Assembly (NCBI RefSeq): GCF_001194135.2
Contig: NC_068995.1
Location: 40,295,915 to 40,359,914, forward strand
DNA from: Octopus bimaculoides
Taxonomy: Eukaryota
Reading direction: 5' to 3'
DNA length: 64,000 bases
The position numbers were made by a program, and so were the translations under genes. Below the pieces are notes generated by a model. It worked only from the letters and a program-made list of their open reading frames with translations. It was not told the origin of the DNA and made no database searches. Each line of letters starts with the position of its first letter. Within the stretch, counting starts at the first letter, position 1. Below are positions 1 through 64,000 of this stretch, piece by piece.

Positions 1-211
1 ATTTGTTTTGTATGTTTTTTTTTGTGTTCAGAATTTATTCATGCATGTAGACCTTTGTAACCAGGCGGGTCTATTTAGGTGTGTCAGCTTCAGGTCATGG
101 GGTTGTTTTTTTAAGGTTTCGCAAAAGAATGTGAACCACAAACTCACACACACACACAAAAGCACACACATGTATATATACATATATATATAATATATGA
201 AGAACAAATAC

Positions 212-313
212 CTGAAGAACTTCTTTACTATTCACAAATGGTCCAATCTGCTTAGAATAACTTATGACAGCATAATTTTGGTTCTTTTCATGAAATGAAA
301 TTTTAGCAAACAA
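212..313 (-). CDS. AGGF1: AGGF1 coding exon 8 (FHA, LFAKISFHEKNQNYAVISYSKQIGPFVNSKEVLQ)
   Basis: ttttgtag acceptor, CAG|gtattt donor, 102 nt, phase 0-0. Aligns to human FHAEIYFDHDLQSYVLVDQGSQNGTIVNGKQILQ. Confidence 0.85.
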
Positions 314-3105
314 CTACAAAAGCAAAAGAACACAAAGAAAATGAACAAAATACAAAAATGATGAAAATAACAAAAAATAAATGTGCATGCACACACACTT
401 AGACATACTTTTATTATAACCAAAATATGCATGATTCCACAATCTTCAAAACACACTTGAGGGACCAGTGTTTACATTTCAGTTTACTATATTAAGTGGA
501 TGAGATATAAATATGCCCCAGGATAGGACAACAGTGTATAAGAAGTGACATTCCGGATAAGTAAAGCAAAGAGTATAAGTAAATATGTTGTCCCAGATAC
601 TCAATCAAATGCCAACGCTGGATTAGAACTAAAGATCAAGCCAGTTGCTAACAGAACACTGCTATCCATAAGAATGTCTTGATGAGGTTTCTCCATCAGC
701 AAGAAATAGCTGTCAAAAAATAAACTCTCACTGAATTTAAAAGCAGGGAAGATACTGAATAATGTAGTCCAAGGTGTGCAATGCCAGAGAGCAAGGTAGG
801 ATGGTATTGGTCAAAATGTCATTAATCAAAGGTCCACACAGCAACAGAACTGTCCACTTACCCAATTCATATCAACAACTGAACCAATAAGGAAAAGCCT
901 CATCATCATTATCATCATCGTTTAACGTCCGCTTTCCATGCTAGCATGGGTTGGACGATTTGACTGAGGACTGGTGAACCACATGGCTACACCAGGCTCC
1001 AATCTGATTTGGCAGAGTTTCTACAGCTGGATGCCCTTTCTAACGCCAACCACTCCGAGAGTGTAGTGGGTGCTTTTACGTGCCACCGGCACGAAGGCTA
1101 GTCAAGCGGTACTGGCAACGGCCACGCTCAAAATGGTGTATTTTATGTTCCACCTGCACAGGAGCCAGTCCAGCGGCACTGGCAACGATCTCGCTTGAAT
1201 GTCTTTACACATGCCACCGGCACAAGTGCCAGGAAGGCGACGCTGGGCACAGGTGCCATCACGTTTTCACTTTCGCTTGCCCCAACAGGTCTTCGCAAGC
1301 TGAGTTTCATGTCCAATGAAGGAGACGACGTTGGCATGGGTGCCAGTCGTCGAATTTTGTTCTATTTCGATTTCACTTGCCTAATCTTACAGGGTCACTA
1401 CATCCTTCTCTGGTCACTGTGGTCTCTACACTTCAAAGAGGTCATTGTGGTCATTAAACTACTATGGGGTCAGTGAACCTCAATGTGGTCACTAACCTTT
1501 GTAGTCATTAAAGTTACTGAATTTCTGTATAATCAATGAACATCTATATAGTCACTACATCTCTGTCTGGTCACTATGGTAACAAAAATCGCTGTGAGGT
1601 CACTGCAGCTTTGTCTGGTCAATGAACACTTGTGTGGTCACAGCACCTCTGTCTGGCCTCAATGTGATTGCATGTACTTTATTATTTTTTTTATGAGTGA
1701 CAAGAAGTGGACTCTGCTAAAGGCAGCAATGGGTCAGTTGGAGTGGGAGGGTGGGGTGTTAAACTAGTCCAATTGGAACTCAGTGTAGTGGAACATAACC
1801 AAATGTCACAAGTTATTTTGCTTGGTGCTCTACCAATTCTGCTATACGCTTACAAAAAAAAAAAAAAGAAATGAGGCTTTTAAAATGTTTTGTCTGTTAT
1901 TGTTAAAAACTAAACCACAACTGCACATGAACAGCCTCTGCATGGTAACTCAATATGCTAGTAATAGCAGCTAAATCACTCTCAAACTCGAAATCACTGT
2001 ACTAAAAGAATACATTGAAAAGTCTAAGGTACATATTGCAGGAAAATGGACAAGATGGTCATGGCTAGAATGCCTTTGATCATAAATTTGCTTTATAGGG
2101 ATTGACTTGGGGCTAAACAAACAAATAAGCAACTTACTCCTGGTTTGCCAGAGTCCATAATTTGTATTAAGTCTTTGTCTCGTTGACCAATGGAAGCTCC
2201 TGTGTATGTGACAAGGAAGAGTTTACCAATTTTTAAATAACTAGATTTTGTCACAATTAATCGAACACAAGCTGGCCACAAATCGCAGGGATCTGCAATG
2301 TAATTAAAACAACAAAAGTAATTAAAAATAATTGATGATTAAAAAGTAGATTTTAATGGGCAAAAGTTTTAGTTAGCAGAAAAGAAGACAGGAACACTAT
2401 TATTGCCATTAATAGAGTGGGCACGTAAATAGCACCATTTGAGCATGACCATTACCAGTGGGATGTGAAAAGACATTCGAGCGAGTTCGTTGCCAGTCCC
2501 GCTGGACTGGCTCCTGTGCAGGTGGCACATAAAATACACCATTTCGAGCGTGGCCGTTGCCAGTACCTCCTGACTGGCCTTTGTGCCGGTGGCATGTAAA
2601 AGCACCCACTACACTCTCGGAGTGGTTGGCGTTAGGAAGGGCATCCAGCTGTAGAAACTCTGCCAAATCAGATTGGAGCCTGGTGTAGCCATCTGTTTCA
2701 CCAGTCCTTAGTCAAATCGTCCAACCCATGCTAGCATGGAACGTGGACGTTAAACGATGATGATGATGTTTAGTATTCAGTAAAGCTAAGAATTTCATCA
2801 TTATCTAATGTCCACTTTGCATGCTGGCATGGGTTGAACGATTTGACAGGAGCTGGCTAATCAGAAGACTGTACCAGGCTTCAGTGTCTGTTTTGATACA
2901 GTTTTTGCAGCTGGATGCCCTCCCTAATACCAACTACCCCACAGAGTGGAGTGAGTGTTTTTTTAAGTGACACCAGCACTGGCAAGGTCACCAAGTAACT
3001 TGCACGATAAAGATCCTTTGAGAGGGCATTGGAGAAGGTGATCTTGTGCCAGATGGAGAGACAGAAACAGGTGTCTTGCTGTAGAGGAGATATATGGTGA
3101 GAGAA

Positions 3106-3169
<64 letters not shown>

Positions 3170-3332
3170 GACAGTAATAGGTGTGTTGCTGTAGACGAGA
3201 TACAAGAAAGCAAAAGAAAAAGAGAGTGGAAGAGTGCGAGAGTGCAAAAGAGAGCAAGAGAGAGATAGTGGCAAAGTGCCAGGGCATACTCACAAGGAAC
3301 GGGGATCAGAGTATAAATAGGATGGTAGAGTA

Positions 3333-3368
<36 letters not shown>

Positions 3369-5277
3369 AAGGGTGCACAAGGGGTGTAATGGGATCAAAG
3401 ATAGGTTGACAGAGAAAGAATATTTTGTATGCAGCAGTTGCACAGAAACAGTTAAGAATAAGGTACAGAGCTGGCAGAAACGTTAGCACGCCAGGCGAAA
3501 TGCTTGGCGGTATTTTGTCTGCCGTTACGTTCTGAGTTCAAGTTCCGCCAAGGTCGACTTTGCCTTTCATCCTTTCGGCGTCGATTAAATAAGTACCAGT
3601 TACGCACTGGGGTCGATATAATCGACTTTATCCCTTTGTCTGTCCTTGTTTGTCCCCTCTATGTTTAGCCCATTGTGGGCAGTAAAGAAATAAGAAACAG
3701 TTAACAATAAGAGCACCTATGAAATACATTATTTAAAATACTTGGAATGTACTGTAGAAGTAGTTGATAGTTGCCCTTAATTAAGTGACCTTATTAAGCA
3801 ATGAGGTGGATACTTTAAAAGAGTTGCTAGAGTAAGAACAAGGTAGAAAAAGTTCAGAGAATTATTATCTCAACTGGAAACAGAGTGATTCTTTCTTTGA
3901 ATGAAGAAAAGGTTGTATGTATAAGGAGCAATATCGCATGAGAGTGAAACATGGGCAGTGAATGAGAAACAAGGGGCAAAGAATGGAAAGAAATGAAGCA
4001 AGCATACTCTGCTACTTGTATAATGGTTTTATGTTTAGATAATGGAGTACAAATGAATTGAAAGAAAAACTGGGTATAAGAGGAATCAGGTGCACAACTA
4101 GTGGCATATCTTGATTCTATCATTATCATCATCATCGTTTAACGTCCGCTTTCCATGCTAGCATGGGTTGGACGATTTGACTGAGGACTGGTGAACCAGA
4201 TAGCCACACCAGGCTCCAATCTGATTTGGCAGAGTTTCTACAGCTGGATGCCCTTCCTAACGCCAACCACTCCGAGAGTGTAGTGGGTGCTTTTACGTGC
4301 CACCAGCACGAAGGCCAGTCAGGCGGTACTGGCAAAGGCCACGCTCAAAATGGTGTATTTTACGTGCCACCTGCACAGGAGCTAGTCCAGCAGCACTGGC
4401 AACGATCTCGCTCGAATGTCTTTACACGTGCCACCGGCACAAGTTCCAGGAAGGCGATGCTAGGCACAGATGCCATCACAATTTCACTTTCGCTTGCCCC
4501 AACAGGTCTTCGCAAGCCGAGTTTCATGTCCAATGAAGGAGACAACGTTGGCATGGGTGCCAGTCGTCGAATTTAGTTCGATTCCAAACATTCAGAAACC
4601 ACTCAACAGAATATACAAGATGCATTTTATTTTGGTGCCAACACTAGTGAGGTTGCCTTTTACTCCTGCAAAGCAAAAGGGTCCTCCCCCATCTATGTCA
4701 TCCCTGTTCATTGAGGGCAACATGACGAAACCAACAGAGTGAATAGAAGAGAGAGCAATTGTAGAAGATGGCTAGTAACTGTACCTGATTTCTTGTAGTA
4801 AAACTGTTCAGGTTCTATTGGTTTTGATGACTGAGCATAAAGTTCTTGGCATGCGAGATAGTCAGCTTCCTCTTTCTCAGATAAACTTTGCGGAGGGCTT
4901 ATGCCATAGGAAACAGTAGCAGCTGTCAAATGACAGCCTTCAGGATTAAATTCTGTACTTGTGTTTGTATTGTCCTCTGCTGATAGCAGGTGTGTGCTGC
5001 AACTTTCCCATTGTTGATCAACTGGAAGGTCAGAACTGTGCTTGTGGCTGTGTTTCTGCTTCTTTTTCTGATTAAGGAGAGAAAAAGGGATTTTTAAAAT
5101 TATTATTTCAATGTGGACATACTGGAGCACCTCCTTAAAGAATTTTTAGTTGAGCAAATGGACCCCAGCCTGACACTTATTCTATTGGTCTTTATTGCCA
5201 AATCACTAAGTTACAGGGGATAACAACAAACCAACACCAGTTGTCAGGTAGTGGTTGGGACAAACACAGACACAAAG

Positions 5278-5309
<32 letters not shown>

Positions 5310-7570
5310 ATATACAATGAGCTTCCACACAGCTTCCACCAGGATTATATTAAAAGACACTTGCCTAGGGTGCTGCACAGTGGGACTGAACCCAAAATCA
5401 CTTGGTTGCAAAGTGAGCTTCTTAACCACCCAGCCATGTATGTTACACTTATAACTGCAATGCTGATTTAGTTAACACATCTCTAAAGTTGTACTTGAGG
5501 AAATGATTTCCTGATCACATTCAATTAAATTAATTCAAGAGCTACAGTTAATTAAGTAATAACTATATTGTTGATGATGTTTTCATGTAAGTCAATGATA
5601 CATATATANNNNNNNNNNNNNNNNNNNNNNNNNNNNNNNNNNNNNNNNNNNNNNNNNNNNNNNNNNNNNNNNNNNNNNNNNNNNNNNNNNNNNNNNNNNN
5701 NNNNNNNNNNNNNNNNNNNNNNNNNNNNNNNNNNNNNNNNNNNNNNNNNNNNNNNNNNNNNNNNNNNNNNNNNNNNNNNNNNNNNNNNNNNNNNNNNNNN
5801 NNNNNNNNNNNNNNNNNNNNNNNNNNNNNNNNNNNNNNNNNNNNNNNNNNNNNNNNNNNNNNNNNNNNNNNNNNNNNNNNNNNNNNNNNNNNNNNNNNNN
5901 NNNNNNNNNNNNNNNNNNNNNNNNNNNNNNNNNNNNNNNNNNNNNNNNNNNNNNNNNNNNNNNNNNNNNNNNNNNNNNNNNNNNNNNNNNNNNNNNNNNN
6001 NNNNNNNNNNNNNNNNNNNNNNNNNNNNNNNNNNNNNNNNNNNNNNNNNNNNNNNNNNNNNNNNNNNNNNNNNNNNNNNNNNNNNNNNNNNNNNNNNNNN
6101 NNNNNNNNNNNNNNNNNNNNNNNNNNNNNNNNNNNNNNNNNNNNNNNNNNNNNNNNNNNNNNTATATATATATATATATATATCGTAATACCTATCTCAT
6201 AACTAGGTGTCCCAAGTTAAGTGGACTGCAACAATATAACAACATACATTGTTTGATACATTAACGAGTCGGTCTTCAGACATTAAAAGGCAACAGAAAT
6301 AAAATCACAGAATATATTTACCAATTTTTTCTTTGATTTCTTTTTCTTGTGTTCTTTGATCTCTCCTTCCTCTAACTCACTGGAGTCTTCTGTCTTACTC
6401 TTCAAAGAAGAGTCACTCAAATGAGACTCACATTCATTGATGTTCTCAGAGGTTGTGGAATCAACTTTAGAATGGAACTTATACTCGTTGGTTGTATAGT
6501 TGTAATAGAAGTATGTCCCCGTACGTGGATCGTAGTATAATGTGGAATTCTGAATGAAGTAAAATAAACAAACAATTTGTGTCACCACAATCTGATAACA
6601 TCAACTTCTTAAATATAGGAGTTTTTTTTCTTTTTTGCATTTTGTGTTTTTTTAACTTCCAACCAAAAGCACTTCACACAGAGTTTATTCAATTTTGGGA
6701 ACTTCATTGACTGATTTCTATCCACAAAAATACCATTCCTTGGACATCAGTTTGAAAAAGAGATTTTAGCCAGAAGAAAATATAAGCTGCACATATTCAG
6801 CCTGATCAGGTCAGTGTGAAAAGATGGGCAGAAATATGCATTCTACACAAAATAAGATCTGGAGACTGGAAATAATGATGGGTGGTCATAAATGGAGGTG
6901 AAATGGTAGAGTTATTAGAGTGAGTCATGGATAGAATACCTTATGTGCTATATTTGTTTTAACACTCTGTTTCTTGAGTTAAAATCCCATCAAAGTTAGT
7001 TTTGTCTTTCATCTTTTAAGGATTAAAAAAAAAGTACCAATCAGCAGAACTTTAACAGAGAAGTCAAGATGCTTTGAAGTGTCTATTGTGAGTCTTTAGT
7101 GTTCTAACACTTATTCCAAACTGTATAGGCCTAAATTGGTAGCCGTTTATTTAGACAAACATCTGTAACAGGGAGAGGGTAGGGCCAAGTACTGGTCTTC
7201 CCCCAAAAAATTTCAACCATGTATTTGGACATAAATGTGCAGTTGCATAGTCAACAGTGACCAACAGGGATCCTTATATAGTAATAAGTAGATAGTTTAT
7301 AAAGATGGACAGTCACAAATTGGTAATATATACAATTCTCTTTACTCTTTCTCTTTTACTTGTTTCAGTCATTTGACTGTGGCCATGCTGGAACACCACC
7401 TTTAGTCGAGCAAATTCACCCCAGGACTTATTCTTTGTAAGCCTAGTATTTATTCTATCGGTCTCTTTTGCCGAACCGCTAAGATTAGGGGGACATAAAC
7501 ACACCAGCATCGGTTGTCAAGCAATGTTGGGGGAGACAAACATAGGCACACAAACATATACACACACATT

Positions 7571-7628
<58 letters not shown>

Positions 7629-9501
7629 CATACATATATACGATGGGCTTTTTCAGTTTCCGTCTACCAAATCCACTCAGCCTGAGGCTATAGTAGAAGA
7701 CACTTGCCCAAGATGCCACGCAGTGGAACTGAACCCAGAACCATGTGGTTCGTAAGCAAGCTACTTACCACACAACCACTCCCACGCCTATAGGCATCAA
7801 TGTACTTTACTGAAGATGGACAGAAATAAATACATTTTAAATCAATCCACCAACCCACTCCAAATTCTATGCCAATGTTTCTGAGATAAACACTGAAGGA
7901 GAAATGTTTTGAATTGTTAACCTTATCTGTTATATTATGCTTTTGAAAATCACCACTTTCTGTACAGTTTGCCTTTGCTTGAAATATATCCAATCTTGCA
8001 AACATTCACTTCTTGCAATGTATCAATGATTTTAACCACAAAACTACAGCAAATAACAGAAAAAAGTGTTTTAGCCCTGATTAATGTTCATTATTAACAC
8101 AACATAAAGCTGATGTGACACAAAGTAAAGCTGATGTAATATGAGGCAGGGTGGATGTTAACTCCAATTAAAATCAACGAGGACTAAAACAATGCCTGTA
8201 TATAATTAGATGTTTTGTCTGACACTGTCCAGTCTCTGCAGTTGCACCATCTTGAAAATAAGGGAAAATTATAAATGGAAACAGAATACTTACAGCATCA
8301 TAATAATAACCACTGGTGTGGTCATAGTACATTCCGGAAGAAGAATCATAGACGAAAGGTGAGTCAGAACTAAAACAATCGACTGGGTGATTCTCCATAC
8401 TCGATCCTGTGGCAACATTGGAATCACCATCTAAAGTCTTCTCTTTCTCCATATCAAGTTCTATCACCATCATCTCTGCTACATCTTTCACACTTTCAGC
8501 AACAGACTGAGATTCTGGCTAAAATTAATAAATGTAACAAAAAAATCAGTTGAAAAATAACAAAAATAACATCACTGGTATTGTTGTTGTTGTTGTTGGT
8601 GGTGGTGTGATGATGATGATAAGGATGATGATGATGATGAGGTGGGGAGGAGAAGGATGAGGAATCTTTTTTTACCTTCATAGTAATCCAATCAGGCAAA
8701 GGACGATCTTTGCCATCATTTTCCTCTATGGAATCTGCATCTACAAATTCAAAAAATATTTCGTTATCATTTGTTCTTTGCATTTTAAAATGTTTAGATG
8801 AGCTGGATTGCAAGGCATGTGTACAAAAGAAAACCAAAACACTGTAGGGGAGAAGTGTGCCTATAATAGGGTGCCCTGAAGTGCTATTATGAAAAAGTGT
8901 TAGGTGAAAAGAATGCAGGGGTGAAAGATGATATTCCTAGAATAAGCCCAGACCAAGGATCTGTGACTCAAGTTGACAGACATAGCAATTAAGGATATAA
9001 AGGAAAGCTACTGGTTAATTTGAAATTGCTGTTGTGATGTTTAGCCCTTTAAAATTTAAACCAGTCATATCCGGCCAAAATATTCTACCTGTTTTCTGTT
9101 TCGTCACTATCATTTAGCATCTGCTTTCCATGTTGGCATGGGTTGGACAGTTTGACTGAAGTCTGGAAAGCCAGCAGCTGCACCAGGCTCCAATCTGATC
9201 TGGCAATGTTTTCACAGCTGGATGCTCTTCCTAACGCTAACTACTCCAAGAGTGTAGTGGGTGCTTTTTACATATACATATATATATATATATGTACATG
9301 TGTATATGATGGGCTTCTTTCAGTTTCTCTCTACCAGCTCTACTAAATCTACTCACAAAGCTTTGACTGACCCAAGACTACAGTAGAAGACACTTGCCCA
9401 AGGTGCCATGCAGTAGGACTGAACCAAGAATCATATGGTTAGGAAGCAAGCTTCTTACCACAGAGCCACACCTGCACCTATATATACAATATATATGTAT
9501 G

Positions 9502-9553
<52 letters not shown>

Positions 9554-10982
9554 ATCATCATTTAGTGTCCATCTTCCATGCTGGCAAGGGTTGGATGATT
9601 TGACAGGAGCGGACCAGGCGGAAGACTGCACCAGATTTCTGTGCCTGTTTTGGTATGGTTTTTATGGCTGGATACCCTTCTTAACACCAACCACCCCACA
9701 GAGTAGACTGAGTGCTTTTTACATGGCACCAGCACAGGTGAGGTCAGTTTTGGCATGGTCTTCACTGCTGGGTGCCCTTCCAAATGCCAACCACTTTATA
9801 GTGTGGACTGGATGCTTTTTACATGGCACCAGCACTGGCAGAGTCACCAAGTAACTTGCAAGACAAGGAATCTTGGAGAAAGAAGGGTGCAATGGAGGAG
9901 GTGATTTTGTGTCAGAAGACAAATGGTTAGAGTGTGGCAGAGAGACAGTAACAGGTGTTTTGCTGTAGAGGAGGTACATAGATACCCAGCCAGAGAAAGA
10001 AAGAGAGAGAAGGGGAGAAGAGAAAGAGAGGGGAGAAGAGAGAGAGAAAACAAGAGGGCAGAAACGTGTGTGTGTTTGCTTATTAAACAGTTATAAATGT
10101 AAACCTACCAGAAGTGAAGTTTGAGTCTAAGGCTGTTTGTGTGGATATATCACATTTGCTTTGATGGTGTGCAACATTTTTATTGCGATAATTATAAAGT
10201 TCTGCCTCCATCAGATCAAATTCTTTGCGCATCATTTTTTGCTTGTAAAGTAATCTTGCATGGTTTCCCCAAGCATCTTCCAGAGCCGCTTTCAAAGCAG
10301 CATTCTCTTTCATGACACTTTCCATGCTAGAATCAGATGCCGGCACCTAAATATTTCGAAAACAAAAATATAAAAATTATTGTTATACCAGTGTGCATTT
10401 GTGTGTGTGTGCATGCACATGTATGTACATACATATATATGCATTCATGTGTAGGTGAGTACAAGTGGGTGGGTATGTGTGTGTGCACGTATATATGCAT
10501 GCATATGTGGGTGAGTGCATGTGTGTATGCATGTGTGTGTGTGTGTAGCATGGTCAAATGGTTAAGGAGTTTGCTTTAGAATCACAACATTCAAAGTTCA
10601 ATCCTACAGTGTGGAATCTTGGGCCAATGTCATTTACCATATTCTTCAGGTTGACCCAAGCCTAGTCAGTGAAACTGGATAAATGAGAACTGCTTGGTGG
10701 CCCATTACATGGAGTATACCCATAATCTGAAAGTTTGGTTTATCCCACACTGAGTCAGACTGTTTGTGGAATACTCAACCACTTCATGCCTGCATGGAAA
10801 ATGGACGTTCTATGATGATGATGATTTAGTTGTGTATGAGTGTGTGTGTGTGTGTGTGTGAGTGTATGCATATATTTGCACTCTTCTTACATTAAGAGTA
10901 TTTTAACTCTTATTTCTAGCACCCTTAGTGAAAATTAAATTTTTCCTTTATGGTATCACATTGCACCTAGCTGTTTATATCA

Positions 10983-11013
<31 letters not shown>

Positions 11014-12495
11014 ACACAGTTATTAATGAGGAGTATTAATCCAGGCAAAATACTTTATAAGCTCTCTGTTAGCACACCAACAGGCTTACACATTGTCTGG
11101 CAGGCTTGGGGCAATAGTAGAAGACATATGTTCAAGGTGCCACACAGTAGAAATGAACTAGAAACCACATGGTAACAAATCAAGCTTCTTAACTGCACAG
11201 CCATAATTATTGTTTTGCCAGTGAGTCGGTCAGGAACTGAATGGCAGTTGTAACCACTGCTAGTTAGAAAGAGACACTAAACAAAGAGAGACAAAGATGT
11301 GTGTGTCTGTGTGTGTGTGCGTGCGGGCACACGCGTGCTTGCATGCATATGTGTATCAACTGAGAGAAAAAACTGGAGATGAGAAGAACACTGTATAGTA
11401 TATAAAAATATTCTTTTCTTTGTAGGCGTAGGAGTGGCTGTGTGGTAAGTAGCTTGCTTACCAACCACATGGTTCCGGGTTCAGTCCCACGGTGTGGCAC
11501 CTTGGGCGAGTGTCTTCTACTCGAGCCGACCAAAGCCTTGTGAGTGGATTTGGTAGACAGAAACTGAAAGAAGCCCGTCGTATATATGTATGTGTGTGTA
11601 TATGTATATATGTATGTGAGTGTATAAGTAAAAGAGTACTCTAGGCACAAGGCGTGAAATTTTGGAGTAGGAGACCAGTTGATTAGATTGATCCCAATAC
11701 GCAACTGGTACTTAATTTATCGACCCCGAAAGGATGAAAGGCAAAGTCAACCTCAGCGGAATTTGAACTCAGAACATAAAGAGAGACAAAATACCGCTAA
11801 GCATTCCGCCCGGCATGCTAACGTTTCTTATTTCTTTATTGCCCACAAGGGGCTAAACATAGAGGGGACAAACAAGGACAGACAAAAGGATAAAGTTGAT
11901 TACATCGACCCCAGTGCGTAACTGGTACTTATTTAATCGACCCCGAAAGGATGAAAGGCAAAGTCGACCTTGGCGGAATTTGAACTCAGAACATAACGGC
12001 AGATGAAATACCGCTAAGCATGTCGCCTGGCGTGCTTATGTTTCTGCCAGCTCGCCACCTTATACAAAAATATTGAACTAGAAATGATGACGTGCATGGA
12101 AGATGACAGTTGGATACAGAAGAGGAAGGAAACTAGAACAGAGGAAGTCTCTGAAGAGATGGGCAGAAGTGGCAAAAGTTGAATTCAGAATGTTGAACCT
12201 TATGAAGAAGATGACAAAAAAAATAACAGTTAAGCAAGTGGCAAACGCACCCAGCTGGAGAAGACTTTGTTCAACCCATGCACACAAAAAAAGCACATGT
12301 AAAAGGAGGAGGATGCAAATCAGAGAAAATAAAGACATTGCCATATACATCAATGCATACCTGTGGATTTTGATTAACTTCAGATTCATTATTTGGAGAC
12401 TTAAGCTCAACCAAATCCGTTAGGTGGCAATTGCAGTCACAGCAGGTAAGTGATTTACCACCCATAGAAATTATTTCACTATCTTCAGACATCAT
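212..12495 (-). CDS. AGGF1: AGGF1-like gene (angiogenic factor with G-patch and FHA domains 1); 5' part of the CDS, continuing beyond the left edge
   Basis: Coding exons 12361-12495, 10105-10346, 8676-8841, 8294-8518, 6322-6549, 4785-5067, 2138-2292 and 212-313 join in frame at GT-AG sites. Domain order matches AGGF1: coiled coil ending DISTQT, SVAESVKDVAE, OCRE aromatic repeats, EEGEI motif, then WPACVRLIVTKSSYLKIGKLFLVT (human WPPCIRVIVIRSPVLQIGSLFIIT) leading into the FHA fold. Confidence 0.9.
900..1355 (-). mobile_element. RTE-LINE 3' UTR fragment (family D) with internal ~50-bp tandem units and (GAT)n tail
   Basis: Near-identical to 4118-4580; same sequence as the 3' UTR following the RTE ORF at 17010-17500. 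Confidence 0.75.
2138..2292 (-). CDS. AGGF1: AGGF1 coding exon 7 (start of FHA, DPCDLWPACVRLIV...IMDSGKPG)
   Basis: cattgcag acceptor, GGA|gtaagt donor, 155 nt, phase 1-0. Confidence 0.9.
2405..2768 (+). mobile_element. RTE 3' UTR fragment (family D)
   Basis: Ends ggacgttaaacgatgatgatgatg. Confidence 0.75.
3465..3695 (+). mobile_element. SINE family B (gagctggcagaaacgttagc...tttcatcctttcgg.gtcgat)
   Basis: Other copies on minus at about 11690-12060 (two in tandem), 23640-23890, 25520-25690, 27390-27600, 32240-32445 and 41580-42010 (two), and on plus at about 33775-33875 and 42250-42440. Confidence 0.7.
4118..4580 (-). mobile_element. RTE 3' UTR fragment (family D)
   Basis: Near-identical to 900-1355. 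Further copies at about 2806-3080, 9110-9270, 9560-9975, 29240-29462, 36545-36655, 37495-37585, 42470-43060, 44100-44460, 50280-50562, 59945-60135 and 63705-63950. Confidence 0.75.
4785..5067 (-). CDS. AGGF1: AGGF1 coding exon 6 (linker, KKKQKHSHKH...FYYKKS)
   Basis: Polypyrimidine tract plus ttaatcag acceptor, G|gtacag donor, 283 nt, phase 0-1, matching both neighbours. Confidence 0.8.
6322..6549 (-). CDS. AGGF1: AGGF1 coding exon 5 (OCRE second half, NSTLYYDPRTGTYFYY...EEGEIKEHKKKKSKKKL)
   Basis: ttcattcag acceptor, TTG|gtaaat donor, 228 nt, phase 0-0. Confidence 0.9.
7340..7790 (-). mobile_element. tRNA-derived SINE family A (head ggcgcaggagtggctgtgtggtaag..., central TA/CA microsatellite, tail ...gcagtcaaatgactgaaacaagtaaaag)
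   Basis: Full copies also at 24180-24565(-), 27968-28372(+), 31860-32230(-) and 62171-62560(+). Partial copies at 11425-11590, 37290-37455, 37880-38100, 45220-45470, 47770-47945 and 48530-48740. Confidence 0.8.
8294..8518 (-). CDS. AGGF1: AGGF1 coding exon 4 (PESQSVAESVKDVAEM...FVYDSSSGMYYDHTSGYYYDA; OCRE first half)
   Basis: aattttag acceptor, GCT|gtaagt donor, 225 nt, phase 0-0. Confidence 0.9.
8676..8841 (-). CDS. AGGF1: AGGF1 coding exon 3 (5' boundary uncertain; alternative in-phase acceptor near 8805)
   Basis: Open frame ...DADSIEENDGKDRPLPDWITMK, AAG|gtaaaa donor in phase 0, cccctacag acceptor in phase 2. Confidence 0.55.
10105..10346 (-). CDS. AGGF1: AGGF1 coding exon 2 (coiled coil, VPASDSSMESVMKENAALKAALE...CDISTQT)
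   Basis: atatttag acceptor in phase 0. The donor is either AG|gtttac (10105, phase 2, fits the next exon) or G|gtaggt (10109, phase 1). Confidence 0.8.
12361..12495 (-). CDS. AGGF1: AGGF1 coding exon 1 (MMSEDSEIISMGGKSLTCCDCNCH...NQNPQ); the exon begins at 12532
   Basis: First in-frame ATG after the ttttgcag acceptor (12533-12534); CAG|gtatgc donor in phase 0. Confidence 0.7.
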
Positions 12496-12595
12496 TATAT
12501 GATTAACAATGTTGGTAGATTCTTTTGATTTCCTGCAAAAATAAAATAAAAAATAAATTTATTATAGTTGAAATATAAATCATGATTCTTATTAC

Positions 12596-12697
12596 CTCAG
12601 CACTGGAGGTGGCAAGGATTCATCTCTCCACTAGCAATATAAACAAGAGTGCATTTTGCACCAAAAGCCAGTATGACAGTTTCTCTCATGGTAACTA
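12596..12697 (-). other. AGGF1: Probable AGGF1 5'UTR exon containing upstream ATGs
   Basis: tttttttatactgcag acceptor and GAG|gtaata donor, 63-nt intron to the next exon. The frame continuous with the CDS is closed by TAG with no later ATG. Confidence 0.45.
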
Positions 12698-12824
12698 CTG
12701 CAGTATAAAAAAAGTAACCTTTCCGAGTCATGCTGACTCATGAGAGCCAATTTCCTGGTTTCCATGGCATATATATTCCTAAGGTATTTTTCGACGTTAT
12801 TATTATTATTATTATTATTATTGA

Positions 12825-12964
12825 GGTCATTGCCTGGAATCGAATTCGGAATTTTTGGGTTAGTTGCCTGTGCTCTTAACCACTACACCAATATGCCCGT
12901 GGCGTAGTGGTTAAGAATGCAGACTACTAACCCCAAGATTCCGAGTTCGATTCCAAGTAGTGAA

Positions 12965-12995
<31 letters not shown>

Positions 12996-13296
12996 GACAA
13001 ATACATAACAAAAACACCAGGACTTACAAATGTATATACCATACAGAAAATTGCACTACTGGGCACTGCACACATCCTACGCAAAACACTTTCAATACAG
13101 TAACCATAAGAGCATCACAGCAAACCACAGCACATACCCAAGGCACACAGAGCTGCGCTCGGTAGTGAAGTGAAAGCACGTTATAAAAATAAAACTACTG
13201 AATAATAATAATAACATCAAAAAATACCTTTACAATGAGAACACAGGTTCGAAATTTCCCCTAGACACCTGATGAAGGCTGGAGGGTATATTAGCC
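12825..13296 (+). mobile_element. tRNA-headed SINE family H with hammerhead-containing tail; head duplicated in inverted orientation (12825-12900) and about 230 bp of extra internal sequence
   Basis: ggcgtagtggttaag...gttcgattcc A/B boxes; tail gacacctgatgaaggctggagggtatattagcc is cut by a gap. Confidence 0.7.
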
Positions 13297-13603
13297 NNNN
13301 NNNNNNNNNNNNNNNNNNNNNNNNNNNNNNNNNNNNNNNNNNNNNNNNNNNNNNNNNNNNNNNNNNNNNNNNNNNNNNNNNNNNNNNNNNNNNNNNNNNN
13401 NNNNNNNNNNNNNNNNNNNNNNNNNNNNNNNNNNNNNNNNNNNNNNNNNNNNNNNNNNNNNNNNNNNNNNNNNNNNNNNNNNNNNNNNNNNNNNNNNNNN
13501 NNNNNNNNNNNNNNNNNNNNNNNNNNNNNNNNNNNNNNNNNNNNNNNNNNNNNNNNNNNNNNNNNNNNNNNNNNNNNNNNNNNNNNNNNNNNNNNNNNNN
13601 NNN

Positions 13604-13716
13604 ACCCTATCCCGCGTGTGAAAATGAATACGTGTTTAGGGTTAGGGTCGACCACTCACGACTAGCTAGCGCGGACGCGCGACTGCGCGTTCGGGTCCGC
13701 GCTGCTTTAGTAGCAC
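13604..13716. mobile_element. TTAGGG-armed fold-back element, right part (second copy of 54893-55063)
   Basis: cccgcgtgtg.aaatgaatacgtgtttagggttaggg..tcgaccactcacgactagctagcgcggacgcgcgactgcgcgttcgggtccgcgctgctttagtag is shared almost exactly. Confidence 0.75.
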
Positions 13717-13850
13717 CTCATTTTTGCCAGGTGACTGGACTGGAACAATGCGAAATAAAGCGTCTCGCTCGAGGACACAAGGTGCTGCCAGGAATTGAAC
13801 TCACGACCTTACGATCGCGAGCTAAATACCTTAGCCACTAAACGATCCAC
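13716..13850 (-). mobile_element. tRNA-derived SINE family E fragment
   Basis: The reverse strand reads gtggctaagg...cgtaaggtcgtgagttcaattcc...ttgtgtcctcgagcgag. Related copies at about 43215-43340(+), 44650-44740(-) and 49920-50190(-). Confidence 0.55.
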
Positions 13851-16800
13851 CTTACGCTAGTTACATCGTTTAAGAGAGGGAAGCAAAATTTGGTCAGAAC
13901 TCAGAATGAGCAGGATGGTCCAATATATGAATAAGACATCATATTTCTGAGAATGGAATCGATTAGACTAGTGTTTAAGAAGCATTTCTGTCCAGCACCC
14001 AGCTTCGATGTTCAAAAGAAACATGCACCTAACCATGCTCGTATAAAGTTATAAGCTTTATTCCACTTGTCACTTGCTTACAACCCATTCTTGAACAACT
14101 CACATCCCACCTAGTAAAATAGTCCATTAGATCGACTATAGTACATGACCGGCATTTATTTTACCTCCTTTGAAAAATAAATAAATAAATTTGCTCCGAG
14201 TGAGATCTGAACTCGAGAGGTAAAATAACAGGAAAATGTGGAAAATAGCGCATCCGTTTGCAGACTATAAATGCCGAAAATGCCAACGTTTTACTTTGAT
14301 CGACTGCAATAAACCCTTCTCTACAAGCTTTATTTTTATTCTTAACAAAGAAAAGACAGAGCGGTAAAGGTCTAAGGTGCTAGTTTCGATTCCATGCTGC
14401 AGGATATTTTAATTCACTCACGTTTAGATTCAAAAACAAAGAACAACGTTAACACACGTATATTTTTCCTTAAACTTCTATATATGTGTTTATATTGTTT
14501 TGTTTCCAATTACAACTGAATTGATGAAAATATTGACATCAACCAAAGACACAAGAAGGGGAAGAGGGGGGCTAAGTGCCAATATTCAAAACCTTATTGT
14601 TCTTATGGTTATTCTTATTATAGTTATTATTATTATTATTTACCATTAGTTTAAAACCAACAAAACCAAAGCAACTCACATCAGCCCATTTTTGTGTTCG
14701 AGTTTATATATGGAAACATTGTAAAGCTGAGTATAACATACTAAGCCACAGTTTCGGAGATTATAATGAAAGTAAATTATAATCAATTAATAGTTTTGAT
14801 TGTTTGGTTTAATTATCTTATTGTTGCATAATTGTTTAAAATATATTTAGATATATATTACTCAAAGATGAAACTATAATTTAATGTAAGGATTAAGTAT
14901 TTTAAACATAAATAAACCCATTTATTTATTTTCGTTTTACGTATTTTAGTTGCGCTTTGCCTCCTAATGGAAGGATTTACACGGTAACTTGCGAGCTTGA
15001 AACGAAACTATGGTTCTGAATCCTGCATACATTTATTAAATTTTTCAATGTCTATAATTAGTGACACATACACACAGTTGAGTAGTTAAAGAAGTTCTCT
15101 TAACAACCATTCGGTTTAAGTCCCACCGCACCCCACCTTAGGCAAGTGTGTTTGGACAAACCCTTGTGAATGGATTTGGTTGACTGAAACTGAACACAAA
15201 CATCGTGTGCGCGAGAGAGAGGGTTGGATTCCTCTCAACAATGTGTATGACTATTCATTACCTGTCAATGAAAGGCAAATCAAAGATGACTTTTAAGCCC
15301 AGGTGATGGATTGCAACTTTTATGCCAATTATTACATTTGTCTTCTCTCAGTTAAATGCATATATATATAGGGAGAGATAGAGATAGATAGATACAACTG
15401 AGGATGTGTCTCTGTGTGTGTAAACCCTCACAACCGCTGAAGTTCGCAATTGATTTTCTCCTAACTGGGAACATACATTAGTTATGTATTTTTCACATAA
15501 AGAGTATCGGTGCCCTTGGGAAAAGAAAGCTCCTTTTTCTGGGGTACGTACGACTGCCCGCATGGTCTATGCACTGCTTCTGTTCAAATTGCAAAAAACA
15601 GCTACTGAAATTGTATAAGTAGATTGTATTAAGTGGATGAACCGATTAAGACTTCAAACTGCGTTGTCTAAATGGTAGCAATGATAGCCTATTCTTGTAG
15701 TACCATAGGTAGCAATTTGTTGGAATAAAATACGTTTGGAATGCACTATGTTTATTATGAAAAATATGCTGAAATATATTAAATCCTGAGCAACTATTCA
15801 ACTATTTTCTTTTAGCTTCAGTATAAAAACCAAAATATCACATATACATTAACCTATTAATTTATGGTGTCCAAGACCAACTACATTAGTTAGAGACAGT
15901 GGAATTGTGTCGTGCTTGAGAAGACCCACCAAGCCAAGCAAAATCACACTCGTGGCAGAAAGCGATGTCATGCAAATGACACCTGTGCCAGTGGCACGTA
16001 AAAGCACTCATTACACTCTCGGAGTGGTTGGTGTTAGGAAGGACATCCAGCCGTAGAGAGCCAAATCAGACTGGATCCTGGATCTTGCATGCCGAATTGT
16101 TTTCCTTAGGGAGCTAAGTTGTCCTCACAATGGTCGCACACAGTTTATGCAAAGGGGTGCTCAGGTGAACCACAACTATTGATTCCAAACTGACAGTGTT
16201 GTTTGCAAGCACTTCGTTGCCAATACCCCACCCATCCACCTTCCCACGTCATTTCTTTCATGTAGATCTCTCTCATGTGGTGCTGCTGAGTGTGCCCACA
16301 GGCTTAATTTATCAAATAGATGTAGTTTCTATGTCTGTTGATTATTCAGTGTGGTAGTGGCAGTACCAACAGCTGCAAAGGTGAGTATATCTTCCAAGAG
16401 CTTTTTGGTGTATTCAAAAATAACACACCCCCACCCACTTTTCCATAACAAGGTTAGGGCCTGGAATCTTCCAAACATACGCATAACATGTCACTTAGTC
16501 GAATTAGCCCTTCATTTACTCCACAAATGTTTTGTCATCAATGCTGCATTTTCCTGTATCACGTTTCAACTTAACTGTACCATGTATACAAACTATGCCA
16601 TTTAAATCCCAAACAACACCAGATATGTCTGCTAGNNNNNNNNNNNNNNNNNNNNNNNNNNNNNNNNNNNNNNNNNNNNNNNNNNNNNNNNNNNNNNNNN
16701 NNNNNNNNNNNNNNNNNNNNNNNNNNNNNNNNNNNNNNNNNNNNNNNNNNNNNNNNNNNNNNNNNNNNNNNNNNNNNNNNNNNNNNNNNNNNNNNNNNNN

Positions 16801-17009
16801 NNNNNNNNNNNNNNNNNNNNNNNNNNNNNNNNNNNNNNNNNNNNNNNNNNNNNNNNNNNNNNNNNNNNNNNNNNNNNNNNNNNNNNNNNNNNNNNNNNNN
16901 NNNNNNNNNNNNNNNNNNNNNNNNNNNNNNNNNNNNNNNNNNNNNNNNNNNNNNNNNNNNNNNNNNNNNNNNNNNNNNNNNNNNNATATATATATATATA
17001 ATCGATTAA

Positions 17010-18330
17010 CGTCTGTTTTCCATCCTGACATGGGTTGGATGGTTTGACTGAGGTCTGGAGAGCCAGCAGCTGCACCAGTCTCCAATCTGATCTGGCAAAG
17101 TTTCTACAGGTGGATGCCCTTCCTAATGCCAACCACTCCGAGAGTGTAGTGGGTGCTTTTTACATGCCACTGGCACAGGAGCCTGTCAGGCAGACTTGGC
17201 AACGATCACATTTCGGTGGTGCTTTTTATGTGCCACCAACATGAGTCAGTCAGGAGGTACTGGCATTGGTCACGATCGGTTGGTGCTTTTTACATGCCAC
17301 TGGCACGGGAACCAGTCAGGGAGCACCGGTCCCAGCTTACTTGACTCAACAGGTCTTCTCAAGCATATCATATCACCCGACACATCAGGGGTATTCTTAA
17401 CAGGGCTGGACATACGTGGCTACAATCTCACTTTAGTTGCTAGGTCTTCTCAATCACAGCATATCTCCAAAGGTCCCAGTCTCCTGTCATTGCCTCTGTG
17501 AGGCCCAATATTCAAAGGTCATGGTTCACCACCTCATCCTATGTCTTCCTGGGTCTACCTCTTCCACAGGTTCCTTCTACAGTTAGGGAGTGGCAATTCA
17601 TCACACAGCTGTCTTCATTCATACATAACACATGACCATACCAGCGCAGTCATCTCTCTTGTACACCGCATTTGATGTTTCTTATGCCCAACTTTTCTCT
17701 CAGGGTGCTTACACTCTGTCGTGTATGCAAGCTGACATTACACATCCAGCAGATCATACTAGAATACATGTCCTCAGCATTCATGGTCCATGTTTCACTG
17801 CCGTGTAGCATAGCAGTTTGTACACATGCATCATACAGTTTACCTTTCACCCTGAGCAAGAGGCCCATAGTTACCAGCAGAGGTAGGAGCTCTCTGAGCT
17901 TTGCCCAGGCTATTCTTACTCTAGTTGCTACACTCTCAGAGCAATCTCCCCCACTACAGACTTAGCCACCTAGGTAGCAGAAGTTATTAACTACTTCTAG
18001 TTTTTTCCCTCTGTCATGTGATGGAATCTGTTTTCTGTACATCATCAGTGTTTATTGCCCCTGTGCATCTGCCACACACAAAAACTATTTTCCAGGTTAA
18101 CCTTTCGTTGATATTGCTGCACCTTTTATGTGTCCATAGCTTACACCGAGTATGGAGTATTCTACCCACGCCTTTTCTACAGATCGAATAGGGCTATCTA
18201 CCTGAAGGAGGTTGTGATTTGACAGCCTTCCTACTTACTAAGACTTTGGTTTTGGCTGGGTCAACCCTAAGGCCCTTCGATTCTAGACTTTGCTTCCATA
18301 CCCTAAGAAAACATAAAGGATGCCTCTATG
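17010..18330 (-). mobile_element. 5'-truncated, decayed RTE-clade LINE (C-terminal ORF plus 3' UTR)
   Basis: Minus-strand translation with stops and frameshifts: SKGLRVDPAKTKVL, LEVVNNFCYLG, RVKGKLYDACVQTAMLHGSETW, R*LRWYGHV, GRGRPRKT*DEVV, followed by the family D 3' UTR. Confidence 0.85.
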
Positions 18331-18534
18331 TAGTATCTCAATTTGCTTGACTTGAAATAGATGCCAAATTTCCCTCAAATCACACACCTTTTCTTCTTTT
18401 AAAAATAACAGTATGGTCATGCTTAGAATAACTTTGATTATTGATTATAGATTTCCTGTGTAGATGTATTCCACAAAGAAAGATGAACAGGGTAATGTGT
18501 AGTTCCTGATATATAATAAAAGCAGAAGAGATGG

Positions 18535-18960
18535 TCATGTGTGAGATAGTTTTAATACGGATGAGGACAGCTGTGTAAAGAAGTGCTGGGATCTAATTGT
18601 GGAGGGTACCTGTAGAATGGGTAGACCCAGGAAGATGTGAGAAAAGATCTTCAGATGCTGGGCCCCACTGAGGAACTGATGAGGGACTAGGGGATGTGGC
18701 GATTTCCTGTACTTGATATGATGCATGAACCTAAGTAAAATCGCTGTCTTCCACACATAAAGGTATGTTCTTTCAGGTGCCAGTGCCAAATAAAAAGAAC
18801 CCATGCCAGTGGAATGTAAAATGTATCCGGCACACTCTGATAAGTGGTTGGCATTAGGAGGGGCAGTTCCCAGCTGGACAGTTCCATGTCAAACCGTCCA
18901 ACCCATGCCAGTATGGAAAACATGTTAAACGATGACGGTGGCGGCGGTGGTGATGATGAC
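18535..18960 (+). mobile_element. RTE LINE 3' end fragment
   Basis: gatgaggacagctgtgtaaagaagtgc...ggtagacccaggaag, then the family D tail ending gttaaacgatgac. Similar fragments at 53720-54215(-) and 57630-57800(+). Confidence 0.7.
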
Positions 18961-19289
18961 AACAACGACTGTTCGGTCAGACGTGACCTAGAGACAAACA
19001 ACAATATAGAATTTGTAACAGGAAAAATAAACAACAAACAACGCATTAAAAATCATTCTAAATGTTCAAGGGGTTTCGTGTGTAAAGTTTTATTTTTTTT
19101 TTTAAATCTTAGAAATTTCTAAAAAAAGACAAACGTGCACACACAAACACACATGCACAAATACTCACACACACACACACACACACATACCCACAACAGA
19201 CATATACATGTGTATGTACAAACAAATATTTACAACAATCACCCATTTTGGTCAAAATGTACAAAACTGGTTCAACAAAATCCACTTCC

Positions 19290-19439
19290 TTATACGGACA
19301 TGATGCCCATTTCCTGGAAAGATTCAAACACTTCATACAAACTACTTTCAGCCTCAGATTGTCTGTATTCTGTATTCAGATGAGTAAATGAGTTCACTGA
19401 GGCAGCCGCTATTTCAGCAGCACTCAAGGCATTTACATC
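19290..19439 (-). CDS. DIS3L: DIS3L coding exon 23 ([10 protein letters not shown]...QEMGIMSV*)
   Basis: ctcttttcag acceptor, 150 nt ending in TAA (19292-19290). Confidence 0.9.
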   Translation of the reverse strand, partial: DVNALSAAEIAAASVNSFTHLNTEYRQSEAESSLYEVFESFQEMGIMSV

Positions 19440-22400
19440 CTGAAAAGAGGAAAAGAAACAAAGAATTATATTTTTAATTCGATTTCATTGAGTTACGTAA
19501 TAGCTTAGCCCAAGGTCAGTTCTTGATCAAACAAACCTTGTGCAACACTATAATACGAGTGATGTTGTATATTTTCAATCTTCCATGCAAAACAACTTTG
19601 ATGATAGGGAAATATCATCTTCCTTGGAAAAAGGTGAGAGCTGGTGACAGGAAAGGCATCCAGCCATAGAAAATTTGCTTCAACAAATTCTCCCTCACTC
19701 ATGCACAGTGGATGTTAAAGTGATGATGATGATGATAAGGATACACACACACACATATATATTTACCTTTTTAGAAAACATATCTTTTAGATCAGTTTGA
19801 TTTTGGTTTTGTAAAAGAATTGGTTTATCAGAAAGCAGCTCCAGTTTAACATTTGGTTGATGAGCATTGACCAATTCCAAGGAAATAATTACCTAAAACA
19901 AAAAAAAAAAAATTATATATATATATAAAGTTTATTTTCACCTGATATCAGTCAGTCACAGATTTCAGTGATAAAGTCTCAATGTGACCATCTGATTGAT
20001 TGCTAGAAGAAATAGTCTTCATCCTATCATCTTAAAAAAAAACCCCAAAGAAATATTGAACAATGTAGCCCTAGATACATTATGCCAAGAAGAAATAAGA
20101 CAAGATAACTACGGTTATGTTGATAGAAGGTTTACTGGATCAGGCTTGTAGCTAAACAACAGCAACAATAATGGAACACAATCCAAACTGATTATCTCTA
20201 TATAACAATAGAATGTCCCTCAACTCATCCTACCATTTTAATGAAATAAGAAAGAGGCATTGGATCTTAACAAGGTGACCTTATCCCCAATAGACACCCT
20301 TCCCCATGCACACAAAAACTAAATCCTTTTTAATATGGCCAATGTTAGGGTTAATCTTTCCTGTCTAGGTTAACATTACTAGCAACTTTGTTCATTAGAG
20401 AAAAGCATATATATCTGCAGCCCTTATTTACAGACCTAACTACAACAACTGCTGAAACCAATCAAATGTGTCTACTGGCTGGTTTCTACCTTTCAAAAGC
20501 AGCCGTTTACAGTGTCACCCTCAGTCCAATTGGTGATTTCCCATGGACTCACAGCCAACTTTGAGAGAAGGATCATCCTCATTGTCATTGTTGTTGTCCA
20601 CTTTTCCATGCTCCCATGAGTTACATAAAATTTGATGAGGTAGATTTTCTACAGGCAAATGCCCTTTCTATTGTCAATCCTTGTCTGCTTTCAAGTAAAG
20701 TAATATTTCCCATGGCTGGCTGGCTGGACATATTTTCATAGCAGACTGGAAACAAAAGACATCACTTATATGACAGTGAGACACGTTTACAACATGTACA
20801 ATGTCAATGATTTAATGATCTGATCAACAGACGAGAACCTTGGCATCTCAGTAAATAGTAAATGAACCTCAACAGAACTACTATAATTATGCTCCTGTTG
20901 TTGCCACTCCGTCGCTTACGACGTTGAGGGTTCCAGTTGATCCGATCAAAGGAACAGCCTGCTCGTGGAATTAACGTGCAAGTGGCTGAGCATTCCACAG
21001 ACACGTGTACCCTTAACATAGTTCTCAGCGTGACACAGTGTGACAAAGCTGACCCTTTGAATTACAGGCACAACAGAAACAGGAAGTAAGAGTGAGAGAA
21101 AGAGGTGGCGAAAGAGTACAGCAGGGTTCGCCACCATCCCCTGCCGGAGCCTCGTGGAGCTTTTTTAGGTGTTTTCACTCAATAAACACTCACAACGCCC
21201 AGTCTGGGAATCGAAACTGCGATCCTATGACCGCGAGTCCGCTGCTGCCCTAACCACTGGGCCATCGCGCCTCCACAATTATGCCCCTATATAGGTAACA
21301 TAACAACAACGAACTACAAAACCATTACTGTGCTTCTATACAGCTCAAAAAAAAATCTAGGTATCTTTTAACAGTTAATTAATACTCAAGTCCAGTATTG
21401 TATCATCTGGGCCATTTTCACTAACACTGGCAACTTGACAACACCTCAGCTTAATCATTCATTCTGCTCCCTTCAGATTACAGGTTATGTTCCCCCTTTT
21501 TTTTTATTAGAACAATGAGTAATAAAGTTCTCTATTTAAGAGATGAGGAATTATTTACATTATTTACATTTGACGGATATTTGTCCTCATCTTGTTTGTT
21601 GTTAACACAACGTTTCGGCTGATATACCCTCCAGCCTTCGTCAGGTGCCCACGGGCATATGGCGTAGTGATTAAGAGCGCGGGCTACTAACCTCAAGATT
21701 CCAAGTTCGATTCACGGCAGCGACCTGATTAATAATAGTAATAATAATAATAATAATATAATAATAGTAACATCGTTAGGAATGAGAACCCAGGTTCGAA
21801 ATTTCCCCAAGACACCTGATGAAGGCTGGAGGGTGTATCAGCCGAAACGTNNNNNNNNNNCCTCATCTTGTTTGTTGTTAACACAACGTTTCGGCTGATA
21901 TACCCTCCAGCCTTCGTCAGGTGCCCACGGGCATATGGCGTAGTGATTAAGAGCGCGGGCTACTAACCTCAAGATTCCAAGTTCGATTCACGGCAGCGAC
22001 CTGATTAATAATAGTAATAATAATAATAATAATATAATAATAGTAACATCGTTAGGAATGAGAACCCAGGTTCGAAATTTCCCCAAGACACCTGATGAAG
22101 GCTGGAGGGTGTATCAGCCGAAACGTTGTGTTAACAACAAACAAGATGAGGACAAATATCCGTCAAATGTAAATAATGTAAATGAGTAATAAGTAAATGA
22201 ATAAATGACTTACAGTTATGTGCTGCAAGAGAGTAAACTTCATTTTTTTGCCAGAGCGACTTATAACTGTAACATGAGTATCCCCACAGGCTATGGAGCC
22301 ATGAGACCATTCCATCTTTTGATTTGCTGCGGAGAACTCTACAACTTTATCTTGCTTGTCTTTCAAATAAACTGGACCTTTCAGACCAAAGCTGGTGGAA

Positions 22401-25400
22401 ATAAGAAATAAATTGTGTTTTATTCATCTCAAGGAAATAGCTGTTTATAAATATATCTATATACATAAATGTGTAATGGTGTATGTGTGTTTGGGGGTTA
22501 CTCTAACTCCACCCACACCGTCCAACTGATTTTAATGATTTTTGGCACATAGGTAGATCACATGTCCCGAAGTTCAAATATAAGGCCAGAATTTTTTGAA
22601 AACTCGATAATGCTCAGTTGGCATCGATTTTTGTGAGCTCAATCGGGCGTTTGAATGGAAATTCCCATAACGAGGTTATTTTTCAAGCAGCTTTTGCATT
22701 TTTGTCTGATTTTGACTGCCGAACCAGATATAACATCTTAATGGGTAATAGTTGACATGTGGAACGTAGAAGATTTCGATACAAGGTTAGAGGTGGGCTT
22801 AACTTCAACATAGAAAACACATATATATATATAGGGTGCAGTGAATAAACTGTCATCTAAGTTACACAAAAATGAAAATAACACTGCCATCTCATTTTGA
22901 CAGATATATTTACCAAAATTACATTAAAATATTTTGAAATACTAAAAGAGTAAATTCATTCAATAAAATTGCCATTGGCTTCAACCATGGCCTCCAGGTG
23001 ACTTCGGAATCTCATGCAACTCTTCTGGATAGTCACTGCTGCCAAAATCCTTGCCTTCGGTTCATCAACTGACACCCCACACATAATAATCAAGGGGGTT
23101 GTAGTCTGGGGAGTTAGGTGGCCAGATGTTAGGGGTGATGTGGCTGCAGAAATTTTCTGATAGCTATGACTGGGTTCTCTTGCTTGAGTGGCATGGTGCG
23201 GAGTCCTGTTGCGAGACATAGGGTCTTCCAGCAGCCACCCTCTTGACCCAGGGCAGCACTACCCCCTCCAGGCACTCAATGTAGACCACTGTATTGAGTC
23301 TGAGACCATGTAGAAAGATGAATGGAAGCATAACGTCGCCATCAATAGTAATCACTCCAAACACCATAATGTTGACTGGATGTTTGATTTTTATCACTCT
23401 TGGTACTTGTTCTGGGACATGACAAGCCAACAGTTGTTCTGTGTGTTCACCATCTGATCCTGGCAGAAATTTTTCTCATTTTTACCTTAGTTTTACTGAA
23501 TTGCCTCCCCTGCACAGCATCTAGGAACACGGACAAACTTGGTTAGAAACCTGACATAATTGTCAATGTTTATTTTGTTATATAATAGATTCATTCGGAT
23601 CCCCTTCTACTTTCAAATATTACTGATTTCAAATTTTGGCACAAGGCCAGCAATTNNNNNNNNNNNNGGGGGGGAATCGATTACATCGACTCCAGTGCTC
23701 AACTGATACTTATTTAGTCAACCCTGAAAAGTAGGCCCCAGCAGAATTTGAACTCAGAATATAAAGACAGGCAAAATGCTTATTTCTTTACTGCCCACAA
23801 GGGGGCTAAATATAGAGGGGACAAACAAGGACAGACAAAATGCTGCTAAGCATTTTACCAAGCATGCTAACGATTCTGCCAGCTCACCACCTTAAGCTTT
23901 GAATAAATACTTCTTCTCTTCTTCTTAATCCTTTTTTTGCCCCTTGTAGAGCATAGGATCTCAACAGTTATTTTCCACTTTTTGTGGTCATTGGAGTGTT
24001 TCTTGGCGGCTTCCCATGTCAGGCCGGTGGTTCCGTCCAAAATGCTCCTTGACGGGATTTGAACTCAAACCATAAGATGTCAGAATAAATGTCATAATGC
24101 TTTTTGTCCATTTGCTCTAAGCACTATTGATTCTATCAACTTGCTGCTTTGGCATTACAATAATAATAATAATAATAATACTCTTTACTCTTTTATTTGT
24201 TTCAGTCATTTGACTGGCCATGCTCGAGCACCGCCTTTAGTCAAGCAAATCGCCCCCAGGACTTATTCTTTGTAAGCTTAGTACTTATTCTATCGGTCTC
24301 TTTTGCCAAACCGCTAAGTTACGGGGACGTAAACACACCAGCATCGGTTGTCAAGTGATGTTGGGAGGGGGACAAACACAGACACACATATACATATATA
24401 CGATGGGCTTCTTTCAGTTTCCATCTACCAAATCCACTCACAAGGCTTTGGTCGGCCCGAGGCTATAGTAGAAGACACTTGCCCAAGGTGCCATGCAGTA
24501 GGACCGAACCCGGAACCATGTGGTTCGTAAGCAAGCTACTTACCACACAGGCACTCCTACGCCTATGATGATGATGATAATGATAACAATATTAATAATA
24601 ATAATAATAATAAATACACCACTTCTGAATTAAGTACTCTTCTCTTTATGTCAACATGTTCATCCCTATGTGTGTGTGTGGTGCGAAAATTATAAATAAC
24701 TCACAGGCAAGGAAGAGAAAAAGAGTACTAGGTTACACACTCAGAAGAAAATAGAAAGAAAAGTCTTTAATGCACTTCTAGAAAAAAAAAAGTGGAGAAA
24801 GAAAAGAGTAAATGTGTCTCAGTTGTATGGTCACTGCATGGCGAAATGACCGGGAGTAGGAAGAGGTCACTAGAAGCGTGACTGGCAAGGGGAACAACTC
24901 TGTAGGATAACTGAAGCATGGGTAACAAGTGAGACAAGTGTGAACCTAGCATACGTGTGTATGAAGTATGTGCATGGAACTTTAAAATTCTCCCTACACA
25001 CACATACACATATGCATGCACACACACACACACATACATACACAGGCAAGCAGAGTGTTATACACAATCCATGACCATTATCTTAAGACAAATTGTGTGC
25101 TGAACATACCGAGGTACAAAGACAAGGACACCATTAGATCTGAGCTGAATCACAATAGCTTCAGCAATAACGTCTTCCTTATTTTTGTCTAAAGATTTGT
25201 CTTTGAAATATAAAGCTTGGAACATTTTCTGTGAATCACGTTGAGCATTCTGTGCTGCCTGAAAAACACAAAATTGTTACAGTTTAATTTAATTTCTGTA
25301 TATTTTTTTATTATGGTACAGGGAGAAGAATAAGGGAGTGCAATGCACTCATAACCTTTATAAGGGGTCTCACGACGTTAGTAGGAGAAAAATGGGGACA

Positions 25401-26221
25401 AAATCCTTTCAATTGTTGTTAAGACTTGCTCCAAGTTAATCTTGACAATTTTAACTTACAATGAAAAACATTCCACCACTACCATCGTCGTCATCATCAT
25501 CATCATCATGTTTCTAGCATTGGCACAAGGCCTAAAATTTGGTACAGGATGTTAACTGATTATAGTGACCCCAGTATATGACAGGTACTTTCCATTAAAG
25601 GAAAAGTGGCCCACAGTGAGATTTGAACTCAGATCGTAAAGAGAGTGAAAACAAATAATGCAATGCATCTTGTCTAATTCTCTTATTCTGCTAAATAACA
25701 AATTCTTGTTTTGGTAACATCAGAGATGCAGGTAGTCTACTTTGGTCACTGGACAATACATACAAATAGGGATCAGGATAATGCTGCAGCTGCAGATGAT
25801 GATGATGATGGGAGGTTAATGACGTTAATAATTATGGAGCAAATTGTAAAATTGTAGTGGTGATGAAGATGACAGTGATGATATTGGTAATGATAATTAT
25901 GATGATAACAGTGGTGATGTTGACAATGATAAGGATAGTAGTAGTGACGACTGTGATGATGATGATGGTGGTGGTGGTGGTGGTGTTGAAGGAGGATGTA
26001 TGTCTCATTCTGCTCCATGTAAATGATAGCAATGATAATGATGAGGATGATGATGATGATGGTGGTGGTTGTGGTGGTGGCAGAGGTGGCAAAGGAGGGC
26101 ATATGTCTTACTCTGTGCTTCATGTTAATGTGATCGCAGAACTTCTGCAGTTCTTCATTGCCGGGTAGCTTGTAGTCATCAGGACCTTCCCCAATCGCTG
26201 ACAAGAGTTGATGATGGACCT

Positions 26222-26272
<51 letters not shown>

Positions 26273-28143
26273 AAATATTAAAGCAGTAACCAAAATAATT
26301 TACAATAATTCATTTCAAAGAGACACAAAAGCTGTGAAACTAAGGAATCACGCCAAAATTTTAAACATTGGCCCCTAATCTAAAATTACACATCACTGTC
26401 ATCGAAGAAAAAAGACACATCAGTTAATGTAGTTATGTTGTGTCCATAATATAAGACGATCATGAATAGGGCTGATTTAGAACTAAAAAACAAGGATTTC
26501 TTTTCTGTCAGCATAAGACCAACTTAAGTAGAGGACCTCATGGATTCTTGCGATTTGTAAAAATCATTGATTGAGACTAATTTTTTAACCCTTTTGATAT
26601 CAACCTACCTGAGACCACCCCAGGTTCTATGACATAAATTTATTGTTTTAAAGTCGACTAAATTATAATCTTCCTTCAAAATTTGATGCTAATTTGTTCA
26701 AAACCTAAGCTTAATAATGAGAAAGTTATTTTACTAAATACTTCATTATTTTAAGAATTAACTGAAACAAAGGCGGCATATTTGACAGTAATATGGTAAC
26801 AAAAGGTTTAAAGAATCACAAATAATAAATCATCAATTAGTATATGATACTGATTTATAAGACAGGGACCAGGTGATAAATTTAGGAGCAAAGAATTGTT
26901 ATTATATTGACCCCCCATACATGACTAGTAAAATTTAACCCTTATATTTTCAGATTCCTGTTTTGAAACACCCTATCTCTTTCATTTCATTTCAAAAGTA
27001 ATGTAAAATACAGTAAAATAATTTTGTCATTATGAAGTTCATGTTTGGAACATATCACTTGAAAACAGGAAGATTGTACTATAGAACCAGAGACAGTCTT
27101 AGGGTAGATTAGTTTCGAAAGAGTTAAGTATTGGTGCCAGAGATCCTTGTAAATTACAAGAAGTAAAATTAACTGAAGCATCACAAATAATATTTTCCCT
27201 AAATTATACGATCAGTATTTGTTTGTAAGGAAGACCAAACATGATGTTGATAATCTATAATTTGAACTCATAACTAAGACACAGAATAGAACCAGAAGTT
27301 CTACAAAGCTTAAAATACCTCTTTAGATCTTCTTTTACTGAAATATTAAATGATATAAAAATCTAATTAATAGCAACATGAAATATTGGTTTCAAAATAT
27401 GGCACAACACCAGCAAGTTGGAGGAGGGGTAAGTCAATGACATTAACCCCAGTACTCAACTGGTACTTAATTTATTGAACCCGAAAGGATAAAGGCAGAG
27501 GTGACCCTGGCAGAATTTGAACTCAGAACGTATAAACAGATGAAATGCTGCAAAACATCTTGCCTAGTATGCTAAGAATTCTGTTAGCTCACCACTTTTG
27601 CAAAATTAAACATTAAATGTACAGAATCATATTTAGAGGAAAGAGATTAGATGAACTTACAAGGATATCAGCATATCTGCGAATAGGTGATGTAAAATGT
27701 GTGTAGACATCCAGAGCTAATCCATAGTGAAAGAAATTATCTCGATTTAAAGAGCCAGTTGAAAAATATAGTGACTGGGGCATTGCTAACACTGCCATCA
27801 TTCGTAAAAGCTGAAAACAGACAAATAAGAAAACATGAATTAATATGCAAACATCAGGGATAGTTGCTAAGAGGATGAAAATGTATGACAAAGTGGAACA
27901 CAAGTTAGTCACTCTTGTAGTCAATCATGTAGAATACAGAGGTGTCTTAACTAATAATTGGCATACATAGGCGCAGGAGTGGCTGTGTGGTAAGTAGCTT
28001 GCTTACCAACCACATGGTTCCGGGTTCAGTCCCACTGCGTGGTGCCTTGGGCAAGTGTGTTCTACTATAGCCTCGGGCCGACCAAAGCCTTGCGAGTGGA
28101 TTTGGTAGAAAGAAACTGAAAGAAGCCCGTCATACATATGTAC

Positions 28144-28177
<34 letters not shown>

Positions 28178-30260
28178 CTGTGTTTGTCCCCCCACCATCA
28201 CTTGACAACCGATGCTGGTGCGTTTACGTCCCCGTAACTTAGCGGTTCGGCAAAAAGAGACCGATAAAATAAGTACTAGGCTTATAAAGAATAAGTCCTG
28301 GGGTCGATTTTCTCGACTAAAGGCAGTGCTCCAGCATGGCCGCAGTCAAATGACTGAAACAAGTAAAGAGTACTAGTGTCATCGACTGCAAGAATAAAGG
28401 ATATGCTCCACAAAGGAGCAACTATAGAGGTATCAATTTGATGGACAAGGTTATGAAAGTAACTGCAAGAGTTATTGCACAACAGATTGAACAAAGAGTA
28501 AATTTGTCTTGCAAGTTACTTGGTAACCCTGCCGGTGCTGGTGCCACATAAAAAGCATCTATTCCACACTGTGAAGTAGTTGACATTTGGAAGGGCATCC
28601 AGCTGTAAAAACCATGCCAAAACTGACCTCGCCAGTGCTGGTGCCATGTAAAAAGCACTCAGTTCAATCTGAGGGGTGGTTGGTGTTAGGAAGGGTATCC
28701 TGCCATATAAACCATGTAGTCTGGGGTAGTCTTCTACTTGGCCAGCTCCTGTCAAACTGTCCAACCCATGCCAGCATGGAAGGCGGACACTAACGGTGAT
28801 GAGGATGCCGTTTAGGTTTTGTTCCTGCAATGACTTGCACTGATACACTTTTCCTAGTAGGACAATGACAACAGATGTTCTCACTAAAAAGTCAGAACAG
28901 TCTGTCTATAATTTGGTGACCTGAAAAGGTCTATGACAGGGCACTGTATTCAGTAAGGTGGTGGTCAGAAGGGAAAGGAGATGAATGGTTTGTGAGGGTC
29001 ATGCAAGCCCTGTACAGATATTATGAGCAAGGAGAAAGTTAACAATGAATTCAGAAAAGAATATAATATGCAGGTAGGTGTCCAACAGAGATCAAGTTTC
29101 AGTATCCTCTGGTTTATTATAATTCTCTAGGCTATAACAGATGAGTTGAAGACCTGCTAAAACGAGGCTGAAGATGATGAGTTGGGGATAAAATCTAATG
29201 TTTGTTAAAAATGAAGCAGTTATGGACATGATGCAGTCATCATCATCATCATCATCCTCATCGTTTAACGTCCGCTTCCCATGCTAGCATGGGTTGGACG
29301 ATTTGACTGAGGACTGGTGAAACCGGATGGCAACACCAGGCTCCAATCTGATTTGGTAGAGTTTCTACAGCTGGATGCCCTTCCTAACGCCAACCACTCA
29401 AAGAGTGTAGTGGGTGCTTTTATGTGTCACCCGCACGAAGGCCAGTCAGGCGGTACTGGCAACATGGATAAAAACATGCCATGTGTCATCTTTGTTATCA
29501 AGCAACAATCAGATTTCTCATGAAGCACGAAAACTCAATCTTCAGAGAGATCAGGCTTAAATTTTGAGAATTTATTTCCCTTTTGTTTGAGAGTCACAAT
29601 TGCCGTTGGGCTTTCATTTTCTTTCACCAACAAAAACACAAATTTCAATACGTTTAGAATTGTTTGAATTATTCAGTACACCATCACCTGCTGAATTATC
29701 TAAATTTATGACATTGGCCCACTTGAGTTGCTTCCCTTGGCTAACATTTTTGTAATATAACAGTAAATAGGTCAGCATGTGTGGGTGGGTGTGTGTATGT
29801 GCGTCTGCTGGTGTACATATCTTTATTGTTTATCTTTTACTTGTTTCAGCCATTGGAGTGTGGCCAAGCTGGGGCACCACTTTGGAAGGTTTTGGTCAAA
29901 GAAATCAATTCCAGTAAGGTACTGGTGCTTATTTTATTGTTCTCTTTTGCCAAACCACTAAGTTAAACAAATCAACACCAGCTTGCAAGTGGTAGGAAGA
30001 GGGAGGGCGGGCAAAAAACACAAACACACACATACGTATATGTGTCTATAGCACAGACTTTCACACACTTTGTTTACCAATTTCACTTACAAGGCATTGG
30101 TTGGCCCAGGGCCACTTGCTCAAGGTGTTGTGCAGTGGGACTGAAACTGAAACTACATGGTTGCAAATCAAGCTTCTAAACCACACAACCATGATTGTGT
30201 ATATGTATGAATGGTATGTATATGTGTGTATGTGTGAATGTATGTATATCTGTATGTATG

Positions 30261-30291
<31 letters not shown>

Positions 30292-33200
30292 GTACTGATA
30301 CGTGTATACCTGATGGTCTTTTACTCATTTTAAATACAAAAGATAAAAAGAAAAAAAGAAGGAAAAGAAAACTAGTTTCACCTTGTTGAAGTAGATGTCA
30401 TTAGGATCAACACACCTGTCGAGAGAGTCACCCAGAGATTTATTGGAAGTGGTATCAATGGTAAAGTTTTTCACCTTAGCAAAATCAATAATGTCTTGAA
30501 AGAATTCCTGACGTGGTAAAGGATGGTGCCGTAACTGAAAAACATCCAGACAGAAAAAAGATAATTAATGTAATCACAATAAACGATATATTTTTGTTTA
30601 TATTAGTTCTAATTAAAATGATGACACAATTTAATCAGTTTAAAATTCCTTTCTTCAATAGCCAAGGTAGACTTAACCTGTCATCTGGTTCAACACCATT
30701 CCTTCTTCGAGAGAGGCTTTTAGTAAAGACCACACTAATGGAAGTATTTGGACTGAGTCTGTGACTTAATCATCACTTCCTCCCTTTATCTTGACAGTGT
30801 TAGAAACCTTGAAAAAAGGGTCACTGATGCACCCCTTTTACTTATAAGTCATAACAAAAAGGTTTTTTCTCTTTTCATATTTATAGTAATGTGTGTGTTG
30901 GCACTCTGTTGCTTACGACGTCGAGGGTTCCAGTTGATCCAATCAACGGAACAGCCTGCTCGTGAAATTAACATGCAAGTGGCTGAGCACTCCACAGACA
31001 CGTGTACCCTTAACGTAGTTCTCGGGGATATTCAGCATGAAACAGAGTGTGACAAGGTTGGCCCTTTGAATTACAAGTACAACAGAAACAGGAAGAAAGA
31101 GTGAGAGAAAGTTGTGGTGAAAGAGTATTGCAGGGTTCGCCACCATCCCCTGCCGGAGCCTCGTGGAGCTTTAGGTGTTTTCGCTCAATAAACACTCACA
31201 ACGCCCGGTCTGGGAATCGAAACCGCGATCCTATGACCGCGAGTTCGCTGCCCTAACCACTGGGCCATTGTGCCTCCACTTTTATAGTAATATACACATA
31301 AAAAAAAGGACTATGTTACTAATGGCTGTTGTTGTTGTTGTTCAGCCTCTCCCATTTCCCTTAGTTAACTCAGACAGAGTATATATGTGATCAGCGGTGT
31401 TCCAGATGTGACCATCAATTGTCATTCTGTTGTTTTTCAGCCGATATGTATCTAGGATTACATTACCAAATGTGTCATTTCTTTGTTGTCATGGTAGGGT
31501 GTGATATGAGAGGGATTTATCTGCTGCTATTTCTAGCACATAAACAGGTCAGTGGTTAACAGCCTGTCATAAATACTGGAATGTGTTTCGGAATAACATT
31601 TATTAGCCCAGTTCAACTAGCTGTAAATAGGCCGCTTACTGCTAAATACAGCAGAAACTCTGACAATTGACAGGGTTTTGAAACACCACTGTGGCCCTTA
31701 ATGATATTTCCCAACAAAATTTAAGGTGGATGTTGTGTAGTAGGATTTCCCAGCAACAGCAAACCATAGCCTGGTTTTCCAAAACACTTTCCATTCCTTC
31801 CAAGTGAGAACACTTAACAATAATGTGGGTTATTCGGCTTCTAATTTCATATTTTTTTTTACTTGCTTCAGTCATTTGACTGCGGCCATGCTGGAGCACC
31901 GCCTTTAGTCGACTAAATTGACCCCAGGACTTATTCTTTGTAAGCCTAGTACTTATTCTATCGGTCTCTCTTGCCGAACCACTAAGTTACGGGGGACATA
32001 AACACACCAGCATCAGTTGTCAAGCGATGTTGGGGGGATAAACACAAACATACACATGCACATACAAATATATATATATATACATACGTACGACGGGCTT
32101 CTTTCAGTTTCCCTCAACCAAAACCACTCATAAGGCTTTGGTCGGCCCGAGGCTATAGTAGAAGACACTTGTCCAAGGTGCTACGCAGTGGGAATGAACC
32201 CAGAACCATGTGGTTGGTAAGCAAGCTACAAATATTAGTTTCAAATTTTGACACAAAGTCAGCAATTTCAGGGGTTGGGATTGGTTGATTATATATATCG
32301 ATCCAGTGTATGACTGGTACTTATTTTATTGACCCTGAAAGGATGAAAGCTAAAGTCAACCTCAGCAGAATTTGAACACAGGACGTTAATGTTAAGGCCA
32401 CTGAGCATTTTGCCTGGCATGCTAACAATTCTGGCAGCTCCCTGCTTTACAAAGTTACAAATATTAGAGGTCGTTATCTTTTCTCTTCCACTGTACAAGA
32501 TTACTCACTGAGAATTAAATTAAGATCATACTTACCAATGCATGGTTAATAAATGTTGAAGATATCTTCCAAGCTACCCATTCATTGGCTAAAATCATGC
32601 ACTCGGCTACTGTATCATGGACTTCTAAATGCTGAAAGTATGATGAAGTAAAAAAAAAAAAATAATAATAATAATAATAATAATAATAAACAAAAATTTT
32701 GGTTATTTTGGGATTGGAAGCTTTTTTTTTTATTATCCAAATTCATAAGTTTGAATTAGTTTCTGAGTCTGATGGCTTATTGTTTTTAAGCTGAACTATT
32801 TTGGTGCCAAATTTCATGAGACAGTCCTTACATCATTCCCTCATAACCCCACTCGACTTCTTTATCAAAGTTAGAAGAATTATTTCAGATAAAATCTTGC
32901 CAGAGACTGTCTTTCAAAGAAACAAAGAACATTCCTCAACTGCACCAGACAAGAGTTTGGAGCAGTCCTCTGGCTTGCTAGTTCCTGTCAAGCCGTCCAA
33001 CCCATGTCAGCATGGAAAATGGACATTAGATGATGATGATGATGATGATGGTNNNNNNNNNNNNNNNNNNNNNNNNNNNNNNNNNNNNNNNNNNNNNNNN
33101 NNNNNNNNNNNNNNNNNNNNNNNNNNNNNNNNNNNNNNNNNNNNNNNNNNNNNNNNNNNNNNNNNNNNNNNNNNNNNNNNNNNNNNNNNNNNNNNNNNNN

Positions 33201-35932
33201 NNNNNNNNNNNNNNNNNNNNNNNNNNNNNNNNNNNNNNNNNNNNNNNNNNNNNNNNNNNNNNNNNNNNNNNNNNNNNNNNNNNNNNNNNNNNNNNNNNNN
33301 NNNNNTCAACCACTGTAGAGGTCGAATATATTCTTAAGTCCACCATTTCGTCAATCGCAGCAGCTTCCAAGCTTCACCACTAATTCAGTTCTCAACTAAA
33401 TTGCAAACCGTTAACAGTTTTAAAGGGGACACTTCCTCAGCTACACTTTGGCATAAATAGTTCGAGATTTGGTTCAGTAGAAAAAAAGTTACATCAAAAT
33501 ATCTGTGACCTCAAGTGGGGGCAGTAAAGCAGATATTCATCTTCAATTAACATAAGTCTTTTTAATTTTAAATTAAAAGTATACGTTTCTTAGGCTTAAA
33601 TGATAGAAAAATGTATGAGGAATGCAAAGTCGTTAGTCGCATTGAACAAAAATTAGTAGAAGAAAAATTATGGAGTGAAATACCACGAAATTTCGTGTAA
33701 GAGAGTAAGGAAGTAACGCTTCAGCTATAAGAATAATAAAGAATATATTGCTAAAATGAATGTTTACGCTCTAAGACGGCGAGCTGGCAGAAATGTTAGC
33801 ATGCCGGGTGAAATGCTTAACGATATATTGTCTCTCTTTATGTTTGGAGTTCAAGTTTCGCTGAGGTTGACTTTGACGTATAATTTAAAAGATGAGAACT
33901 GTAAAGAGTAATAAATTAGAAGAACTGGTGTTCTTTGCTGCAATATTTTAAGTAAAAAAGTTTCTTATTCTTTACTTTACTTGAAGTAATTGTTTGTCCT
34001 ATACTTTTACAGGTGTAATAACTTGTCCTGTACTTTTCCAGGTTCATAATCTTAAGAATATTACTTTACATGCTCGCATTTTTCCATGTAATAAGTATTG
34101 TTTATCTTCAGCTATATTATCTAATGCATCTTCCTTTTTAAGGGGATAGAATATGGTTTCAGGATTTAGCTGCTATTTTCAGCAGTTAAGTAATCACATA
34201 GAGGTTTATTCATCAGTTTACTGGTTTGTTAGTTGTTGATGTTTAGCCCAAGGTCACCACTGATTGAATAAAGACGTTCCAATTGTGACCATCCCCAACT
34301 TTTGGAAATTCATGATTACACTGCCCGTATCATTTCTGGGGTGTTTTTAAAGACATGCTTGAAGGAGATTTGGCAGTTTCTAGAATCACAACTATATACA
34401 TAAAAGGCAACTCTTCTACTACCAAAAACAATCACATAAAAAATCAAGTTGTCCTCACTGGGATTTGAACTCAAAAAGCAAAGATCCAAAATAAATAACA
34501 AAGTATTTTTTCTGATGTTCTAACAATTCTATGTTAGCCGTAACAACCACAAACACAAAATTATTGGAAAAAAAAGTGATTCCTTTAAGGTTTATCTGTT
34601 ATCTTTCTATACCTTGTCAATGATTAACTCAGAAATGTTTTTCTCTTCATCAACAACTGGCCGAACTTCGAGGCCATCGAGATCTAGAGCACCCTTTTCT
34701 TTCCTCTTGGCTTTCAGTTTGAACGCTATTTCCATAAGTAAGAGGATGGCAATACGAAGTTCTTCAACTCTGTAATGATAATGATAAAAGAAACTGAGTT
34801 AGGTCACAGTCATTTGAAATTGGGGCATTGTTTTACAGCAGGATGCTCTTCCTGTCATTAACCCTAACTGTTTCCCAAGTGCAGGATCTTTCTTTCACAC
34901 ATCTTCAAGCACTCAATGTCTAGAGATGATCAGGTGATGACAGGAGAAATGACAACATTACTACTTGTAGCTCATAATTTTCAGAGAAGTGTAAATGTAA
35001 TTAGCCAGGTAGATACACACACACACACACACATATTTTTTTATTCCTTTACTTGTTTCAGTCATTTGACTGCAGCCATGCTGGAGCACTGCCTTTAGTC
35101 GAACAAATCAACCCCAGCCAAGTATTTATTCTATCAGTTGCTTTTGCTAAACCACTAAGTTATAGGGACATAAACATACAAATATCGGTTGTCAAACAAT
35201 GGTGGTAGGGACAAAGACAGACACACAAACACACACACACACACATTGGATGAAGAACTGTTTTGGTGGGGATCCAAACAGAAGAAACCCGAAGAAGAGA
35301 AAGATATACAAGGAAGACATTGTTAAGTTTGAAGTGAGCATGTTGAATTTTATTTAGATGCTAAATGTCAGTAACATGTAGGAAAACATTGTTTTGGAAC
35401 CGACATGTCCAGCCAACAGCAGCATGGAAGCAGGGACATGGATGGATGTGTAAATGGATGAGTGGAAGAGCAGACAAACAGAGAGATAGATAGATAAATA
35501 GGCTGATAGATAGACTGATAGATAGATAGACAGACTGAGTGATAGGTAGATAGGTAGACGGATAAAACAATACCTTTGGTGTTTGTCTGTTCCTAATGTT
35601 TCCAGTTCTGTAATCTTTGCGGAGGCCTCTTCTACAGTAGCTCCATCAGCTAAGGCTTGGGCTGTCTGTCAAATTACAACCACAGTTTAATGCACCATAC
35701 TATATTGATTTTGAATATTTAAACATATAAACATGTAAACACAAATGGTCATGTCTAGTTCTCGAGACAATGATTAAGATACGTTATTTACAATTGACGG
35801 ATATTTGTCCTCATCTTTGTTGTTAACACATCGTTTCGGCTGATATACCCTCCACCCTTCATCAGGTGTCTTGGGAAATTTCAAACCTCGGTTCTCATTC
35901 CTAAGATATTATTCGATTTTATTATTATTAAA

Positions 35933-35972
<40 letters not shown>

Positions 35973-37594
35973 TCACTGCCTAGAATTGAACTTGGAGTCT
36001 TGGGGTTAGTAGCCTGCGCTCTTAACCATTAAGCCATATGCCTGTGGGCATATCCGTCAAATGTAAATAATGTGAATAATGTACATAATTCCTTATCTCT
36101 TAAATATAGAACTGAATGATTTAGATCAGGGGTTTTCAAACTGTGGTCCATGGACCACAGGGGGTCTGCAAGGACAAGACAGGGGGTCCGTGGACAGCAA
36201 ATACATTTTATGGGCAATTTGATTTTATACATGTTTTTTAATCAAAATCTTTTAATTGACAATAAACCTATTTTGTTAAATATTGTTAAATAAATAAATG
36301 TAAAAATATATGTTATTTTAAACAAATATTTATGTATAAATTTCATAAGCGTTTATAAGGGGGCCCCTAAGGTAACGCCTGAAATATAAAGGGGTCCACA
36401 AGTCAAAAAGTTTGAAAACCCGTGATTTAGATGATGACATATATACAACTGAATAAATAGTATGGTTTCTCTCTTTCTTTCTTCCCACCTCTTCCGATCT
36501 TTGCAACATTTCAACCACACTTCTCCTTTCTTTCATTTATTCATCATCATCATCATCATCATCGTTTAACATCCGCTTTCCATGCTAGCATAGGTTGGAC
36601 GATTTGACTGAGGACTGGTGAAACCGGATGGCAACACCAGGCTCCAATCTAATTTATTGGTTTTTAAAAAATTATTTTTCAAATTCCTTTCACACATCCA
36701 GCAGAAACAAGCGAAGAAATGAGAATAAAAGCATCAAAGTCTTACCTCGTATGTTAATTTATATGAAGAATTTATCAGAGTACGGCCATACCAGACATCA
36801 AGGACATTGAAGCTGGCATCCATCTCCCACATAACACTCACAGAACATCTGCAAAGACACATTAATGAATGATTCTGCTTCAAATCAAAATCCTTTGCCA
36901 TATTACAAAACAGACGCATTTCCTGCATCCAAGCCAGTTGTCTGTGGCAATTCAGACATTAGAAGAATTTGATGAGACCAGGACATAAATCATTGCTGCT
37001 ACCACAGTTATAAGGTCAATTCTCTGTCAATCAAGACAATAAACATTCAGTTGTTTGACCAACTGAATTCCAATTTGTTAAGTAGCTATAAGTGGCATTT
37101 GTTAAGTAATTTGTTAAGTAGTTATAAGAGCATTCCACAGACATGTGTAGACTTAACGCAGTTCTTAGGTTGAACCAGTGTAATACAATATGACAGGGCT
37201 GGACGTTTGAATTACTGGTACAATCCAGAGGTATGAAGAAAATAAAGAATTGACCACAAAATTAGATTGATACTTCATTTATCAGCAATTAAGCACAGGT
37301 GTGGCTGTGTGGTAAGAAGCTTGCTTCCAACTACATGGTTCCAGGTTCAGTCCCACTGTGTAGCAGCTTAGGCAAGTGTCCTCTATTATAACCTTGAGCC
37401 GACCAAAGCCTTGTGAGTGGATTTAGTAGATGGAAACACAAAAAAGCCCGTCGTATATATAATAATCCGTGTTGCTTTTTCTGATTTTTATCATCATCAT
37501 CATCATCATCATCGTTTAACGTCCGCTTTCCATGCTAGCATGGGTTGGACGATTTGACTGAGGACTGGTGAAACCGGATGGCAACTGAAACCGG

Positions 37595-37634
<40 letters not shown>

Positions 37635-37798
37635 TTAAGGAATGGAGTAAACACATGTTATAACTGCATACTTTATTCCGACATATATTTTGAAGAATTA
37701 CAATTTATGCGATCCATAGGAATCGTCGATGTTAAAAATGTAAACTTCTCCTCAGGGAATGTATGGGAATCATCTTAAACGTAAGACATTATGACCGA

Positions 37799-37837
<39 letters not shown>

Positions 37838-40800
37838 CACACACACACACACATACATACATAATATATATCTATGTGAGTGTGTCTTTGTGTCTGTATG
37901 TTCCCCATCGCCACTTGACAACCAGTGTTGGTACGTTTATGTCCCTGTAACTTAGCAGTTCAGCAAAAGAGACTGATAGAATAAGTACTAGGCTTAAGAA
38001 ATAAGTCCTGGGGTCGATTTGCTCGACTAAAACCTTCAAGGTGGTGCTCCAGCATGGCTGCAGTCAAATGACTGAAACAAGTAAAAGAATAAAAGAAAAG
38101 CCAATTTGGGAACCTCAAAGCCAGATTTGGGCATACTGTGGCCTGTTCGACTTTCTGAATATCATGCTTAATGATGAATTACTTAAAATTTAATTAGTAG
38201 TATGGCCTACTGGAAGATGAGCAATGCCTCATGTGCTCCACTTCTTGAAAAAGATTGCTCATGCCTGCTCTATGCAGTCACCTGACTTGTTAGAAACAGC
38301 AACCAAATCTCTTACAAATCAAACCTTACTGTCTTAGAGAAAGATACATTGTATCATGCAAGAATAGATTCTCTATTTGTAAAAATGAAAATGACATGAT
38401 GGTCACAGTTGGAATACCTTTTGATTTTAAGTCTGTTTAACCAGGACTAACCTGGGGCTGCACACAATCGCAACCACCACAACCACAGCCGACCAACAAC
38501 ATCAGCAATGCTTATTCTTATCTACAAATGATGTTTGATGACTTACTTGTCCTCTCCACTGACCAGTGAACATAAATTAGAACTCAGAACTGATGGCAGC
38601 ATGTCGTAACGGCGATCTGCAAGATAAACCGTGGTGGAACGAGCTCTAGCTTCCAAGTCTGACAGTGAACCCGGCTTCACAAAGTAGGTGACATCAGCAA
38701 TGTGGACACCCAATTCAATATGACCGTTTGGAAGATGCCTGAAGATAAGAGAAACGAAAGCAAAGCTTTACAAGAAATTACCATTCTTCTGTAGAAATAT
38801 CTGTGAGTTGATACAATCCTAAAGTAAGACATGTATAAGGGAAAATTTGGTTTTGAGTTTTGTCTTTGAGGACTTAACCAAAGAATGTGAACAGAACCAT
38901 GGACCTTTAAAAAAAACCTTTGATGCTGGTTGATATGAAGAGACGGGATAGAAGGATGGAAGGTTGAAGTGGTTTTCTAATGCAAGTTAACAGGCAGATT
39001 GTTGCTAAAAATAACAGCTAAATCTTCTTTATAGCAGTTAAATTGCACTTTACTATTTTAAAAATGAGAAGGACACATTACATAATATAATTCTAGATAC
39101 ACTGTATCTGAAAAAAAAGTTGTAAAAGTCATTATTGGAACATGTTTGGTTAAAAGTCTATTTTAGCCATAGCCGGAATCCTTTCTTACTGGGAGCCACA
39201 GCTCCCATAGACTGGTGCCCATATGTGTCATTTGCTTTGGTTTGTATGGCTGGATGCCCTTCCTGTCACCAACCACTTTTACAGAGTGAGTTCAACTATT
39301 AGAAAGGTTGAATAGTCCGAGGTGAACCAGGACTAATGATGGTCCACAGGCTACAAACTGATGGTTTCTCACTACAAACAACCCCTGAGGTTCAATGAGT
39401 GATAATAACAAGAGGAGAGAGGTGGGAAGAGAAACAAAGGAAGAGGGGGGAAAGAGGANNNNNNNNNNNNNNNNNNNNNNNNNNNNNNNNNNNNNNNNNN
39501 NNNNNNNNNNNNNNNNNNNNNNNNNNNNNNNNNNNNNNNNNNNNNNNNNNNNNNNNNNNNNNNNNNNNNNNNNNNNNNNNNNNNNNNNNNNNNNNNNNNN
39601 NNNNNNNNNNNNNNNNNNNNNNNNNNNNNNNNNNNNNNNNNNGAGTATAAAATACAGAACAGTAAAAGAGAGGTCCCAGCCCTTTACAAGTTACAAAGCT
39701 GTAGATGAAATTTCAGCTGTAGTGAAACGATATGAGAATGAAAGACAGAAGACCCTGGATTTAAAAGGACCCAGAAATCATTACCTCACTGACAGTGTGT
39801 CATCAACATCTTCACAGCCTGGAGGGTCAATGCTGAACACGAGGTGGCTCTGTCGAAGGTCTCTCCTTTTAGAAAATTCTTCAACTGGAATTTCCCAAGG
39901 ATTTTCTGGACTTACTTTAGGGAGTTCTTGTAACTGTAAAGATTTTAAAAAATAATAATAAAACCTTCATAATGTGGCAATAATTATTATTTCCATCATT
40001 TAACTTTATATGATTTCAACAATTTATTAGGATCCAACCCAAAACTGACTTATGCTTAACATTCAGGAATTCCCCCAGTTGTGACTCTAATTTAAACCAA
40101 CATTTATTGTAATTGACTTCTGTGATACAAAAACAAGCAATTGGTCAAAGTTATAAAAAAAAAAGCATTGCAGTATCACAGTATTGACCAGATCATCAAA
40201 TTTTGTTATACACCACTGGTCACAATGCACTTCCAATTCTGTCTTAATTGCGCCATTCTTTTCCATCATGACCCAAATCGCTTGACTGAATCGTCTTTCC
40301 ATTGTCATGGAGGCCTTCCACCTGGCCTTATTTGATCTCTAGGACAAAACTTGGCACTTGAATACTATTCTTAAAAGCAAAAGAAAAAAAAACAATAAAA
40401 AAAAACATAACTGGAAAAAAAAAACTTATTTTATCAAAGTTGTGTTTGTACTTACCTGTGAATCTGAAAAATTTCCAATAAATATATTGTTTTCTACTAG
40501 AATGGTGGCAATTTCAGTTTCTGGGTCTCCAGAAGGGCCTAAAGTTCGGACGAAATGCCCATTGGGGTATTGGGAACCTAATTCCCAAGAATCAATCCTT
40601 ACCACGAATCTAAAATGAAATAAATTTTAAACAATAACAAAAACTGAATCTGAAATGACACACGTATGAAGTCTTGACATGACCACCTTGCCTGTGTCAT
40701 ACATGGTCCACCTGCAACTTTTTTTGATTCCTCCAATATCCTATCAATAAAGAAAATGTGGTTTATGTTATCATTGTGGGATGTAATATTGAGGAGAATG

Positions 40801-43800
40801 GAACCTGAATTAAAATAAAAAGTTGTTATTTAACAGACAATCAATTTTCATTGAACAGAAATGACCAAAAGCATTCCAACTTTGACCACCCAACCTGAAA
40901 TAAAAAAACTGAACACAGTTGGAATCATTTGAATCATAGGCTGGTTCAATTATGGCTGACCTGTATCTAAACAACAACAACAACAATAAAAATGCTTAAA
41001 ATACTCAATAATTGTTATTTAGAAAGGAAACTGAAGCAATAGATATCAGCTAATTTCTATAGCAATAATTTGGTGTTAAAGAAAATGGGTAACCAATGAG
41101 AATTATGATCTACACCTTGCTTAATTAAAGGTGTTCCTATCAGATGTGAACATACAAGAATTGGTAATTACTAATAATTACCTTTGGTCTCTGAGGTTTT
41201 CAATTTGACGGGTACTTATACGAATTTTTGGTATTCGGTAATCCCAGGGAACTGCTAAGACACGATCAGCTCGTCGAGGATTTTTCTTCCCTTCTGATTC
41301 CATATTCTACAAAAATAAAAAGCAAAAATAACAGAAAGAAGCAAGAATATAATCTCTAAAGGTCTTATAGACACATGAATTTGAGGCGCAGGAGTGGCTG
41401 TGTGGTAAGTAGCTTGCTTACCAACCACATGGTTCCGAGTTCAGTCCCACTGCGTGGCATCTTGGGCAAGTGTCTTCTACTATAGCCTGAACCCAAAGCA
41501 TGTGGTTGGTAAGCAAGCTACTTACCACACAGCCACTCCTGCACCTACTCCTGCCAGCTCACTGCCATAAAACTATAATAATCCTTTCTACTAAAGGCAC
41601 AACGTCTGAAATTTTATAGGGGAGGGGGACTAGTCGATTACATCAACCCCAGTGTTTCACTGGTACTTAATGTATTGACCCTGAAAGGATGAAAGGCAAA
41701 GTCGACTTTGGTGGGATTTGAACTCAGAAAGTAAGGACAGATGAAATGCCACTAAGCACTTTGCCTGACAGGCTAACAATTTTGCCAGCTTACAACCATA
41801 AAACCAAAAGTAATAATCTTTTCTAATATAGGCACAAGGCCTGAAATTTTATGGAGGGGGGGGGGCTAGTCGATTACTTCAACCCCAGAGTATCACTGAT
41901 ACCTAATTTATCACTCCCAAAAGGATTAAAGGCAAAGTCAACCTCGGCAGAATTTGAACTCAGAATGTAAGCATTTTGCCTGGTATGCCAATGATTCTGC
42001 CAGCTCGTAGCCTTAAAAGAGAAACTATGAGTAATAATAAAATATATTACCTCCTCCGTAACTAAAGAGGCAGCGTAGTCTCGAGAGTTTCTTTGAATGA
42101 TTCCAACTACTTTACCATTTGGCATCACAGTTGACATATCAGATTCTTCATCTTCAGAACCTGTGGAAATAAAAACCGAAAGACAAAAGTGAAGAAACTA
42201 CCATCTCTTGCGCCAAATATTTCTTAGATTGATATTTTAACTGGGTTTAAGATAGCGAGCTGGAAGAACTGTAAGCAGGCTGGGCAAAATGCTTAGCAGC
42301 ATTTCATCCATCTTTACATTCCAAGTTCAAGATCCACCAAGGTCATCATTTTAGGGTTGATGAAATAACTACCAGTTGAACACTAGGGTCAATCTAATCG
42401 ACTTGACACCCTCCTCGGAAATTGCTTGCACTGAACCAGATTTTGACCCAATATTTTAACTGGGTTTATTCATCATTATCATCGTTTAACGTCCGCTTTC
42501 TATGCTAGCATGGGTTGGACGATTTGACTGAGGACTGGCAAGCCAGAAGGCTGCACCAGGCTCCAATGCCAACCACTCCGAGAATGTAGTGGGTGCTTTT
42601 ACGTGCCACTGGCACAAGGGCCAGTCACACGGTACTGGCAATGGCCACGCTCAAAAAGGTGTTTTTTTACGTGCCACCTGCACGGGAGCCAGTCCAGAGG
42701 CACTGGCAACGACCTTGCTCGAATGATTTTCTAACGTGTCACCAGCACAAGTGCAAGAAGGCAACACTGTTAACGATTACGCTCAAATGGTGCTATTTAC
42801 GGGCCACTAGTACAGAAGCCAGACAGCTGTTCTGGCAATGAACACGCTCGGACAGTGCTGTTAGTACTCCACTGGCGCAGGTGCCAGTCGAGTATGGTTC
42901 AATTACGATTTCACTTGCTCCAACAGGTCTTCGCAAGCAGAGTTTAGTGTCCAATGAAGGAGAGGTTGGCATGGGTGCCAGTCGTCAGATTCGGTTTGAT
43001 TTCGATTTCAGATTTCAAATTTCAAATTCACTTGCCTCAACAGGTCTTTGCAAGCAGGGTTATTTTATAAATGGGAGAAGATTTAATCCTTGTTGATATT
43101 TTATAAATGGGAGTAGAGGATTTAATTTAAAATCAGCAGAGGTGAACAACTTCACAACAATTGTCATAGTTTGTGTTCATTTGAGGTAAATTATATATAA
43201 TATTTAGAATGAGGGCTATTGGTTAAAGTATAGAGCTTATGATCATGAGGTTGTGGGTTTCATTCCTGGTACATTGTGCTCCTGAGTAAGGCTCCACATC
43301 TCATGTTGCTCTAATCTTCTTAGTTGAAAATGAGTCCCAGCCAAATGTTAGAGCAGTCCTTTCTTCTTCCAACTGTCACATCAAATACTCTAACTTCAAA
43401 GTTACTGTCAACCTTTTGTTTGTAAAAATATATTTTACGTTTTACATATATGTACTGAGTGCTTTTTATGCTTTTCCAGCTAAAGTTTGTTCCTATATAT
43501 TATTATACATAAAACACACACACGTGTGTGGAAAGCACCAACACCATTTTGACAGTGAGATGGGCTTTTTACATATAAACTAATTATTTAGAGTACATTT
43601 TCGTTAATACAGCAAATCGCACACATGTGCACACATGTGCACACATGCACATACACACACACACTTCCATAACGCAGACCTAGAAACACTATGTTTGAAT
43701 AAGGACAGGATGGTTATAACTAGAACGTTTTCTTTATTGTGATTGTAAGATTGCTTATTTTGGACAATAAGAACTAAAATCTTCAACACCACCAATAGCA

Positions 43801-46800
43801 ACCACAGTGACAACAACAATAACAACGATACAGTAAAAAACATCAATAAAAGATATGATGAATGATTATTAATAATAATTTCCAGCTCACCTTGATTATT
43901 CTCATTAAGAGACATTGACCGGCCTCTCCACTCAGACTTTGGTAATAATTCCACAACAACTAGGTCACCATGAATGGCACGATTTCGGTGAGGCATTCCA
44001 TGAATTAAAATATCGGTATTATCACTTTTGATCTCAGAGCAGCTGAAATTTAATAAACCAAAAAAAAAAAAGTTTTAATTAATAATGCTTCATAGAAATC
44101 ATTGCCATCATTTAGCATCCATGCTGGCATGGGTAAAATGGTTTCACTGGCATTGGTAACCCAGAGAGCTGCACCTGGCTTCAGTCTGCTTTGGCTTGGT
44201 TTCTACAGCCGGATGCCTGTCCTAACACCAACCACTCCACAAAGTCTACTGGGTGTCTTTTACATGTGTCACCAACATGGGTTCCCCTTATGTGTCACTG
44301 ACACAGGTGCTTCTCGTGTGTCACCGGCACTGGCTGCAACTATGATTTGACTTAGCTTGACGTGTCTTCTCAAGAACAGGAAATTGCCAGAAGTCTTAGT
44401 TACTTGTCATTGCTTCCATGAGACTCAACATCTGACGATCATATTTCATCACCTCATCCCGTTGGCACTCCATTGATTATGATGACGAGTGTTCCTGTTG
44501 ATCCGAACAATGGATCAGCCTGCTTGTGAGACAGTCGTGCAAGTGCCTGAGCTCTCCACACATATCTACTCTCAACATAGTCCTCGGAGAGATTCAACAG
44601 GACGCAGAATGTGACAAGGCTGGCTGTTTGAATTACAGGTACCACTCGTTTTTACCAGCCGAGTGGACTGGAGCAGCATGAAATAAAGTGTCTTACTCAA
44701 GGAGACAATGTGCTACCAGGTATCAAACACGCAACCTTACAAATATATACACAGACACACACATAGATGTATGTAACATGGAGACCAGTGCTGCATGTAT
44801 ACAATTATAAGGGGACTGACCTACTACGCTGTAGAAAGGCTTCTCTCTGAGCATCATGTTTGTTAACATTTAAGTGTCCTTTTATGAAGAGACCCGTTTT
44901 GACACCACTCTCAAGACAGTGCATTGGAAGATATCCCAAATATTCTGTTCCTGAAAACACAAGAAAATTGGAAAAAAGAAAATAAATACAAAATCCAAAA
45001 AGAAAATTAATATAAAAGTAAGTAACATGTATATATAAGTATATATATATATATATATATNNNNNNNNNNNNNNNNNNNNNNNNNNNNNNNNNNNNNNNN
45101 NNNNNNNNNNNNNNNNNNNNNNNNNNNNNNNNNNNNNNNNNNNNNNNNNNNNNNNNNNNNNNNNNNNNNNNNNNNNNNNNNNNNNNNNNNNNNNNNNNNN
45201 NNNNNNNNNNNNNNNNNNNNGTAAACACACCAGCATTGGCTGTCAAGCGATGTTGGGGGGACAAACACATACATATATATATATATATACACATATATAT
45301 ATACAACAGGCTTCTTTCAGTTTCCATCTACCAAATCCACTCACAAGGCTTTGGTCGGCCTGAAGCTATAGTAGAAGACACTTGCCCAAGGTGCCACACA
45401 GTAGGACTGAACCCGGAACAATGTGGTTCGTAAGCAAGCTACTTACCACACAGCCACTCCTACGCCTATATATATATATATATATATATATACTGAACTA
45501 CAAAAGAAATGCTGCACTGTAAAAGATTGTTTCACACATTACATTGAGGTTATATGGATTTTATCACATTTCTAAATAATTTAACATCAGGAAGATGTCA
45601 CTGATTCACAACACCACTCTATTTTGAAAATACAAGGATTGCTTGTAGGGTTCGAACTCACTCACTTTTTGAGAACATGGTAATGATAACGAATGCATCT
45701 TTATGAAAAGCATGATGCACGTGAAAAATGTTGATTCATTGGGTATAAAAAGCATCCAAATTTACCAGCCTGTCAGTCATTTCTTGAAAACAGCAAACAT
45801 GCCAAGACTGACATGAAACCAGAAGGAACAAGCCATCGGACGTCTCCATGCTGGTCAACAGGTCATTGCTAATGACTTGAACTGCAGTATTCAGACAACT
45901 GAGCAGCTGAGGGAACAATACAATGTCACAAACAGCATGGATGATTGTCCACGCAGTGGTCGACCGAGGGTTACAATGGCACATCAAGATTGCCACCTGC
46001 ACCAACAGCATTTGCAGGACTGATTCCAAAGGGCAACGGAATCAGCTAGGCAGACCATAGGGACTCACCACAGACCCATGTGTGCAGAGACAGTTTGCTG
46101 TTGGCTGAGATCTTGTCGACATCTGGCTAGGGACCCCATACTCACAGATCGTCACTGACAGGCACGTCTGCAGTGGGCTCAAAAACATCAGAACTGTTGA
46201 TATCAGCAGTGGATGACTGTAGTCTTCTCTGACAAAAGTCAATATTGCATTTCTGTGGAAGATGGCAGAGCTAGGGTTTGAGAAAGGGGTGCATGTCACG
46301 CCGATGGTTGTGTGGAGAGAGATTCATGGGGAGGACAGAGCATCATGGTATGGGGTGGGATTGCATTCAACCTGAAACTTGGACTGGTGGTCTTCCAAAA
46401 CATCAACCAAGGCCAGGGCAATAGAGAAACCACTGCTCACTACATTGACCAAATGTTGAGGCCTCACATTGTGTCATACTTTGCCTATCATCGGAATCAC
46501 GCATTCCAAAATGAATGAAGAATATATCACTGTATGTGTGTGTGTAGATGTGTGTCTATCTTTTACTTGTTTCATTCATTGGACAGCAGCCATGCTGAGG
46601 TACCTCTTTGAAGGGTTTTGTCAAACAAATTGACTCCAGTAATTATCTTTTATGTCTGGTATCTATTCTATCAGTTTCTGTTGCTATACTGTTAAGCAAC
46701 ATGGATGTAAACAAACCGACATCAGTTGTCAAGCAGTGAGTGGTGGGAGTCAAACATACAACACATGACAGACTACCACACAAGTTTCTGTCTACCAAAT

Positions 46801-48478
46801 TCACTCACAAGGCATCAGTCAGCCTGAGGCTATAATAGAAGACACTTGCTCAAAGCACTGCACATAGAGACAGAACCTGAAACCAAAGTAAACTTGTTAA
46901 CCAAAAAGCCAGTATAAAGCATAGATTCTAAAAGCAGAAATCAGACAAGAAACAGAGAAAATAAGCCATAAAGGCTCATTTAATATTTAATCCTTTTACA
47001 GACTCTTAACTTCCAATTTAAAGATGAGTCACATTTTCCAGTATTTGCATTGACAAAGGATTTTGGTCAGCTCCAGCTTTGTCACCAACATAGTATTAAA
47101 TGATTCAAACGAAATATATGGCTTAGAAACAAAGGTTCAAAATTCCTGGTTTTGAATCTAGTGCAGTGCTATGTTCATATGCAGCAATGACACCTTGACA
47201 ATGACAGACAGACAGATAAACAGACAGAGAGGAAAGGTCAAATATGCATTTACCTTTTCGTTTACTGTCTAAAGATGCACGAAGAGATGTGTATAAATCA
47301 ATTATTCCAGGAAGTTCCTCCCAAAAGCTATTCATGTAATCTTCCATCGATAAAACAAAGACGTTCAAAGTTTTGCATCCATATTCTTCAATCATCTAAA
47401 AGACCAACAAAAGTAATTAGACACATGCTTTTTTTTCAAAGTGGATTCTATAGAATCAAGAAATTCTGCAGTGACAGATTTTAGAGAAATAAACTTGCTG
47501 TGCACCTATGATTTAGCTCTTTGGCATTCAAACCAGTCATATCCAGCTCAAATATTCCATCTGTTTTATGTTAAAAGTGGCCAGATGCAGCCTCCCAAAA
47601 CTACCTTACAGTCTCATTCTGAAACTAAACAATTGGCGCAGGAGTGGCTGTGTGGTAAGTAGCTTGCTTACCAACCACATGGTTCTGTCATGTTCTAATT
47701 AATCTTGTTTTTGTTTCTTTTCTCCTTGTATCATTCCTAGGTGTTGCTACACACACACACACACATGTATACACATATATACGATAGGCTTCTTTCAGTT
47801 TCCGTCTACCAAATCCACTCACAAGGCTTTGGTCGGCCTGAGGCTATAGTAGAAGACACTTGCCCAAGGTGCCACGCAGTGAGGTTGAACCCGGGACCAT
47901 GTGGTTGGTAAGCAAGCTACTTACCACACAGCCACTCCTGTGCCTATTTTAATCACAGATCTTAATGGAAAACGTTTGTTACACCCCTGCTTGAAATTTG
48001 GTGGCATTGGGGGTGGCAGCACACCCAATACAACAACCAGCATATGCTACTGCAAAATTGTTGAGTTTGTACATACATGCAATGCGCACATACACATGCA
48101 CACACATCCATTCATTTACCCATATGTACTTCCATACATAGATGGAATTATTTTGTGTGGAAGTGGCAAATAAGGTTTTGTCGGAATACCCCAGTCAGCA
48201 TAAATATGTAGAAGAAACAAACACATTTTTCAAAAGTTATATTGTAAAACAATAATTTTTGCCTGGTTCACTTTATTTTAGAACATGTAAAATGCAGCCA
48301 TGCTTGAGCCAAAGTACACTGTGTAGAGTGGTTGGTTCTAAGAAGGCAATTCAGCTGTAGAAACTATGTCAGAGCAGACATTAGAACATAATACAATTCT
48401 CCAATTTGTTAGATTTTGTCGAACAGTCCAACCCCTGCCAGTATGGAAGACAAACATTAAAAGTGTGCATGCATGCAT

Positions 48479-48517
<39 letters not shown>

Positions 48518-50931
48518 CATGCATCGGCTGTCAAGCGATGTTGGGGGAACAAACAGACACACAAACACACATACACGACAGGCTTCTTTCAGTTTCTGTC
48601 TACCAAATCCACTCACAAGGCTTTGGTCGGCCCGAGGCTATAGTAGAAGACACTTGCCAAAGGTGCTACACAGTAAGACTGAACCTGGAACCATGTGGTT
48701 AGTAAGCAAACTACTTACCACACAGCCACTCCTGGGCCTACAGAACATTTTTTTTTTTAACTCAACAGCAACAACCAGTCTATCACATGTATGGAACCTA
48801 GAAGATCTTTAAAAATTTTGATTGATTCAAAGCAGATATGAACAGAGTTATCAAGGAGGATGCTGAAGACTGAGACACAGAATATTAATCTACAAATACA
48901 GAAACAGCAAAGTCATTTTATAGTTTGATTGGATGTTGAGGCATTGAAAGAGATCAGCAACTCACCTTCATATTATCGGTCACCATTATAACAGGCATTT
49001 GACCATTTAGGTGGTTGTAATACCATTCTGAGACTTTGTAGCAACACCTAGGAATGATACAAGGAGAAAAGAAACAGAAACAAGACTTAATTAGAACATG
49101 ACAGTTAAAATGAAAAAAAGCTTTTGAGAACTTGGAGTAGAGGAATCTATAGACAGGGAGATCAGATAACGAAGAAAGAAATGGAAGAAGAGGAAGATGA
49201 AGAAGAAAATATGAAGGGGAAAAAAAAAAGAAAAATTTATCGGTATTAGTTGTTTTTTTATAGTAAGATAAGCTTACTAATACTGGCTGTATTTGGGAGA
49301 GAGAGAAATGCTTGGGATGGACAGACAGACAGACAGACAGAGCACCTTACCTAGTTTGCCATTCTGATGTTGGTTCTTTTGGCTGTCTTTCACAATACAC
49401 ATCTTCATGAAATTCGTTACAGAATAACACTGATCCTTTACGAGGATCATCCAGGAGAGCTTTGAGTCGTTTCACCTGACGACTGTTACCTTCATACTGG
49501 ACCTAAGTGAAGAATAAAATTATTACATTTTACTTTCATAACATAACGTATCTTCTCCATTACAAAATAGACAACCATTGCTAATACGATTATAGTCTTG
49601 AAGAGATTGAAGCTCAACTCTGGAGATGAAACACTTTGATAGGATCAGTACAGCATCAAACCAAATGTCTTGTGGGATTTGTTCCAGCATTTTATATTCC
49701 AAGTTCAAATCTCACTAAGGTTACCTTTGTTTTTCATTCTTGTAAGGGGCTGATAAAATAAGTAGCACTCAATAAAAATAAGTAGAGCAGTTGATATGAT
49801 CAACATGCAATGCTACTGAATGGCTCGTAAAAGAATATTGCCATCAGTAGAATTTTTTGTATTTTGATGCTAGTTTATCACCATGCCAAAAGCCAAACGG
49901 AAGGAGAACTGGTAAAAGAACAGAATATGCATACACAAAGGTAAAGTTACCTTCTCGAGTCATGGTGACTCATAAGGGCTGGTCTCCTGGTTTCATGGTG
50001 TATATATTCCTCACCTGGATGGGATGTCAGTCCACTGTACAATTACTCATTTTTGCCAGCTGAGTGGATTGGAACAATGTGAAATGAAGTGTTTTGCTCA
50101 AGAATACAACACATTGCCTGGTCTAGGAGTTGAAACCACAATCTTATGATAATGGCCCAACATCCTAACCACTAATCCACACACCTCCACAATATAGTCA
50201 GTGATCAGGTCGCGGTCTCAAAGCAACGAAAATATTTTGGCTTAACTTTCCTTCAATGGACACTAAATTCTGCTTGCAAAGACCTGTTGAGGCAAGTGAA
50301 ATTGAAATCGAAATCAAATTTGATAACTGGCATCCGTGCTAGTGGAGCATTAAGAGCACAATCCGAGTATAATCGTTGCCAGAGCAGCTGACTGGCTTCC
50401 TGGCACGTAAAAAGCACCATTCGAGCGGGATCGTTACCAGCGTCGCCCTACTGGTACTTGTGCTGGCGGCACGTGAAAAAATATTCGAGCGAGGTCGTTG
50501 CCAGTGCCGCTGGGCCGGCTCCTGTGCAGGTGGCACATAAAAAACACCATTTGAGCATGGCTNNNNNNNNNNNNNNNNNNNNNNNNNNNNNNNNNNNNNN
50601 NNNNNNNNNNNNNNNNNNNNNNNNNNNNNNNNNNNNNNNNNNNNNNNNNNNNNNNNNNNNNNNNNNNNNNNNNNNNNNNNNNNNNNNNNNNNNNNNNNNN
50701 NNNNNNNNNNNNNNNNNNNNNNNNNNNNNNNNNNNNNNNNNNNNNNNNNNNNNNNNNNNNNNNNNNNNNNNNNNNNNNNNNNNNNNNNNNNNNNNNNNNN
50801 NNNNNNNNNNNNNNNNNNNNNNNNNNNNNNNNNNNNNNNNNNNNNNNNNNNNNNNNNNNNNNNNNNNNNNNNNNNNNNNNNNNNNNNNNNNNNNNNNNNN
50901 NNNNNNNNNNNNNNNNNNNNNNNNNNNNNNN

Positions 50932-50978
<47 letters not shown>

Positions 50979-51965
50979 ATAAGAAAGGATGACCACTAGG
51001 TGATACATACATGTATGTGTGTATGTATATATATCATCATCGTTTAACATCACTTTTCATGCTAGCATGCGTCTGATGGAATTTGTTGAAGCAGATTTTC
51101 AATAACTACCCATATGTGTAGATTTGTATTTATACATAATAAAAGAAAAACTTACACTGTTAACAACAGTTTGGGGGAATATAATTCCTTTTATCTCCGG
51201 CGTTTCCCATATTTCCAAATAGTCCCTGCATATCTGGCTGTCCAGTACAACATAATGTGAAACATCCAATGATAGAAATACATCATTTTCTGTGGAAACA
51301 AGAACAAAATAGGAAAAATAAGTCATATTTTCAGACAACAACAATCAAAGAACTATAATATTCAGGATTATAAACTTCCTCCATAGAGACGGAATATTTT
51401 TAAATATTAACATCTTCAAGCAGCCTCTCTGTTGCTGGTGTCATAAATCTGCAATGCACCAGTACATACTCTGTAAAGTTGGTGGTTAGAATGATGGAAA
51501 ATATCACAAAGCCTAATGTGTGCATGCATGTATATGTGTGTGTATGCGTGTATGTGTGCATGTGCAAAAGTGCAGACGACTTTGTGTTTGTGGGTGCACC
51601 AGTGGGTTGAAATGCAAGGTAACTTAGCCATTTGTCAAGTAGAGATTGACAAAGTAAGTACTAAGTTTGAGATGATTAAGACATGCAGGTGGTGCCCCAG
51701 CTTGGCCACACATTGACTGAAGCAATTAAAAAGAACAAAAGATTAAACCAACTCATCCACACTTACCTTTATTCGATGTGCAATTGTTCTGGCATAAAAG
51801 ACTTTTGCAAGGAACATCTTTTCGAAGATAGAGTTCTTGTACCATACTAATAACATTGCTTTTCCTGTTCGACTTTAGCCGGAACTGTCTGTTTATTCTG
51901 GAAATCTGGGATATAGAGGTGGCAGACGGAGCTTTCTCAAAGTCATCACTTTCTTCGGCAGTCAT
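19290..51965 (-). CDS. DIS3L: DIS3-like exonuclease 1 (cytoplasmic exosome RNase II-family nuclease); complete CDS, 23 coding exons, 1060 aa
   Basis: All 23 exons join in frame at GT-AG sites; summed length 3183 nt including TAA. Motifs: [86 protein letters not shown]. LALDxY and the degenerate PIN acidic set favour DIS3L over DIS3. Confidence 0.95.
19767..19892 (-). CDS. DIS3L: DIS3L coding exon 22 ([24 protein letters not shown]...)
   Basis: ttgttttag acceptor, AAG|gtaaat donor, 126 nt. Confidence 0.85.
20898..21278 (-). mobile_element. tRNA-derived SINE family C (gcgatggcccagtggttagggcagc...gtttcgattccc)
   Basis: Highly similar second full copy at 30898-31275(-); headless copy at 44455-44645. 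Confidence 0.8.
21604..21649 (-). ncRNA. Hammerhead motif on the opposite strand within the inverted arm (CTGACGA variant)
   Basis: Reverse complement reads ggcacCTGACGAaggctggagggtatatcagccGAAACGTTgtgtt. Confidence 0.6.
22087..22132 (+). ncRNA. Minimal type I hammerhead ribozyme motif (Penelope-like)
   Basis: Stem I GACAC(22087-91)/GTGTT(22128-32); core CTGATGA(22092-98)+A; stem II GGCTG/CAGCC; GAAA(22120-23); palindromic AACGTT in place of stem III; NUH = GTT. Confidence 0.7.
22214..22391 (-). CDS. DIS3L: DIS3L coding exon 21 (S1 domain, [12 protein letters not shown]...LLQHIT)
   Basis: ttccaccag acceptor, ACT|gtaagt donor, 178 nt, phase 2-0. Confidence 0.92.
22832..23470 (-). mobile_element. 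Decayed DD37D (maT/Bmmar1-like) Tc1/mariner transposase remnant with 3' end
   Basis: [10 protein letters not shown]...QQDSAPCH...[17 protein letters not shown] with 37 residues between the two Asp; an in-frame stop and frameshifts; TA-flanked terminus near 22832. Confidence 0.8.
25110..25258 (-). CDS. DIS3L: DIS3L coding exon 20 ([21 protein letters not shown]...NGVLVFVP)
   Basis: tttttcag acceptor, CG|gtatgt donor, 149 nt. Confidence 0.93.
25790..26095. repeat. Low-complexity (GAT/GGT)n trinucleotide mosaic
   Basis: Direct inspection; lies in the DIS3L intron just after coding exon 19. Confidence 0.9.
26112..26219 (-). CDS. DIS3L: DIS3L coding exon 19 ([10 protein letters not shown]...[10 protein letters not shown])
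   Basis: poly-T then gag acceptor, AGA|gtaaga donor, 108 nt. Confidence 0.9.
27661..27810 (-). CDS. DIS3L: DIS3L coding exon 18 ([10 protein letters not shown]...[23 protein letters not shown])
   Basis: RNB signature motif, gttttcag acceptor, CTT|gtaagt donor, 150 nt. Confidence 0.96.
28380..29160 (+). mobile_element. Decayed RTE reverse-transcriptase core interrupted by a family D tail insertion (about 28515-28805)
   Basis: Translations [44 protein letters not shown] resemble RTE RT domains 0-4. Confidence 0.65.
30382..30534 (-). CDS. DIS3L: DIS3L coding exon 17 ([12 protein letters not shown]...DPNDIYFNK)
   Basis: 153 nt, phase 0-0, AAG|gtgaaa donor. Confidence 0.93.
32536..32631 (-). 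CDS. DIS3L: DIS3L coding exon 16 ([20 protein letters not shown]...)
   Basis: 96 nt, TTG|gtaagt donor; conserved VAECMILAN. Confidence 0.95.
34613..34769 (-). CDS. DIS3L: DIS3L coding exon 15 ([10 protein letters not shown]...[11 protein letters not shown]...)
   Basis: 157 nt, phase 2-0, AAG|gtatag donor. Confidence 0.92.
35574..35665 (-). CDS. DIS3L: DIS3L coding exon 14 (TAQALADG...)
   Basis: 92 nt, phase 0-2, AG|gtattg donor. Confidence 0.88.
35780..36113 (-). mobile_element. SINE family H copy with shorter inverted tail at its 5' end (36050-36113)
   Basis: Same head (gcccacaggcatatggcttaatggttaagagc) and hammerhead tail; stem II and the cleavage triplet are mutated (GAAACGAT). Confidence 0.75.
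36127..36424. mobile_element. hAT-type MITE
   Basis: TIRs CAGGGGTTTTCAAACT / AGTTTGAAAACCCGTG and a perfect 8-bp TSD ATTTAGAT (36119-36126, 36425-36432). Confidence 0.9.
36746..36848 (-). CDS. DIS3L: DIS3L coding exon 13 ([10 protein letters not shown]...[16 protein letters not shown])
   Basis: 103 nt, phase 2-0, GAG|gtaaga donor. Confidence 0.93.
38547..38738 (-). CDS. DIS3L: DIS3L coding exon 12 ([16 protein letters not shown]...[11 protein letters not shown]...)
   Basis: 192 nt, phase 2-2, AA|gtaagt donor. Confidence 0.96.
39785..39933 (-). CDS. DIS3L: DIS3L coding exon 11 (catalytic [15 protein letters not shown])
   Basis: 149 nt, phase 0-2; RNase II DPxxxxDxDD motif intact. Confidence 0.96.
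40456..40609 (-). CDS. DIS3L: DIS3L coding exon 10 ([21 protein letters not shown]...)
   Basis: 154 nt, phase 2-0, CAG|gtaagt donor. Confidence 0.95.
41182..41306 (-). CDS. DIS3L: DIS3L coding exon 9 (...[16 protein letters not shown]...)
   Basis: 125 nt, phase 0-2. Confidence 0.95.
42051..42160 (-). CDS. DIS3L: DIS3L coding exon 8 (...[17 protein letters not shown]...)
   Basis: 110 nt, phase 1-0. Confidence 0.93.
43891..44042 (-). CDS. DIS3L: DIS3L coding exon 7 ([25 protein letters not shown]...)
   Basis: 152 nt, phase 2-1, G|gtgagc donor. Confidence 0.95.
44821..44950 (-). CDS. DIS3L: DIS3L coding exon 6 ([19 protein letters not shown]...LNVNKH)
   Basis: 130 nt, phase 1-2, AG|gtcagt donor. 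Confidence 0.92.
45800..46515 (+). mobile_element. Decayed Tc1-like transposase remnant
   Basis: Fragments [59 protein letters not shown], with stops and frameshifts. Confidence 0.8.
47254..47395 (-). CDS. DIS3L: DIS3L coding exon 5 ([20 protein letters not shown]...)
   Basis: 142 nt, phase 0-1. Confidence 0.92.
48966..49047 (-). CDS. DIS3L: DIS3L coding exon 4 ([27 protein letters not shown])
   Basis: 82 nt, phase 2-0, AAG|gtgagt donor. Confidence 0.92.
49351..49502 (-). CDS. DIS3L: DIS3L coding exon 3 ([14 protein letters not shown]...LFCNEFH...EWQT)
   Basis: 152 nt, phase 0-2, AG|gtaagg donor. Confidence 0.93.
51156..51289 (-). CDS. DIS3L: DIS3L coding exon 2 ([34 protein letters not shown])
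   Basis: 134 nt, phase 1-0, AGT|gtaagt donor. Confidence 0.93.
51767..51965 (-). CDS. DIS3L: DIS3L coding exon 1 (MTAEESDD...[18 protein letters not shown]); the exon begins at 51987
   Basis: tttaacag acceptor (51988-51989), ATG at 51965, AAG|gtaagt donor in phase 1. Confidence 0.9.
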
Positions 51966-54892
51966 ATTTCAGTATTGGTTTGTACAACTGTTAAATACAA
52001 AAAAGATGAAATGATGTCTCCACTAAAGAAATAAGTGTGTATGTGTGTGTGTGTGTGTGTGTATGTGTGTGTACACACACATGCATGTGTATCGTCATCA
52101 TCATTGTCATCAACAACACCACCATTATCAGTTAATGTTCATGTTCTAGGCTGACACATGCATTAGACTATATATATGTCACTCATGTCAGCATGGAAGG
52201 CAGATGTTAAACGATGATGATATATATATATATATATANNNNNNNNNNNNNNNNNNNNNNNNNNNNNNNNNNNNNNNNNNNNNNNNNNNNNNNNNNNNNN
52301 NNNNNNNNNNNNNNNNNNNNNNNNNNNNNNNNNNNNNNNNNNNNNNNNNNNNNNNNNNNNNNNNNNNNNNNNNNNNNNNNNNNNNNNNNNNNNNNNNNNN
52401 NNNNNNNNNNNNNNNNNNNNNNNNNNNNNNNNNNNNNNNNNNNNNNNNNNNNNNNNNNNNNNNNNNNNNNNNNNNNNNNNNNNNNNNNNNNNNNNNNNAT
52501 CTTATATCTACTTTTCCAGTGAAATTCTTCACTGATATCGAAAAGGTGAAAACAAGCAATGTTAATTCTCTAAATGAAGTATTAACAGTAACTGCACGAT
52601 AAAGTGTAGTATATTGCCACTTAAGTGTGGCTGACCCCTAGGGGTGGATGTTACTGTTGCTTTTAGCCCCAGGAGGACATCTCCTCCAGCTGGCTTATCG
52701 ACACACGACTGTGTCCTGTTTGCCAAGGGAAGTTATCCCTCTCACCATGATCTGTAGCACGAACGGATCCGGATTTCAGGGTTATTTCCCTTCGTCGGCG
52801 TTCGATAGCCACTGATCTTGGTGAGAGAGACAAAATCCTGGCAATCTTATATCTACTTACATCCCCTGCATTGTGCCTCCACTCTGTTGGAATACACTGC
52901 TTATATTCCAGTTAATTTTGGAAATAATGAAGAACTTAGTACAATAAATTTGTTGTTATTTAACTGGTTTTGGAATTTGAATTAAAATGAAAATTTGATG
53001 GAAGGTTTAAAGGTAATCCTCAGGTAGGTTGCTATCAAAACAGTTAAGCGTGTTACATTATGAAAGTTTCTATCATAAGCAAAATACACAAAATCTTGAT
53101 AGAGTTAAAGGAAGTTAATAAAATATTCATTGTGTTGTGCAACTAATACTTACACTTAATTAAAAGTAAATGATAGCAACCCTTAGGTTTCTTGTCTACA
53201 AACACATCCAGATTAGTGGTACATCAGTCACGCAATGGTCCACTCATAATGACTTCATCAGTCACAATGCTTGATTATGAATAATCTAGAACTTTTAGAA
53301 AATAGGATTGAAAAAAAGGATGCATCCGTGGTTTAATGTCATCATTAAATTGTAACATATGTGTGAGTGTGTATATGTACATGCATGTGTGTGTATATAC
53401 ATGCATATATATACATTTATACACATACATATTTGTGATACATAAAGCAATGTACATACAATAGGAAAAGAAAGAGAAAGAGAGAGGTAAACATAACAAC
53501 AATAATAAGGCTAAAATGCTGAACTTTGTTCCAGCAAGGTTAAAAGTTCAGCGAATAAGCCATCCATTATGTTGTACTTCAAGTGGTTAAAATACATCAA
53601 TCTGTTCTCACATCCCAACTCCTCTGATTTCTTGATCTCTAACATTGACACAAACCCACTAATTTGGGGGTTAAACTCCAGTTTCCAAGGGAAACAGTGA
53701 TGATCTGAATGACCGTCGATGCTGTCATTGTTTAACATCCATTTTCCATGATGGCATGGGTTGGACAGTTTAACAATCAGCCGGCCAGACTCCAAATGTC
53801 AGTTGTGGCATGGTTTCTATGGCTGGATGCCCTTCCTAACACCAACCACTTAACAGAGTGTGTTGCGTGCTTTTTATGTGCCACCGCCATGGGTGTGTTT
53901 ATGCAGCTCTGACATGGGTGCATTTATGCAGCACCAGCACAAGTGCATTTTATGTGGCACCAGCACCAGAAAAGACAAGCCTGTATGTGTGGAAGACAGC
54001 GATTTTACTTAGTTTGACGCATCTTATCAAGTACAGCAAATTGCTTCATCTCCCAGTCCCTTGTCATTTCTTCAGTGAGGCCCAATGTCCAAAGATTCTT
54101 TATCACCACTTCATCCCATGTCTTCTTTAGTCTACTCCCTTCCACAGCTACCCTCCACAATTACAGCTCAGCACTTTTTACACAGCAGTCCGCATCCATA
54201 TGCATCACATGACCAAATATGCACATCATCATCACCACAACCACAACCACCATGATGATGATGATAATGATGACAATGACGTTCCTCCTCCTCATCATCA
54301 TCATCATTATCATCAACATCATATCGTGTTGTAACTGATATAGTGTTCAAAGTCACAGCCATCTTCACATGACGTAAAGTGGCTGGAAATGAAACGTAAG
54401 AATATGTAGGGTAATGTGGACATTTTACACTTGCTGAGGTGCATGGTAGGCTCCTCAAATACTGGTGAGATAACATTAACCCAGTACATTCGTAAAACGG
54501 TTGATCCCAGAAAGGGCATCAGGTTATTGAAACTAAACCAAGAGTGAGATGTTTGAGTGAAAAGTGGTTCTCCAACCTGTCTAGGACAGTAGAAGTAATT
54601 CTAAATAAGAATTTAGACCAGGATGAACTATCTAACCCAGAGGTTCTCAACCATTTTTTTTTTTTTTATCTCTGGACCCCTTTGATTACTATTTTATTCT
54701 GGTGGCCCCCTTTAGCTATTCTATGCTTAAAAATTAGTTTTATAGAAACTTCTTTCAAAATTCCTATTTTGTTTCTTACATTTTAACTTTTATAGGGTGA
54801 ACTATGTAAAATGTTCTATAAACAAAAGTCTGTAGACTGGCTCGAAAGCGTTTCAGTTTAAAATTGTCAACAATTTCAGATCATGTAAACCA

Positions 54893-55063
54893 CTAGCTAG
54901 TCTTGAGTGGTCGATCCTAACCCCAACCCTTACCCTGTCCCTAACCCTAACCCGCGTGTGCAAATGAATACGTGTTTAGGGTTAGGGTTAGGATCGACCA
55001 CTCACGACTAGCTAGCGCGGACGCGCGACTGCGCGTTCGGGTCCGCGCTGCTTTAGTAGTACC
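54893..55063. mobile_element. Fold-back element T1 with CCCTAA/TTAGGG inner arms and a terminal GC-rich stem-loop
   Basis: Inverted repeat 54893-54922 / 54986-55015; nested hairpin gcgcggac...gtccgcgc at 55015-55048. Confidence 0.75.
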
Positions 55064-55115
55064 GGGAAAGTATATGTAGATAAACTAGATGGACGGTTTG
55101 GGAGTTCGATATTTC

Positions 55116-55267
55116 GGTAAATTTTCAGATTAACACCCGCACGATTTTCACTAGGGTGTTAGGGTCAGGGTTAGGGTTTTAGGGTTAGGAAATTCTGTCC
55201 CTAACCCTTAAACCCTAACCCTAAGACCCTAGTGAAAATCGTGCGGGTGTTAATCTGAAAATTTACC
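55116..55267. mobile_element. Fold-back element T2: perfect 42-bp inverted repeat enclosing TTAGGG/CCCTAA arms
   Basis: 55116-55157 is the exact reverse complement of 55226-55267. Confidence 0.8.
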
Positions 55268-56043
55268 TATTTTTTCCCCCAACGCTCTAATGATTCTGCC
55301 AACCTACTCCGCACTTGTCTACACTAGAAAATGTCAACAAACTACGTCCTCGTCGTTAAATACAGTTCCGCTTCAACGTAGCTTTGATTTTTTAGAGAAA
55401 AGGTCTGTAAACAGATCGAGTAAGGCATTGGATTAACAGAAATAGCAGAAGGCCAAACAAATGAAGATGATGATATGATGTTCATCATCATCATCCTCTT
55501 ATCCTTTGTTTTAGCGCAGTCTCGTAGCAAGGTAACCAACCATTTGATGGTTGAGTGAACTGGTAGAAATAACAGTTAAATCTCTTTCATATCACAAACA
55601 CATCATTTTAGAAAAAGAAACATTAGGTAACATTGTTCCGGGTTCCCTGCACACACGGAGACGGGATACTCACGGGTGGAAAGCCTTTCATTATGTCTGT
55701 TCGAACAAGATTGATTAGGCGCTAAACAACAAAGACTTTCACTAAAGATACAAACACCTGAAGTCGATAAAATAATAATACTAATAATAATAATAATATC
55801 GCCTGAGGTTTGCTTGTCGTCATCTCTATCAAATGTTCGATTTTCTATCAATACCAGAGAGAGAGAAAGCAATATCTAAAGTTGTTCGATTTTATGTGAG
55901 TAACGTGAAAGAGATCAATAACAAACAAACGATATATTATTGTTGTATTATTTGTCATGTGCCAATTAATGTTAAATTAGAAAAAAAACGATATAATCAA
56001 AAATGACAGAAGTCAATATTTAGGAAGTAAAATAACCAAGTAC

Positions 56044-56160
56044 CTGTATCAAACACCTAAATAATTAAATAATCCAACAGCGGTGGGAGATGAAGCCAAA
56101 AATCACAAACTTTCAAACAATCTTTATGAAAACAAAAATAAAAACCGCCATTTTTAGGGA
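56044..56160 (-). other. DIS3L: Probable non-coding first exon of DIS3L
   Basis: CAG|gtactt donor at 56043. YY1-type AAAATGGCGG (56154-56145) typical of 5' ends. Coding exon 1 has an acceptor that needs an upstream exon. Confidence 0.55.
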
Positions 56161-56380
56161 TTTCAGGAGAAGTAATTATATTTAGTTTAGTATTAAAATA
56201 TTACTTTCTAGTCTAGTGTCATTATTTTTTTAAATATACTATTTATATATGTTATTATATTATAATTAGTACTGAACGTATATATATATATATGTCTAGT
56301 TTTTGTTTCGAGATACGCAACTTATGATTTGTTTTATAACTGATTCTAATAACAATGGCGGGCTGCATGACTTAAAAAAG
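56140..56380. promoter_or_regulatory. Putative bidirectional promoter DIS3L/ANAPC11
   Basis: Divergent first exons about 200 bp apart. CCGCCATTTT at 56145-56154 and ACAATGGCGG at 56352-56361 face outwards around an AT-rich spacer. Confidence 0.6.
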
Positions 56381-56399
56381 ATGAAGGTGAAAGTAAAAA
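56381..56399 (+). CDS. ANAPC11: ANAPC11 coding exon 1 (MKVKVK + A)
   Basis: ATGAAGGTGAAAGTAAAAA|gtaagt; consensus donor at 56400, phase 1. Confidence 0.85.
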
Positions 56400-59300
56400 G
56401 TAAGTGTTTTATTTCGTTTTATTTTATTTTATAGAAATAGATGAATATATTTTGTGGGATTTGTATTGAGAAAATGAATTTACATTTAGAAGCCCAAAGC
56501 TGGAAATATTGCGTTATGAAGAATCATAAAGTAAAGAATTAGAATTTTCACTTTTTATTGAATTTTTTTTCTCTCTCTGATCCTAAATTCTGATTTTCGT
56601 TCACATTTATCATGTTTTACAAGGATTAGGGTCTCTTTTGTACATCCACTTGTCTCTACTCAGTTCAAGACACTTTTCTGTTTCCGCTGAAGTGGGACGT
56701 TAAATTAAAGCGATTTGCTGTTAACCGTTCTAACTTTCTTCTGTTGACACTTTTTTGAAGTCTTATATTTTCTGCCAGTTTTATCCACAGCTTCTGATTT
56801 CGTTGCACACTCAGTGACCTTAATTAAATATTATCATTCTTCTAAATACCTCTACCATGGTGCGTTTGTTGAAGGGAATTGTCAATATAAAGTTCCTCAC
56901 CCGTTAACGAAAACAAAAAAAACGCGGTCGATATAAAGATCTTCACCCGGGNNNNNNNNNNNNNNNNNNNNNNNNNNNNNNNNNNNNNNNNNNNNNNNNN
57001 NNNNACGGAATCCCATGTTTTTGGTTATGGAGGATCCGATTCTGAAAAAATTTGCAAAAATCGCATTTCCAAAATTTCAATTTTCCCCACCTTTATTTTT
57101 CACTTTGACCGGAAATGGGGCAAAATTGTGCCAAAACACTGGTGTCTCATGGTGTGCTGATGTCATTCAGAGCAGGCTATGTTGTTAATGCACAAAGTTT
57201 CTAAAGAGGAGTTTCTCTGGGACCAAAATAAAAAAAGACAGTTAATGCCTTTTCATATAAATGGTACATATTGTTATTTTATTCCAATACCACGTCAATG
57301 CATACATTGAAATATTTTCTCTTGGTCATTCAAATGTGCACTTTCTCTCCTTTACCATTCCTGTATCAGTGTATATTAACCTATCCTATCATTCAAACAT
57401 TAAGTCATACTTTCCTTTGATTGTCATCTATGATTATGAAATTTCTTTTCTGTATTACAGGGTGAGTAGCAGTTTGGTAAGAAAAAATGGTTTCCTGATC
57501 ACAAAATGAGTTTTTAATTTCTAAAGTTTCTCTATCCTGTGTGCCAAGAGGTAAGATTCAGGTATACCAAATCTAACTACATAACATTTAAATTCTGGCT
57601 GGAGTTATTTCGCTTTATTAATGAAGATTAGAGATGCTGATCTATAATTGTAGAGGGAACATGTAGAAGGGGTAGACCCAGGAAGACGTGGGACAAAGTG
57701 GTGAGAAAGGATTTACAGACGTTGGAACTCACAGAAGGGATTTCAGGGGACTGAGACTCCTGGCGGTTTGTTGTGCTTGAAAAGACATGCCAAGCTGTAT
57801 TAGTATTCCGATTACTCTGTTAATTGAGATGCTTTTTATTCACTTTGTTTTGAATTCATCATGCATTATGTTGCAGCTTTGTGATTTCGATGATGTGATT
57901 GCTTAGATTTAAAATGACATTGTAAAGAAGTGTGAGAGGCTGGATGCAGCCAGTTTGAATATAAAACAGGTAGAATGTTTTGGCCAGATATGGTCGGTTT
58001 AAATGCTAAAGGGTTTAAAATGTATAAGTTAAACAAGATTGCCAACCCTGTTGAGGAGGGCAGTAACTCCAGATGAACCCAACATGGAACATGCAAACTA
58101 TATCTGATTCCTTTTATACACAACTTTTCTCTTAGGTCACTCCCCACTGCATCATTTGTGCACACTGACATTACACATTCAGCAAAATATGCTTGTCTCA
58201 TTTCTTTGTCACTTTCACAAATCATCTGCATTCAGGGCCTTTGTAGCTTTACACTTCACACACACAAATGTCTTACAAATTGCTCTTCACTATGGGGAAG
58301 AGGCCCTTTCTTGCTAGCATAGGTAGTAGATTACTAGGTGTGACTGTGTGAATTTGAAGTCTGCTTCCCAACCACATGGTTTCAAGTTCAGTCCTACTGA
58401 ACAACACCTTGGGCAAGTGTCTTCCACTATAGTCCCAGACTGACCAAACCTTTGCAAGTAAATTTGGTAGATGGAAATGAAAGAAGCCCATTTTGTGTGG
58501 TTGTTTACATTTGTCCTCCTCGTCTGTCACAACAATTAGCGATGTTATTATCACTTGTCAGTGATTTGTCTATTTACATCATACCTTTGCAGATGTGTGG
58601 GTTAAGAGATCCCTTACTTGAAAAACAGATGAGCAACAGGAAGGGCATCTGGCTAAAAAAAACAGTACCTCAATTATAGATTCAGGTAACCCATGAAAGC
58701 ATGGAAAGATGGACATAATACAAACATTCTTTACCCTAGCTACTATGCTTTCAGAGCACCATCCCTCCCTCACCAATTAGGTCTCCTGGGTTACAAACAC
58801 ATTCTGAGCAAACCTTAATTCTCTTGTACACCTGACATATTTGAAGGCCACCTTTGCTGTTGTCTGTGATTCCACTACACCTTTTGTGTCCATTGTTAAC
58901 ATTAGGTACACTGTATGGAGTTTCTGCATAGTGAGTATGGCCATTTCCCGGACAGTGCCACAATCTTGTCTTCTTTTCTAATTGCCATAACATTTGTCTC
59001 GGCTATCTTCACTTTAACCCTTTAGCATTCAGATTACTCCAACAAATCTAGTAGTTATATATTCACATTGTTTTGAATTAATCATGCATTATACTTGTAG
59101 CTTCAAGGTTTCAATGTTGTGATTGTTTATTTTTGAAATGGTGTTGTAGAGTAGTTGTGAAAAGTTGGGTCTTGCTTGTTTGAACATAAAACAGGTAGAG
59201 TATTTAGGCCAATTATAGCTGGTTTAAATGCAAGGGGGTTAAGGCCCCTCGGCTCCAGGTTTTGCTTCTATATGTGGAACATGCTCATCAGCTCATCAGA

Positions 59301-60822
59301 GTTTAGCCAGTCTTAAATTCCTCTAATTAACTATGATTAATAGGTGAGGACTGAACCCTGAGGGATTCCTACCTGTATGCTAAATTTGTCACAGTGCTCA
59401 TTGTTGACTCTCACCTTGCTGATTGCCCCTTTACTTAGCTTTTACAATTTTCACAAGCCATTTATTAGCTTTTTTGGGGGCCACTATGACAATACTAGGG
59501 CCTCTCTTAAATACTTCTTCCAAGTCTATGAATGCTAGGTATAGAAGCTAACTTCTAGTTAAGTATTTTTCTTGCAGTTCTCCCACTAGGAAAAGGGTGT
59601 CAGTAGTATTTCTTGCTGGTATAAAGCCAAACTACATCTCATCCAGACTAGCCTTGTTCTGAATTAAATTTGCAATAATTCTTTCTGTAACTATCATATC
59701 CTGGTCAGCAATTAAATACCTTTATAATTTAATCTTTTTTGTACATCTCCTTTGTTCTTATAACAGTTTTTACAATAATACTGCTAAGCCAATCACCCAT
59801 TTATACTACCCGATTGATTATTCAAATTACTAAACCATATGCTACTCTGCCAGATATCTTGAACATTTCAGCAACTGTTTCTAACAGACGACCCATTCTC
59901 CACAACAGAAGTGTTAGGGCCACTCCTCCTGGTTAAGAAGATTGGCCTGCAGGAGTCCTGTGTTGGTGCTATGTTAAAAGCACCCAGCATATACTACAAA
60001 GTGGTTGGCATTGGGAAGGGAATCCAGCCGTAGAAACTAATCTAAATCAAGACTGGAACCTGGTACAGCTCTTCTGCTTATCAGCTTTGGTCAAACTGTC
60101 CAACCCATGCCAGCAGAGAAAACGGACGTTAGAGGAGGATGAAGAAGAAGAACCGGCTTTCTCTGCTTTCATATCCTTAATCGTCTTATCAAACCCTACT
60201 TTTGTCAACTTGAATGGCCGATCTCTTTGTTGAGCCAACTTTCTCGCTCCCTTGCTTTCTCCCCATTCACTGACCAGACACTAATATTTCCATTCCCCTA
60301 TTCAGAGTCAGTAAGACCAAGATTAGTATTACTCCCCTGTGTACACATCTCCCCAGTGACATTTTGATTCTTTCTTTCCCTCTTTGCCAAATATAACTGA
60401 TGCCTTCTTCCTTTCTCTTATAGCTATCTTTCGTCTTTTACTTCTGTCAGTCATTAGACTGTGGGCAAACTGGGGTACCATCTTGAAGAATCTTAGTTGA
60501 TCAAATTGACCCTGGTACTCTCTCTTTTTAAAACTGGTACTTATTCTATTAATTTCTTTTGCTGGACTGCTAAGTTGCAGAGACATAAACATCCCAACAC
60601 AGGTTGTCAAAGAGTGATGGGGGACAAATATAGAGAGAAAGACACACTCTACTGATTTATGTAAATAGTATTGACATATTTCTGATCTTTCTCATTGTTT
60701 CAGCTGGACGGCTGTAGCCACATGGCGATGGATTGCCAATGATGATAATTGTGGAATTTGTCGTATGGCATTTGATGGTTGCTGTCCTGATTGCAAACTT
60801 CCTGGCGATGACTGTCCCCTTG
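56381..60822 (+). CDS. ANAPC11: Anaphase-promoting complex subunit 11 (RING-H2), 5' part; exons 56381-56399, 57461 (1 nt) and 60704-60822; the rest lies beyond the window or in the gap
   Basis: Spliced product [46 protein letters not shown](V) closely matches APC11 (human [47 protein letters not shown]). Confidence 0.93.
57461..57461 (+). CDS. ANAPC11: ANAPC11 single-nucleotide exon (G; middle base of Ser7, AGC)
   Basis: atttcttttctgtattacAG|G|GTgagt: a polypyrimidine tract, YAG, one base and a consensus donor. It is needed to bridge phase 1 to phase 2. Confidence 0.8.
58030..60420 (-). mobile_element. Fragmented old RTE LINE with nested SINE/MITE insertions
   Basis: RT fragment at 59340-59760 ([45 protein letters not shown]); other RTE-like pieces at 58030-58240, 58750-59010 and 60300-60420. 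Confidence 0.6.
59018..59238. mobile_element. piggyBac-type MITE (TTAA|CCCTTTAGCATT...AATGCAAGGGGG|TTAA)
   Basis: TTAA flanks at 59014-17 and 59239-42. Family copies at 63239-63458 and 57820-58016, fragments near 9045-9090 and 47520-47590. Confidence 0.7.
60704..60822 (+). CDS. ANAPC11: ANAPC11 coding exon 3 (C + WTAVATW...GDDCPL + G)
   Basis: ctttctcattgtttcag acceptor, phase 2 start, G|gtgggt donor, 119 nt. Confidence 0.93.
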
Positions 60823-60869
60823 GTGGGTACCCTTATTTTATTACACCTAGTATTTTTTTTTTTTTAATA

Positions 60870-60912
<43 letters not shown>

Positions 60913-61804
60913 NNNNNNNNNNNNNNNNNNNNNNNNNNNNNNNNNNNNNNNNNNNNNNNNNNNNNNNNNNNNNNNNNNNNNNNNNNNNNNNNNNNNNNNN
61001 NNNNNNNNNNNNNNNNNNNNNNNNNNNNNNNNNNNNNNNNNNNNNNNNNNNNNNNNNNNNNNNNNNNNNNNNNNNNNNNNNNNNNNNNNNNNNNNNNNNN
61101 NNNNNNNNNNNNNNNNNNNNNNNNNNNNNNNNNNNNNNNNNNNNNNNNNNNNNNNNNNNNNNNNNNNNNNNNNNNNNNNNNNNNNNNNNNNNNNNNNNNN
61201 NNNNNNNNNNNNNNNNNNNNNNNNNNNNNNNNNNNNNNNNNNNNNNNNNNNNNNNNNNNNNNNNNNNNNNNNNNNNNNNNNNNNNNNNNNNNNNNNNNNN
61301 NNNNNNNNNNNNNNNNNNNNNNNNNNNNNNNNNNNNNNNNNNNNNNNNNNNNNNNNNNNNNNNNNNNNNNNNNNNNNNNNNNNNNNNNNNNNNNNNNNNN
61401 NNNNNNNNNNNNNNNNNNNNNNNNNNNNNNNNNNNNNNNNNNNNNNNNNNNNNNNNNNNNNNNNNNNNNNNNNNNNNNNNNNNNNNNNNNNNNNNNNNNN
61501 NNNNNNNNNNNNNNNNNNNNNNNNNNNNNNNNNNNNNNNNNNNNNNNNNNNNNNNNNNNNNNNNNNNNNNNNNNNNNNNNNNNNNNNNNNNNNNNNNNNN
61601 NNNNNNNNNNNNNNNNNNNNNNNNNNNNNNNNNNNNNNNNNNNNNNNNNNNNNNNNNNNNNNNNNNNNNNNNNNNNNNNNNNNNNNNNNNNNNNNNNNNN
61701 NNNNNNNNNNNNNNNNNNNNNNNNNNNNNNNNNNNNNNNNNNNNNNNNNNNNNNNNNNNNNNNNNNNNNNNNNNNNNNNNNNNNNNNNNNNNNNNNNNNN
61801 NNNN

Positions 61805-61865
<61 letters not shown>

Positions 61866-64000
61866 ATATATATGTATATATCAGATGGATGTGTTATAAT
61901 ACTGTTCTACACATACAATAACAGCCATACCAACAATCCAACATACATGTATGGATATATATATAAACTGTGTACGTGTGTCTTTTTGTCCACCACCACT
62001 GCTTGGTAACTGGAGTTGGAGTGTTTACATTTCTATAACCTAACAGTTCAGCAAAAGAGACTGATGGAATAAGTACTGAAGTTGATTCGTTTGACTAAAA
62101 GATTCTTCAAGGTGGTGCCCCAGCATGGCCACAGTCTAATTAACTGAAACAAGTAAAAGAAGTTATATATGGCGCAGGAGTGGCTGTGTGGTAAGTAGCT
62201 TGCTTACCAACCACATGGTTCCGGGTTCAGTCCCACTGCGTGGCACCTTGGGCAAGTGTCTTCTACTATAGCCTCGGGCTGACCAAAGCCTTGTGAGTGG
62301 ATTTGGTAGACGGAAACTGAAAGAAGCCTGTCGTATATATATATATATATATATGTTTGTGTGTCTGTGTTTGTCCCCCCACCATCGCTTGACAACTGAT
62401 GCTGGTGTGTTTACGTCCCCATAACTTAGCGGTTCGGCAAAAAGAGACCAATAGAATAAGTACTAGGCTTACAAAGAATAAGTCCTGGGGTCGATTTGCT
62501 TCGACTAAAGGCGGTGCTCCAGCATGTCCGCAGTCAAATGACTTAAACAAGTAAAAGAGTATGTGTGTGTGTTAACTCCAATATATGTTAATTTATGTGA
62601 GAATAAACATGTCTTGCTTTCCAATATAGTTTTGTTCCTTTGATCAACAGTACACGTCACCAGATTTGGAAAGTAATAAAATTAATCCTAAATTTATCTT
62701 ATTGCATTTAAGCCTGCTAAGTGTACAATGAACTGACCAAATAAAACCACAGTCTGGGAATATTTTCAGATGCTTTCCCTCCAATGTTTTTAACTTTTTC
62801 ACAAAGACAGGACTACATTAAGACTGTTGTGTACTGAGTGAGCAAGACAATGTTTTTGTCGTCTAGGATACCAGCCTATTGTTGGTTGACCTCTCTCTCA
62901 CAGGTCCTTGTAGTTATTCTATTCTCTACAATTATATATAGACCAATAAACCAAGCCACATATTAATATGGCTTTTTGTTGATATGAAAACATGTTTGAA
63001 CTGGATTTTATCACAATGCCAATGAACTGCTAGTCCAGTAGTTGATCTGTTCAGTTGCTTCATATCAACCATAGTTCATGCTTTGAAGAACCATTTTAAA
63101 AATTCTGCCATGTCTTTCATTAAATATTGAAAATAACAAAACGTCTGGAAATATTTTGTTAAGTGTCAAGCTTTGTCACGGATGAATTGATGTTTGGAAC
63201 ATGACTTAACAAAAAGTTCTTACACAGAATTATTTTAACCCTTTAGCATTTAGATTACTCTTTGATATATGATGCTTATTTATTCACATTGTTTTGAATT
63301 TATTTTGCATTATATCACAGCTTCTAGACTTCGAAGATGTGACTGTTTATTTTTAGAATGACATTGTAAGGTAGGTGTGAAAGGCCAGATCTGTCCAGTT
63401 TGAACATAGAACAGTTAGAATATTTGGGCCTGATATCGCTAGTTTAAATGATAGAGGGCTAAGGGCTTATGATTTAAGAGCATTTGGAAACACATCGATG
63501 GAACCAAGATGGTATTATGTTGGTTTAGATTAAAAGGAGTTAAATACTTCTTTCTGGATCACAGATGAGGGAACATTTCATTAATCATTAAGTGCATGTT
63601 GTTGGTAACCATTATAGTGTGTCAATTGAGACAGAAAAATGATAGAAGTCCACTTACAGGGTCTGAGCCATATATCTCTTACTTACTTCCATATGGTATT
63701 CATCTAACACCTTTTTGAGCGTGGCTGTTGCCAGTACCGTGTGACTGGCCCTCGTGCCAGTGGCACGTAAAAGCACCCATTACACTCTCGGAGTGGTTGG
63801 CGTTAGGAAGGGCATCCAGCTGTAGAAACTCTGCCAAATCAGATTGGAGCCTGGCGTAGCCTCTTCTGGCTTGCCAGTCCTCAGTCAAATCGTCCAACCC
63901 ATGCTAGCATGGAAAGCGGACGTTAAACGACGACGATGATGATGATGATTTCCATATGGTATTCATCTATCAATTCCACTTAACTACAAAGTAATACTTG

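What the first reader, a model, noticed from the sequence alone, without database searches (positions are those of the whole stretch)
56381..60822. Obligatory single-nucleotide exon in ANAPC11 (G at 57461)
Seen in sequence: exon 1 ends ATG AAG GTG AAA GTA AAA A|gtaagt (phase 1), and the conserved exon starts tttcag|C TGG ACG GCT (phase 2). Direct joining gives MKVKVKTGRL* (frameshift, then stop). About 1 kb into the intron is atttcttttctgtattacAG-G-GTgagt, a polypyrimidine tract with a YAG acceptor and a consensus donor separated by exactly one base. Including it restores A|G|C = Ser7 and the canonical APC11 N-terminus [16 protein letters not shown]. Established knowledge: APC11 is the essential RING-H2 subunit of APC/C, and a constitutive 1-nt exon was reported in Arabidopsis APC11 (Guo and Liu 2015, recalled from literature). 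Inference: this is an animal 1-nt exon in the same gene. If the plant exon is also the middle base of codon 7, the arrangement could be ancient rather than convergent; I cannot confirm the plant position from here. Standard gene predictors and spliced aligners would miss or mis-model this exon.
Basis: partly seen in the sequence, partly recalled or inferred. Interest (0 to 1): 0.95.

Follow-up and report, generated by a model that had tools for sequence, protein, structure and literature searches.

The report
One-base exon in octopus APC11
The octopus gene for the essential cell-cycle protein APC11 can only be read in frame if a single G, sitting alone about 1 kb inside an intron, is spliced in as an exon of one base; the same arrangement recurs at the same codon in molluscs, sea urchins, corals and plants, so it is probably very old and is routinely mis-annotated.

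Summary
Exon 1 (56381-56399) ends in phase 1 and exon 2 (60704-60822) starts in phase 2. Joining them directly gives MKVKVKTGRL*. The intron holds one strong site, attacAG-G-GTGAGTa, with the G at 57461.

It is not an assembly error. Octopus sinensis, an independent gap-free assembly, has the same 5-A run and the same site. The window's gap matches 178 collinear intronic bases there.

The same 19-nt exon 1 and phase-1/phase-2 mismatch occurs in Haliotis, a second mollusc-like contig, Strongylocentrotus, an ambulacrarian contig, Porites, another invertebrate contig and the plant Nymphaea. RefSeq proteins of O. sinensis, Haliotis and S. purpuratus read K-S-W, which needs exactly one extra G.

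AGGGTRAGT occurs once in this intron in five lineages (joint chance about 2e-8). It does not occur in the other 112 kb of the window.

Published Arabidopsis primers plus Nymphaea place the plant 1-nt exon at the middle base of codon 7, as here.

The UniProt O. bimaculoides model (KSNW, weak donor at 56404) is probably wrong.

No RNA reads could be examined. Because the base is G, a shifted splice site is not formally excluded.

I found no report of an animal case. Verdict: supported, a new member of a known kind, of high interest.

The parts
56381..56399 (+). APC11 coding exon 1: ATG + 5 codons (MKVKVK) + A, the first base of codon 7. 19 nt, ends in phase 1.
   Evidence: The same 19-nt exon 1 occurs in O. 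sinensis, L001, L002, Porites, L013, S. purpuratus, Haliotis and Nymphaea.
56400..57460 (+). Upstream sub-intron. Donor GTAAGT, acceptor ttacAG. It contains the assembly gap 56952-57004.
   Evidence: Collinear with O. sinensis across the gap.
56404..56409 (+). Weak alternative donor taa|GTGTTT, used by the published O. bimaculoides model (gives KSNW, 85 aa). It is the GT at +5/+6 of the real donor.
   Evidence: Not conserved: it reads GG in O. sinensis.
56952..57004 (.). Assembly gap (53 N). It corresponds to 178 intronic bases in O. sinensis.
57414..57484 (+). 71-nt block identical between the two Octopus species. It is the longest such block in the alignable intron. It covers the presumed branch-point region, the pyrimidine tract, AG, the single G and the donor.
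   Evidence: next longest block 43 nt; overall identity 0.872.
57441..57460 (+). 3' splice-site signals of the 1-nt exon: pyrimidine-rich tract tttcttttctgtatt followed by acAG.
   Evidence: ATTACAG is shared with L002.
57461..57461 (+). The single-nucleotide exon: G, the middle base of codon 7 (A-G-C = Ser7).
   Evidence: Ser7 is in the O. sinensis RefSeq protein.
57462..57467 (+). 5' splice site GTGAGT of the downstream sub-intron. After exon 1 is joined to the G, the junction reads AAG|GTGAGT, a consensus donor.
   Evidence: The regenerated-donor reading is inference.
57462..60703 (+). Downstream sub-intron (3242 nt). It carries repeat insertions that are absent from O. sinensis.
60704..60822 (+). 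APC11 coding exon 2. It starts with C, the third base of codon 7, then [39 protein letters not shown], and ends in phase 1.

Best explanation
The window carries the first two coding exons of the APC11 (ANAPC11) gene, almost certainly of Octopus bimaculoides. Codon 7 (AGC, Ser) is split over three exons: A ends exon 1 (56399), G at 57461 is an exon of one nucleotide, and C starts exon 2 (60704).

The G lies between a normal U2-type acceptor (pyrimidine tract + ACAG) and a consensus donor (GTGAGT). U1 snRNP pairs with positions -3 to +6 of a donor, so here it would cover the acceptor AG itself. The two sites therefore cannot be recognised at the same time by exon definition. The two sub-introns (about 1.06-1.2 kb and 3.2 kb) must be removed one after the other, as in recursive splicing.

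There are two possible orders. Either exon 1 is first joined to the G, which regenerates the consensus donor AAG|GTGAGT for the second step. Or the downstream intron goes first, leaving ...ttacAG|GCTGG as the acceptor for exon 1.

Shown here: the phase mismatch, the site, its conservation and enrichment, and Ser7 in related RefSeq proteins. Inferred: that the mRNA G comes from 57461, and that the splicing is sequential. The order of the steps is unknown.

The arrangement sits at the same base of the same codon as the experimentally proven 1-nt exon of plant APC11. It is present in several animal phyla, so it is most simply read as inherited from a common ancestor.
For: 1. The phase-1/phase-2 mismatch with a 19-nt exon 1 is present in the window, O. 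sinensis, the mollusc-like L002 and the ambulacrarian-like L001, Porites evermanni and L013, S. purpuratus, Haliotis and the plant Nymphaea.

2. Exactly one extra base, and it is G. RefSeq proteins read KSW (AGC/AGT) in O. sinensis XP_029646490.2, Haliotis XP_046584164.1 and S. purpuratus XP_011675576.1. O. sinensis has no canonical in-frame alternative. Haliotis and the urchin do have a canonical +4 donor that the models did not use. The transcriptome-derived Arion protein has a single residue between K6 and W8.

3. AGGGTRAGT occurs once in the sense strand of this intron in octopus, L002, Haliotis, L001 and S. purpuratus. Shuffle P(>=1) is 0.019, 0.013, 0.073, 0.05 and 0.022. For the four lineages tested after the motif was defined on the window, the joint value is about 1e-6. 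The motif occurs 0 times in the remaining 112 kb of the window.

4. The site is an island of conservation. ATTACAGGGTGAGTA is the top blastn hit between the octopus and L002 introns. ATTGAA(T/A)AAAGGGTAAGT is shared by L001 and S. purpuratus. The site lies in the longest exact block (71 nt) between the two Octopus introns.

5. Plant precedent at the same base. The Arabidopsis primer ATGAAAGTCAAGATCTTGC was used on both gDNA and cDNA. The site is CAG-A-GTAGGT, and mutating the A changes the cDNA. Nymphaea has CTC C|GT...ag|G TGG with AG-A-GT sites. Plant read-through models break just before W8.

6. A protist or alga contig (L060) has 37 nt + G + 35 nt between the same two exons, while the gene's other intron is 42 nt.
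Against: No cDNA, RNA-seq read, lariat or splicing intermediate from any octopus could be examined.

The RefSeq proteins are models whose supporting evidence I could not see.

The inserted base is G in every animal case, and the first and last bases of the whole intron are also G. The mature mRNA sequence therefore cannot distinguish a 1-nt exon from a splice site shifted by one base.

The only deposited O. bimaculoides protein uses the 56404 donor (KSNW).

Porites and L013 lack the strict motif. They have only weaker candidates such as CAG-G-GTAGGG and CAG-G-GTGAGG.

The one non-G candidate outside plants (L084, AG-A-GTAAGG) sits in a gene copy with an internal frame change, and no transcript relative was found.
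Confidence: 0.85

Rival explanations
1. The weak donor at 56404 (taa|GTGTTT) is the real splice site in O. bimaculoides. A single canonical intron 56404-60703 then gives an 85-aa protein, MKVKVKSNW..., as in UniProt A0A0L8HBE0. The AG-G-GT site is irrelevant.
For: It is the only short canonical single-intron in-frame solution in the window, and it is the deposited model. Comparable +1-residue models exist for Acropora (KREW) and Glandiceps (KSSW).
Against: The donor is very poor: no A at +4 and no G at +5. It is simply the GT at +5/+6 of the strong donor GTAAGT, so any GTRAGT donor offers it to a gene predictor.

It reads GG in O. sinensis, which has no canonical solution at all yet is modelled as KSW. 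Haliotis and S. purpuratus have the +4 donor but RefSeq gives KSW.

Among the full-length and intron-free sequences inspected here, the spacing K6-x-W8 holds apart from the suspect +1-residue models listed in this report (Acropora, Glandiceps, Salpingoeca).

It does not explain the conserved deep-intron motif.
Confidence: 0.07
2. There is a single intron with a splice site shifted by one base. Either cleavage falls after the G of the donor (AAAAAG|taagt, a TA-AG intron) or before the G of the acceptor (ttca|GCTGG, a GT-CA intron). The mRNA would have the same sequence, AAAAAGCTGG.
For: The extra base is G in all animal cases, as this model requires. Spliced aligners would represent the transcript this way.
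Against: TA-AG or GT-CA introns used constitutively in an essential gene across phyla have no known mechanism (established knowledge of U2-type splicing).

The model does not explain the enrichment and conservation of AGGGTRAGT inside the intron.

In plants the inserted base is A, and it follows the mutated intronic base.

L060 has two normal-sized mini-introns around the G.
Confidence: 0.04
3. It is an artefact or a non-splicing rescue. Possibilities are a one-base assembly deletion in the A run, a pseudogene, transcriptional slippage on the A run, or -1 ribosomal frameshifting on the directly joined mRNA.
For: Exon 1 ends in a 5-A homopolymer, and the assembly is gap-rich.
Against: The same run is present in the independent O. 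sinensis assembly. The same mismatch occurs in species without an A run at the junction (Porites AAA C, Nymphaea CTC C).

Exon 2 is intact and the gene is collinear with the O. sinensis gene up to the window end.

Slippage or frameshifting would give Asn, not the Ser seen in the RefSeq models.
Confidence: 0.02

Closest known systems
Constitutive single-nucleotide exon of plant APC11 (Arabidopsis A333, Guo and Liu 2015, PMC4674806; conserved in land plants, Yu et al. 2022, PMC8831610)
   Same: The gene is the same. Exon 1 is 19 nt (ATG + 5 codons + 1 base), the single base is the middle base of codon 7, and exon 2 starts one base before the Trp8 codon. The architecture is AG-N-GT deep in the intron. 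Annotations are systematically wrong at the N-terminus.
   Different: The base is G (Ser or Arg) in animals and A (Gln or Lys) in plants. Animal sub-introns are kilobases long rather than tens to hundreds of bases. The octopus acceptor has an ordinary pyrimidine tract, whereas Arabidopsis has an A10 run. The plant case is proven by mutagenesis; the animal case rests on comparative evidence only.
One-nucleotide exon of Fusarium CYP621A P450 genes (Nelson and Syed 2026, PMC12940212)
   Same: A phase-1 exon must be joined to a phase-2 exon. The core AG-G-GT is identical, and the base is the middle base of a codon in a conserved motif. It was also found by comparative annotation.
   Different: It is an unrelated gene in fungi, with very short introns and SRA read support. 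That paper calls itself the second example and mentions no animal case.
Recursive splice sites (ratchet points) of Drosophila long introns and vertebrate RS-exons (cited in PMC4674806 as Burnette 2005, Duff 2015, Sibley 2015)
   Same: An acceptor and a donor are juxtaposed deep in a long intron. A consensus donor is regenerated after the first ligation, and the intron is removed stepwise (inference for this locus).
   Different: Ratchet points leave zero nucleotides in the mRNA and are not needed for the reading frame. Here the donor is offset by one base, so one nucleotide is retained and is obligatory.
1-nt microexon of plant VPS55 (Yu et al. 2022)
   Same: It is a 1-nt exon with a conserved GTRAGT donor, and it is missing from annotations.
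   Different: It is a different gene, and in several lineages it is alternatively rather than constitutively included.
Placozoan mitochondrial cox1 single-base-pair exon (PMC5436844)
   Same: It is a one-base exon in an animal.
   Different: It lies in the mitochondrial genome with organellar, partly trans-spliced introns, not spliceosomal nuclear introns (title and abstract only; the paper itself was not read).

Membership tests
APC11 single-nucleotide exon (plant type, Guo and Liu 2015) | The gene is APC11, the RING-H2 subunit of the APC/C. | tested here: met
   tblastn with human APC11 gives 82% identity over residues 8-46. Hits carry PF12861 zf-ANAPC11. There is an exact match to the O. 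bimaculoides APC11 UniRef entry apart from the junction.
APC11 single-nucleotide exon (plant type, Guo and Liu 2015) | The flanking coding exons are in incompatible phases (1 then 2), so exactly one nucleotide is missing. | tested here: met
   The spacing K6-x-W8 holds in the intron-free and transcript-derived homologues inspected, apart from suspect +1-residue models.
APC11 single-nucleotide exon (plant type, Guo and Liu 2015) | There is an intronic AG-N-GT with usable acceptor and donor signals. | tested here: met
   attacAG-G-GTGAGT at 57459-57467 is the only one of 14 AG-N-GT sites with YAG, a pyrimidine tract and a consensus donor.
APC11 single-nucleotide exon (plant type, Guo and Liu 2015) | The single base is the middle base of codon 7 (19-nt exon 1). 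| tested here: met
   Window: A|G|C. Arabidopsis: primer ATGAAAGTCAAGATCTTGC + A + G TGG. Nymphaea: CTC C|...|G TGG.
APC11 single-nucleotide exon (plant type, Guo and Liu 2015) | The mature mRNA contains the extra nucleotide. | tested here: inconclusive
   The O. sinensis, Haliotis and S. purpuratus RefSeq proteins have Ser7, which needs an extra G. No reads or cDNA could be inspected. The 84-aa Ser7 O. bimaculoides protein is not in the collection.
APC11 single-nucleotide exon (plant type, Guo and Liu 2015) | Changing or deleting the intronic base changes or frameshifts the mRNA. | not testable with these tools
   This needs a minigene or genome editing.
Recursive splice site (zero-nucleotide ratchet point) | Acceptor AG directly abuts donor GT, and no nucleotide is retained. 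| tested here: not met
   AG and GT are separated by one base, and that base is required for the reading frame.
Recursive splice site (zero-nucleotide ratchet point) | A consensus 5' splice site is regenerated after the first ligation. | tested here: met
   Exon 1 ...AAAAA + G gives AAG|GTGAGT (sequence). Its actual use is not shown.
U12-type (minor spliceosome) intron | The 5' splice site is RTATCCTT. | tested here: not met
   Window donors are GTAAGT and GTGAGT. The motif is seen only in Nymphaea and L060.
Ordinary single intron with alternative donor (current O. bimaculoides model) | A canonical donor that is conserved in the sister species and preserves protein length. | tested here: not met
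   GT at 56404 reads GG in O. sinensis, and using it adds one residue.

The most novel reading that the evidence does not exclude
The one-nucleotide exon at the middle base of APC11 codon 7 is a single ancient feature, inherited from the common ancestor of plants and animals. That would make it both the smallest possible exon and one of the oldest.

The other states seen today would then be products of differential loss of one or both flanking introns. These states are: no intron; only the phase-1 intron with the G fused to exon 2; and only the phase-2 intron with the base fused to exon 1.

A further, weaker possibility concerns the upstream intron in the plant lineage. It may be or have been U12-type, because GTATCCTTGT is present at or next to the exon-1 donor in Nymphaea and L060.
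Probability: 0.6. Interest if true: 0.9.

Novelty: new member of a known kind. Interest (0 to 1): 0.82.

Why it matters
1. It would be the first spliceosomal single-nucleotide exon described in an animal. The searchable literature knows only plant APC11 and VPS55 and Fusarium CYP621A.

2. The identical position in plants, cnidarians, molluscs and ambulacrarians makes a 1-nt exon a candidate for conservation over more than a billion years. That bears directly on how introns are gained, lost and kept.

3. It offers a natural animal substrate for studying how the spliceosome handles an exon too small for exon definition. It also links constitutive splicing with recursive splicing.

4. It explains a practical problem. 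APC11 is mis-modelled in many animal genome annotations, including the UniProt entry for this octopus. The errors are an extra residue, junk bridging sequence, or a missing N-terminus. The locus is therefore a sharp benchmark for gene predictors and spliced aligners.

Tried and rejected
**Exact look-ups.** The 84-aa octopus protein with Ser7, Asn7, Thr7 or Ile7 is not in the collection. Only the 85-aa Ser-Asn model is, and it is a prediction.

**Transcript-derived cephalopod proteins.** None were found in two homology searches.

**Failed contig look-ups.** Beta vulgaris isoform X2 and Exaiptasia isoform X2 were not on record.

**Porites and L013.** They show the phase mismatch but no strict AGGGTRAGT. 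Their single base could not be placed, and cross-species blastn gave nothing at the candidates.

**L011.** Its exon 3 has a stop codon and no exon 1 lies within 10 kb. It is probably a pseudogene copy and was not used.

**L084-88.** This is an attractive non-G case (AG-A-GTAAGG, sub-introns of 55 and 52 nt). But exon 2 changes frame between CPDC and GCPL, and the last homology search found no relative above 68% identity. Residue 7 could not be checked.

**Brassicaceae, Selaginella and Closterium models.** All are wrong at the N-terminus, so they do not show residue 7.

**Rejected explanations.**
- Assembly deletion: the A run is the same in O. sinensis.
- Transcriptional slippage or -1 frameshifting: other species have no A run, and these would give Asn, not Ser.
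- RNA editing: it cannot insert a base.
- A longer microexon of 4 or 7 nt: the spacing K6-x-W8 is fixed.
- U12 introns in the window: the donors are U2-type.

**Literature.** Four searches with about 14 spellings of "one-nucleotide exon", plus ANAPC11 + microexon, found no animal nuclear case.


Full report
**1. The observation**

The letters are as described.
- Exon 1 is ATG AAG GTG AAA GTA AAA A|gtaagt (56381-56399) and ends in phase 1.
- Exon 2 is tttcag|C TGG ACG GCT ... CCC CTT G|gtgggt (60704-60822). It starts in phase 2 and encodes residues 8-46 of APC11, at 82% identity to human.
- Joining the two directly gives MKVKVKTGRL*.
- At 57459-57467 the intron reads ...tttcttttctgtattacAG-G-GTGAGT.

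The 4304-nt intron holds 14 AG-N-GT sites. Only this one combines a YAG acceptor, a pyrimidine tract and a consensus donor.

The only canonical single-intron in-frame solutions in the window use very poor donors: taa|GTGTTT at 56404 (gives KSNW) and ttc|GTTTTA at 56416.

**2. The gap and the assembly**

The 53-N gap at 56952-57004 lies inside the upstream sub-intron. Its flanks are collinear with a gap-free Octopus sinensis chromosome (L014). There the missing piece is 178 nt and holds no AG-N-GT.

O. sinensis has the same five A's at the end of exon 1 and the same ATTACAGGGTGAGTAGCAG. That rules out a homopolymer deletion in the assembly.

Intron 2 contains the 892-N gap. Exon 3 lies about 190 nt beyond the end of the window, and the gene is collinear with O. 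sinensis up to position 64000.

**3. Which organism, and what the databases say**

The 85-aa protein MKVKVKSNW... exactly matches UniRef100_A0A0L8HBE0, APC11 of Octopus bimaculoides. So the window is very probably that species, and its published model closes the frame with the weak donor at 56404.

In O. sinensis that GT is GG, and no canonical in-frame single-intron solution exists within 120 nt. RefSeq XP_029646490.2 nevertheless reads ...[13 protein letters not shown].... Ser7 is exactly A+G+C.

**4. The same puzzle in other species**

A 19-nt exon 1 ending in phase 1, and an exon 2 starting one base before the Trp8 codon, are found in:

| Locus | Organism | Exon 1 end / exon 2 start |
|---|---|---|
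| L002 | mollusc-like, 95-96% to Octopus and Haliotis | AAA A\|GTGAGT ... ag\|C TGG |
| L016 | Haliotis | AAA A\|GTAGGT ... ag\|C TGG |
| L001 | ambulacrarian-like, 98.7% to Glandiceps | A ... T |
| L015 | Strongylocentrotus purpuratus | A ... T |
| L012 | Porites evermanni | AAA C\|GTGAGT ... ag\|G TGG |
| L013 | unidentified invertebrate | A ... G |
| L017 | Nymphaea colorata (plant) | CTC C\|GTATCC ... ag\|G TGG |

RefSeq proteins of Haliotis and S. purpuratus read KSW (84 aa), although both genomes offer a canonical donor 4 nt downstream that would give KSSW or KSNW. This implies transcript support for exactly one extra G. I could not see that evidence myself.

Elsewhere the junction is mis-modelled in every conceivable way:
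- One extra residue: O. bimaculoides, Acropora KREW, Glandiceps KSSW.
- Junk bridging sequence: Lytechinus, Dreissena isoform X2.
- N-terminus lost: Porites, Pocillopora, Stylophora, Orbicella, Mytilus, Patella, Mactra, Batillaria, Elysia, Bulinus, Rhipicephalus, Blattella, Cryptotermes, Branchiostoma.

The +4 "solution" is a by-product of the donor consensus GTRAGT, whose positions +5/+6 are themselves GT.

**5. Where the base comes from**

The motif AGGGTRAGT was defined on the window. It occurs exactly once in the sense strand of the homologous intron in L002, Haliotis, L001 and S. purpuratus, as well as in both octopuses.
- The probability of at least one occurrence in dinucleotide shuffles is 0.013-0.073 per intron. 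The joint value is about 1e-6 for the four test lineages and about 2e-8 with octopus included.
- The rest of the window (112 kb, both strands) has none.

The site is also an island of similarity in introns that otherwise do not align.
- ATTACAGGGTGAGTA is the top blastn hit between the octopus and L002 introns.
- ATTGAA(T/A)AAAGGGTAAGT is shared by L001 and the sea urchin.
- Within Octopus, the site sits in the longest exact block of the alignable intron: 71 nt against 43 for the runner-up, at 87% overall identity.

A shifted non-canonical splice site would give the same mRNA, because the first and last intron bases are G. But it predicts none of these three observations.

**6. The plant comparison**

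Guo and Liu (PMC4674806) showed by mutagenesis that a single A, 333 nt into the first intron of Arabidopsis APC11, is an exon. Yu et al. (PMC8831610) showed it is conserved across land plants. Neither text gives the codon position, so I derived it from four observations.
- The forward primer ATGAAAGTCAAGATCTTGC was used on both genomic DNA and cDNA, so exon 1 has at least 19 nt and ends in C.
- The mutagenesis primers give the site as CCCAAAAAAAAAACAG-A-GTAGGT.
- Plant read-through ORFs mostly show R-W (ag + G TGG). Every junk residue before W8 has a codon ending in G.
- Nymphaea shows CTC C|GT ... ag|G TGG directly, with two AG-A-GT sites in a 499-nt intron.

So the plant exon is the middle base of codon 7 (C-A-G, Gln). 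That is the same base position as in the animals.

**7. Wider distribution**

A scan of metagenome contigs shows all four possible states at codon 7:
- No intron.
- Only the phase-1 intron, with the G fused to exon 2 (A|GT...cag|GC TGG). Examples are the mite-like L041, and L028, L047, L032, L051 and L074.
- Only the phase-2 intron, with a 20-nt exon 1 (L056, L070).
- Both introns.

L060 is a compact example of the last state: A|GTATGT...(37 nt)...TTGTAG|G|GTACTT...(35 nt)...GTTAG|C TGG, in a gene whose other intron is 42 nt. One caveat applies. A U12-like GTATCCTT lies 4 nt downstream of that donor and could give a single 69-nt intron with one extra residue.

The coexistence of phase-1-only and phase-2-only lineages is most simply explained by loss from a two-intron ancestor. 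This is inference, and the taxa are mostly unidentified.

**8. Mechanism**

A donor's U1 binding site spans positions -3 to +6. For a 1-nt exon it therefore overlaps the acceptor AG. Simultaneous exon definition is not possible, so the two sub-introns must go sequentially. This follows from established knowledge, and Guo and Liu argue the same.

If the upstream intron goes first, exon 1 (...AAAAA) plus G regenerates AAG|GTGAGT, a consensus donor, as at a recursive splice site. The difference is that the donor is offset by one base, so one nucleotide stays in the mRNA. The order of the steps cannot be determined from sequence.

**9. Novelty**

Four full-text searches found no nuclear single-nucleotide exon in an animal. 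A 2026 paper on Fusarium CYP621A calls itself the second example after Arabidopsis.

The kind is known and the gene is the same. This is therefore a new member of a known kind. What it adds is an animal case and evidence that the plant and animal exons occupy the same position.

**10. Limits**

- No RNA reads were available.
- The RefSeq proteins are models.
- The inserted base is G in all animal cases.
- The coral site is unresolved.
- The one non-G protist candidate is in a possibly decayed copy and could not be checked.

I put 0.85 on the 1-nt exon at 57461, 0.07 on the 56404 donor, 0.04 on a shifted site and 0.02 on an artefact. The remaining 0.02 is unassigned.

Noticed in passing
L017 5565-5574 (Nymphaea) and L060 1334-1343: The exon-1 donor in Nymphaea reads GTATCCTTGT, a perfect U12-type 5' splice-site consensus. 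The same 10-mer lies 4 nt downstream of the exon-1 donor in the alga/plant-like contig L060. The upstream intron may be, or have been, a minor-spliceosome intron in the plant lineage. All animal donors examined are U2-type.
   Followed up: partly
window 56292-56380; L014 3001-3087: The O. sinensis RefSeq protein carries a 29-residue N-terminal extension (MSSFVSRY...). In the window its ATG (56292-56294) is out of frame because of a 1-nt difference in a T run, and an in-frame TAG lies at 56297-56299. An in-frame ATG at 56324 could add 19 residues, but the conserved start is 56381.
   Followed up: partly
L011 10066-10818: A mollusc-like contig has APC11 exons 2 and 3 with an in-frame stop in exon 3 (CIV*WL). 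No exon 1 lies within 10 kb upstream, and reverse-transcriptase ORFs surround it. It is probably a decayed gene copy.
   Followed up: partly
L012 4594-7040 and L013 17176-17427: A frataxin (PF01491) gene lies next to APC11 both in Porites evermanni and in the unidentified contig L013. This could be conserved microsynteny, or a hint that L013 is a cnidarian.
   Followed up: no
window about 63709-63948; also 57831-58015 and 59055-59244: A roughly 240-nt insertion flanked by a duplicated ttccatatggtattcatcta is absent from O. sinensis and looks SINE-like. Two copies of another repeat lie in the downstream sub-intron and match O. sinensis intron 2. Many further copies of a repeat from O. sinensis intron 2 are scattered through the window.
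   Followed up: no
L015 5166-5196, L001 8445-8470, L016 4467-4483; Arabidopsis site from PMC4674806 Table S1: In sea urchin, L001, Haliotis and Arabidopsis the acceptor of the 1-nt exon is preceded by an A-rich stretch (attgaaaaaAG, attgaataaAG, ctaaacAG, A10-CAG) rather than a pyrimidine tract. A branch-point-like CTGAT/TGATC lies only about 10 nt upstream. Octopus and L002 have an ordinary pyrimidine tract.
   Followed up: no
L084 1699-1815 (same in L085-L088): In a protist gene with a candidate AG-A-GTAAGG 1-nt exon, exon 2 changes reading frame between CPDC and GCPL: 8 nt separate two Cys codons where 18 are expected. This is identical in five contigs from different samples. It could be a decayed copy, or another very small unrecognised feature.
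   Followed up: partly
proteins P0221 (Salpingoeca rosetta) and P0226 (Selaginella): The annotated proteins read MKVKVKRKW and MKVKTRFCRW, which is one and two residues too many before Trp8. This suggests the same junction problem in a choanoflagellate and a lycophyte annotation.
   Followed up: no
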